A stretch of DNA of 64,000 nt from Octopus vulgaris (Eukaryota): positions 13,640,001 to 13,704,000 of the forward strand of contig OX597833.1 of assembly GCA_951406725.2 (NCBI GenBank), in the 5' to 3' direction. A program made the position numbers and the translations under genes. The notes beneath the pieces were generated by a model, which saw nothing but the letters and a program-made list of their open reading frames with translations, was not told the origin of the DNA and did no database searches. Shown here in pieces: positions 1 to 64,000 of this stretch; position 1 is the stretch's first letter, and the number at the start of each line of letters is the position of its first letter.

Positions 1-119
1 ACGACGGGGGTTTCTATCACGGTGCAAAGATCTGGAACCTACAGCTGCAAGACATCCCATGCAACGCTCCTTTTATACAACCAGTCCACTACTTTGGACA
101 AATATCTATCTATCTTATC

Positions 120-312
120 ATCATCATCATCATCATCATCACCATCATTTAACATCTGTCTTCCACGCTGGCCTGGATTGGATAGTTTTACAGGAGCTGA
201 TAAGCTTGAGAACTGCAAGATGCTTTACTGTTTTGGCATGGTTCTTTTCACAGCTGGATGCCTTTCCTAATGCCAACCACCTCAGAGTGGTTTGGGTGCT
301 TTTTATGTGACA
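120..312 (-). mobile_element. RTE-related short retroposon (family C) ending in a (GAT)n tail
   Basis: Matches the recurrent 'ttggcgttaggaagggcatccagctgtagaaa...gttaaacgatgatgat' unit on the minus strand, seen more than 10 times in the window. Confidence 0.75.
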
Positions 313-620
313 CCATATATATATATATATAAATAAAATCAGTGTACATTTAAACACAAAAGAGGTGACCCTTGACAGGCAGGCTTACATGCTAGAAGGA
401 GCAGTGAAAATGTCCAAAACCACATTTAAGAGCAATTTCGAAGGGAATGAAGAATAAAAAGTTTTACCTTGTTTTTTACTGCAATACCTAGGTTTCAAAC
501 TCTAATTAGCTAGGCAAAGTTTTCATCGGTGGCTACGCCAAAACACTAACATATAATTTAAAGACAGAATAACATATAATCATTATATATTATAATTTTT
601 CAAATATATATCCATATATA

Positions 621-653
<33 letters not shown>

Positions 654-1805
654 TGATAATAAGGAGAATGAAGAATTTGAACAAACTTTGTCTATTTACA
701 GGTTGTTTATTCATAATAATTGTCCAACACGTATTTCAATCGCATTAATTATACTATCAAAACCATCATTATACCATATGAAGGAACCAGCCTTGGCATT
801 TTACATAGAGAAATTCAGTATCTGCCTGAATATTATACCCCTCCTCTTACTATATATATATATATATATATATATAGTGTAATAAATAAAATATATGCAT
901 ACATATATGTACGTACCTACATCTACATGTATATATACATGCATATATAAATATATATATATACGTGAGTACAGGACACCACAAATAGACGTAGAACTCA
1001 ACGAGAAACGATAACGTAAAAACAAACATGGAAACGGACCTTTTTTAACAACGAAAAAACAGAGTACAAGACAAACTACACAAGGAAAATTCCCCTTCAT
1101 CAGCTGTCTCTAGTTCAACTCCAGCATGTTTCGAAGGTGACACACACACCTATATATATATATATACATATATATATAGACACACACATTATATATATAT
1201 AAAGGTATACAAAAAAGAGACAAGAAAAAACATGGCGGGTCATTCGAAGTTTTGTTTCCTCAGTTGAGTTCCAGATTATCTTTGCAATTTCGGCTGGTTA
1301 TACTCAAGATTGCTCCAATCTGGCCAGCCCCATCCTGCATAACTGTACTATTATTTATTTCATGGACCCAGGGAATATTAACAGTGCACTTGATTTCATA
1401 ATGGTTGTGAATTTACATGTACGAGACTCCAAAATTTGTTGCATGAAATAACTAGTTCTGATATTCTACTATTCACACCCCTTTCTCTGCTGGCATAACC
1501 CTTCAGCATTCGAACCAGCCATAGCTGACCCAAATATTCTCACTATTTTCTGCTCAAAACAGCCAGTTCTAGCCTCTAACGTCGACCCTACAGTGTCATT
1601 CTAAAAAATATGCAATCATATCATCAAAATTTTGAAGCTATGAGATGACGCAAGATTAAGTTACAGGTGTGGCTGTGTGGTAAGAAGCTTGCCTCCCAAC
1701 TACATGGTTCCAGGTTCAGTTCCACTGCATGGCAGCTTGGGCAAATGTCTTCTACTATAGCCTCAGCTGACCAAAGCCTTGTGAGCGGATTTGGTATATA
1801 CATAA

Positions 1806-1848
<43 letters not shown>

Positions 1849-1973
1849 TACATCTCGTTCAGAGATTTATTATTGCTTGCAGACAGTTTTTTTAAATCAG
1901 TGACGGAAGTTACTAGAAAAACCTGTAAGTATTTGCAAACAGGTCTCCCTTTCATCGTAAACCGGTGACTGCC

Positions 1974-2016
1974 GTACGCCGAAGACAGGCAAATACCTAG
2001 AAACTGCAGTCCGTGC
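1974..2016 (+). ncRNA. Type I hammerhead ribozyme motif (U4C core variant) in a Penelope-like repeat
   Basis: gtacg-CCGAAGA-cAGG caaata CCTa-GAAAC tgca GTC-cgtgc. Confidence 0.55.
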
Positions 2017-2326
2017 GTATCACTTAGGTTTACGAGAGAGGGATGACCTCCCTTTACAAATACCATAAGGGCACAGAAAGTGTGCCTAAAGCCAGCTAGA
2101 GACGATGATCTCCTGGGGCTAAAAGCTACAGTAACACCCACCCTTAGTGCTTAGCCATGTTGAGATGGCTAGTATACTTTACATATATTTAATTTCATCA
2201 AAATATCCTTGCGCTGAAAAGTAGCCTGCGTTATACACCTCACTTGGATATTTACCACTTCTGAGGTTCCACCTGCTATGAGACATACGTAACCCAGATC
2301 TTACCTACCCCATTCCATAATTCACG

Positions 2327-2357
<31 letters not shown>

Positions 2358-2609
2358 CTTATGATGAAAGTAAGCTAACTAAGTTTGCTTTAGAAGTGTT
2401 GAGATGTATTGAAAGATACAGAAATAATTTATTCTCAAATGCATGGTAATTCTAATACAATAACATGAACAGGATAAATTGTCCATATATTGCAGAAAAA
2501 GTCGTTAAGGGCCAGCTATGAGAATCAAACTCACATCCCCTTACTTTCATCGCAAGTTGTATTTGCTCCATGCCACAAGACCAAATAGAGAGAGAGAGAG
2601 ACATGATCT

Positions 2610-3210
2610 TACTCTCTTTTAGTTGTTTCAGTCATTTGACTGCGGCCATGCTGGAGCACCACCTTTTTTTAATCGAGCAACTCGACCCCGGGACTTAATC
2701 TTTGTAAGCCCAGTACTTATTCTATCGGTCTCTTTTGCCGAACCGCTAAGTGACGGGGACATAAACACACCAGCATCGGTTGTCAAGCGATGCTAGGGGG
2801 ACAAACACAGACACGCAAACACACACACATACACATATATATATACATATATATGACGGGCTTCTTTCAGTTTCCGTCTACCAAATCCACTCACAAGGCT
2901 TTGGTTGGCCCGAGGCTATAGTAGAAGACACTTTCCCAAGGTGCCATGCAGTGGGACTGAACCCGGAACCATCATCATCATCATCATCATCATCGTTTAA
3001 TGTCCGCTCTCCATGCTAGCATGGGTTGGACGGTTCGACCGGGGATCTGGGAAGCCAGAAGGCTGCACCAGGCTCCAGTCTTATCTGGCAATGTTTCTAC
3101 AGCTGGATGCCCTTCCTAACGCCAACCACTCCGTGAGTGTAGTGGGTGCTTTTTACGTGCCACCTGTGGTTGGTAAACAAGCTACTTACCACACAGCCAC
3201 TCCTGCGCCT
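2610..3210 (-). mobile_element. tRNA-derived bipartite SINE (family A) with a family C element nested at ~2970-3164
   Basis: Head ggcgcaggagtggctgtgtggtaag, ccttgggcaagtg-type core, internal (TA/CA)n and tail ...gcatggccgcagtcaaatgactgaaac, interrupted at aaccat|gtgg. Confidence 0.85.
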
Positions 3211-3657
3211 AGATTTTTGTGATTATATGGAAATACTCATTCACTCTGTGTTTTATTTTCCCATCTTATTTTGTCAATTGTGATGATGATGATGATGTGT
3301 CTCTCAGCTGATATCAAAGGAGAGAATGGGACGGCTGGAATTAAATGAACAGACTACAGGGATGCTTCAATATGTGTTTGACCCTTCAGCGATTCTGGTT
3401 TTTCGGACAAGTGTAATGCTTATTTATTCACATTGTTTTAATTGGTTTGCTTCAGTCATATGACAGTGGCCATGCTGGAGCACCACCTTGATAGGGTTTT
3501 AGTTGAACAAATCGACCCCAGCACTCTTTGTTTTTTTTTTCTTTTGCTGAACCGCGGAGTTTCAAGGACGTAAACACACCAGCACCAGTTGCCAAGTGAT
3601 GATGGGACACACACACACACACAACATAGATACATACATACACACACATATATTTAT

Positions 3658-3690
<33 letters not shown>

Positions 3691-3693
<3 letters not shown>

Positions 3694-3855
3694 TTAAAGG
3701 GCTAAAAAACCACAAAGTGGTCAGCCATATGCTAGAAGTATATCACCTACGATCAAACTACACAGAAAAGAATGTTCTTTTCTTTTGTAGTTTGATCATG
3801 TGATCTACTTCTAGCATACGGCTGACCACTTAGTGGTTTTTTAGCCCTTTAAATA
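3691..3855. repeat. Imperfect foldback of about 165 bp beside (TA)n
   Basis: tttaaagggctaaaaaaccac...atgctagaagta versus tacttctagcat...gtggttttttagccctttaaa. Confidence 0.8.
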
Positions 3856-4269
3856 TACACATGTATAAGAATTTTCTCTGATTTTTCAGATTTTTGTATG
3901 CTAGGCTACTGGTTTTAAATTGATATTGATTAAATTAATATTCAATTTATCTCCCTCATTATTTAAATGTTTCAATTTTTATATATATAAAGATACGGAA
4001 ATAATTTATTCTCAAACGCATGATAATGGTAATACAATAGTGTGAACAGGATAAACTATCCATATGTTGCAGAAAAAATTGTTACCAGCCAGCCAGCCAT
4101 TGGACTTGAACTCACATCCTGTGATTACGCGCCAAGTACTTTACCATTAAGCTAAACTACCCAGTAACGAATTGTTCTGCAATTTTAGGATTTATAAATC
4201 TAGCTTTATAAGATGCTAATGTCAAATTCAACTCCATAACTTCTTCCCAAAGACTGTTGTTTGCAAAGA

Positions 4270-5470
4270 AGTTATGGAGCGTTTTAACTAAACAAGTAAG
4301 AAACTCCAAACCCCTGGTTTTGATGTATTTGAAGGTTACCTTCTGGTAGCATCTTTACTTATATTTGTTAAAAAACTGAGAAAATTCAGCCAACAGGATT
4401 GCACACTCTGAATCAGTAGCAAAAGGTTTATGCAAATACTAGCAGTATCACCCGGCGTTGTTCGGGTTTGCAAGGGAAATAACTATATAAGCATTTTTAG
4501 AGATGTAAAGTATAATAGCCATCTCAATATGGCTAACCACAAAGGGGGGGTTACTGTAGCTTTTTACGTTCTGAGATTTAATAATAAATTTTTAGAGAGT
4601 TACTTCCCTTATATATGCCAAAAATGCATTAAAAATGGGAAAAATTTATGGTAAATTATTTTAAAAATCGTAGACTCATCGTAGAAGGGCTCGATATGAA
4701 TCACGACTATAAGATACCCGGTTTTGGTTAAACTGCACTGCAAAATGTGGGAGTAGTTAGGAATCTAAATCGTAGGAGACAGACAGCACACAACCTCACT
4801 TTTATATGTAAAGATATCATCTCAAATTATTCTGATGTTTCCAAATGCATTGTTACAAAGAAATTTGCAGATAGAACAAGTGATAGGGCTTCTTTGAAAG
4901 GGGTTCAAAAATATAGAGGATAGAAGTTCTAAATCAAGTCTATAATCTGCTTGATGATTCAGTTAAGCAAGAGGATGGAGCCATATGAGCAGATTGCAAA
5001 AAGGTTCAAGTTTCTGTCAGAACTGATGAACAATTAAGAATTTGATTAGGACAGTATCAAGCTTATTATATCGGATTACAAGGAAGGTATTGACCACAAT
5101 TTAATATATGAGCGTTATAAGTTCAAAGAGTATCTACAGCTTAGGAAATCGTGGAACACAGAAGAAAACACACATCTAAAATGCAATACACAGAAGTTTT
5201 TCAGTTTATTTATGAGCAACAATTAATTGAAGTGTCCCCTAATATTACCCCTGCACTTAAGGTGTACTTGACAATGCCTATCACGAGTTGTAGAGCAGAA
5301 AAGAATTTCTCAAAGGTTTTCTTTATAAAGAATAAATTTCGGTCTACTATGCCTGAAGAGTGCTTAAATTCCTTGTGCATATTGTCTCTAGAAATGACAT
5401 TGCAAGGGAGCTCGCATATGACAAAACTGTAAGGGAATACGTTGCTATAAAAAAAAACAGAAAAAAAGAG
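4270..5470 (+). pseudogene. Decayed hAT transposase (ZMYM1-like type) including the C-terminal dimerisation domain
   Basis: ALKVYLTMPITSCRAEKNFSKVFFIKNKFRSTMPEECLNSLCILSLE fits the hAT dimerisation consensus. Upstream pieces ERFN*TSKKLQ and QLSKRMEPYEQIAKRFKFL carry stops and frameshifts. Confidence 0.85.
4439..4814 (-). mobile_element. Non-autonomous Helitron
   Basis: Minus strand starts with TC and ends CTAG after a GC-rich hairpin (CCCGAACAACGCCGGG). It sits between A and T with no TSD. Confidence 0.85.
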
Positions 5471-5489
5471 TATTTGTAATTTTCATATG

Positions 5490-6285
5490 TATCATCATCA
5501 TCGCTTAACATCCGTTTTCCATGCTAGCATGGGTTGGACGGTTCAACTGGGGTCTGGGAAGCCAGGAGGCTGCACCGGGCTCCAGTCTGATCTGGCAGTG
5601 TTTCTATAGCTGGATGTCCTTCTTAAAGCCAACCACTCTGTGAGTGTAGTGGGTGCTTTTTACATGCCACTGGCACAGGTGCCAGGGGATGCTGGCAGCA
5701 TCCACAATCAGTTGGTGCTTTCTATGTGCCACCAGCATGGAAGCCAGTCAAGGTGGCGCTAGCATCGGCCATGTTTGGATGGTGCTTTTTATGTGCCACC
5801 AGCATGGAAGCCAGTCAAGTTGGCGCTGGCATCAGCCATATTTGGATGGTGCTTTTTATGTGCCACCAGCACGGAAGCCAGTGAAGGTGGCGCTGGCATC
5901 GGCCATGTTTGGATGGTGCTTTTTATGTGCCACCAGTATGGAAGCCAGTGAAGGTGGGGCTGGCATCGGCCATGTTTGGATGGTGCTTTTTACATGCCAC
6001 CGGCACAGGTATCACAACTACAATTTCCATTTGATTTTTATTTTGATGTTGATGTACTTGACTCAATAGGTCTCTTCAAGCACAGCAGGTCACCCTACGA
6101 TCCAAGGTAAGCTCAGCAGGCCATTCTGTGATCCAAAGTACTTTGCATGGTCTGGGGCTGCTATGTGAAACTGGTGCAGGAAACAGCCATGAGCTCACGT
6201 TATTTGTCGGGTCTTTGCAGTCACAACATATCTCCATAGATCTCGGTCTTTCATCATTGCCTCTGTGAGGCCCAACGTTCGAACG
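5490..6285 (-). mobile_element. Long family C / RTE 3' region with about five tandem ~60-bp repeats (5710-6010)
   Basis: (CAT)n tail plus the repeated unit ggtgctttttatgtgccaccagcatggaagccagtcaaggtggcgctggcatcggccatgtttggat. Confidence 0.75.
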
Positions 6286-6449
6286 TATCTTAAATATAAG
6301 ATTAATATTAGATTATATTGACTGTGTTATTTGTTATGTTTTAAGTCTTTATTCTATGATGTGTCATGCATTTATATATGGTTCCCTTATTTTCAACTCC
6401 CATAACTCTAAAAGTATAAGGCATAGTGCGGAAAATATTTGTTCACACC

Positions 6450-6670
6450 TGTAACTTTGAGAATCACAATCTGAAATTTGTAAATAAAATTGTGGTGATC
6501 TGCCATGGAACAACCACATTGACAAAGATATCGGTGATTACCCACACCTTGTTTCTGGTGGAAAGAGGGCTCACTCTAAGACTCATCTTTACGGACTCCA
6601 CATTACTACTTCACCAAGGTTGGAGTTCCTTGCAAGCGCAAGAAAATTCTTTGACCCTTGTTGGATGTTA
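6450..6670 (+). pseudogene. Highly decayed CR1/L2-like LINE ORF2 fragment
   Basis: Frame pieces GDLPWNNHIDK and LLLHQGWSSLQA resemble post-RT motifs. Confidence 0.4.
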
Positions 6671-6748
6671 TTCTACTGTTGCTGGTTGTATAGGGGGCCC
6701 CCATGATATTTTAAGCTTCAGGGCCCCAATACTGTAGATCTACTACTA

Positions 6749-6779
<31 letters not shown>

Positions 6780-7070
6780 GTGTGTGTATGTGTATGTATG
6801 TATGTGTATATATATGGATGTATGTATGTGTATATGTATGTATGTGTATATATGTATGTATATATATATGTATGTATATATGTAAGTATGTATGTATATA
6901 TATATGTATGTATATATATATATGTAAGTATGTGTGTATGTATATATGTATGCATGTGTGTATGTATATATGTATGCATGTGTGTATGTATATATGTATG
7001 TATATATGTATGCATATATCATCATCATCATCATCGTGTGTATATATATATATATATACATTTATATATT
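6749..7070. repeat. (TA)/(TATG) compound microsatellite
   Basis: Seen directly. Confidence 0.95.
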
Positions 7071-7854
7071 TATTGGCTAAACTGGCAAAATGACCATTCC
7101 GAAATACAACAATATATATATAAGTGTGTGTTTGTATGTAATGTAAGAATTCCCTTTAAAAATCCCCTTAGCTGTAACTTATTATTCTTCATGGGGATCA
7201 TATGTTTTTACTATGCAGTGTTTACTACTACAAGAAATAGTGATTGAATGTCATCAAGTTCAGACCAAACTAAACCCCCACCCCCAACATTTCCTTGCCT
7301 TTTCTCTGTGTTCAGGATGCTTAGTCAATTAGTCAGTCAGTCAATTAATCAGTGACCTGCTCTTAAACACCCAATGAGGGTGACATCTGCTCTGCATAAG
7401 TCAACTTGATCTGAACTGATTTAAGTCTTAATCAACAATTTGAATCAAACAAAGAAACAAGCAACAGTGTTATCTCAAGAATTTGGTGAACGTTAACAAT
7501 AACAATTAATTACACCAAATCATTAATTAAATAAAAGAAGATGGGGGAACAAACCTAATTTGGGATCAATTATTTATTTATTTTATTTCTTTCTCTTTTC
7601 TCTTTTTTTTCTTGTTTTGGCCATTTTCAATTTTGTTTATTTCTTTTGTTACTTGGAACATTAAAAAACCCGAAGAATTTCTTAAGTGAATCATTGTTAC
7701 ATTGTTGCCGTTGTAATTCTTTGTTGTGATGGACCATTATGATACAGACTTAATTCTTTGCCTGTCCTTAGGTCACCTATGCTAAACTGGACATATTTTC
7801 CTGGTGTACATATGTGATACTCATATCCCAATTTTAAAAAACTTTTTCAGGGTG

Positions 7855-8260
7855 CTAAGAGCACCATCCGAGCGTGATCGTTGCCGGAGCGGCTAACTGG
7901 CTTCCATGCCGGTGGCATGTAAGAGGCACCATTCGAGCAGGATTGTTGCCAGAGCGGCTAACTGGCTTCTGTGCCGGTGGCATGCAAGAGGCACCATTCG
8001 AGCGGGATCATTACCAGCATTGCCTTACTGGCACCTGTGCCGTTGGCATGTGTAAAAAGATTCGAGCGAGGTCGTTGCCAATACCGCCTGACTGGCCCCC
8101 CGTGCCGGTGGCACATAAAAGCACCCACTACACTCTCGGAGTGGTTAGTGTTAGGAAGGGCATCTAGCTGTAGAAACTCTGCCAGATCAAGACTGGAGCC
8201 TGATGCAGCCATCTGGTTGCCAGCATGGAAAGTGGACATTAAACTATGATGATGATGATG
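7855..8260 (+). mobile_element. Family C retroposon with internal gtgccggtggcac repeats
   Basis: Same unit in plus orientation, ending in (GAT)n. Confidence 0.8.
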
Positions 8261-8509
8261 AGATCAATTTGGAACTTGTGACAGAAAAGCTTTACATTAC
8301 TCAGATCATAGGAAACAAATGCTCAGTAATAGTCTGAAAACCTACATGAGTGGACAGACAAAGGGCCATGTCCTAATTTTCCTCTCCCAGTTAGAATTAC
8401 TTCATATTTGCGCCATTTGTACTATTTTGACCCTGGAAATGGAGTACATGTTACAACATCTAATTCCTTCCAGTAAAAGAATTCATGCATCATCTCACCA
8501 AAAATCTTT

Positions 8510-8900
8510 TCTACAATAGGCACAAGACCTAGAATTTGTGAGAGAGGTAGAGTCGATCACATCAACCTTAGTACTCAACTGGTACTTAATTTATCAACCC
8601 TGAAAGGATGAAAGGCAAAGCTGACCTCGGCGACATTTGAACTAAGAACGTAGTGACAGGAAAAATATCTATTTCTTTATTACCCACAAGGGGCTAAACA
8701 CAGAGAGGACAAACAAGGACAGACAAACGGATTAAGTCGATTACATCGACCCCAGTGTGTAACTGATACTTATTTAATCGACCCCGAAAGGATGAAAGGC
8801 AAAGTCGACCTCGGCGAAATTTGAACTCAGAACGTAGAGGCAGATGAAATACTGCTGAGTATTTTGCCCAGCATGCTAACAACTCTGCCAGCCCACTGCC
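8510..8900 (-). mobile_element. Two adjacent tRNA-derived SINE (family B) copies
   Basis: Reverse complement of gagttcaaatt...gcctttcatcctttcggggtcgat...gtaccag. Further copies at ~11053, 19678, 32930, 42952, 43750, 53855, 61540, 62870 and 63570. Confidence 0.8.
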
Positions 8901-9151
8901 TTCAATCATGTCACCAAAAATTATAAATAAAACCAGTTATGTGTTGGGGGTCAGTGCTGTACTAAATTTGTGGCCCTGCCATAGAAGAGGTGTCCAGGCT
9001 GATTTCATTCCCTTGCTGCAAGGCAGGTTTGGTTTATGACTTTGCAACCTTGTCACTGTAAACACATAAGCTATTGTTGTTCAACCCTGGGTCTGTTTTG
9101 TTCAAGCAAATCAATGCCACAAAGCATTCCAGCTGTGAATATGCCATATTT

Positions 9152-9470
9152 CTTGTTTTATTCCGTTTGTATTCACATTTCAGGGGCACCTTACTTTCAG
9201 AGCATTTTCCCTTTATGCACCAGTCTGGCTGTATTAAATTACAGGCAAGCACAAACACAAGCAAGCAATCACGGAATTTTTGTAGTACCCCCAAAAAACA
9301 TGTATCTCAGGAATCTGTGGTCCAAGTTGCACAAAACTTGTTTTATTCTGTTTGCATTCACATTTCAGGGGTAGCTTACTTTCAGAGCATTTTCCCATTA
9401 TGCACTGGTCTGGCTGTATTAAATTACAGGCAAGCACAAACACAAGCAAGCAATCACAGAATTTTAGTAG
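9152..9470. repeat. Local tandem duplication (period 185 bp) of an exon-like segment
   Basis: About 130 bp are near-identical at 9152 and 9337. Confidence 0.9.
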
Positions 9471-9539
9471 TATATAGAGGAATTGGCAATGAGTTCTCAA
9501 CCTTTCACAAGAACAACAATGATAGCAATAATAACAATA

Positions 9540-10010
9540 TCAACTGATTGGAAGTGTTATCATCTACATTGTTTTGTCTTGGTATAAAAGATGGCTATAG
9601 CAAATATTCTGCTCAATACCACGAATTTGCTTGTCAGTTGTTTAACTTTAACCAGTTTATGTCCCTCAGTGGCTGACAATATGTGCATCTCTGATCATGA
9701 GTAGAAGTAGTGGAGGAGCATCATAATTGAGAGGAATTCTTTGGGGTTTGAATAATTCATCTCTGGTGACATGGGTGTTTGGGACCTTTTGAGCGGGATG
9801 GTCTACTTGACCAGAAGAAAATTCTAACTGGGTCCCACCTGCAAGGTCATGCACTGTTTATCTTGATATGAGATCACCATGTTGCACACATATGGTTGTG
9901 ATGCATGTGCCTGGTGTACCTTTATCAGACGGGTAGTCATGATGGGTATATTGGGCTTCATATATTTTACCTCAGTGTCACTTTGATGGCATGCATTGCT
10001 CTCTTAATAA
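9540..10010 (-). mobile_element. Interspersed repeat (family F) beside (TAA)n, with a second copy at 43195-43735 in the opposite orientation
   Basis: About 470 bp of reverse-complement similarity between the two loci. Confidence 0.75.
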
Positions 10011-10469
10011 TAATAATAATAATAATAGCGATCATGATGATGATGATTTCTTACTGGTAAATGCTGGAGAGAAGAAACTGAATGGCATGGCATAATACTG
10101 TATGATGCACATTCCTCTCTCCACAAGATACCCAAAGACTGCAAATTGATGGAAGCCGATCCAGTGAAAAATTACATGACAAATTTTTAAACCTACCTCC
10201 CTTTAAACTCACTGTGTACACCATAACACCACCATCACCACCACCACCACCATGATGATGATGATGATGATGATGATGGTGATGGTGGTGGTGGTGGTGG
10301 TGGTGATGATGATGGGAAGGAGGATAATTATTATGAAGATGATGGGCATGTATAAAACTACGGGTATCTCTACAAATTGCCATGATACAACATAAGGGTC
10401 ACAGCAGGATACAATTGTAAATTGGCTTAAGGGGCCTACATCTAAAACTAGGTTCGAAATTTCCACAAG

Positions 10470-10513
10470 ACACCTGATGAAGGCTGGAGGGTATATCAGC
10501 TGAAACGTTGTGT
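10470..10513 (+). ncRNA. Minimal type I hammerhead ribozyme motif, Penelope-like
   Basis: acac-CTGATGA-aGGCTGG agggtata TCAGCT-GAAAC GTT-gtgt, with a palindromic ACGT stem III. Confidence 0.65.
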
Positions 10514-11669
10514 TAACAACAAACAAGATGAGGACAAACATCCGTCAAATGTAAATAATGTAAATAATTCCTCATCTCTTAAATACAGAAAGGTCAATGT
10601 TGTTGTTATTATTATTATTATTATCATTGTTATTATTAAGTTGTTGTTTTTACAGGTTGATTGACAGAGTAAGGTAACCTAAATCTATGGCCCCAGATAT
10701 GATAAGGGCCAGCATTACAGGAAAAGCAATGCACTGTGGCCCCTTTATACTCCACCACAGCATTCATTATTTAATGATTGCATCCCCCACTCCTCATCTC
10801 CACAATCTATAGGGCTCCTGGACGACTGCCTCGTGTGCCAGGGCCTTAAGAAGGTCCTGGAAATGACTGTACTGAACCTTTGTATTTGCAGTCTACAGCA
10901 AGTCCTTTTGGCTCAAGCCATTGAGAAAATTCTGGGTTTGCTTGTCCCCCTAGAACTGGCACACTTAGGGTTACGATCATGTTCCAGTCAATGGAACAGC
11001 TTGCTCATGAAGTTAGGGTGCAAGTGGCTGAGTACTCCAAAGACACACATACCTATTTCTTTACTACACACAAGGGGCTAAACACAGACGGGACGAACAA
11101 GGACAGACAAATGGATTAAGTCGATTATATTGACTCCAGTGCATAACTGGTACTTATTTAATCGACCCCAAAAGGATGAAAGGCAAAGTCGACCTTGGCG
11201 GAATTTGAACTCAGAACGTAGAGGCTGACAAAATACCGCTAAGCATTCCGCCCGGCGTGCTAACGTTTCAGCCAGCTCGCCGCCATAATGTGGACACACA
11301 TAAGGGTATGTGTGTCCACAGACACACACATACCCTTAACGTAGTTCTGAGGGGTGTGACAAGGCTGGCCTTTTGAAATACAGGTACTACTTATATTTGC
11401 CAGCTGAGTGGATTGGGACAATGTGAAATAAAGTGTCCCTTGTTCAAGGACACAATGCGTCACCAGGATGACCTTACGATCATTAACTGAATACATTAAC
11501 CAATAAGCCACACGCCACTAGAAATAGCAGCCAAATTAGCCCATATGAAAACAAAAGCAGGAGCATTGCATAATGTCATTCTAGACACTGTCTGACAGAG
11601 AAAAATAGGATGTTTAGAATGGCTTTCATTACAAATCTGATATGGAGCACACCAGTGACAAGGGTATAA

Positions 11670-12866
<1,197 letters not shown>

Positions 12867-13060
12867 TATCTCTGACATCTATCGCAATGGACAGCACCCC
12901 TTCCTATCTCTGTCTCCTTAACTGTGGTATTTATTTTAACTTGAAACTTGATATTTTTGAAACTTTTGTCCTCTCCCCCCCCCCCCCCGGCTACAAGAGC
13001 ATATATTCAACATTTGGGTGTTTCTGACATACAAAACGAAACAGTTTCAAAATGCCTTTT

Positions 13061-13281
13061 TAACCCTTTAGTATTCTGATTAATTTATCAAATATATTTG
13101 CTTATTTAACCAGGTTTTCAAATCGATCATGTAGTATCTTGTAGCTTCAAGGTTCTGAAGATATGACTGTTATTTTTAGAATGGCATTGTAGGGTAGGTG
13201 TGAAAGGCTGGTTCTGGTCACTTACAACTTAAAATAAATGGAATATTTGGGCCAGATGTAACCAGTTCAAATATTAAAGGG
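13061..13281. mobile_element. Decayed piggyBac-type MITE
   Basis: ttaacccttta...taaaggg termini. A related fragment lies at ~1497-1655. Confidence 0.55.
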
Positions 13282-13459
13282 CCAATGCATGGTTGTGTAG
13301 TTGAAGAAGTTTGCTTCACAGTTAGTGAGGTTGTTTTGATTTGGGCCCACTGAGTGGGACCTTGGGCAAGTGTCATCTACTATTGGCCCAGGGTAACTAA
13401 AGTCTTATGATTGAATACATAAATATGTATAACAGGGCTGTTATATATGTGTGTGTGTC

Positions 13460-13677
13460 ATCATCATCATCGTTTAGCATCCGCTTTCCATGCTAGCATG
13501 GGTTGGACGGTTCAACTGGGGTCTGGGAAGCCAGAAGGCTGCACCAGGCCCAGTCTGATCTGGCAGTGTTTCTACAGCTGGATGCCCTTCCTAACGCCAA
13601 CCACTCCGAGAGTGTAGTGGGTGCTTTTTGCGTGGCACCGGCACAGGTGCCGTCTGGCAAACGGCCATGATCAGATG

Positions 13678-13732
<55 letters not shown>

Positions 13733-14690
13733 CAATATGTATATATATATGTTTGTGTATCATTGTCATCATCATCATCATCCTCATCATTTAATGTCCA
13801 TTGTCCGTGCTGGTATGGGTTGGATGGTTTGACCAGAGCTAGTAAGCCAGGGAGCTGCACCAGGTTTCAATCTGATTTGCCATGGTTTCTACACCTGGAT
13901 GCCCTTCCTAATGCCATTCACTCCTAGAATGTAGTGGGTGCTTTTTATATGCCATTGGCATGGGTGCTAATTACGTGTCCCTGGCATCGGCCACGACAAT
14001 GACCTCACTTTACTTGACAGGTCCTCTCAAGCATGGAAATGGGGTAACAACAAAGATGAGGACACATATCTGTCTAATGTAAATAATACATCAGAATATG
14101 TCCAAATTTTTTTACCAGTCTACATATAATGCACAATGTTTGTAAACAAAAGGCTCATTCATATGAAGTCATTTGCATCTCCCTGAAAGTGTGCCCGGAC
14201 CGTTTGATGTGGAAACAGGCAGGGGTTCCCTTCATGGAAAACATCTGATCAGAAGAAAAAAAAAACTGTCCTAACATACTTTTATTTTTCCCATGAAAGT
14301 ATAGAAAATTACACATTAAAATTTAATAATATCATCATCATCATTTAGCGTCTGTTTTCCATGCTGGAATGGATTGGACAGCTTGACTGAAACCTGGCAA
14401 GCTGGGGAACTGCACCAGGCTCCAGTCTGATCTGGCAGTGTTTCTACAGCTGGATGCCCTTCCTAATGCCAACTACTTTACAGAGTGTAGTGGATGCTTT
14501 TTACATGCCAGCAGTACAGTAATGCCAGTAACACAGCACTGGCATCGGGCATGACTACAATCTCACTTGGCCTGGCAGGTCTTCTCAAGCACGGTATATC
14601 GCCAAAGGGCTCCATCACTTGTCACTGTCTCTGTAAGGCCCAATATTCAAATGATGCTTTGTATGTGCCACCAGCACAGGTGCCAGTCAT
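13460..14690 (-). mobile_element. Cluster of three family C copies
   Basis: Repeat units start at ~13460, 13770 and 14330, each on a (CAT)n run. Confidence 0.75.
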
Positions 14691-14923
14691 GTGATGTATA
14701 TATATATATATATATATATACATACATACATACATACATAGTTTAAAGATCTAATAGAGGTAGAATCAAACAGAAAAGTATTTCATCCAGTGAGAGACTA
14801 ATATCAATTTAAATACACAACCCCAAAAAGTACCAATTGTTTCATGCTATTATGATACTTGGACACTTATATTTATAAAATAGGCCATATATCTTAAAGT
14901 AATCTTTCAGGCTCTGTTTATGC

Positions 14924-15409
<486 letters not shown>

Positions 15410-15541
15410 TATATATATATACCGGAGTAAGCACATAAATGTGAAACAAGGTGGAGAAAAAGAGTACTCAGATACCAGATGTAGAGTAATATGCTTTATT
15501 TATTTAATTCTTTGATAGAATTGTCATATCGGTCCAATTTT

Positions 15542-15594
15542 AACAAAACTGTCCGACGAACGGGAACGTGAAACTCCGAGTAACAGGTTTTGTT
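15542..15594 (+). ncRNA. Type I hammerhead ribozyme motif (CCGACGA core variant)
   Basis: aacaaaactgt-CCGACGA-ACG ggaa CGT-GAAACTC c GAGTA-acaggttttgtt, followed by AATAAA. Confidence 0.55.
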
Positions 15595-16299
15595 GAATTT
15601 CTGCTGCTTTTAAATAAAGTATATACATATATATAGATATTTATATATGATTTGCCATGATAGATCGCTAGCCACTACACATTCTTTATTTTCTCTCCTT
15701 GTTTCTTTCTGTGTTCCTTCCTGGGGAAGAGCGTAGGCTCGAAATGTTAAAGGCTTTTTCACTTCCCGAGCGTTAAACTAATACATCTGTTTGTTGTCTA
15801 CACAACCTGTCTACGTCTTTTGTTTTGTTTTTTTTTGTGAATTCTCCCTATATATGTGTGTGTGTGTATTTATAAAAGAGGTGACTCCCCTTCAGTCATG
15901 AATGATCAAAGGGATTGCAGTGTCCCCTTTCTGTGCCACTAATGTTACCCAAGGAAAAAACAAAGGGACCAATACAGCCTGGCACCAGTGATGTCCCAAC
16001 TCATTTCTACAGCTGAGTGAAGTGGAGTAACATAAAATAAAGTGTCTTGCTCAGAAACACAACACAACCTGATCCAGGAATTGAACTCACTACCCCATGA
16101 TTGTGAGCCCAACGCTCTTACCACTGAGCCATATACTCACAGTACAGGGTAGAGACGATTACTTGTCAGACCATTTTCAGAGTGATGTCATAATGACTCT
16201 ACATGTAATAGAACGAAACTCATTCATTTATATATGATGGGCCTGGTGCAGCCTCCTGGCTTCCCAGAACCCATGCCAGCATGGAAAACGGATGTTAAA

Positions 16300-16306
16300 C
16301 GACGAC

Positions 16307-16340
<34 letters not shown>

Positions 16341-16852
16341 GTGATGGTGATGATGATGATGATGACGACGACGATGATGATGATGATGACGACGACAATG
16401 ATGATGACGATGACGACGATGAAAATAACGATGTTGATGATGACGATGATGATGACGATGATGGTGATGATGACAATGATGATGATGATGACGATGACGA
16501 TGATGACGACGATGACGATGATGATGATGATGACGATGATGATGATGATGATGATGATGAAGATTGCGATGGTGACGATGATGGTGAGAATGATGATGAC
16601 GATGATGACAACGACGATGATGATGATGATGATGATGATGATGGTGATGACAATGATGATGACGACGATGATGATGATGACGATGACGATGACGATGATG
16701 ATGATGATGACGATGACGATGATGACGATGATGGTGATGATGACGATGATGATGATGATGATGACGATGATGATGACGATGATGATGACGATGACGATGA
16801 CAATGACGATGATGATGATGATGATGACTATGACGATGATGACGATGATGGT
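16300..16852. repeat. (GAT/GAC)n array expanded from a family C tail
   Basis: Follows catggaaaacggatgttaaac directly. Confidence 0.92.
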
Positions 16853-17539
16853 GACATACATACATACGTATATACATAAGTTCATGAAAGACCATCAGTC
16901 AGCCATGCATACCAGCCTCCTCTCTCCACACTATCATATGTACATAGGGCAATGAGTAAAGACCCCCTTCGGTCATGAATGACCAGGGAGGCTGCACCTA
17001 AAAATTATGATGCAAAATTAAAACCCAAGCATATATGTTGGAATAAAATGAGAAATAGTTTTTCATCAAAGAAATGTTAAACATAAGGACCCTGCCAATC
17101 CTAGCTAACTCTCCTTGTTGTCGAGGTAGTCTAATTAGGTTATACGCACCACCATATGGCTAAATTACTTTGAATTGCTCATCCTAAATGATAAGTCCGC
17201 ACCTTCAGTATTTCATTCTGTAGCAGCAGGCTTGACTGTGTGGTTAACAAGCTACCTTTGAAACCATGAGGGTTTTAAGTTCAGTCCCACTGTACACCAA
17301 GATGGATTAAGTCCCATGGAGGCCCTAAGCGCTTAAAAGACTTTGGTGACAGGCAGAAACAAGGGAAATGTCCCCTTGTATTTGAATACAATGCAAATGT
17401 TCTTTTAAAAAGCTTTTCTTTGGTCGGCCTGAGGCTATAGCAGAAGACACTTGCCCAAGGTGCCATGCTGTGGGACTGAACCCAGAACAATTTGGTTGGT
17501 AAGCAAGCTACTTACCACACAGCCACTCCTGCACCTATG

Positions 17540-17835
17540 TACATGCATATATGTATGTATGTATGTATGTGTGTGTGTATGTATGTATGTATGTATGTGT
17601 GTATTTATGTGTGTATGTATGTATGTATGTATATATGTATGTATGTATGTGTGTGTGTGTATGTATGTATGTATGTATGTGTGTGTGTGTGTATGTGTGT
17701 ATGTATGTATGTATGTATGTATGTACGTATATGTATGTATGTATGTATGAATGTATGTATGCATGAATGTATGTATGTATGTATGTATGTATGTGTGTGT
17801 ATGTATGTGTGTATTTATGTGTGTATGTATGTATG

Positions 17836-17868
<33 letters not shown>

Positions 17869-18290
17869 GTGTGTGTATGTGTGTATGTATGAATGCATGT
17901 ATGTATGAATGTATGAATGTATGCATGTATGTATGTGTATATGTATGTATGTATGCATGTATGTATGTGTGTGTGTATGTGTGCATGTATGTATGTGTGT
18001 GTGTATGTATGTATGTGTGTATGTATGTATGTACGTATCTATGTATGTATGTATGTATGTATGAATGTATGTATGTATGTACGTATTTATGTATGTATGT
18101 GTGTATGTATGTGTGTGTATGTATGTACGTATGTATATGTGTATGTATGTATGTATGAATGTATGTATGTGTGTATGAATGTATGTATGTATGAATGTAT
18201 GAATGTACGTATGTATGTGTGTATGTATGTGTGTGTATGTATGTATGTGTGTATGTGTGTATGTGTGTATGTATGTATGTATGAATGTAT
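17540..18290. repeat. (TATG)n/(TG)n array
   Basis: Seen directly. Confidence 0.95.
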
Positions 18291-18446
18291 ACAGGATATG
18301 AGAAGTTTTCAACAGGATGACTCAAACTAGTAGGTATGTGTTCTGAGAGTTCTTTTTGATTTAATTAAATGCAATTAAATGTTTTGCACCAGTATTGTCT
18401 AATTGTTTGCATTTCTTCACTAATTTAACCCATATATACGTGTGTA

Positions 18447-18493
<47 letters not shown>

Positions 18494-18509
18494 ATATATA
18501 AATGGATAT

Positions 18510-18928
18510 ACTCTTTTACTCTTTTACTTGTTTCAGTCATTTGACTGCGGCCTGGCTGGAGCACCGCCTTTTGTCGAGCAAATCAACCCTGGGACTTATT
18601 CTTTGTAAGCCCAGTACTTATTCTATCGGTCTCTTTTGCCGAACCGCTAAGTAATGGGGATGTAAACACACCAGCATCGGTTGTCAAGCAATGCTAGGGG
18701 GACAAACACAGACACACATATATATACACACTCGTACATATATATATATATATACATACATATATACGACAGGTTTCTTTCAGTTTCCGTCTACCAAATC
18801 CACTCACAAGGCTTTGGTCGTCCCGAGGCTATAGCAGAAGACACTTGCCCAAGATGCCACGCAGTGGGAATGAACCTGGAACCATGTGGTTGGGAAGCAA
18901 GCTACTTACCACACACCCACTCCTGCAC
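18510..18928 (-). mobile_element. Family A SINE, full length
   Basis: Head, core, microsatellite and tail all present. Other copies at 22290-22703(-), 23705-24067(-), 26765-27170(+), 40277-40658(-), 49315-49721(-) and 57437-57755(+). Confidence 0.85.
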
Positions 18929-20154
18929 CATATATGTATGTCTTTGTATTTGTGTTTGTTTCCCATTACTACTTGACAACCAGTGTTGGTGTGTTTACAT
19001 CCCTGTAACTTAACAGTTCAGCCAAAGACCAGTAGAATAAATACCAGGATTTAATAAAAAAAAAAAAATAGAGGTATTGGGGTCACTTCATTCAACTAAA
19101 ATTCTTTAAGGCAGTGCCCCAGCATGGCCACAGTCTAATGATTGAAACAAGTAAGAGAAACAGTTATAAATGAGCTAAATGAGCTTCCTTCTGTTTCCAT
19201 TTACCAAATGCTCTCACAAGAGTTTTGTTGTCCCAGGGCTATAATGGATAACACTTAACCAAAGTACCGTTGTGCATTGGGGCAAAATCTGACACCAATT
19301 GCTTTAAAAAACAATATATATATTTACTACTACATTCTGCTTTGATTCCTTTTACCAAACACACACACACAGATAAGTAAGGCCCACTCATGTACATACA
19401 AGAATATTGCCCCTATCACAACTAGGGTAAAGGGTAAAGCCCCACTTTGGTCATGAATGACCATGGGATAACACCCAGAAAGTTCCCCTCTGAGGCACAA
19501 GTCCAGGAAAGGCTGTTTATGAAAGACCAGCAGTCACCCATGCATACCAGCTTCCTCTCTCCACAGTATCATATGTACATAGGGCAAAGAATAAAGACCC
19601 CCTTTGGTCATGAATGACCATGGGGTTGCACCTAAAAAGTTACCCTCAGAGGCACAAGTTCGGGCAAGGTTGTTTATGGTGGCGAGCTGGCAGAAATGTT
19701 AGCACGCCAGGCAAAATGCCTAGCGGTATTTCGTCTGCCGCTACGTTCTGAGTTCAAATTCCATCGAGATCAACTTTGCCTTTCATCCTTTCGGGGTCGA
19801 TAAACTAAGTACCAGTTATGCACTGGGGTCGATATAATCGATTTAATCCATTTGTCTGTCTTTGTTTATCCTCTCTGTGTTTAGCCCCTTGTGGGTAGTA
19901 AAGAAATAGGTTGTTTATGGGAGACCAGCAGTTGCTCATGCATAGCAGCCCCTACTCTCCTTACCACTGATGTTATCCAAGGGAAAGGCAAAGGGGCCGA
20001 TACAGCTTGGCACCAGTGACATCACAACTCATTTCTACAGCTGAGTGAACTGGAGCAACATGAAATAAAGTTTCTTGCTCAAGAACTCGACATACAGCCA
20101 GGGCTGGGATTCGAACTCACAACCTCATGATTGGAGCCAACTAAAACAAAAAAA

Positions 20155-20478
20155 AGGGAGCACTCCGTCGTTATTGCGACAACGAGGGTCCCAGCTGATA
20201 CGATCAACGGAACAGCTTGCTCGTGAAATTAACATATAAGTGGCTGAGCATTCCACAGACACGTGTACCCTTAATGTAGTTCTCGGGAAGATTCAGTGTG
20301 ATACAGAGTGTGACAAGGCAGGCCCTTTGAAATACAGGTACTACTCATTTTTGCCAGCTGAATGGACTGGAGCAACGTGAAATAAAGTGTCTTGCTCAAG
20401 GACACAACGCATCGCCAGGAACTGAACTCGCGACCTTACGATCACAAGCCGAATGCCCCTAACCACTAAGCCACGCGT
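20155..20478 (-). mobile_element. tRNA-derived SINE (family E head) with tail Y
   Basis: gtggcttagtggttagg head, ccttgagcaagacac core, and a tail shared with the copies at 28595 and 58298. Confidence 0.75.
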
Positions 20479-22058
20479 GCACACACACAGATATACGGAC
20501 TTCACACAATTAGTTCCCTTATGGCAACATATGCTGAAGATTTGGTAAGGATAAATATCTCGAGTGTTCTTGAAATAGGCTTCACCCAATAAAGGAACCA
20601 ATGTCACAACGTAACAAGTCTTTAAGCCCTTCAGGGAATTTTACAACAACAACAACAACAACATAACAACAACAGCAGCAGCAAGTTATACATATTGACT
20701 GAATTAGAAATAAGAAATTCTTCAGATTTGGAAATTGTTAAAAATAGATCAGAGAATTGCTATTTTTACATCCTGTTAGTTTGGTGGAGATGTTTCTTTT
20801 GGTGTGGGTGGAAGATGCAGCCTGTACATATACGTCAGGCTGGGGGTAGGAATGATGGCTTCCCTTTGGTAAATATACTTCAAGATGTTGTGTGGCTTCT
20901 GTTTATATCTCGCTCAGAGATTCATTATTGCTTGTTTTCACTTTTTCAAGATCAGTGACTTTCGGTCACTGGAAAAAGTATATATACATATATATATAAG
21001 TTCAGCAAAAATTTAGATTTGAATGAATATGGTACTTAATTTAGATGCACCAGAATTTTGTATGGTGTTATCCATAAAAATTTGTGGGGTGATTATAATC
21101 AAAAATAAGCAACAAGAATAACTTCGGTAATTTGGTACAATCGTTTCATACTACATCATTTTATTAAATGTTGTAAGTATTACAACAGATTTAAAATGCT
21201 GAGCACTCATCAGCCAATTATAGAGGTTTTCCATTAATACAAAAGTTTTCAAATCAAGTGGCAACATTATAGAGAAGGTAGATATACAGATAAAGATGTA
21301 GATTTAAATTTTAAGAACATATGAGGTAGTGAAGTGCAAAAACAATTGTACCAAATTACCGGAGTCATTCTTGTTGCTTATTTTGTACGGCTGATTTTTT
21401 TCCCTCTGTCTTCCCTTCTCGGGATCTTTCCTTCTCCTATGTTTCCGACGAAGAGCTCCGCTTGAAATGTTAAACCCTCCTTCTTCCCTTCTTTCCTGAG
21501 CGTCCAATAATACTTTATTTGTTCCACGTTCTCGCGTTGCTGTGTTTTTTTGTTTTTTTGTGTTTTCTTGTTTGGATTAACTATATATATATATATATAT
21601 AATTAATTTACGAAGGTGTCATTAATTCTATTATAATCCAATTCTATTATTATCCAATTTTTGGTGAATTATTTTTCTCGTAAATTGTATCGAGATTATT
21701 TTACACTGGTGGCTGTTGTGATTTCGGCGTGAAACAAATCAGTTGCAGCACAGACTTCGAAGCAATAGGTTGGAAGTCTCTAATCATGGTAACGCGTGCT
21801 GAAGAAGCAAAGGTTTTATTTTACCAAAGCAGAAACCGGTGCGTGTGAGTCCAAATGCTTAAATGTATGTTAGTAGATTGTCTTAACCTGATTTTGCCTT
21901 CATTTGATTTCGGTAATTTTCATCAGTGTATTTTTGGCGATTTAATAAGAGTTTTGACTGTTATTTCAAGCTGGTAGACATACTTAGTATGTCCTTTGAT
22001 TAATTTATATATATATATTTGCATTGAGAACTACTTCCCATCGCCAACAGTCGGTTGT

Positions 22059-22103
22059 CACACGCTGATGACGGGTCAATACCCAGAAACTCGGGTCCAT
22101 GTG
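22059..22103 (+). ncRNA. Type I hammerhead ribozyme motif
   Basis: cacacg-CTGATGA-cGGGT caat ACCCa-GAAAC tcgg GTC-catgtg. Confidence 0.65.
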
Positions 22104-22818
22104 TATTACATCAGGCAGGAGAATGGATTGATGACTTCCCTTAGTAAATAATGATAGGGCACAGATAGTGTGTCAATAGCCAGCTGGAGGAGATGTCTTT
22201 CTGGGGCTACAAGCTACAGTAGCATCGACCCTTAAGGGTTAGCCACATTTAGGTGACAAATATACTTTACAATGTTGTGCGGCTACTCTTTTACTTTCTC
22301 TTTTATTTGTTTCAGTCATTTGGCTGTGGCCATGCTGGAGCACCACCTTTACTCGAGCAAATCGACCCCAGGACTTATTCTTTGGAAGCCTAGTAAATAT
22401 TCTATCGGTCTCTTTTGCCGAACCGCTAAGTTACAGGGACATAAACACATCACCATCGGTTGTCAAGCGATGTTGGAGGAGACAAACATAGACACACAAA
22501 CATACACACACACATACATATATACATATATATATATACATATATACGACAGGATTCTTTCAGTTTCCATCTACCAAATCCACTCACAAGGCTTTGGTTG
22601 GCCCGAGGCTATAGTAGAAGACACTTGCCCAAAGTGCCATGCAGTTGAATGAACCTAGAACCATGTTGTTGGTAAGCAAGCTACTTACCACACAGCCACT
22701 CCTCAGAAATTTATCATGGTATGATCTACATAGCTTGAAACTGCTGTAAACTTACCACACAGATACACCTGTACCTAACAGCCAGAGCAATATAATTTCA
22801 GTAAATATCCTTTATGCA

Positions 22819-22946
22819 TGATTCTGAAGAATCGATTTTTAATACTGTGTCAGTCAAGAACACCCCCTGTATTAATTGTTGCATGTACTACTGAAAAATA
22901 TAGCAATGCTGAGGAGATTGATTTTCGATGAAACACTTGTAAATCA
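22819..22946 (+). ncRNA. Type I hammerhead motif with ~100-nt stem II domain
   Basis: tgatt-CTGAAGA-ATCGA...TCGAT-GAAAC actt GTA-aatca, followed by AATAAA. Confidence 0.6.
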
Positions 22947-23053
22947 ATACAATAAAAGAATTTTCTCACTCCATTCTTCATGGCTAGAATTACACACACA
23001 CACAAATTTATATACACACTCATATATGTACATATATATATGTGTGTGTGTAC

Positions 23054-23124
<71 letters not shown>

Positions 23125-23211
23125 TACATATATACATAAATGTAACAGATGGTATAATTGTAAATAGGGCAAATTTTTAGCCATTTCTCCACCAACTGAA
23201 AAAAATGAAGA

Positions 23212-23254
23212 ACCTTAATCAATTTTCGAACCTTATTGCATTCTCATCAGAGGT
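23212..23254 (-). ncRNA. Minimal type I hammerhead motif (downstream tandem copy)
   Basis: acct-CTGATGA-GAAT gcaataag GTTC-GAAAAT tg ATTA-aggt. Confidence 0.65.
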
Positions 23255-23517
23255 GTCTACATCATTCTGACAGTCCCCAGAGAAACAAGCATCCAAACTG
23301 TTTATATACTCAACAAATGCAGCAGTTACTCTATGATGGAGTCCCTAATTTTCATACCAAATGTATTTAAACACTCTATAAAAACCAGCAGCCTGTCAAT
23401 GCGGATCTTAATCCACACAGTATCGAGGTATGATGTAATAATTATGTAACATATTGTATAATTATAAACAGGGCAAATTTTTAGCCATTTCTCCACCAAC
23501 TGAAAAAATGATGAACA

Positions 23518-23560
23518 ACCTTAATCAATTTTCGAACCTTATTGAGTTCTCATCAGAGGT
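23518..23560 (-). ncRNA. Minimal type I hammerhead motif (upstream tandem copy)
   Basis: acct-CTGATGA-GAAC tcaataag GTTC-GAAAAT tg ATTA-aggt. Confidence 0.7.
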
Positions 23561-23817
23561 GTCTATATCATTCTGACAGTCTCCACAGAAACAAGCAGCC
23601 AAATTGTTATAAGGATCTTTGACTCTTGTTTCTAGCAATGTATGTGCTGCTCTATACTCTCAGCCACTATTAGTGACAATTGAAATTTTCGTTTTTGGTT
23701 TTATAAGCTTAGTACTTATTCTATTGAGCTCTTTTGCTGAACCACTAAGTTACAGGACATCACACATTGACACTGGCTCTCAAGCAGTGGTGGGAGGACA
23801 AACACATATACAAAAAT

Positions 23818-23849
<32 letters not shown>

Positions 23850-24147
23850 ACATACACACCCACAAAGACACATACATATATATATATATATATTCAAATA
23901 TATATAACAACTGGCTTTCCTTCAGTTTTCTGTCTACCAAATCCATTCTTAAGGCTTTGGTCAGCTTGAGACTATAGTAAAAGACACTTGCCCAAGGCGC
24001 CATGCAGTGGGACTGAACTTGAAACCATGTGGTTGGGAAGCAAGATTCTTACCACACACCCACGCCTTGAGTTTTTAAAAAAATTATCCGATTTCACTGA
24101 AATAGATAGCTAATTCTGGGACACCCTGTGTATATATATATATATAT

Positions 24148-25096
24148 TGAAGTAGATAAATGAATTATCTTATTACGGATAATTCAAATGATAACCGATA
24201 CCTGGGTAGCAAAAATCACAACAGTGTCTTTACCATTTGATAAGGGCAAAAAAATCTGTGCTCTTTGTAACTCAGAACTTTTTCATATTCTGTTCGCCCG
24301 AGGGCAGCTTGTTAACTCGATTGTGCAAAATTCTTTCAGATGCCCCCACTGGAAACAGCATACCTTTCTCTCATACCAATGAAGTCTAATATAGATAACC
24401 CCTGGATTTCCTAAAAAAATTGAAAAAAATTTGAATAAAATTTGAAAGGGGATATCCCTTCCCTGTTAGTATAAGAACTGCTAGTTGTCTAGAACTGCTG
24501 CCATCCCTGACAGCAGCACTGTATCCTGCCATGGCCATTGTGGACACCCCCTCTCTCTATCAAGTGGTCACATACGAACACACAGACACAGTTTTTTCAG
24601 TTTCTTGACCATTAATACCTGCTATATCTCTCTCTCTTTCTGCCTTCGAAACACACTGTCACACATACATAGACGCACACACACATACATGAAAGCAATT
24701 TCTCACACTCAAACACTCTAACACTCATTCTTAAAATAATTCAAATATAAACACCAGTCATACAGAATACATTCCCATTCTTTGATTTTCCTGTACCCCC
24801 CTTCTGCTAACCGGATTCTGACCTTGAACTATCTCAACGGACAATCTCTTCTGCTTTCACCCAGTCTGGCATCAATGCATATAGATAGACAGCTTGTGCC
24901 ATTTATTTCATGGGCTCCTCGTGAGCGTTTGTCGAAAAGCTTGTTGTGCATTTTGTTGGAGAATTAAGTTCCTGGATTTTCCTGAAGAGAAGGCTGCAAA
25001 ATGTACTCCTTATTCAATCCGAATTAGGGACTTTGCAGCCTTCGAAACATATGTAGAAAATAATAAAAAGGAATTTTGTTAAATCTTCGTTCAGCT
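24148..25096 (+). mobile_element. 3' part of a Penelope-like element (endonuclease C-terminus plus terminal repeat) inserted in (TA)n
   Basis: ORF 24188-24382 (PFDKGKKICALCNSELFHIL...LVN...RCPH) fits the CxLC..E..IL..N..CxH tail of PLE GIY-YIG domains. The segment ends in a hammerhead plus AATAAA, with (TA)n on both sides. Confidence 0.65.
24976..25061 (+). ncRNA. Canonical type I hammerhead ribozyme
   Basis: attttc-CTGAAGA-GAAGGCTGCAAA...TTTGCAGCCTTC-GAAACA ta TGTA-gaaaat: 6-bp stem I, 12-bp stem II and a GUA site after 25055. Confidence 0.8.
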
Positions 25097-25112
25097 TCAT
25101 TTCTTCCTACAC

Positions 25113-25207
<95 letters not shown>

Positions 25208-25559
25208 TATATACATATATACATATATATACATATATATATATATATACACACATATATATATGTATGTATGTAATCATTATAATCATCATTTAAGGTT
25301 TGTTTTTCCATGCTGGCATGGGTTGGATGGTTTGACTGGGCTGGCAAGCTGGAAGGCTGTACTAGACTCTAGTCTGATTTGGCCTGGTTTTCTACGGCTG
25401 GATGCCCTTCCCAACGCCATCCCCTCCGAGAGTGTAATGGGTGCCACGAGCACAGGTGCCATTTGTGTGACACCAGTATCTGCCATGACTGCGATTTTGT
25501 TTGGTTTGATGGGTCTTCTTCTCAAGCATGACATAATGCCAAATATATATATCTTTATT

Positions 25560-25851
25560 CCTTCTCGAGCCATGCCTGGCTCATAAGGGCTGGTTTCCCG
25601 GTTTCCTTGGCGTATAGGTTCCCCACCTGGACAGGACGCCGGTCCTTTGCAGGTGAGCTGCAAGATGTAGGAGGAAAGAATGAGAGTAAATTGTGGTGAA
25701 AAAGTCAGCAGAAGTTCGCCATTACCTTCCGCCAGAGCCGCGTAGAGCTTAGGTGTTTCGCTCATAAACACAGACATTGCCCGGTCTGAGATTCGAACCC
25801 GTGATCCCTCGACCACGAATCCGTTGCTCTAATCACTAGGCCATGTGCCTC

Positions 25852-25852
<1 letters not shown>
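25560..25852 (-). mobile_element. Family D-like SINE head with a third tail type
   Basis: ggaggcacatggcctagtg...gagcgaaacacctaagctc head, then ggaccggcgtcctgtccagg...gaaaccggga tail. Confidence 0.7.
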
Positions 25853-25895
<43 letters not shown>

Positions 25896-27448
25896 GTACA
25901 AAGTAAAATAGGGGTTATGGATGTGACCCACTATGGGATATCAATTATCCAATATACTGTTGGGATGTGTATATGTACATGTGCTGAATAGCATGAGTCT
26001 GTATATAAGTGAGTATATGTCTGTATGTATGTGAGTGTGTACTTGAATATGTCTATTTAGGTGGGGCTGTGAAGAGACAAGATGAAGGATGTGTGCCCCT
26101 ATATATGTTTAGATATATGTGTGGGTGTGTGAGTGCACGTGTGTGTGTATGTATGTATGCGCACATGCACAGATGCGTATATTTATGTCTGAGTGTCTGT
26201 CTGTGTGTGTGTGTGTGTCAGTGTAGGCAGCCACTTTCACCAATATTCTTGACCATACCGTCACATTTGATTGTCACAGCCAGTTACCAAAAGGTCCCCA
26301 CATTCTATAGAAGTTCAATCCCATGCCTTACACACACACCCCACCACCCCATTTACATTAAATTCTTTGTATTTTTTTATTAGTTTTTTAGTAACCACTT
26401 CTTGACCACAATTATAACCCCCCCCCCCCGTTTACTTTAGATTGTTTATTTTTTATTCTCTTTACTTTTTTATGAACCACTTCCTGACCACAACTTCCTC
26501 TCTCCACCAAATGTGTCCGAACCGCAAGCAACTCACCACCACCATATAATCTTGGAGCAAAAACGAAATGCAAATCTTATAACTTTTGAAACATGCTACG
26601 TCACCTGATGAGGTTCACTTCACTGTGCGTTGCATCTGGTGTCATTACATCATTCTACACCCACTTGGAAGCAGTGCAGAATGAAGCCAAAACGATTGTT
26701 GAGCTAATAAAGCTTCTAATTACAATCCATCTTTCATATCACTCGTTTAATATATATATATATCAGGAGTGACTGTGTGGGTAAGTAACTTGCTTACCAA
26801 CCACATGGTTTTGGGTTCATTCCCACTGCGTAGCACCTTGGGCAAGTGTCTTCTACTATAGCCTCGGGCCGACCAAAGCCTTGTGAGTGGATTTGCTAGA
26901 TGGAAACTGAAAGAAGCCCGTCGTATATATGTATATATATATATATATGTATATGTGTGTGTATATGTTTGTGTGTCTGTGTTTATCCCCTCCAACATCG
27001 CATGACAACTGATGCTGGTGTGTTTATGTCCCCGTAACTTAGCTGTTCAGCAAAAGAGACCGATAGAATAAGTACTAGGCTTCCAAAGAATAAGTCCTGG
27101 GGTCGATTTGCTCGACTAAAGGTGGTGCTCCAGCATGGCCACAGTCAAATGACTGAAACAAGTAAATGAGAGAAAAGAGAGAAAAAAAAATATATATATA
27201 TACACACACACAGACAAGAAAACAAATAAAATGTGAATATGTAATTTTAATTCACTCTTCTACAAAAGCATTCTTTGCAGCGATTTATGTCAGAGAAACA
27301 TTTTCTCACTATAAAATCAAATTGTTTTTTACTCCCAGACTATATGAGAGAACATTTTCTCAATGACAAAATCTCATAGCGAATATCTTACAGATTCTAG
27401 TATGCAGGTGCAACTTAAAAATAAATATACAGTTTTTTGACAGAAACA

Positions 27449-27492
<44 letters not shown>

Positions 27493-27988
27493 GTATGTAT
27501 ATCATCATCATCATCATCGTTTAGCGTCCATTTTCCATGCTAGCATGGGTTGGACGGTTTAACTGGGGTCTGTGAAGCCAGAAGGCTTCATCAGGCCCAG
27601 TCAGATCTGGCAGTGTTTCTACGGCTGGATGCCCTTCCTAACGCCAACCACTCCGAGTGTGTAGTGGGTGCTTTTTACGTGCCGCCCGCACGTAAATATA
27701 TAAATTAATTATATTAAGGGCTATTACTGTAAGTAAATGCCTCATGCTGTAATGGGACTCTAAAGTCAAACAACATCAATAAATGTACACGCCACGGAAA
27801 GCAGGGGAATGCAACTTGGAAAGTTACCTTTTAGAAACAGATTTAGTCGGATACCTTTAATGACTGGATTGTCTGTGGATTGCTCGGTCATTTGCACATT
27901 AATTTCATGAGCAGGCTGTTCCGTTGATCCTATCAGCTGGGAACCTCGTCGTCGTAATCGATGGAGTGCTCCTACCTATATATATATA

Positions 27989-28284
27989 CAGTGGTGGACT
28001 GGGTCTAATAATATTGGTTGCAAGGACACCCACAACTACAAGGGGCCCACCCACAACTACAATGCTATCATTTAATTTTTTTTTTTTTTAAGTATTCTTT
28101 TCAAGTGTCTACAAACACAGCCAGGATGAAATAATTAATGCATTCTTCCTGGAGTGAATAAAACATTTTCAAAGTTGAGGGAATGGGCCCCTTAGATACT
28201 AACATGGGCCCCCATATACGGATTTTAATGCTGCAGGGGCCCACTTGCCATTGGGCAAGCTGGCAACCTGGCCAGTCCACCCTG
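27989..28284. mobile_element. hAT-type MITE
   Basis: TIRs CAGTGGTGGACTGG and CCAGTCCACCCTG, internal gggccc repeats, in (TA)n. Confidence 0.75.
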
Positions 28285-28289
28285 TATAT

Positions 28290-28322
<33 letters not shown>

Positions 28323-28534
28323 GATAGATATATATATATGTGTGTGTGTGTGTGTATATGCTCATCTTAGAATCCATAAGTCAGAATATATATATATTTA
28401 TATCTGTTCTTGTGTGTGTATATATGTATATATGCTCAGATATCAAATAGAAGTTATGCTATACATGAATGTATAGAAAATATTGTATGCCCTTACAACA
28501 CATACATTTCATATATGCATGTATATATATATGC

Positions 28535-28590
<56 letters not shown>

Positions 28591-28594
28591 TGTG

Positions 28595-28971
28595 GCTCTC
28601 TGTCGGTTATGATGACAAGAGTTCCACTTGATCCGATCAATGGAACAGCATGCTCGTGATATAAACTTGCAAGTGGCTGAGCACTCCACAGACAGGTGTA
28701 CCCTCAACTTAGTTCTTGGGGAGATTCAGTGTGACACAGAGTGTGACAAGGCTGGCCATTTTAAATACAGGTCTAACAGAAACAAGAAGAAAGAGTGAGA
28801 GAAAGTTGTGGTGAAAGAATACAGCAGGGATCACCACCATCCCCTGCAGGAGCCTCGTGGAGCTTTAGGTGTTTTTGCTCAATAAACACTCACTATGCCC
28901 AGTCTGGGAATTGAAACGATGATCCTACAACTGCTAGTCCACTACCATAACCACTGGGCCATTGCACCTCC
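28595..28971 (-). mobile_element. Family D SINE with tail Y
   Basis: Collinear with 58298-58680. Confidence 0.8.
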
Positions 28972-28974
28972 ATG

Positions 28975-29026
28975 TGTGTGCGTGCGTGCACTTGTGTGTG
29001 TGTATGTATATATATGTATATATGTG

Positions 29027-29101
<75 letters not shown>

Positions 29102-29199
29102 ATATCTATGTATATATATATGTATATACATACATATATATGTATGTACATATATATATTTATACATGTATATATATTTTATATATATATATATACATA

Positions 29200-29285
<86 letters not shown>

Positions 29286-29330
29286 CATATCTATATATAC
29301 ATACATATATACATATATATATATGTATAG

Positions 29331-29384
<54 letters not shown>

Positions 29385-29557
29385 CTATATATACATACAT
29401 ATATACATATATATATATATGTATAGATATTTATGAGCGTCCAATAATACTATATTTGTTTTTATACATATATATCTATACATATATATATGTAGGTTTC
29501 CTTGCGTTGTTGTTGGATTAACTTTATATATATATATATACATATACACACACACAT

Positions 29558-29609
<52 letters not shown>

Positions 29610-30219
29610 TGAAGAGGTTTTGGCAAAGTATTGTTGAAGTTGTTTCTGTTCTTGTAGTTGTCAGTTGTTATTCTTTGAGTTGTTCTTGCTCCCCCTAGTG
29701 CTGTTGTTACTGTTATGGTTGTCTCTATTATTATCTTGGTTCCTGTCTACTGTCTCTGTCTGTTAACATTTCTCTCTCTCTCTCTCCCTCTCTCTCCCTC
29801 TCTTTCTCTCTGTCTGCCTCAAGAATAAGGAGAGCAGCAACACTAAAATAAGGAAATATGGCAAAAATATTTTGGTAGAGGGATTGGATGTTGAGGAGGG
29901 GGAAAAAAAGAGCCATGGGTCCCAGTGGGGGTGGGAGGGGTAGAGATAGTGACTTTAGAAGGGGGAATGGGGTGGTCGTAGAGAGTGGTGGTGGGAGTGG
30001 GGTGGGGTAGGAACCGAGGGGGCAGAGAGTGGGGTATTCACCGTGAAATGGAATGTTTTAGCTGGTGCTGTGTTATCAATTATCACAGAGCTTTGGGAAC
30101 AGTAAAACAATTATACACACACACATTCATACATACATACATACATACATACATACATACACATACATGCATATATATTTATATGTATACACACACACAC
30201 ACACACATACATATATATA

Positions 30220-30261
<42 letters not shown>

Positions 30262-30473
30262 CATATACATCTATACACACACACACACACATATATTTAT
30301 ATATATATATACATATACAAAAATATGTATATAATTAAATATACAAATATATATGTATGCGTGTGTGCATATATGTATGTATATGTGTATATATATGTGT
30401 GTGTGCATATATATATATATGTATATATATATATGTATATGTAATTATATAATATATATATATGTATATGTAT

Positions 30474-30538
<65 letters not shown>

Positions 30539-30720
30539 CATATTCATGCATACAGGTGCATTCACATATGTATTTGTATACAAGAATATAAACAATGTGT
30601 ATATAAAGGCTAAGATTTTCATAAACATTTTGTACTTGTATACACAGAGAAATCCATATTACAAACACACACACACACACATTAATATACGCGTGCATAC
30701 ATACATGTGCACACACATGC
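28975..30720. repeat. Region dominated by (TA)/(CA) compound microsatellites
   Basis: Seen directly, with short unique spacers. Confidence 0.85.
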
Positions 30721-31219
30721 ACACATCAGCATCTACACTCCCTGTTGCTTATGGTTTGGATAGGTCATTACGCTCGTAGTCAGATCCTGTTCAGCCTTAC
30801 TAGTCTCCTCAATGAGTCAGAGGTCCACTCACCATTCCTCTCTTCCAACCCAGACATGACTGATATCACTGAATATGCTTTGTGTAACACCAGCCACATT
30901 ACATAGTGTACAGGATCCATTTATCATGGCACCAGCACTAGAGAGGTTGCCATTTCCTCCTCTATCCTACATTGTCTCTCTCATCATTATCACCATTTAA
31001 CATATGTCGTCCTTGCTGGCATGGATTGGCCGGTTTGACCAGAGCTAGGAAGCTGGGTGGAGTTGCACCAGGCTCCAGTTTGATTTGGCACGGTTTCTAT
31101 GGCTGGATGCTCCTCCTAGTGCCAACCATTTTACAGAAAGTACCGGGTCCTTTTACATGGCACCACAAGGAAGCTTTTGCATAAGTACTTTTATGTAGCA
31201 CCACTACAAGTGCCTTACA

Positions 31220-31925
31220 TCACCAGAGGGACCAATCTTAACACTTTTGGTGCAGAGTATAGGTCTTCTCAAGCACAGCAAGGCACCAGGCACCTCGATT
31301 CTTTGCCATTTCACCTGAAAGGCTCAGCATCCTGAGGTCAATATCCAATACTCCATCCATCTATTCTTATCATTAATCAGATATGCTCTTCCTAACACCA
31401 AACACTTACTGGATGCTGTTATATGGTACTACACAAGCAATTTTATGTGGCACCACCATGAGGGACCACTCTTAACACTTCTGTTGCAGAGTATAGATCT
31501 TCTTGAATACAACAAGGCACCAAGAACCTCGGTCTTTTGTCATCTTGCCTGAAAGGTTCAGCATCCTGGGGTCATTCTTCAGTACTTCATCCCTTTATTC
31601 CTATTATTAATCACATATGCTCTGGGTGCTTCTATGTGGCACTGCACAGGCACTTTTATGTAGAACCACATGGGTGCTTTCTATGTGACACTGAATGGGC
31701 AGTCTTATGTGGAACCACATGGATGCTTTTATGCAGTACTGCATGGGCACTCTTATGTCACACCATCATGACACCAGAGGGACCAATCTTAAAACTTCTT
31801 GAGTATGGGTCCCCTTGAGTACAGCAAGGCACTAGGCACCTCAGTCCTTTGTCATCTCACCTGAAAGGTTCGGCATTCTGAGGTCGTTTTCCAGTTCTTC
31901 ATCCCTCTATTCTTGTTATTAATCA
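31220..31925 (-). repeat. Three diverged tandem copies of an RTE-like ORF end/3' UTR
   Basis: gagggaccaatcttaa...acagcaaggcac...cctgaaagg.tc.gcat.ctg recurs at ~31222, 31460 and 31775. The minus strand reads like DEVLENDLR..NLS.EMT.D. Confidence 0.6.
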
Positions 31926-32427
31926 CATAATGGTATTACCTGGATGCAATGGCTAAAATGTCCCTTAAGGCTTGTATCAGATGCTATTCAGCATTTCTTC
32001 TCTCCCTAATAAGTTGCATTTACTTAGCATTGAGTATGGGATGTTTTGGCACAGCTGTTTTGGCACCACTTATTTGGCGTCACTGATTCGACACTTATAT
32101 TTGACATCAGGCATTTTAATGGTTCTCTCATCTACCCCTCTCTCTTCTTCCTGGGATCGATTTGCTCGACTAAAGGTGGTGCTCCAGCATGGCCACAGTC
32201 AAATGACTGAAACAAGTAAAAGAGTAAAAGATGTGCTATTTTCATTCAAAAGCTCTTAGCGTGGTTCACCCCAAAACTGAAGAATCTGAAATAAAAATGA
32301 AAGGACATTACACAGAATAATGAAAACATAACGGTGTTGCCATAGTGTGCTGCTAAGCATTTCACCTGGCGTTCTAATGATTCTGCCAGCTCACTACCTT
32401 TTATAAATTTTGGCACAAGGCCAGCAA

Positions 32428-32775
32428 TTTGGTGTTGGAGAAGACTTCTATGGATTCCATGGACAGTGAGGCTCACCAATGGAGAAGTTCTTAACCAGAT
32501 CAAGCCGAGACTGTCGCTAGAAGTTAGGATCACCAAGCATAGATTGATATATTTTAGTCATATTATGCAGAGAAAATCCCTGGAGAAGGACATCATGCTC
32601 GGAATGGTCAGTGGCAAGAGAGGAAGAGGCCGACCAAGAGCCCACTGGCTTGACACCATCAGGAGTGATACAGGTAATGGACATGGCCAATCTGAAGGAA
32701 GCGGCCCAGGATAGAACTGACTGGAGGACACAGATCCAACGAGTGACCGAGAGTCGACTTCGACTGAGCGGATAA
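32428..32775 (+). mobile_element. RTE (BovB-like) LINE 3' fragment followed by (GATA)n
   Basis: WCWRRLLWIPWTVRLTNGEVL...[35 protein letters not shown]. Confidence 0.9.
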
Positions 32776-32856
<81 letters not shown>

Positions 32857-33535
32857 CAGATAGACAGATAGACAGATAGACAGATAGATAGACAGATAGA
32901 TAGATAGACAGATAGATAGATAGATATATAGTGGGGGCAAGTCAATCACATCGATGCCAGCACTTGACTGGCACTTTATTTTATCAACCCCTGCCACCAG
33001 GGGATGAAATAAAACCAAGTTGACCCCAGCAGGATTTGAACTCAGTATGTAAAGGTTCAAATGAAATATTGCTAAGCATTTTGTCCATTGTGCCAACGAT
33101 TACAATTATACAGGCTCTCCACCCTTGCCATAACATTAGACAATCTTAAAAAAAGTTTAAAACAAACTTAATGTTATTAAACATGACAACTTGTCCACCC
33201 AGTTTTCAATCTTAGCAGGATCTCCAGCCCCGCTTACAGCGACCCTTGGGAGAGAAGGGAGGGGTGGGGGACTGGCCCTTGGGAAACACTGCACTATGGT
33301 ATTGTTGTTCAGCGCTCTACCCATTTTGTCAGTGTCTGTTTATAAACAACTGTTACAGTAATTTCTAGTTTCCCCCGGGTGTTATTTCCGGAAGTTTGTG
33401 TTAACATATTTTAATTTGTGGACCATTTAAAACCTGACGAGGAATAATTGTCTGGAAATGGAGGAAGATTCGTTAGTCGTCTTCGTTATGACAGGATTGT
33501 TTAGAAAAGGTTTAGAAACCTTCAATTGAATCCCA

Positions 33536-33567
<32 letters not shown>

Positions 33568-33604
33568 CATTTTATTGTTTGTGTGTATGTGTGTGTGTGT
33601 GTGT

Positions 33605-33881
33605 GGATGATGATGATCATCATCGTCGTCATTATCATCATCGTCGTCGTCATTGTCGTCATCAGTGTCATCATCATAATCGTCATCATCATCATCACTA
33701 TTGTCATCATCACCATTACCATCATCATCATCATTATCATCACCATCACTATCATCATCAGCATCATCATCGTCATCATCGTCATCATCATCATCATCAT
33801 CATCATCACTATTATCATCATCACCATTACCATCATCATCATCATCATCATCATCACCATCACTATCATCATCATCATCAT

Positions 33882-33912
<31 letters not shown>

Positions 33913-33935
33913 ATCATCATCACTATCACCATCAC

Positions 33936-33970
<35 letters not shown>

Positions 33971-34060
33971 CCATTATCATCATCATCATCATCATCACCA
34001 TTATCATCACCATCACCATTACCATCATCATCATCATCATCATCATCTTCGCCACCACCA
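33605..34060. repeat. (CAT)n degenerate array
   Basis: Seen directly. Confidence 0.95.
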
Positions 34061-34427
34061 CAGCCCTCTTGTTCTCACTGTCCTATTCTTGTTACCACTT
34101 TCACCCTCCGCAAAAAATGCCAAATTTTATTTAATTTGCTTTGCGGGAAGGACCGTTTCAACGAAGTCGTGTATTGTCCTTACCTTCGAAACACGGAGTA
34201 GATGAAACAGGGACAACAACAGATGAAGGGGAATATTCTTTATGTTGCATGTCTCATTTCTCTGTTTGTTTGTTTTTTGTTTGAAAAAAGTTCATTTTTG
34301 ATGTTTTTTGTTTTTATGTTTTCGCTTCTCATTGTGTTCACCGTTCTTTTGATGTCCTGTACCCATATATGCATGTATATATACATATATATGTAGGTAT
34401 GTACATATATGTATGTATATATGCATA

Positions 34428-34475
<48 letters not shown>

Positions 34476-34658
34476 ATAGATCGCTAGCCACTACACATTC
34501 TTTATTTTCTCTCCTTGTTTCTTTCTGTGTTCCTTTGTGTGGAAGAGCGTAGGCTCGAAACATTAAAGACTTTTTCACTTCCCGAGCGTTATACTAATAC
34601 ATCTGTTTGTTTTGTACACCACCTGTCTTCGTCTTTTGCTTTTTTATAAATTCCCTCT

Positions 34659-34694
<36 letters not shown>

Positions 34695-35026
34695 ACATAC
34701 ACACATAACATAGATACATACAGACATACATGTATGTGCATATATATATATATATGTATATCATCATCATCATCATTATCATCATCTAAATGATTATACT
34801 AGAGTATTGCTGCCTTCTATGTAATGAATACAAATTTGCATATAATATGTCATAAATATATTTATTTATTCAAAAATTAATTGCCATTGTTAGCAATAAC
34901 ATTTTCCCACCTCAAAAACCAGTTTTTCTGATTCCTCAGGTGAAAAAACCCAGGTTCTTTAGAAGAAGAAGAAATAAAAGAGAAGCTCAGGAGTGCTGTT
35001 TCAATATCATCTCAGTTTCTGAATGT

Positions 35027-35230
35027 TACTCTTTTACTTGTTTCAGTCATTTGACTGCGGCCATGCTGGAGCACCGCCTTTAGTCGAGCAAATCAACTCC
35101 AGGTCTTATTCTTTGTAAGCCCAGTACTTATTCTATCGGTCTCTTTTTGCTGAACCACTAAGTGACGGGGACGTAAACACACCAGCGTCGGTTGTCAAGC
35201 AATGCTAGGGGGACAAACACAGACACACAA

Positions 35231-35269
<39 letters not shown>

Positions 35270-35925
35270 TATGACGGGCTTCTTTCAGTTTCCGTCTACC
35301 AAATCCACTCACAAGGCATTGGTCGGCCCGGGGCTATAGCAGAAGACACTTGCCCAAGGTGCCATGCAGTGGGACTGAACCCGGAACCATGTGGTTGGTT
35401 AGCAAGCTACTTACCTTTAATTGAGCAACTCGACCCCGGGACTTATTCTTTTGTAAGCCCAGTACTTATTCTATCGGTCTCTTTTGCCGAACCGCTAAGT
35501 GACGGGAACGTAAACACACCAGCGTCGGTTGTCAAGCAATGCTAGGGGGGACAAACACAGACGCACAAACACACACACGCATATATATATATATATATAT
35601 ACATATATACGACATACGACAGGCTTCTTTCAGTTTCCGTCTACCAAATCCACTCACAAGGCATTGGTCGGCCCGGGGCTATAGCAGAAGACACTTGCCC
35701 AAGGTGCCACGCAGTGGGACTGAACCCGGAACCATGTGGTTGGTTAGCAAGCTACTTACCTTTAATTGAGCAACTCGACCCCGGGACTTATTCTTTTGTA
35801 AGCTCAGTACTTATTCTATCGGTCTCTTTTGCCGAACCGCTAAGTGACGGGAACGTAAACACACCAGCGTTGGTTGTCAAGCAATGCTAGGGGGGACAAA
35901 CACAGACGCACAAACACACACACGC

Positions 35926-35958
<33 letters not shown>

Positions 35959-36130
35959 TACGACATACGACAGGCTTCTTTCAGTTTCCGTCTACCAAAT
36001 CCACTCACAAGGCATTGGTCGGCCCGGGGCTATAGCAGAAGACACTTGCCCAAGGTGCCACGCAGTGGGACTGAACCCGGAACCATGTGGTTGGTTAGCA
36101 AGCTACTTACCACACAGCCACTCCTGCGCC
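35027..36130 (-). mobile_element. Head-to-tail trimer of family A SINE
   Basis: Identical junction gcaagctacttacc|tttaattgagcaactcgacc at ~35415 and ~35760. Confidence 0.9.
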
Positions 36131-36584
36131 TATTTATAATTTTTTTTTTTTTTTTACTGATAAAGGTGTTCAAATGACCTGAATAAATGAAAATTTGATA
36201 ATGTTAGGTCTGGTGAGAACGGAGGGTGAGGTAGAGCTTTCCAGCCTAATGAATTTATCCATCTTTGGGTTATCTTCATTAGATGAAACCTTGAATTATC
36301 ATGCATTTTTACAAGGTACCCATGTAAGGCAACGAGCTGGCAGAATCATTTGCACCCCAGGGTAAATCCTTAGCGGCGTTTCATCCATCTTTACGTTCTG
36401 AGTTCAAATTCCGCCAAGGACCTTGCTCAAACTTGTGCCTTGGACGGGAACTTTCTAGGAGCAATCCCATGGATGAAAGCCAAAGTCAAGCCTGGTGGAA
36501 TTTGAACAGGTACTTCTGATGTAATCAACTTAAACCGTTTGTCTGTCCTTGTTTGTCACCTCTATGTTTAACCCCTTGTGAGCA

Positions 36585-36630
<46 letters not shown>

Positions 36631-36634
<4 letters not shown>

Positions 36635-36910
36635 AATTGCAGCGTGGAAGGTGTTTGTAAGCCATTTAAGAAACACACAAAAGCCGTTCGATTCACTTCA
36701 ACATTTAAGTTTAATATGTCAAAATATTTTCGTTGCTAAAATCCGCGACCTGTTCACTGACAAAAATCCGTGCTGCATCTGTGAGTGAACAGGTCGCGGA
36801 TTTTGCGACGAAAATATTTTGACAAATTAAACTTAAATGTTGAAGTGAATCGAACGGCTTTTGTGTGTTTCTTAAATGGCTTACAAACACCTTCCACGCT
36901 GCAATTGTTT
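36631..36910. repeat. Near-perfect inverted repeat (~128-bp arms) of a Penelope-like terminal repeat, each arm with a hammerhead-like fold
   Basis: aaacaattgcagcgtggaagg...gacctgttcact versus agtgaacaggtc...ccttccacgctgcaattgttt. A related foldback lies at 46175-46377. Confidence 0.9.
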
Positions 36911-37439
36911 TCGTTTCAGCACACGATCTCAGATCAAATCACTTGCTATGTGAGTACATCTCCAAAATATATATATATATATAATACAATAATATAATAT
37001 AATACAATAAGGTACTATCAAAAAATTTGTCTTTACGTTCTATGTTCAAATTCCGCCGAGGACCTTGCTCAGACTTGTGCCTCGGACGGGAACTTTCTAG
37101 GAGCAATCCCATGGTCTTCATGACCAAAAGGGGCCCTTTACTCTTTTCTCTGTAAAATACAAGAGTATATCTTTGTGAGAAGTTTACCAAAATGGTCAAT
37201 AAATTTATATATAATATGATATCAAATAATATCAGATTTACAGCTATAATATAATACAATAAGGTACTATCAAAAAATTTCCTGCTTTTTTCTTGGTGCT
37301 TCTCATAAACTGGAACCAGAAGATATTTTTAAATCACAGAGCCATTAAAAAAAGGCTGTTATCTGATAATAGAATTCTGTTCCATATGACACAGATTCAT
37401 GTATCTAGTAGATCTATACAATTAAGAACCATAAATATA

Positions 37440-37600
37440 ACATGGGTGTATATTCCTTATAACATGTGTATAGGCGCACAATACTTGTGTGTATATTTCT
37501 TATAACATGTGTGTATAGACACATGACATATGTGTGTATATTTCTTATAACATGTGTATAGAAGCATGACGTGTGTATATTTCTTATACATGCATAACAT
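37440..37600. repeat. Minisatellite of about 40 bp, four copies
   Basis: gtgtatatttcttataacatgtgtata recurs. Confidence 0.85.
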
Positions 37601-37954
37601 ATGTACATACATGATGATGCTACTGATAAAGATGATGATGATGATGACAACGATGATGATGAGGAGGATTCTTTCTACTATAGGCACAAGGGCGGAATTT
37701 TTTTTTTTTTTTTGGTGGCGGTGGTGGAATCATTGCCATTGATCACAGTGCTCAGGGGGTACTAATTCTATTGACCTCGAAAGGATGAAAGCCAAAGTCA
37801 AACCTGGTGGAAAATTTGAACAGGTGCTTTGATGTAATCGACTTAAACCGTTTGTCTGTCCTTGTTTGTCCCCTCTATGTTTAGCCCCTTGTGGGCAATA
37901 TATATATATTTTTTTGGATATATATGTATATAGATATATATATATCCATGTATG

Positions 37955-37988
<34 letters not shown>

Positions 37989-37989
<1 letters not shown>

Positions 37990-38131
37990 TTTATTTTAAG
38001 CAGCAGAAAATTCAACAAAATCTGTTACTCTGAGTTTCTCGTTGCCGTTCATCAAAAACTGTCTGATGAACGGCAACGAGCAAACTCAGGAGTAACAGAT
38101 TTTGTTGAATTTTCTGCTGCTTAAAATAAAG
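37989..38131. repeat. Inverted pair of the 15542-type hammerhead repeat
   Basis: ctttattttaagcagcagaaaattcaacaaaatctgttactc and its reverse complement. Each arm has one core lesion. Confidence 0.85.
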
Positions 38132-38200
38132 CATATTACTCTAACACTGGTATTTGAGTACTCTTTTTTCCACCTTGTTTCACATTTATGTGTTTACTCC

Positions 38201-38252
<52 letters not shown>

Positions 38253-38654
38253 CACACATATATATACATATATATTCTTTTATTTATTCAGTCATTTGAC
38301 TGCAGCTATGCTGGAGCACTGCCTTTAGTCGAGCAAATTGACCCCAGGACTTATTCTTTGTAAGCCTAGTACTTACTCCATAAGTCTCATTTTGTCAAAC
38401 CACTAAGAAGCCCGTTGTATATATATATATATGTATATGTATATGTATATGTTTATGTATCTGTTTTTGCCCCCCAACCCCACCACCACTTGACAACCGA
38501 TGCTGGTGTGTTTAAGTCCCCGTCACTTAGTGGGTCGGCAAGAGAGACCGATAGAATAAGTATTAGCCTTACAAAGAATAAGTCCTGGGGTCGATTTGCT
38601 CGACTAAAGGCAGTGCTCCAGCATGGCCACAGTCAAATGACTGAAACAAATAAA

Positions 38655-38860
38655 AGACAGAAAGAAAGAAAGAAAGGAAGAAAGAAAAAAGAAAGAAAGA
38701 AAGGAAGGAAGGAAGGAAAGAAAGAAAGGAAGGAAGGAAGAAAGAAAGAAGGAAAGAAGGAAGGAAGGAAAGAAGGAAGGAAAGAAGGAAAGAAGGAAGG
38801 AAAAAGGAAGGAAAGAAAGAAAGGAAGAAAGAAAGAAAGACAGAAAGAAAGAAAGAAAGA
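38655..38860. repeat. (GAAA/GGAA)n polypurine tract at a SINE tail
   Basis: Seen directly. Confidence 0.95.
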
Positions 38861-40127
38861 TCAGTCAAAATGGTAAATGTCATTTCTGGCTTTTAATGTA
38901 GTGTGTTCAAATCCCACCAAAATCAACTTTGCCTTCTTTTCCTTCAGGGTCAATAAAATAAAGTACCTGTTGAGTACAAATGGTGTTGTAATCAATTTGT
39001 TGTGTCTCCTTGTGATTGGTGTCCTTGGAGCCTGCAACAGACTGGAACCCAATTGAGAGGGAATTATGTGATTTTGGTCATTCGTATCATCATCATCATC
39101 GTTTAGCGTCCGCTTTTCATGCTAGCATGGGTTGGACGGTTCAACTGGGGTCTGGGAAGCCAGAAGGCTGCACCAGGTCCAGTCTGATCTGGCAGAGTTT
39201 CTACGGCTGGATGCCCTTCCTAACGCCAACCACTCCGTGAGTGTAGTGGGTGCTGTTTACGTGCCACCTGCACAGGTGCAAGACGAGGCTGGCAAACGGC
39301 CATGATCGGATGCTGCTTTTTACATGACACCGGCACGAGGCCAGTCGGGGCGGCGCTGGCAACGGTTCTCTTACGTGCCACCGGCACTGGTATCACAGCT
39401 GCAATTTCCATTGAAGTTGATCGATTTCGATTCTCACTTGCCTCAACAGGTCTTCACAAGTAGAGTTTTGTGTCCCAAGAAACAGGGTAGCCAGGCTTAC
39501 GAGTCCTAGGGCTCAAAAAAGAAAAAAAAAAAAGGAGAAGAAAAATATAAAATTAGGGGACAAAGGAGAAAGCGTAAAGAAAGATGATTGAGATAACAGC
39601 AGTTGGTAACATTCTAAGATTTGTCATGATAGAGACGGGTGGGTTACATCTGTTGATGAGACGGAAGCCTTGTTTGGGATGTAGGGATGCCCAAATGGGC
39701 AGCAGATGGCAGAAGAGGGGACAGGGAAGGGTGTTTGAAATGTGGGTCAGGAAACTGTAAAGGGAGCTGAGGGAAGAATATTGGGATCTCTTATGGGATA
39801 TGACAAAAAAAAAAAAAAAAATTGGGGTTTTTAGCAAAAATATATTAATGATTTATGCATCCTGTGGATGTGTAAAGATTATGATAGCAAGTGCGTGTGT
39901 GTGTCTGTCCCTCCTTCACCAAGAACCAATAGCATAAGAATTGTCATTGATAAGATGATTACACAGGCGGTGCTCCAGCATGGCAACAACCTTTGGGCTG
40001 AAACATAAAAGAATAAAAGAAATATATGTATGTACACACACATACACACACACATGCATGTGCACATACACACACACACAAACATATCAGTCGTATGACC
40101 CAGGAGGTGCATTTGATCCTTCTGATC

Positions 40128-40191
<64 letters not shown>

Positions 40192-40428
40192 CACATGTAT
40201 GTATGTATATCAGAAGGATCAAAAGCGCCTTCCGAGCCATAAGATTGATTTCCTGGATTCTGTGACAGATATATGTCCATGCTGGAGCACCACCTTTAGT
40301 CGATCAAATCGACCCCAGGTCTTATTCTTTGTAAGCCTAGTACTTAGTCTATCGGTCTCTTTTGCCGAACCACTAAGTAACGGGGATGTAAACACAGCAT
40401 CATTGGTTGCCGAGCAATAGTGGGTGGA

Positions 40429-40464
<36 letters not shown>

Positions 40465-40663
40465 CATGTATACATACATATTTATACAAATACATACCAT
40501 ATGCTTCTTTCAGTTTCCATCTACCAAATCCACTCACAAGGCTTTGGTCGGCCCGAGGCTATAGCAGAAGACACATGCCCAAGGTGCCACGCAGTGGGAC
40601 TGAACCCGGAACCATGTGGTTGGGAAGTAAGCACCTTACCACACAGCTACTCCTGCACCTATA

Positions 40664-40694
<31 letters not shown>

Positions 40695-40870
40695 CATCAT
40701 CATCATCATCATCATTTAGCGTCCGTTTTCCATGCTAGCATGGGTTGGACGGTTTAACTGGGGTCTGTGAAGCCGGAAGGCTTCATCAGGCCCAGTCAGA
40801 TTTGGCAGATTTGGGATGTGGAACAGGTGTAGTGTTATTGGACGCTCAGGAAAGGAAAGAAAGAAGGAGG

Positions 40871-40905
40871 GTTTAACGTTTCGAGTGGAGCTCTTCGTCA
40901 GAAAC
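40871..40905 (-). ncRNA. Minimal type I hammerhead motif, with damaged copies at 21441-21475 and ~46518-46552
   Basis: gttt-CTGACGA-aGAG ctcca CTC-GAAAC GTT-aaac. Confidence 0.6.
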
Positions 40906-41403
40906 ATAGGAAAAGGAAAGATCCAAGGAAGGGGAATAAAAATCGCCAACAATATATATACATAGGATAGAGACAGGTGTCCTCTATATAGAATACACTT
41001 TGAAGCGCTCAAGAGATTTGAACTTGAGCAGGTAGATGAGTAAATGTAATGATAAGGAAGTTAGACAAATCAGTTTACACAGAATATTAAATGCATTTAA
41101 TAGGAAAAAAATGCACATTTGTACAGATATAAAACAGCCTGGCTTACTCAGTATATATATGATACCAGGAGTTAAATGGGTAGAGTTTTACTTGTATATA
41201 CATACATACATACATAGATGTATGTATGTGTGTGTGTATGTGTATGTATATATATATATATACATATACACATATATATGTGTGTATTTATATATATATA
41301 TATACATATATACATATATATATATATATACATATATATATATGTGTGTGTGTATATATATATATATGTATATATGTATCTGTGCGTGTATATATATGTA
41401 CAC

Positions 41404-41445
<42 letters not shown>

Positions 41446-41470
41446 ATATGTATGTGTGCATGTATATATT

Positions 41471-41514
<44 letters not shown>

Positions 41515-41924
41515 TGGGGTAAAAAGCTGATGGGTGATTATGTTTATGTTACATATATATTCATGTACAACATATGTATACATTTATATTTTTTATATAT
41601 AAATTGTGTATATGTGTATATGTAGAGAAAGAGAGCAAGAGAGAGAGCAATATATATATATGTATGTATACATACACTCACATGCATGTGTGTGTGTTTA
41701 TGTGGTTATGTGGTTATATGCATACACATATATACATATGCAATGTAATACATATGTAATTATGTATGTGTACCTGTGTGTGTGTGTGTGTGTATGTGTG
41801 TGTGCATGTAAAGTGTGCTACCCTCTATTTTCTGTTCTCGCTGCTCTGCCTGTACAACAATCGGAAACCCCAGAGAGACAGGCAGATTGACAGACATCAA
41901 ACAAGATTGAATAAGAGTGAGAGG

Positions 41925-41999
<75 letters not shown>

Positions 42000-42526
42000 G
42001 GAGATACACGGGGGGGGAACAGAACAAGAGAGAGAGAGAGACGGGGGGGGGGGGGGAATAGAACAAGAGAGAGAGAGAGAGAGACGGGGGGGACAGAACA
42101 AGAGAGAGAGAGAGAGAGAGAGAAAGGGGAACAGGACAAGAGAGAGAGAGAGAGACGGGGGGAGAACAGAACAAGAGAGAGAGAGAGAGAGAGACGGGGG
42201 GGGGAATAGAACAAGAAAGAGAGAGAGAGATAGGGGAACAGAACAAGAGAGGGAGAGAGAGAGAGACAGGGGAACAGGACAAGAGAGAGAGAGAGAAAGA
42301 TAGGGGAACAGAGCAAGAGAGAGAGAGAGAGACAGTGACAGTGGGAGAGAGGGGGAAAGAGGGGAAGAAGGAAGGGGTAGAAGGTGGTAAGATGTGACGG
42401 AGGGGGGCAGGGGGATACAGGAAGCCCTAAATTGAGGTTAAACAAAGCAAAATAGCAAACTGTAGTAAAACAGGGGGTCGGGAGGTGGTTGAGGGGGTTG
42501 TAAGAATGTAGAAGCTTGAGAGGAGA

Positions 42527-42560
<34 letters not shown>

Positions 42561-42925
42561 ATGTGTGTGTGCCCATGTGTGTGTGTGCGCATGTGTGTGT
42601 GTGCATGTGTGTATATGTGTGTGTTTGTGTACACACATGCTTGTGTGTGTGTGCGCATGTGTCTGTGTGTGTGGGCATGTGTGTGTGTGGGCATGTGTGT
42701 GTGTGGGGGCATGTCTGTGTATATATGTGTGTGTGTGTGCATGTGTGTGTATATGTGTGTGTATGTGTACACACACGATTGTGTGTGGGTGTTTGTCTGT
42801 GTGTCTGTGTGCATATCTGTGTGTGTGTGTGTATGTATGTGTGTGTGTGTATATATGTGTGCATGCATGTGTTCATGTGTGTGTATATGCATGTGCATGT
42901 GTGTGTGTGTGCGTGTGTCTGTGTG
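41925..42925. repeat. (GA)n-based ~35-40 bp minisatellite followed by a (TG)n compound array
   Basis: gacggggggg..cagaacaagagagaga units, with a (TG)-rich block at 42525-42925. Confidence 0.9.
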
Positions 42926-43958
42926 ATCACTATTATCACTGTCACTTAATTAGGTGATGAGCTGGCAGAGCTGTTCGCAGGCTGAACAAAAAGCTTAATA
43001 GTTTGGCATCTGTCTTAAACGTTGTGAGTTCAAATTCTGCTGAGGTTGACTTTACCTTTCACCCCTTTCGAGGGTAATAATACAGTTGAGCACTGGGGTC
43101 AATGGAATTGACTTAACACCTCTCCTGAAATTTCAGGACTTGTGCCTATAGCAGAAAGGACAGTTGTTATTATTATTATTATTATCATTATTATTGAGTG
43201 AGAGAGCAGTGCATGCCATCAAAGTGACACTGGGGTAAAATATACGAAGCCCAGTATACCCATCACATTTACCTGTCTGACAAGGGTACGCCAGGGACAT
43301 GCATCACAACCATATGTGCGCGACATGGTGATCTCATATCAAGATAAACAGTGCATGACCTTGCAGGTGGGGCCTAGTTAGAATTTCCTTCTGGTCGAGT
43401 AACCCATCCCATTCTAAAGGTCCCTGAGTAAGGGTTGTTTAAGGATGTTGAACGAACCACCCATGTTTCCAAAGGTGAATTATTCAAACCCCAAAGAATC
43501 CCTCTCAACACATGGCTATGATGCTCCCCCACTACTTCTGCTCGTGGTCAGAGATGCACATATCGTCAGCCACTAAGGGACATGGTCAGCTGGTTATGGT
43601 CAAACAACTGACAAGCAAATCTGTGGTATTGAGCAGAATATTTGGTGAAGTTCATTTATAGCAAGACCAAACAATGTACATGATTACACATCCAATCAGT
43701 TAAGATCAGAAGCCATAAGAGCCACTGCCTGGTATTATTATTATTATTAAGGTGGTTGCCGGGTAGAATTGTTTGCATGCCGGATGAATTGCTTAGCAGT
43801 ATTTCGCTTGTCACTACATTCTGAGTTCAAATTCTGCCGAGGTTGACTGCGCCTTTTATCCCTTTGGGGTCAATAAATTAAATACCAGTGAAACACTGGA
43901 GGGAAGTCAATGTAACTGACTAGTGCATTTCATTGACAGAAACTGAAAGGAGCCTGTC

Positions 43959-44002
<44 letters not shown>

Positions 44003-44055
44003 TAATCAAAATTAATCAAGGTGCTTACAATTATCAAGTACTCACCCCTATATAT

Positions 44056-44700
<645 letters not shown>

Positions 44701-44720
44701 TGCTCTTACTTTATGTGCTC

Positions 44721-45079
<359 letters not shown>

Positions 45080-45629
45080 TTGTTGTGTATATATATATAT
45101 ATATATATTATATATGTATATATATAGTGTGTATCTATGTTTGCCCCCCCCCGCCATTGTTTGACAACCAATACTGATTTATTTATGTCCCGGTAACTTA
45201 GCAGCTCAACAAAAAGAGACTGGTAGAATAAGTATCAGGCTTACGAAGAACAAGTCCTGGGGTCGATTTCTTTGACTAAAAAAAAACCCCCGTTTAAGGC
45301 AGTGCTCCAGCATGGCCACAGTCAAATGACTGAAACAAGTAAAAAAATAAAAGAATAAAAGAATATATATATATATATAAAAGGAGGGAAGGCTCTTAGA
45401 CTAATGGCAGTTCTGACTAGGTTGTTGAGAGCGATGGTGGGGGGTGGGCACGTGTGGACAGATGTGCTGGCAGAGAATGCGTTGTGTATGAGTGATATAA
45501 TCAAATGATTCATATTTACAATGAAATTTCGTCTTGCTTTAGAATCATGCAATTAGTTTAGGGAAAGAAAAGGAACAATATATATATACGTATATATATA
45601 TATATATAGACATTAATTATAATGATAAA

Positions 45630-45647
45630 GAAACTACTACTACTACC

Positions 45648-45702
<55 letters not shown>

Positions 45703-45764
45703 ATGATGATGATGATACTACTACTGCTGCTACTGCTACTACTACTACTACTGCTGCTGCTGCA

Positions 45765-45857
<93 letters not shown>

Positions 45858-45885
45858 GCTACTACTGCTGCTGCTGCTGCTGCTG

Positions 45886-45927
<42 letters not shown>

Positions 45928-45970
45928 ATAATAATAATAATAATAACAATAATAATAATAACAATAATAA
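45630..45970. repeat. (CTA/CTG/TAA)n compound trinucleotide array
   Basis: Seen directly. Confidence 0.95.
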
Positions 45971-46143
45971 TATATGTTGGTGCAGGCATGGCTGTGTGGT
46001 AAGAAGCTTGCTTCCCAACCACATGGTTCCAGGTTCAATGCCACAGCATAGCACCTTGAGCAAGTGTCTTCTACTATAGCCTTGGGCCTACCAAATCTTT
46101 GTGAGTGGATTAGACAGACGGAAACTGGAAGAAGCCTATCATG

Positions 46144-46174
<31 letters not shown>

Positions 46175-46250
46175 GCAGCGTGGAAGGTGTTTGTAAGCCA
46201 TTTAAGAAACGCACAAAATCTGTTAGACTCACTTCAACATTTAAACTTAA

Positions 46251-46301
46251 TTTGTCAAAATATTTTCGTCGCTTTGAGGCCACGACCTGTTCACTGACAA
46301 A
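46251..46301 (-). ncRNA. Hammerhead-like motif with G3-C8 core
   Basis: tttgtca-GTGAACA-g GTCGT ggcctcaaa GCGAC-GAAAA ta TTT-tgacaaa. Confidence 0.55.
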
Positions 46302-46665
46302 ATTCTGTGCTGCACGGAATTTTGTCTAACGGATTTTGTGTGTTTCTTAAATGGCTTATAAACACCTTCCATGCTGCAATTGTTTTCGTTCCAGCACAAG
46401 ATCTCAGATAAGGTCACTTGCTATGCAAGTATATCTCCGTAACAATGTGACCGATTGTGTACCGTTGGCGATTTTTTTTCCTCTGTCTTCCCTTCTCTGG
46501 ATTTTTCCTTCTCCTATGTTTCCGACGAAGAGCTCCGCTCGACACGTCAAACCCTCCTTCTTTCCTTCTTTCCTGAGCGTCCAATAATACTATATTTGTT
46601 CCACGTCCTCGCGTTGTTGTGTTTTTTTGTGCTTTCCTGTTTGGATTAACTATAGGTATATATAT

Positions 46666-46709
<44 letters not shown>

Positions 46710-46934
46710 GATGTTGTCCTAATCTCCATGGACCCCATGAGGAAAGCAAGCCGTGGCGGGACAGCACCTAACTGGCTGGGGTCTGCCTAACTCGCTGCAG
46801 GTGTGCATGCTTAATGATGTCATGGACGGATGTGAGCCTGGGCAATGTAGTATGTAAGTATGTATATATATATATATGTGTGTGTATGTGTGTGTGTGTG
46901 TGTGTGTATTCTCACTCATGAGTGACCTCCACTC

Positions 46935-47181
46935 TTACAAGACAGACTGACCAAAGACCTGACTAACTCCCGTTTCAAGGACATATCTTCTGTCGTGGCA
47001 ATGGTGGTGATGGTGGAGGCGACGGTGGAGGTGACTGGCAGTGATAGTGATAACGGTGGTGGTTGTGGCGGTGTTGTTGTTGTTGGTGGTGTTGTTGTTG
47101 TTGGTGGTGGTGGTGGTGGTTGTGGCGGTGTTGTTGTTGGTGGTGGTGTTGGTGGCGGCGGTGGTGGTGGTGTTGTTGTTG

Positions 47182-47213
<32 letters not shown>

Positions 47214-47295
47214 GTTGTTGTTGTTGGTGGTGGCGGTGGTGGTGGTGGTGGTGTTGTTGTTGTTGTTGTTGTTGTTGTTGGTGGTGGTGTTGTTG

Positions 47296-47327
<32 letters not shown>

Positions 47328-47334
47328 GGTGTTG

Positions 47335-47366
<32 letters not shown>

Positions 47367-48362
47367 GTTGTTGTTGTTGTTGGTGGCGGCGGTGGTGGTG
47401 GTGGTGGTGTTGTTGTTGTTGGTGGTAGTGGTGGTGGTGACTGGTAATGATAGTGGTAACGGTGGAAGCGGTGTGGTGGTGGTGGTGGTGGTGGTGGTGG
47501 TGTTGTTGTTGTTGTTGGTGGCGGCGGTGGTGGTGGTGGTGGTGTTGTTGTTGTTGGTGGTAGTGGTGGTGGTGACTGGCAATGATAGTGGTAACGGTGG
47601 AAGCGGTGTGGTGGTGGTGGTGGTGGTGGTGGTGGTGGTGGTGTTATGCACAGAGGAAACCAAGTGAACATTCTCTGTTGGTACATCACCAGATGGCGTC
47701 AACTGCACATGTAACTGGTTGGTAGCGGAGGTGAGGGCGGTGGGTGGTGGTGGTGGTGGTGGTGGTGGGGGGGGGGTTAGAGGAAAAGGTGGGGAGCAAA
47801 TAATCTGGTGCAGCATCAGGTCATGTGACATTATTTCAGACTGATATTTATGGATGTGATGGTGGTGGTGGTGGTGGTAGCAATGTGGTGGTATTGGTGG
47901 TGGTTGTAGTGGTGGTAGTGGGGGTGAAATCGGTGGTGGTGTTGCGAGGGCTGTAGTGTTGGTGGTGGTAGAAGTGGTGGCAGCAGCAACAGTGATAGCA
48001 GTGGCAGCCATGATAGCAGTGCTGGTAGTTGTGGTGGTGGTGGTGGTGGTGTTGGTATTAGTGGCGCTGGTGATGTTGGTGGTATTAGTGGCGTTGGTGC
48101 GGTGGTGTTGGTGGTGGCGGCCATGGTGGTGGTGGTGGTGGCCGTGGTGGTGGTTGGTGGTGGTCATGGTGGTAGTGGTAGTGGTGGTGGTGTTGGTGTT
48201 GGTGGTGGTCATGGTGGTAGTTGTGGTGGTGGTGGTGGTGGCTGTGGTAGTGTTGGTGGTAGTGGTGGTGGTGTTGGTGGTGGTGTTGGTGGTGGTGGCG
48301 GTGGTGGTATTAGTGGCAGTGGTGATGGTGACAGTGGTGGTGGTAGTAGGTGAGACATGACA
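46935..48362 (-). CDS. Possible low-complexity Thr/Pro/His/Asn-rich coding exon of an unidentified gene
   Basis: 476-codon open frame with non-repetitive islands (HKYQSEIMSHDLMLHQIICSPPF, ALTSATNQLHVQLTPSGDVPTENVHLVSS). Acceptor-like ttcacagatag upstream and GTAAG donor near 46938. Confidence 0.3.
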
Positions 48363-49075
48363 CTATCTGTGAATAGGTTTGTCTTTTCGTGTCTCTTCTT
48401 CTCTCTCCTCTCTCTCTCTCTCTCCTCCTCCTACTCCCCCACCCCATACACATGTGAACATACATTATCTGTGGGTGAATGTATATATTTGCATACACGT
48501 GTGTGTGTGTGTGTGTGTGTGGAAAGAACTTTTTTTTTACTTCTATGTGTATGTGTGTGTGTGCACACATATGTTGATGTGAATTTGAAAATCTGTCCGT
48601 GCGTGCGTGTGTGTGTGTGTGTGAATGCGTGCGTGTGTGTGTGTGTGTGTCAGTGTGTTTGTGTGTGTGTGTGAATGCGTGCGTGTGTGTGTGTGTCAGT
48701 GTGTGTGTGTGTGTGAATGCATGCGTGTGCATACATTTAACATTTTTGATAGGAAATCTCTCTCTGTCTCCCCCCTTCTCTCTCCCCCTCCCCCCTCACT
48801 TTCTCTATCTAACACTTTGAATATTCATGGCTTACACAGACATTCTGAGGAACTGGAACAAGAGGATAGGATGTCCCACAGATTCCCACCACTTTGGTGT
48901 CATGTTTTCATTACACTCTTTGCAAGAATATTTACACTGGCATCTCTCACACACACATGCACACATACATATATATATCCATATATATCCATATATACAT
49001 ACATATATATATATATATATACATATATATGCATATATATATGCATATACATATATGCATATACATATATACATG

Positions 49076-49109
<34 letters not shown>

Positions 49110-49210
49110 TATATGTATATATGTATATACATACATATATATATACATTTATATATATACATATATATATATACATATACATTTATATATATTTATACAC
49201 ACACACACAC

Positions 49211-49295
<85 letters not shown>

Positions 49296-49724
49296 TTCTC
49301 TCTTTCTTTTTTTCTCTCTTTTACTTGTTTCAGTCATTTGACTGCGGCCATGCCGGAGCACCGCCTTTAGTCGAGCAAATCGACACCGGGACTTATTCTT
49401 TGTAAGCCCAGTACTTATTCTATCGGTCGCTTTTGCCGAACCGCTAAGTGACGGGGACGTAAACACACCAGCATCGGTTGTGAAGCAATGCTAGGGAGAC
49501 AAATGCACACACACAAACACACACACATACACATATATATACATATATATACATATATACGACAGGCTTCTTTCAGTTTCCGTCTACCAAATCACTCACA
49601 TGGCATTGGTCGGCCCGGGGCTATAGCAGAAGACACTTGCCCAAGATGCCATGCAGTGGGACTGAACCCAGAACCATGTGGTTGGTTATCAAGCTACTTA
49701 CCACACAGCCACTCCTGTGCCTAT

Positions 49725-49779
<55 letters not shown>

Positions 49780-50817
49780 AGAAAAAAACCCACCTTTTAT
49801 CAATTCAATAATGAAAAATTAAATTATACCACTGAGAAAAATTTACATATTATAATATATATATATACAGTGATTGAGGGGTAAATTGTTGCCATTTGAT
49901 ATTTCCAATTTCATGCATGTGCATTGTTTTTTTTATTTTGTTGACTACAGAGTATAGTAGGGTCAGTTGGGCACTGTCTGTGAGAAAAACAGCACCATGA
50001 CACAATTCACTCTGCCAGAAATTTGGAAACAACATGCTGTACTGCTTGGCGTTTGCGACCACAAAATTCCATACTGTAAACTGCAAAAAAAGTCAAATTG
50101 TAAAATGCTCCACATATTTCCTCACGAAGAAAGAAGATTAATGATGAAAGCCATATTCATACTGCTATAGAATGCCAAAATGTATGCATCAAAAAATTAA
50201 CATGTGGCTACTGACACGGAGATTTAACAGTAAAAAATTTGACCACAACAAAACAACACCAACCTGCTGCCATGTAAGCCTAATGGTGATAAAAAAAAAA
50301 CCTTTGTAGAAAATATGTACTTGAATTCAAGTGATATTTTTGTATATATAAGTGAAAATGTAGATGCCAAATCTATTCCAATTCTTGGAAAGGTGACTGT
50401 GAAGTTCTAGAAATTTTAAATATGGATTTAAGAAGCTTATTGTTGCAAACTAGCTTCAAAAAAGAAGAAAATGTTAAAAATCTAAAATGAAAAGGGATAA
50501 AACACAAACACTATTGTATATTTAATGAAACTCAAATGGCGGTGCCCCAGCATGGCCACAGCTCGTGAGCTGAAACTAGAATCAATCAATCAATCATGTG
50601 TCTTTGTGTGTGTGTGTGTGTGTGCACGCATGTGTTTGTCAGTGAATCTGTGTTTACCTCATCTTCATATGTATTCACTGGTTGTAAACAAAGCTATTAT
50701 TTGCTTGCAGTCCCTATGACTTAGTAGTTCAACAAAAGAGACTGATAGAATAAGTACTAGACTTACTTGGTTTTATATAAAAAAAAGAAATTCTAGGGTT
50801 GATTTGTTTATCTAAAG

Positions 50818-51750
50818 TAGCGGTTCTCAACCGGGGTCCATACTGGCCCCTGAGGGTCCGTATAAGATTTTTGTGGGCCCATGTAGCAAAATAGTAAATT
50901 GAAGAACCACAATAGAATTTTAAGGGCCCCCCAAAAAAGGTTGCTTTAGATGTATGTATTGCGAGTAACAACTAAATTTCTTTCTCTAAGGTTTTACATC
51001 GTTCAACCTACAAAAGTTAATGTATACTCTTTTACTCTTTTACTTGTTTCAGTCATTTGACTGCGGCCATGCTGGAGCACCGCCTTTAGTCGAGCAAATC
51101 AACCCCGGGACTTATTCTTTGTAAGCCCAGTACTTATTCTATCAGTCTCTTTCACCGAACCGCTAAGTGATGGGGACGTAAACACACCAGCATCGGTTGT
51201 CAAGCAATGCTAGGGGGACAAACACAGACACACAAACACACACAGGACCCACCCTGGCACCTGTGCAGGTGGAACGTAAAAAGCACCCACTACACTTGCG
51301 GAGTGGTTGGCGTTAGGAAGGGCATCCAGCCGTAGAAACTCTGCTAGATCAGACTGGAGCCTGGAGCAGCCCCTGGCTTCCCAGACCCTGGTCGAACCGT
51401 CCAACCCATGCTAGCGCTGAAAACGGACGTTTAAACGATGATGATGATGATGATGATGATACAACGGGCTTCTTTCAGTTTCCGTCTACCAAATCCACTC
51501 ACAGGGCATTGGTTGGCCCGGGGCTATAGCAGAAGACACTTGCCTAAGATGCCACGCAGTGGGACTGAACCCGGAACCATGTGGTTGGTAAGCAAGCTAT
51601 TTACCACACAGCCCACTCCTAACAAAATTGGAATTTTGAAAGAATTTTCTATGAAACTAGTCTTTAAACATTAAATGGTTATAGGGGTCCTCCTGAATAA
51701 AATAGTAAACAAAGGGGTCCAGGGATAAAAAAAATGGTTGAGAACCCCTG
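50818..51750. mobile_element. hAT-Charlie-like MITE containing a family A SINE (51027-51620), which contains a family C copy (51247-51458)
   Basis: TIRs tagcggttctcaacc and ggttgagaacccctg, with nested repeats recognisable. Confidence 0.8.
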
Positions 51751-52561
51751 AGCTAAAAGGTGGCGACCCTGCATGATTGCAATCCAATGCTTAAAACGAA
51801 GTAAAAAAAGATAAGAAAAATTTCCATTGATGAAGAAATCTGTTGATTCTAAACAAGCTTTTGATGAAAGAGATCTTGTTTCCAGGTTTGTCTTGAAACT
51901 AAATTCATTTGGATGGATTTACATTGATTCTCAAGAAAGTAAATCTTACATTGCCATTTCTTGGATGTGTTGATGATCTCAAAGACGCTATGGAAGCAGC
52001 AATTTCTTCGAGAAAACCGACCTTCAAATGATTCCGTTTTTAATTACATCCTATATCAGATAATTAGTTGTCGTAATTAAGAAATTCTATCTTGCATTCA
52101 AATATAGAACTAAGCATATGGCTGTCATCATCATCATCATCATCACCCCCTCCTCCCCTTCCTCCTCCTCAATGTCATCATTGTGTATTCTTTACAGGAA
52201 AAGGCAGAAATGATCAAAGAAATACGCGATAATGGAAGTTCTGTGATTGCTGACCGAGAATTTACCATTCAAGCTAAAAATTCTTCCAGTTCACCTCTTT
52301 ACAGCAATAATAATAATAATAATAATGATAATAATGATGATAATGGTAATAATAATAATAATAATAATAATTATAATAATAATGATAATAATAATTATAA
52401 TAATGATAGTAGTAATAATAATAATGATAATGATAATCATCATCATCATCGTTTAATGTCTGCTTTCCATGCTAGCATGGGTTGGACGGTTTGACCGGGG
52501 TCTGGGAAGCCAGAAGGCTGCACCAGGCCCAGTCTGATCTGGCAGTGTTTCTACAGATGGA

Positions 52562-52617
<56 letters not shown>

Positions 52618-52642
52618 TAATATTATTACCACCTAATAAACA

Positions 52643-53605
52643 TGAAGAAGAAGAAGAAGATGAAGAAACAACAAAAGCTATAAAACAAATGAAATCCAAA
52701 CTAAAAATAGAACAGCAACGAACCATGATAAAACGATGGCAAGAAAAGCCCCTTCATGGTAAATACTGCACTAAACTAAACGCAAAAGAAATAGACAAAG
52801 AAAAATCCCAGCAATGGTTGAGAAGCTCAGGACTCAAAGCAGAAACAGGGATTTTTAATTGCAACACAAGACCAAAGCCTCCCCACCAGAAATTACCAAA
52901 AACATGTAATGAAAAGAAATATTACAAGTAACTGCAGAATATGTGGAGATGGACAAGAAACAATAAATCATATTATCTCTAGCTGCCCAGTCCTGGCTAA
53001 GAAGGAATATATTCACAGACATGACAGAGTTGGAACCTACATACATTGGAAGCTATGCCAACATTATGGAATAACAACAGAAAAAAGATGGTATAGGCAC
53101 ACACCAGAAAAGGTCACAGAAAACGAGAAAGCAACCATACTCTGGGATATGCCGATACACACAGATAGAGAAATTAAGGCCAACAGACCAGATATAGTTG
53201 TCAGAGATCATGAAGAAAAAAAATGCTTTCTAATTGATGTATCAATACCGGCTGATGACAATGTGTCTCTAAAAGAAATGGAGAAACTCTCAAAATACAA
53301 AGACCTGGAAATAGAGATAACTAGAATGTGGAATCTGAAAACAGAAACAATTCCTATCATAGTAGGTGCATTAGGTATGATAAAAAAATATTCAGACAAA
53401 TACATAACAAAAACACCAGGACTTACAAACACATATAACATACAGAAAATTGCACTACTAGGCACTGCACACATCCTACGCAGAACACTTTCCATACAAT
53501 AACCATCAGAGCATCACAACAAATCACAGCACATACCCAAGGCACACAGAGCTGCGCTCGGTAGTGAAGTGAAAGCACGCTATAAAAATAAAACTACTGA
53601 ATGAT
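52643..53605 (+). mobile_element. R4/Dong-like non-LTR retrotransposon 3' fragment (CCHC plus restriction-like endonuclease) in (TAA)n
   Basis: CRICGDGQETINHIISSC, RHD, KANRPDIVV, LIDVSIP and EKLSKYKDL, with a frameshift near 52848 and (TAA)n on both flanks. Confidence 0.92.
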
Positions 53606-53805
53606 AATAATAATAATAATAATAATAATAATTATAATTTTCGTATGGTTTTTTTAGGCATTGACTAGTACAACACTAAATACAAAACCAAATATATGGC
53701 ACACTAGGCATAACAACGACATGAACTTCCAACTTGTTGTCTCTTGAGGTCTCTGGGTGAGACTTGGAGCCAACTTGTACAAATGTAAAGCAAAAGTCAA
53801 ACATA

Positions 53806-53838
<33 letters not shown>

Positions 53839-54329
53839 TATTAATAATAATCCTTTCTACTCAAGACACAAGACCTGAAATTTGGTGCAAGGAGACCAGT
53901 TGATTACATCAACCCCAGTATTTCACTGGTACTTAATTTATTGACCCCGAAAGGAAGAAAGGCAAAGTTGACCTCAGCAGAATTTGAACTCAGAACGTGA
54001 AGACAGACACAATACCACTGAACATTTTGCTCAGATTGCTAACAACTCTGCCAGCTCAACGCCTTGACTAATAATGATTATGATGATGATGATGATGATG
54101 ATGATGACGGTAGTGGTGGTGATGGTGGTGGTGGTGATGGTGGTGGTGGTGGTAGTGGCGGCAGTTGTCGTTGTCGTGGTGACGACAAGTACTCTCAGAT
54201 CCATATCTCTTGTCTCCTTGTCAAATCTTAAAATCTTTCTTCAGGCCTTCATTTCTTCCAAAGTAGATAGATATGGGCGTAGATTCAGTAGGTCATACAT
54301 CATTAAGTTACATATCTATAGGGGACACG

Positions 54330-55190
<861 letters not shown>

Positions 55191-55449
55191 TTATTTATTA
55201 TTCATTCTTAAGTTTGTTATTCTATCAGCCTCTTTTTGCCAAAGCGTTAGTTAATGGCGACGCAAACAAACCAACACTGGTTGTCAAGTTGTGGTGAGGG
55301 ACAAACACAAACGCACACGCATATGCATAAATACACATACAAATACATACCATTCAACTGGTACCTACTTTTTTTTTATAAAATCCCCCAAAATTCTTTC
55401 ATAGACATATGTTATTTGTTAAGGTTACTTGACTTATAAAAATGTTTAA

Positions 55450-55668
55450 CCCTTTCGATACCAACCCGGCTGAAACTCCTGGCTCTGTAGTACAAATGTC
55501 TTGCTTTCAAAAGTTCTGAATTAAAACCTTCCACCAAATCTTAGTCACAATTTATGTTCCTAACACCAGCTTAATGATAACTGAGTTATTTTACTAAATT
55601 CTTTGTTATATTTAAAATTAATTGAAAGAAACACAGAGCATCTCAACAGAAATACAGTAACGAAAGGG
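55450..55668. mobile_element. piggyBac-type MITE, with a partial tandem copy at 55700-55840
   Basis: TTAA-CCCTTTCG...CGAAAGGG-TTAA. Confidence 0.85.
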
Positions 55669-56177
55669 TTAAAATAAATAATAGAGAAACAATTCTTAAC
55701 CCTTTCGATACCAACCTGGCTGAAACCAACTCTGGCTCTGTAGTACAAATGTCTTATTTTCATAAATTTTGAATTAAAATCTTCCACCAAACCTTAGTCA
55801 CAATTTATGTTCCTAACACTAGCTTAATGATAAACTAAATTATCATTTTAATACAGAAATAATTCAAATAACAAAAGGAACACAGCTCTGAGTTTTTGAA
55901 GATTTTAATGAATTTATTAATTAACTTTTGAGCAACAACAACGTTTATAGAACTAAATTAATTATACAATTGTATATTTGAAAATAACGTATGGCTAACA
56001 AGAAAATATATTTATCAGTTGAGACTGAAGAGGTTGGAATAGATAAAAAGCTTGGAAGAGGAATAAGTAAAAGAAAAAAAAGGGCCAAAAATACAATTAG
56101 CCTTACACAGAAGACAAGTCCCCATAAATAATTTGATTTTTTTTTTATAAAATTTTATTTTAGAAAAATATCTGGTT

Positions 56178-56493
56178 ATTAGAAAATTACTATTTTTAAA
56201 ATCTCACAACATGAGATCTTCAGCCACAGTAGTTGTAGTAAAGATCGTTTGCCAACATAACATGGCAGTCCTGGTTTAGGACGAATGTTGCTGTAATTTT
56301 AGCCTCAGGAGACATCGTCTCCAGCTGGCTATACGGCACGATCTGTGTCCTTATATTTTCGAACAAGGGAATCTAGCCCCCCCCCCCCAACTCAAAACAG
56401 GACAGCCATGTTATGTTGGCAAACAATCTTTACTCCAAAGTACTGTTGCTGAATATCTCACGTTGTGAGATTTCAAAATAGTAATTTTCTAAT
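56178..56493. repeat. Foldback with ~95-bp arms, Penelope-like, whose interior is also inverted at 57085-57220
   Basis: attagaaaattactattt...gccaacataacatggcagtcctg and its reverse complement. Confidence 0.8.
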
Positions 56494-57012
56494 TTATAGA
56501 TCAGTGACTAGTTGTCACTTTGAAAACTATATATTTCAAATGGCCTAGTGGTTAGGGCAGCGGACTCGCGGTCACAGGATCGCGGTTTCGATTCCCAGAC
56601 TGGGCGTTGTGTGTGTTTATTGAGCGAAAACACCTAAAAGCTCCATGAGGCTCCGGCAGGGGGGTGGTGGTGATCCCTGCTGTACTCTTTCACCACTCTT
56701 TCTCCCACTATTTCTTCTGTTGGCATGCTCGCTTAGCCAGCGGGGTGGCATCATTCGAAGGCTAAAACAATGCAAACGCATTGTGACCAGCGATGTGTAA
56801 CAACATCTGATGGCCTGGTCGGTCACGTGATCACCTGATATTTCAAACAGGAAATTGGCAGCGCCATCTCTAACTGAGCAAAATTTTAAACTTCATACAA
56901 GCTTCATTCGAACTCCATAACTTCTTTGTAATTATGTTTGTCCTGTAGTGTCCTATCTGTATATGATTTTGAATAATCATAACAAAGAATTAACCTCTAA
57001 TTGAGCAATTAT

Positions 57013-57057
57013 TCTGTGCTGATGAAAGGAAATAACCCAGAAATCACGATACACAGA
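57013..57057 (+). ncRNA. Type I hammerhead ribozyme motif
   Basis: tctgtg-CTGATGA-aaGG aaataa CCca-GAAATC ac GATA-cacaga. Confidence 0.6.
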
Positions 57058-57486
57058 TATTGCTTTGAGCTGAGTAGGGGTGTTAGTTTCCCTTGTTCGA
57101 AAATATAAGGACACAGATTGTGTTGTATAGCCAGCTGGAGATGATGTCTCCTTGGAGTAAAATTACAGCAACATTCGTCCTAAACCAGGACTGCCATGTT
57201 ATGTTGGCAAATAATCTTTAATATCTGGTTATTAGTTTTAATTTTCAATATATTTTTAATGAGTAATTTTTTTTTTAATTTTAGAATTTTTTTTTGCATT
57301 TTCCCTTTGCATTAGATATAACAAAAAAAAATAAATACAAAAAAAAACCCAAATAATATGACAACAGTCAATAAGAAATGTTTGAGAAAAGAAATAAGAA
57401 TATGGGAAAAAAAACAAAAAAAAAAATAAAAGAGATAGGCGCAGGAGTGGCTGTGTGGTAAGTAGGTTCAGTCCCACTGCGTGGCA

Positions 57487-57546
<60 letters not shown>

Positions 57547-58297
57547 TTGTGTGTCTGTGTTTGTCCCCCTAGCATTGCTTGACAACCGATGCTGGTGTGT
57601 TTACGTCCCCATCACTTAGCGGTTCAGCAAAAGAGACCGATAGAATAAGTACTGGGCTTACAAAGAATAAGTCCCGGGGTTGATTTGCTCGACTAAAGGT
57701 GGTGCTCCAGCATGGCTGCAGTCAAATGACTGAAACAAGTAAAAGAGTAAAAGAGTAAAGAGAGATATCTCTTATAAGCACTGGGCCAGAAATTTTGGGA
57801 GGCTGTGGGGTAAGAAGTTTACTTCTCAACCATATGGTTCCAGCACTTGATCGGGGCTTTCTTTTATCAGCCCTGAAAGGAGGAATGGCAAATTTTTTAG
57901 GTGTATGTAGAGAGAAGAGAAACTGCAAGTAAGAGTTTTGTCAATGTTCTGTAATGAGAGGATGTTTCAGATTACAGAGTAATGTGTCAGTGTAATTGGA
58001 GATGTTACAAGGAAGAAAGGACAACAACATTGTTTGCGTTTCACTTACCATATTTGATGACAATTAAAATACATGAAAATTTCTCAGAAAGACATCCCAG
58101 GTCCCATATGCAAAATCAAGCCTAATTTACGAACTGTTGACATTTTTTTCTTTGAATGTGTACTTTTGAAATTTGGGTGTGGTTGAATTTAATATGCCAT
58201 TGCATCATTTACGTTATCAAATATGGGGCCTTCATTGTCACTAACAAGAAAGGGCCTGGAGATATCACCCACAGAGGGACCAGCTATTGGAGCTGGT

Positions 58298-58680
58298 GGA
58301 AGCACTCTGTCGGTTACGATGACGAGGGTTCCAGTTGATCCGAATCAACGGAACAGCCTGCTCGTGAAATTAACGTGTAAGTGGCTGAGCACTCCACAGA
58401 CACGTGTACCCTTAACGTAGTTCTCGGGGATATTCAGCGTGACACAGAGAGTGACAAGGCCGGCCCTTTGAAATACAGGTACAACAGGAACAGGAAGAAA
58501 GAGTGAGAGAAAGTTGTGGTGAAAGAGTACAGCAGGGATCACCACCATCCCCTGCCGGAGCCTCGTGGAGCTTTAGGTGTTTTCGCTCAATAAACACTCA
58601 CAACGCCCGGTCTGGGAATCGAAACCGCGATCCTATGACCGTGAGTTCGCTGCCCTAACCACTGGGCCATTGCGCCTCCT
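58298..58680 (-). mobile_element. Full-length family D SINE (tail Y) with 13-bp TSD
   Basis: tattggagctggt at 58285-58297 and 58681-58693. Confidence 0.9.
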
Positions 58681-58739
58681 TATTGGAGCTGGTAGTTACT
58701 CAGTCAAAAGTGTCGTAAGGATATGACAGCAGAATACAG

Positions 58740-60350
58740 CTAGACCAGTTCTCAAACCATTTTATACCTACGGACCCCTTTAATTACTATTTTAATCTGG
58801 TGGATTCTCATAGCCATTCAATGTTTAAAAACTAGTTTTATAAAAACTTCTTTCAAAATTCCTATTTTGTTTTTGCACACCTTAACTTTTGTAGGTTGAA
58901 CTGTGGAAAATGTTATAGAAAGGAACCCAGCTGTTTCTTGCAAAACATAACCAATACATACATCTAAAGCAAAATTTTTCAGGGGCCCTTAAAACACTAT
59001 TGTGGATCCTCAATTTACCATCTTGTTGCATGACCCCCCCCCCATCCCCGCCAAATCTTATATGGACCCTCAAGGGGCCATGTGTATCCTGATTGAGAAC
59101 CACTGCTCTAGACCAAGGATCTTTAACCATTTTTCATCTGTGAACCCCTTTGATTACTATTAAGAAGCTTCTTTCAAAATTTATATTCTATTTTTTACAC
59201 ATTAAATTGTGTAAATCCTTAAATCCTTAAAAATGTTTTAGCCCGAAGGCTGCGGCCATGCTGGGGCACCACCGCTGTAAGTTGAACAATGTAAAATGTT
59301 AGGGAAAGAAACCCAGCTGTTTCTTGCAATACTTAACCAATACATACATCTAAAGCAAAGTTTCTCAACCGTTTATCTATGGATCCCTTTGATTACAATT
59401 TTATTCTTGTGGACCCCCAAAGCCATCTGATGTTTAAAAGCTAGTTTCAAAGAAATTTCTTTCAAAATTCCAAATTTGTTTTTCCACACATTAACTTGTG
59501 TAGGTTGAACCATGTAAAATGTTAGAAAAAGAAACCCCATCTGTTTCTTGCAATACATAACCACTACATACATCTAAAACAGGGATCCTCAACCATTTTT
59601 TATCTTTAGACCCCTTTGATTACTATTTTCTCTGGTGGACCCCTATAGGCATTCAATGTTTAAAAACTAGTTTTACAGATACTTCTTTCAAAATTCCTAT
59701 TTTATTTTCCACACCTTAACTTTTGTAGGTTGAACCATGGAAAATGTTAGAGAAAGAAAGCCCAGCTGTTTCTTGCAATACATAACCAATACATACATCC
59801 AAGACATACCAATACATACACCTAAAGCAACGGTTTTTCAGAGGCACTTAAAGTACTCCTGTGGATCTCCAATTTACTATTAAGTTGCATGGACCCCCAA
59901 TAATCTTATGTGGATGCTCAGGGACCATATAGACCCCTGTTGAGTACTACTGTTTTATTCAGGTGGACTTCCATAAACCAGTCAGTGTTTATAAACTAGT
60001 TTTATAGAAATTCTTTCAAAATTCCTGTTTTCTCTTTCACACTTTCATTTTTAACTTTTGTAGGTTGAATTGATTGATTGATTGATTGATTCTAGTTTCA
60101 GCTCACGAGCTGTGGCCATGCTGGGGCACACGTAAAATGTTTGAGAAAGGGACCCGGCTGTTTCTTGCCAGACACACCAATACATATATCTAAAGCAAAA
60201 TGTGTTCAGGGATCATTAAAATTCTATTCTTGATCCCCAATTTGTTATTTTGTTGCGTGGACACCCGACCCCACCCCCCAAATCTTATATGGGCCTTCAG
60301 GGGCCATATGCACACACCGCCCCTACGTCCCTGGTTGAGAGCCACTGAAC
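58740..60350. mobile_element. Array of about five diverged hAT-Charlie-like MITE units
   Basis: ttgagaaccactg termini next to ctagac sites. The unit ttctttcaaaattcc...tgtaggttgaac...cagctgtttcttgcaa recurs. Confidence 0.75.
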
Positions 60351-60412
60351 TAGACTTCTAAAGGTAGTTCCAGAGATGCTGAAAACAACCAGTAAAGCAC
60401 AAGGCATAGGAT

Positions 60413-60480
60413 CAGAGAGAGAGAGAGAGAGAGAGGGAAGAGAGAGAGAAAGAAAGAAAATGAGAGAGAGAGAAAGAGAA

Positions 60481-60513
<33 letters not shown>

Positions 60514-60628
60514 GAGAGAGAGAGAAAGAAAGAGAGAGAGAGAGAGAGAAAGAAAGAAAGAAAGAAGGAAAGAAAGAAAATGAGAGAGAGAGAGAAAAAG
60601 AAAGAGAGAGGGAGAGAGAGAAAGAGAG

Positions 60629-60713
<85 letters not shown>

Positions 60714-60790
60714 AAGAAAGAAAGAAGGAAAGGAAGAAAGGAAATGAGAGAGAGAGAGAAAAAGAGAGAGAAAGAAAGAAAGAAGGAAAA

Positions 60791-60825
<35 letters not shown>

Positions 60826-61065
60826 AAGAAAGAAAGAAGGAAAGAAAGAAAGGAAATGAGAGAGAGAGAGAAAGAGAGAGAGAGAGGGAGAGAGAAAGAA
60901 AGAAGGAAAGAAAGAAAGGAAATGAGAGAGAGAGAGAAAAAGAAAGAGAGAGAGAGAAAGAAAGAAAGAAGGAAAGAAAGAAAAGAGAGAGAAAGAGAGA
61001 GAGAAAGAAAGAAAGAAAAGAAAGAAAGAAAACGAGAGAGAGAGAGAGAGAAGCAAAAAAAGAAG
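60413..61065. repeat. Polypurine (GA/GAAA)n tract of about 650 bp
   Basis: Seen directly. Confidence 0.97.
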
Positions 61066-62474
61066 ACTTTGTATGAGGCAGATGAAGAGAAGCAGAGAGT
61101 ACAAAGAACACCCAAGAAATAAATTCTTTGAAATGATTTGAAAGCTCCATGGAAGTAATTGATAACTTGTCTTACCTATGTGAACTAATTAACAGTACGT
61201 GGCCTAATTAGCAGTAGACGTGGTTGTGTGTACTCTGAGAACACAGCAATCAGAGTAAGAATGGAGTAATTAAAGTTTACGAATCTATTGTTATTACATT
61301 TGACTGTGGCCATGCTGGAGCAATCTCTGGTGAGATTGTCTTTAGAAATCAAAGGTGGATTGATGCAGGTACAAAGGGTGATGTCTCATAGCAGTGAAAA
61401 GGGTCACGAAGGCAGGTGACTCAGGGATTAGGGTCATGGGGCTCATGATTTCGATTTCCAGTGGTGTGTTGCGTCCTTGAGCAAGACACTTCATTTCAAG
61501 TTGATCCAGTCCACTCAGCTGGCAAAAAATGAGTCATATCTAATACTTTACTGCCCACAAGGGGCTAAACACAGAGAGGACAAACAAGGACAGACAAACG
61601 GATTAAGTCGATTGTATCGACCCCAGTGTGTAACTGGTACTTATTTAATTGACCCCGAAAGGATGAAAGGCAAAGTCGACCTCGGTGGAATTTGAACTCA
61701 GAACCTAATGGCAGATGAAATACCTATTTCTTTACTACTCACAAGGGGCTAAACACAGAGAGGACAAACAAGGACAGACAAACGGATTAAGTCTATTATA
61801 TCGACCCCAGTGTGTAACTGGTACTTAATTTATCGACCCAGAAAGGATGAAAGGCAAAGTTTAAACGTCAATCCATACATGACAATGCTTCAGAATTAGA
61901 AATGACAAAAGCAATTCCATGGATGAGTTTAATGGTAGTCAACGAATTTCGTGTTTGAGTCTTGCAACACTGACAGAAGCCGTCAAATAAACAGCCACAA
62001 CGAATACGACAATGGGATAATCACCATCATCATCATAATTATTGTCGTCATCATCGTCGTCTCGTCACCAATAAATACCACCACCATCACGACTACATAA
62101 CCTCTTACAAAGGCTCGGGCAACATATATCTAAAGCAGCAACAGTGTAATCCCAATGAGAACGGCAATACACATACAAGGGAAATAACTCTAAAAGGAAA
62201 AACATGACTTGCAGGGGAAATAATTCTAAAGCATGAGCTATAATATTTTAGAGTTATTTCTCTTTGACTGTATAACGCTTTCTTTGGTTTAGAAAAAAAA
62301 AAAATAAGTGTGCAATTTTTCAGAATATTTGAATGTTTATAGTTTCTATCCTTTACGTTCTTGGTCATAATTAAGCTAATGTCATTATTGCAATTAACAC
62401 TGATTGACCCCTCCTCCCAAATTTCAGGCCTTGTGCACTTAGTAGAAAGGATTATTATTATTATTATTATTACC

Positions 62475-62846
62475 TTTGCACAACTTCTAACGCTGGAGAT
62501 GTACTACAGTGTCAGCTGTTCACTACCAGTGAACTAATGTAAGATCCCTTATTTTTCGAGCACCTTCCGGAGTATTCGAGCGGTTCCAAGCAGCACTGTT
62601 TTCTGCAAGTGCTCCACCATTATTGCAGCCCCTATTTGTTCCACGTACTGCTCGAGATCTTTGCTCACTGTTCCCAGAGCTTCGACAGTTATTGGTTCTA
62701 CTACCACCTCCTTCATCGATCACGACTGCTTAACCTCCTAAGCTAACCTGTCATATCTATCGACTTTTCTTTCTTCCTTATCGTATACCTTGTTGTCAGC
62801 TGGGCATGCTATATCTATGATCCATCATCGTTTGCTTCCTTCCTTC
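62475..62846 (-). pseudogene. Decayed restriction-like-endonuclease LINE fragment flanked by (TAA)n
   Basis: Minus strand reads WIIDIACPADNKVYDKEERKVDRYDRLA*EVKQ. Confidence 0.75.
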
Positions 62847-63739
62847 TATTATTATTATTATTGCAGAAGACTGGCAGAATTGTTAGCACTCTGAACGAAA
62901 TGCTTGGCAGGATTTCGTCTGCTGTTACGTTCTGAGTTCAAATCCCGCCAAGTTCAACTTTTCCTTTCATTTTTTTTGGGGGGTGGGGTTAATAAATTAT
63001 GAACCAGTGAAGCTCTGAGATCGGTTTAATCGATTATCTTCTACCGCCAAAATGACTGCCCTTGTGGAAAATTTTGGAACTATTTTTTTTTTTCTGTCTT
63101 ATTCTTTTTGCCTGTTATAAAATAGAAATTTGAAGACTAATGATGTCATTCCATCAACGTGTGGACGCTGGTTGCTCTCGTTCACGTTTTGGATTTGAAT
63201 TTCTACGATTTTGAATTTTTATCACTTCTAATTTTGAACTTGATAAAGACAGATGTACTGTTGAAATATCATTCAACCAATAAAATATTTTACAATCGAA
63301 TCACATTCTTCGTCTTGACTGTTTACCTTTATGAAGAATTACGTCAATCCTTTTAAAAATATTATTATTATTGTTATTATTATAGCCGGCGTTGAGTTTA
63401 TCCCCTGCAACCAACTCATAATCCTTTAGGATGGTACCGACTGTCTCCACTTCAGAGGCATCTTCCCCCCACCTCTGTATGCTCTACATATGTCCTTTAT
63501 TTCTTTCTTTTGCCATTTCATTATATGTAGACCCCTAGACTTTATGTCTGTCTCTGTATTTACCCCCTCATCCTTTGCCTTTTTATCCTTTCAGGGTTGA
63601 TTAAATAAGTACCAGTTAATCATTGGGTTCGAATTAATCTCCTTGTCTGTCCCCTCAATGTTTAGCTCCCTGTTGTCAATAAAGAAATAAATCATTATTA
63701 TTATTAAAGAATAAAATGTTTTGAATGATACAACAATGC

Positions 63740-64000
63740 ACTATAATACAGTTAATGGGCTATAATAACCTGTTGTAATTTAGTCAACCATAGTCTGATA
63801 TGATATTTCGGAATAAAATTCCTTCTTCAGATATTCTTAGATGGAGTCACTGCTATAATCTATCTGATTATAAACCGATTATAGCAGTGACTCCATCAAT
63901 TCCTAAGAATATCTAAAGAAGGAATTTCATTTCTAAATATCATATCAGATTATTGATGACTAAATTACAAGTTATTATATCCCATTGACTGTATTGTAGT
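63740..64000. repeat. Foldback of about 260 bp with a minimal hammerhead (63798-63834, minus strand) in the left arm
   Basis: atat-CTGAAGA-aGGAA tttta TTCC-GAAA ta TC-atat. The right-arm copy is mutated. Confidence 0.8.

Follow-up and report, generated by a model that had tools for sequence, protein, structure and literature searches.

A decayed, 5'-truncated copy of a 306-nt repeat with a type I hammerhead and a U6-type promoter signature in Octopus vulgaris, a probable non-LTR retrozyme

The locus described here lies in a window of 64,000 nucleotides of the Octopus vulgaris genome (contig OX597833.1, positions 13,640,001 to 13,704,000) and is a decayed, ordinary copy of a dispersed non-coding repeat family. 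The unit of this family combines a type I hammerhead ribozyme with the signature of a U6-type promoter, and the 5'-truncated copy in the window probably derives from a non-LTR retrozyme whose RNA, predicted to be circular or multimeric, was reverse-transcribed by Neptune Penelope-like enzymes. The motifs, the copy architecture, the promoter match and the neutral decay are read directly in genomic DNA, from the window and from searches of the genome (2.8 Gb), for which the unit was defined as 306 nt ending in GTTACAT and 41 natural units were aligned. The parts of the insertion are the following:

23140..23608, minus strand: whole insertion of ~1.5 units, a 5'-truncated upstream copy followed by one full unit
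23444..23608, minus strand: upstream copy A, starting near unit position 142, immediately past the TATA box
23140..23443, minus strand: full terminal unit B, with promoter spacer, hammerhead B and the 3' end GTTACAT
23522..23556, minus strand: core of hammerhead A with its helix II and its helix III (loop UUGA); cleavage predicted after 23522
23216..23250, minus strand: core of hammerhead B with its helix II and its helix III (loop UUGA); cleavage predicted after 23216
23503..23584, minus strand: region of the extended helix I in hammerhead A, reaching from 23584, which corresponds to the start site, to a T6 run (23508-23503)
23199..23278, minus strand: region of the extended helix I in hammerhead B, reaching from G23278, the predicted start, to a T7 run (23205-23199)
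23345..23356, minus strand: octamer-like upstream element of the U6-type promoter, at about -78 to -67, with one mismatch to the family majority at 23352
23301..23308, minus strand: TATA box TATATAAA, at -30
23216..23521, minus strand: predicted 306-nt monomer between both cut sites, its ends pairing via helix I
23022..23139, no strand: (TA)n/(CA)n microsatellite adjoining the fixed 3' end, the inferred insertion target

The two copies form direct repeats (23444-23608 and 23140-23302) with 91.5% identity over the 165 columns of a pairwise alignment; the direct repeat of ~155 bp described in the initial annotation is present, at the slightly greater length of 165 nt. The same architecture recurs in 30/30 loci from the genome DNA search, which were picked for their likeness to the window locus. 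As that annotation had stated, two type I hammerhead cores lie 306 nt apart on the minus strand (23556-23522 and 23250-23216), helix II is paired in both copies (GAAC/GUUC and GAAU/GUUC), and cuts 3' of both UUA triplets would free a monomer of 306 nt (23521-23216). Both cores read CUGAUGA-helix II-GAAA-AUUGAU-UA and contain the type I residues (C3-U4-G5-A6-N7-G8-A9, G12-A13-A14-A15.1 and U16.1-H17), and motif and constrained fold give three helices with helix I open in each. A loose hammerhead pattern finds 20 matches in the window, partly overlapping, against a shuffle mean of 2.78 and a maximum of 9, and Rfam returned no hammerhead for the window at its gathering threshold, nor any among 52 matches up to an E value of 10. 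Further hammerhead-like cores, belonging to other repeats, are found in the window at 10474-10515 (+), 40867-40901 (-), 22065-22097 (+), 57019-57051 (+) and 63797-63830 (-); the first of these matches the 3' end downstream of the Neptune ORF in another locus of the genome (L127), and those at 22065 and 57019 have their downstream sequence in common.

According to the secondary structure, helix II consists of 5 bp closed by the loop CAAUAA, helix III of 2 bp with the majority loop UCGA, and helix I is lengthened through an internal loop into a long rod, with 39 pairs in the column majority, helix II included. An extended helix I with an internal loop, a helix II of 4-5 bp, a helix III of 1-2 bp and a palindromic loop place this hammerhead, by its predicted structure, in the canonical rather than the minimal metazoan kind. 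The majority helix III word AAUCGAUU occurs in 38/92 pieces and the window copies carry AAUUGAUU; the predicted dimer duplex is worth -1.2 kcal/mol for the window loop UUGA vs -6.1 for the majority. In a model of the RNA that begins at the predicted start and ends with the second T run, the double-hammerhead structure has the minimum free energy (MFE) for the column majority (-105.4); for the window it exceeds the MFE by 3.2 kcal/mol. Two separate monomeric hammerheads would cost 16-17 kcal/mol, so the double-hammerhead fold is favoured in the model. The palindromic loop and this fold support the earlier proposal that the short helix III is of the type acting as a dimer. As a circle, the majority monomer is predicted to fold better than its shuffles (z = -3.2, 0/60 as good), and the window monomer is predicted to fold no better than shuffles (z -1.1 linear, -1.24 circular).

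At the genome scale, the DNA search gave 2376 candidates, the best 40 of which were scored and show 80-88% identity apart from the locus itself, and the family core pattern has 153 exact matches vs 0 for the reversed control; a scan of metagenomes with a pattern for the core gave 0 matches. Outside CpG, divergence from the column majority is 7.3% for the terminal copies of the 30 best-matching loci, compared with 4.5% and 6.5% for the two copies in the window. Where loci were selected by their spacer only, core and flanks are mutated to the same degree (23/327 vs 403/5301); 14/31 pieces retain an intact core, and both cores are intact in 5/23 two-copy loci, the window included. Helix cells are paired in 1363/1560 cases across the 41 units, with 11 two-sided changes. 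Neither core-versus-flank mutation nor these two-sided changes give a signal of selection or covariation, and little covariation is expected, because the copies decay from one master. The family thus reads as one old burst that is decaying neutrally.

No ORF of 110 aa runs across the non-coding unit, and the family has the size (150-450 bp), the GC content below 50%, the head-to-tail order and the absence of LTR, PBS and PPT that define non-LTR retrozymes; a part of its copies also has two hammerheads in succession, as the definition asks. A further feature of that definition, multimeric arrays of trimers and longer, was absent from the loci examined: the genome search for multimers that the initial annotation had called for revealed neither a tandem array nor a clean 2-mer in 100 loci and 29 exact-junction loci, and rare arrays are possible, as only top candidates were scored. 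Arrays are common in the described retrozyme families considered here but not universal, the share of monomers ranging from 0 to 1. The retrozyme-like family suggested earlier is supported by the genome copies, the core pattern and the copy architecture.

The U6-type promoter and the T run are features additional to those of the initial annotation. The spacer holds the signature of the U6-type (Pol III type 3) promoters of this genome, TATGCAAATNAG at -77 and a TATA box at -30; in the majority spacer, ATGCAAAT stands at unit 89 and TATATAAA at unit 136. The U6 genes of the genome carry the same pair at -76 to -78 and -30, the signature is common to U6, U6atac and RNase MRP genes, and it is absent from 15 U2 loci. 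A descriptor based on U6 and the unit, and fixed before the flanks of RNase MRP and U6atac were examined, matches the top RNase MRP match (1/8), the top U6atac match (1/10) and 7/35 U6 flanks at 3 independent places, the rest of which look like retrocopies; this denominator of 35 is soft, because several of the 20 extra flanks are off register and one is a duplicate locus. The descriptor matches 27/41 natural units and, in the window, this spacer only, with 0 sites in 335 kb of control loci (including the 15 U2 loci) and 2/20000 shuffles. The upstream element and TATA box at the spacing of the host U6 class, a pyrimidine/purine start and a downstream T run together make up the type 3 layout, which in vertebrates specifies Pol III according to PMC9652321. 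The predicted start, G166, opens the inner rod at the foot of helix I and precedes the core by 28 nt. The unit contains a single run of at least four T, which comes after helix I, and the T7 run after the ribozyme is the predicted Pol III terminator; six or more T are found in 27/41 natural units. The family was likely transcribed from this U6-type promoter, and since 82/100 copies extend upstream of the predicted start of their own terminal unit, the promoter would travel inside the RNA, a situation that PMC6765202 describes for the hammerhead SINEs of Schistosoma. A source locus needs ~1.75 units, for which 1 clean locus in 100 qualifies; only one of the three loci with an upstream promoter is clean, because the other two (L229 and L267) are rearranged.

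Some observations touch on these promoters in their own right. The U6-class promoter of the genome can be written as TATGC(A/T)AATNAG at ~-77 plus TATA at -30 (L188, L190, L195-L199, L317, L325), U2 genes have different upstream words, and a five-copy U6 tandem cluster is present on C1. In five loci (L229, L267, L269, L270 and L280), rearrangement breakpoints fall at unit 165-173, which coincides with the predicted start and the rod's 5' arm; in L267, the segment with the promoter (unit 34-165) is present three times in tandem.

The suggestion that the window locus is itself a source of circular RNA is not borne out. Upstream copy A contains hammerhead A and lacks the promoter, the repeat beginning downstream of it; both helix III loops are without a perfect palindrome, and the family decays neutrally. 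Because the upstream repeat has no promoter, the window copy is probably no such source; although both of its cores are intact, it is probably silent and probably a dead end. As the upstream copy starts at about unit 142 and the internal promoter has a mismatch, a 306-nt RNA would arise only via host read-through. The junction of 23216 with 23521, which had been put forward as the test for a circle, would read the same as an ordinary genomic hammerhead, so that such a test is confounded.

The proposed cycle, of which every RNA step and the enzyme are predictions, would begin at a copy of at least ~1.75 units, where the promoter of the upstream unit would start an RNA at G166, at the foot of helix I. 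The polymerase would read through the first T7 run and could stop at the second, and the palindromic helix III strands of the two hammerheads would pair; cleavage by the resulting double hammerhead would free the 306-nt monomer, whose ends, held by helix I, would then be ligated. A Penelope-like reverse transcriptase/endonuclease would nick (TA)n or (CA)n, prime 77 nt beyond the cut, at an ACA(U) site that is internal and fixed, and copy round the template until a random stop, so that only rare long copies would regain a promoter ahead of a full unit. In human cells, type 3 promoters terminate fully at a run of six or more T, as reported in PMC5725217, and 27/41 units have such a run; the cycle therefore needs read-through. 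This T run is its main difficulty: either infrequent read-through suffices or the promoter serves Pol II.

The ends of the copies bear on the form of the template. These were collected in 100 loci, drawn from 155 exact matches to the 3'-terminal motif and chosen by that motif alone, with 5' ends corrected for internal deletions in 9/100. The 3' end is fixed, and a dinucleotide repeat lies within 20 nt of it in 65/82 loci vs 665/5000 control 20-mers (13%). Copies span 0.1-1.8-mers and are truncated at random on their 5' side, with end points that extend across the cut site and the unit junction: 57 of the 5' ends fall in the terminal unit and 43 past the junction, and both cores are spanned in 17/100 loci. 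A suspected pile-up of 5' ends at the cut site did not hold up in the corrected ends of the 100 loci, which show 4 against 3.9 expected, and none is seen at the unit start in these loci either. Because ends do not pile up, the template would have held the junction and an unbroken cut site, as in a circle or an uncleaved multimer. Beyond one unit, the per-base stop rate rises from 0.0038 to 0.0110, a rise that could also come from later repeat recombination or from (TA)n look-alike flanks.

The strongest competitor, which we consider unlikely, keeps the same element and promoter and takes as template a linear, uncleaved multimeric precursor, from a master array that is lost, unassembled or unsampled, with poor cutting and circles as a minor product. 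The upstream-copy 5' ends at risk fall in unit 163-199 in 13/18 cases vs 6/70 in terminal units, in an interval chosen post hoc whose lower edge is at the predicted start G166; because of this clustering, a linear uncleaved precursor from the predicted start fits these ends better than a circle. The planned start-site tests were not significant (5 vs 3.6, p 0.33; 8 vs 4.6, p 0.13). The missing cut-site pile-up fits an absence of cleavage as well as ligation, 8/9 Xenopus retrozyme dimers remained uncleaved in vitro in the experiments reported in 10.64898/2026.07.22.740005, and no fixed differences were found between upstream and terminal copies, as a uniform array would also give. Against such a precursor, no array was found in the loci examined, two or more T7 read-throughs would be required, and the majority rod of 39 pairs brings together bases from before the start and from beyond the T run, as expected of a unit-length or circular RNA. 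Moreover, 6/100 copies extend upstream of the start of their upstream copy, for which no linear transcript from that promoter can be the template, and copies within a locus share slightly more derived variants than copies across loci (28 vs 17.9 in upstream-terminal pairs, 12/2000 permutations; 26 vs 17.7 and 50/2000 without the window locus). A mixture of circular and linear templates is plausible. Two neighbouring copies on C7 (L168 and L169), in opposite orientation and 3.7 kb apart, have an identical upstream-copy sequence and are perhaps a local inverted duplication.

As for the enzyme of the proposed retrozyme cycle, the copies carry the insertion marks of Penelope elements: a microsatellite target, 5' truncation, tails of 20-34 nt into the next unit (L175, L235 and L250) and inverted pieces (L044, L173 and L265), the last two being described for Penelope-like elements in PMC8557442. 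A search of the genome for GIY-YIG endonucleases gave 148 scored matches, and 29/30 of the loci examined encode Neptune-type C-terminal endonucleases; intact Neptune-type ORFs of 781 aa are present. Neptune 3' ends also adjoin (TA)n and have minimal hammerheads, including the U3-A8 core of a kind reported in PMC4209133. Neptune is, on these marks, the likely supplier of reverse transcriptase and endonuclease. A young Neptune family (L122 and L123) has many intact 781-aa frames, a minimal U3-A8 hammerhead near its 3' end and CCAAT/CRE/TATA-like repeats in its 3' UTR.

The insertion marks, the Neptune ORF pieces found near 3/60 and 4/100 loci and the relationship of animal retrozymes to pseudo-LTRs described for Xenopus in 10.64898/2026.07.22.740005 would also suit a repeat that is the pseudo-LTR remnant of an autonomous Penelope-like element after loss of its ORF, a reading that we hold to be improbable. 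The neighbouring Neptune pieces belong to several other families, have minimal hammerheads and 3' ends of their own and lie downstream or more than 1 kb off; the idea that they are template-switch chimeras was rejected, as the families differ and the linkers are TA-rich. The unit has no blastn match in the 30 GIY-YIG loci examined of the 148 scored, the sampled loci have no reverse transcriptase and GIY-YIG ORF upstream of a terminus bearing this hammerhead, and the 100 loci share no foreign upstream flank. The long helix I with an internal loop and the 5-bp helix II also differ from the minimal Penelope hammerheads as described in PMC4209133. The initial annotation had asked whether the unit exists only as the end of autonomous Penelope copies, and the copies found do not answer to this; because no sampled Penelope element ends in the unit, it is better placed as a non-LTR retrozyme than as a Penelope terminus. 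Five of 30 core loci do share a flank and were considered as an autonomous partner, but the flank is a 2.6-kb repeat without a Neptune match. Copies of this repeat, 88-93% identical, passively carry a retrozyme fragment (L064, L066, L067, L078, L081; also L124, L125), and its start resembles the end of a DNA transposon.

Very improbable is that the promoter match is coincidental or vestigial, transcription coming from Pol II read-through or from a TATA/octamer Pol II promoter with the T run merely part of helix I: the run does pair with helix I's purine-rich 5' strand, a switch of type 3 promoters to Pol II is possible according to PMC9652321 and the read-through problem would vanish, but the two elements are exactly spaced, at -77 and -30, relative to a pyrimidine/G start where helix I has its foot, and this spacing is common to three Pol III gene classes and not to U2.

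Compared with known systems, the family can be assigned by its structure to the metazoan non-LTR retrozymes, whose units measure 350-390 bp in mussel, 220-245 bp in coral and 330/350 bp in axolotl in the accounts of PMC7229834 and 10.64898/2026.07.22.740005. It shares with those described there a non-coding, AT-rich unit of ~300 bp, a canonical type I hammerhead, head-to-tail copies, a short palindromic helix III that needs a dimer and the co-existence of Penelope-like elements. Unlike them, the octopus copies are dispersed 0.1-1.8-mers, with no arrays seen and with neutral decay, and circles, which are demonstrated for the metazoan retrozymes, are predicted for the octopus unit. The sections of PMC7229834 and 10.64898/2026.07.22.740005 considered here name no internal promoter, whereas the octopus unit has a U6-type signature, and this predicted promoter sets the family apart from the described retrozymes. 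Literature searches returned no report of a cephalopod retrozyme, the supplements of both papers, which might list an octopus family, being outside their scope, and none of a type 3 Pol III promoter inside a mobile element.

In the Schistosoma hammerhead SINEs Sm-alpha and Sj-alpha, the promoter is tRNA-derived and gene-internal, unlike that of the octopus unit, which matches the gene-external promoter of U6, U6atac and MRP genes. In both systems the Pol III promoter ends up 3' in the cleaved monomer, and only tandem copies can propagate, as set out for the SINEs in PMC6765202. Newt satellite 2, as described in PMC2220036 and PMC6765202, is likewise a hammerhead repeat of ~330 bp with an internal snRNA-type promoter and a dimer-dependent ribozyme; it is Pol II-transcribed and arrayed, whereas the octopus unit has a TATA-containing U6-type signature and a T7 run. 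With Neptune elements, going by PMC8557442 and PMC4209133, the family has in common microsatellite targeting, 5' truncation, partial tandems, tails of 20-34 nt and inverted pieces, and it differs from them in the lack of an ORF, in sharing no sequence with the sampled families and in its canonical, not minimal, hammerhead.

The family bears on how animal retrozymes are transcribed and on whether their copies come from circles. It offers base-level predictions of the start site, terminator, cut site and priming site, a rule for which copies can be sources, and a sequence definition of the U6-class promoter of this lineage, which is useful for guide-RNA expression. A more far-reaching reading, offered tentatively as a possibility that we rate as rather doubtful, is that a gene-external U6-type Pol III promoter is kept in an RNA circle closed by the ribozyme, that Penelope reverse transcription for more than one turn restores the promoter before a full unit, and that the T7 run acts as an attenuator giving an 80-nt free hammerhead RNA and rare circles, the family being extinct in this genome and alive and very abundant in organism B. 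If so, a gene-external promoter, which linear retroelements cannot carry, would be usable by a mobile element.

Relatives of the family were sought in contigs of 4/24 sequencing runs, whose type (RNA) was guessed and whose contig depth does not measure expression. In organism A, three runs contain diverged pieces of the family at a summed contig depth of up to ~170, and one run of organism B, which may be DNA, contains relatives at a summed contig depth of up to 6 x 10^5; the depth in organism B covers the promoter part and also crosses the cut site and the T run. Joints that go back 305/307 were rejected as circles, as they link equivalent places of two repeats and reflect mapping ambiguity. 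In the loose ends of run X6 (organism B), compared with 23150-23650 of the window, a variant hammerhead has a helix II of UGGCC/GGUUU with a U-U and an extra helix I base, and this relative may be a living one.

Elsewhere in the window, frames that by eye resemble fragments of LINE-type reverse transcriptase/endonuclease lie at 52822-53502 (+), 44225-44695 (-) and 32346-32714 (+). A SINE-like unit of 345 bp forms three tandem copies with 95% matches at 35077-36111, and the same type of repeat also flanks the insertion, at ~22380-22700 and 23700-24070.
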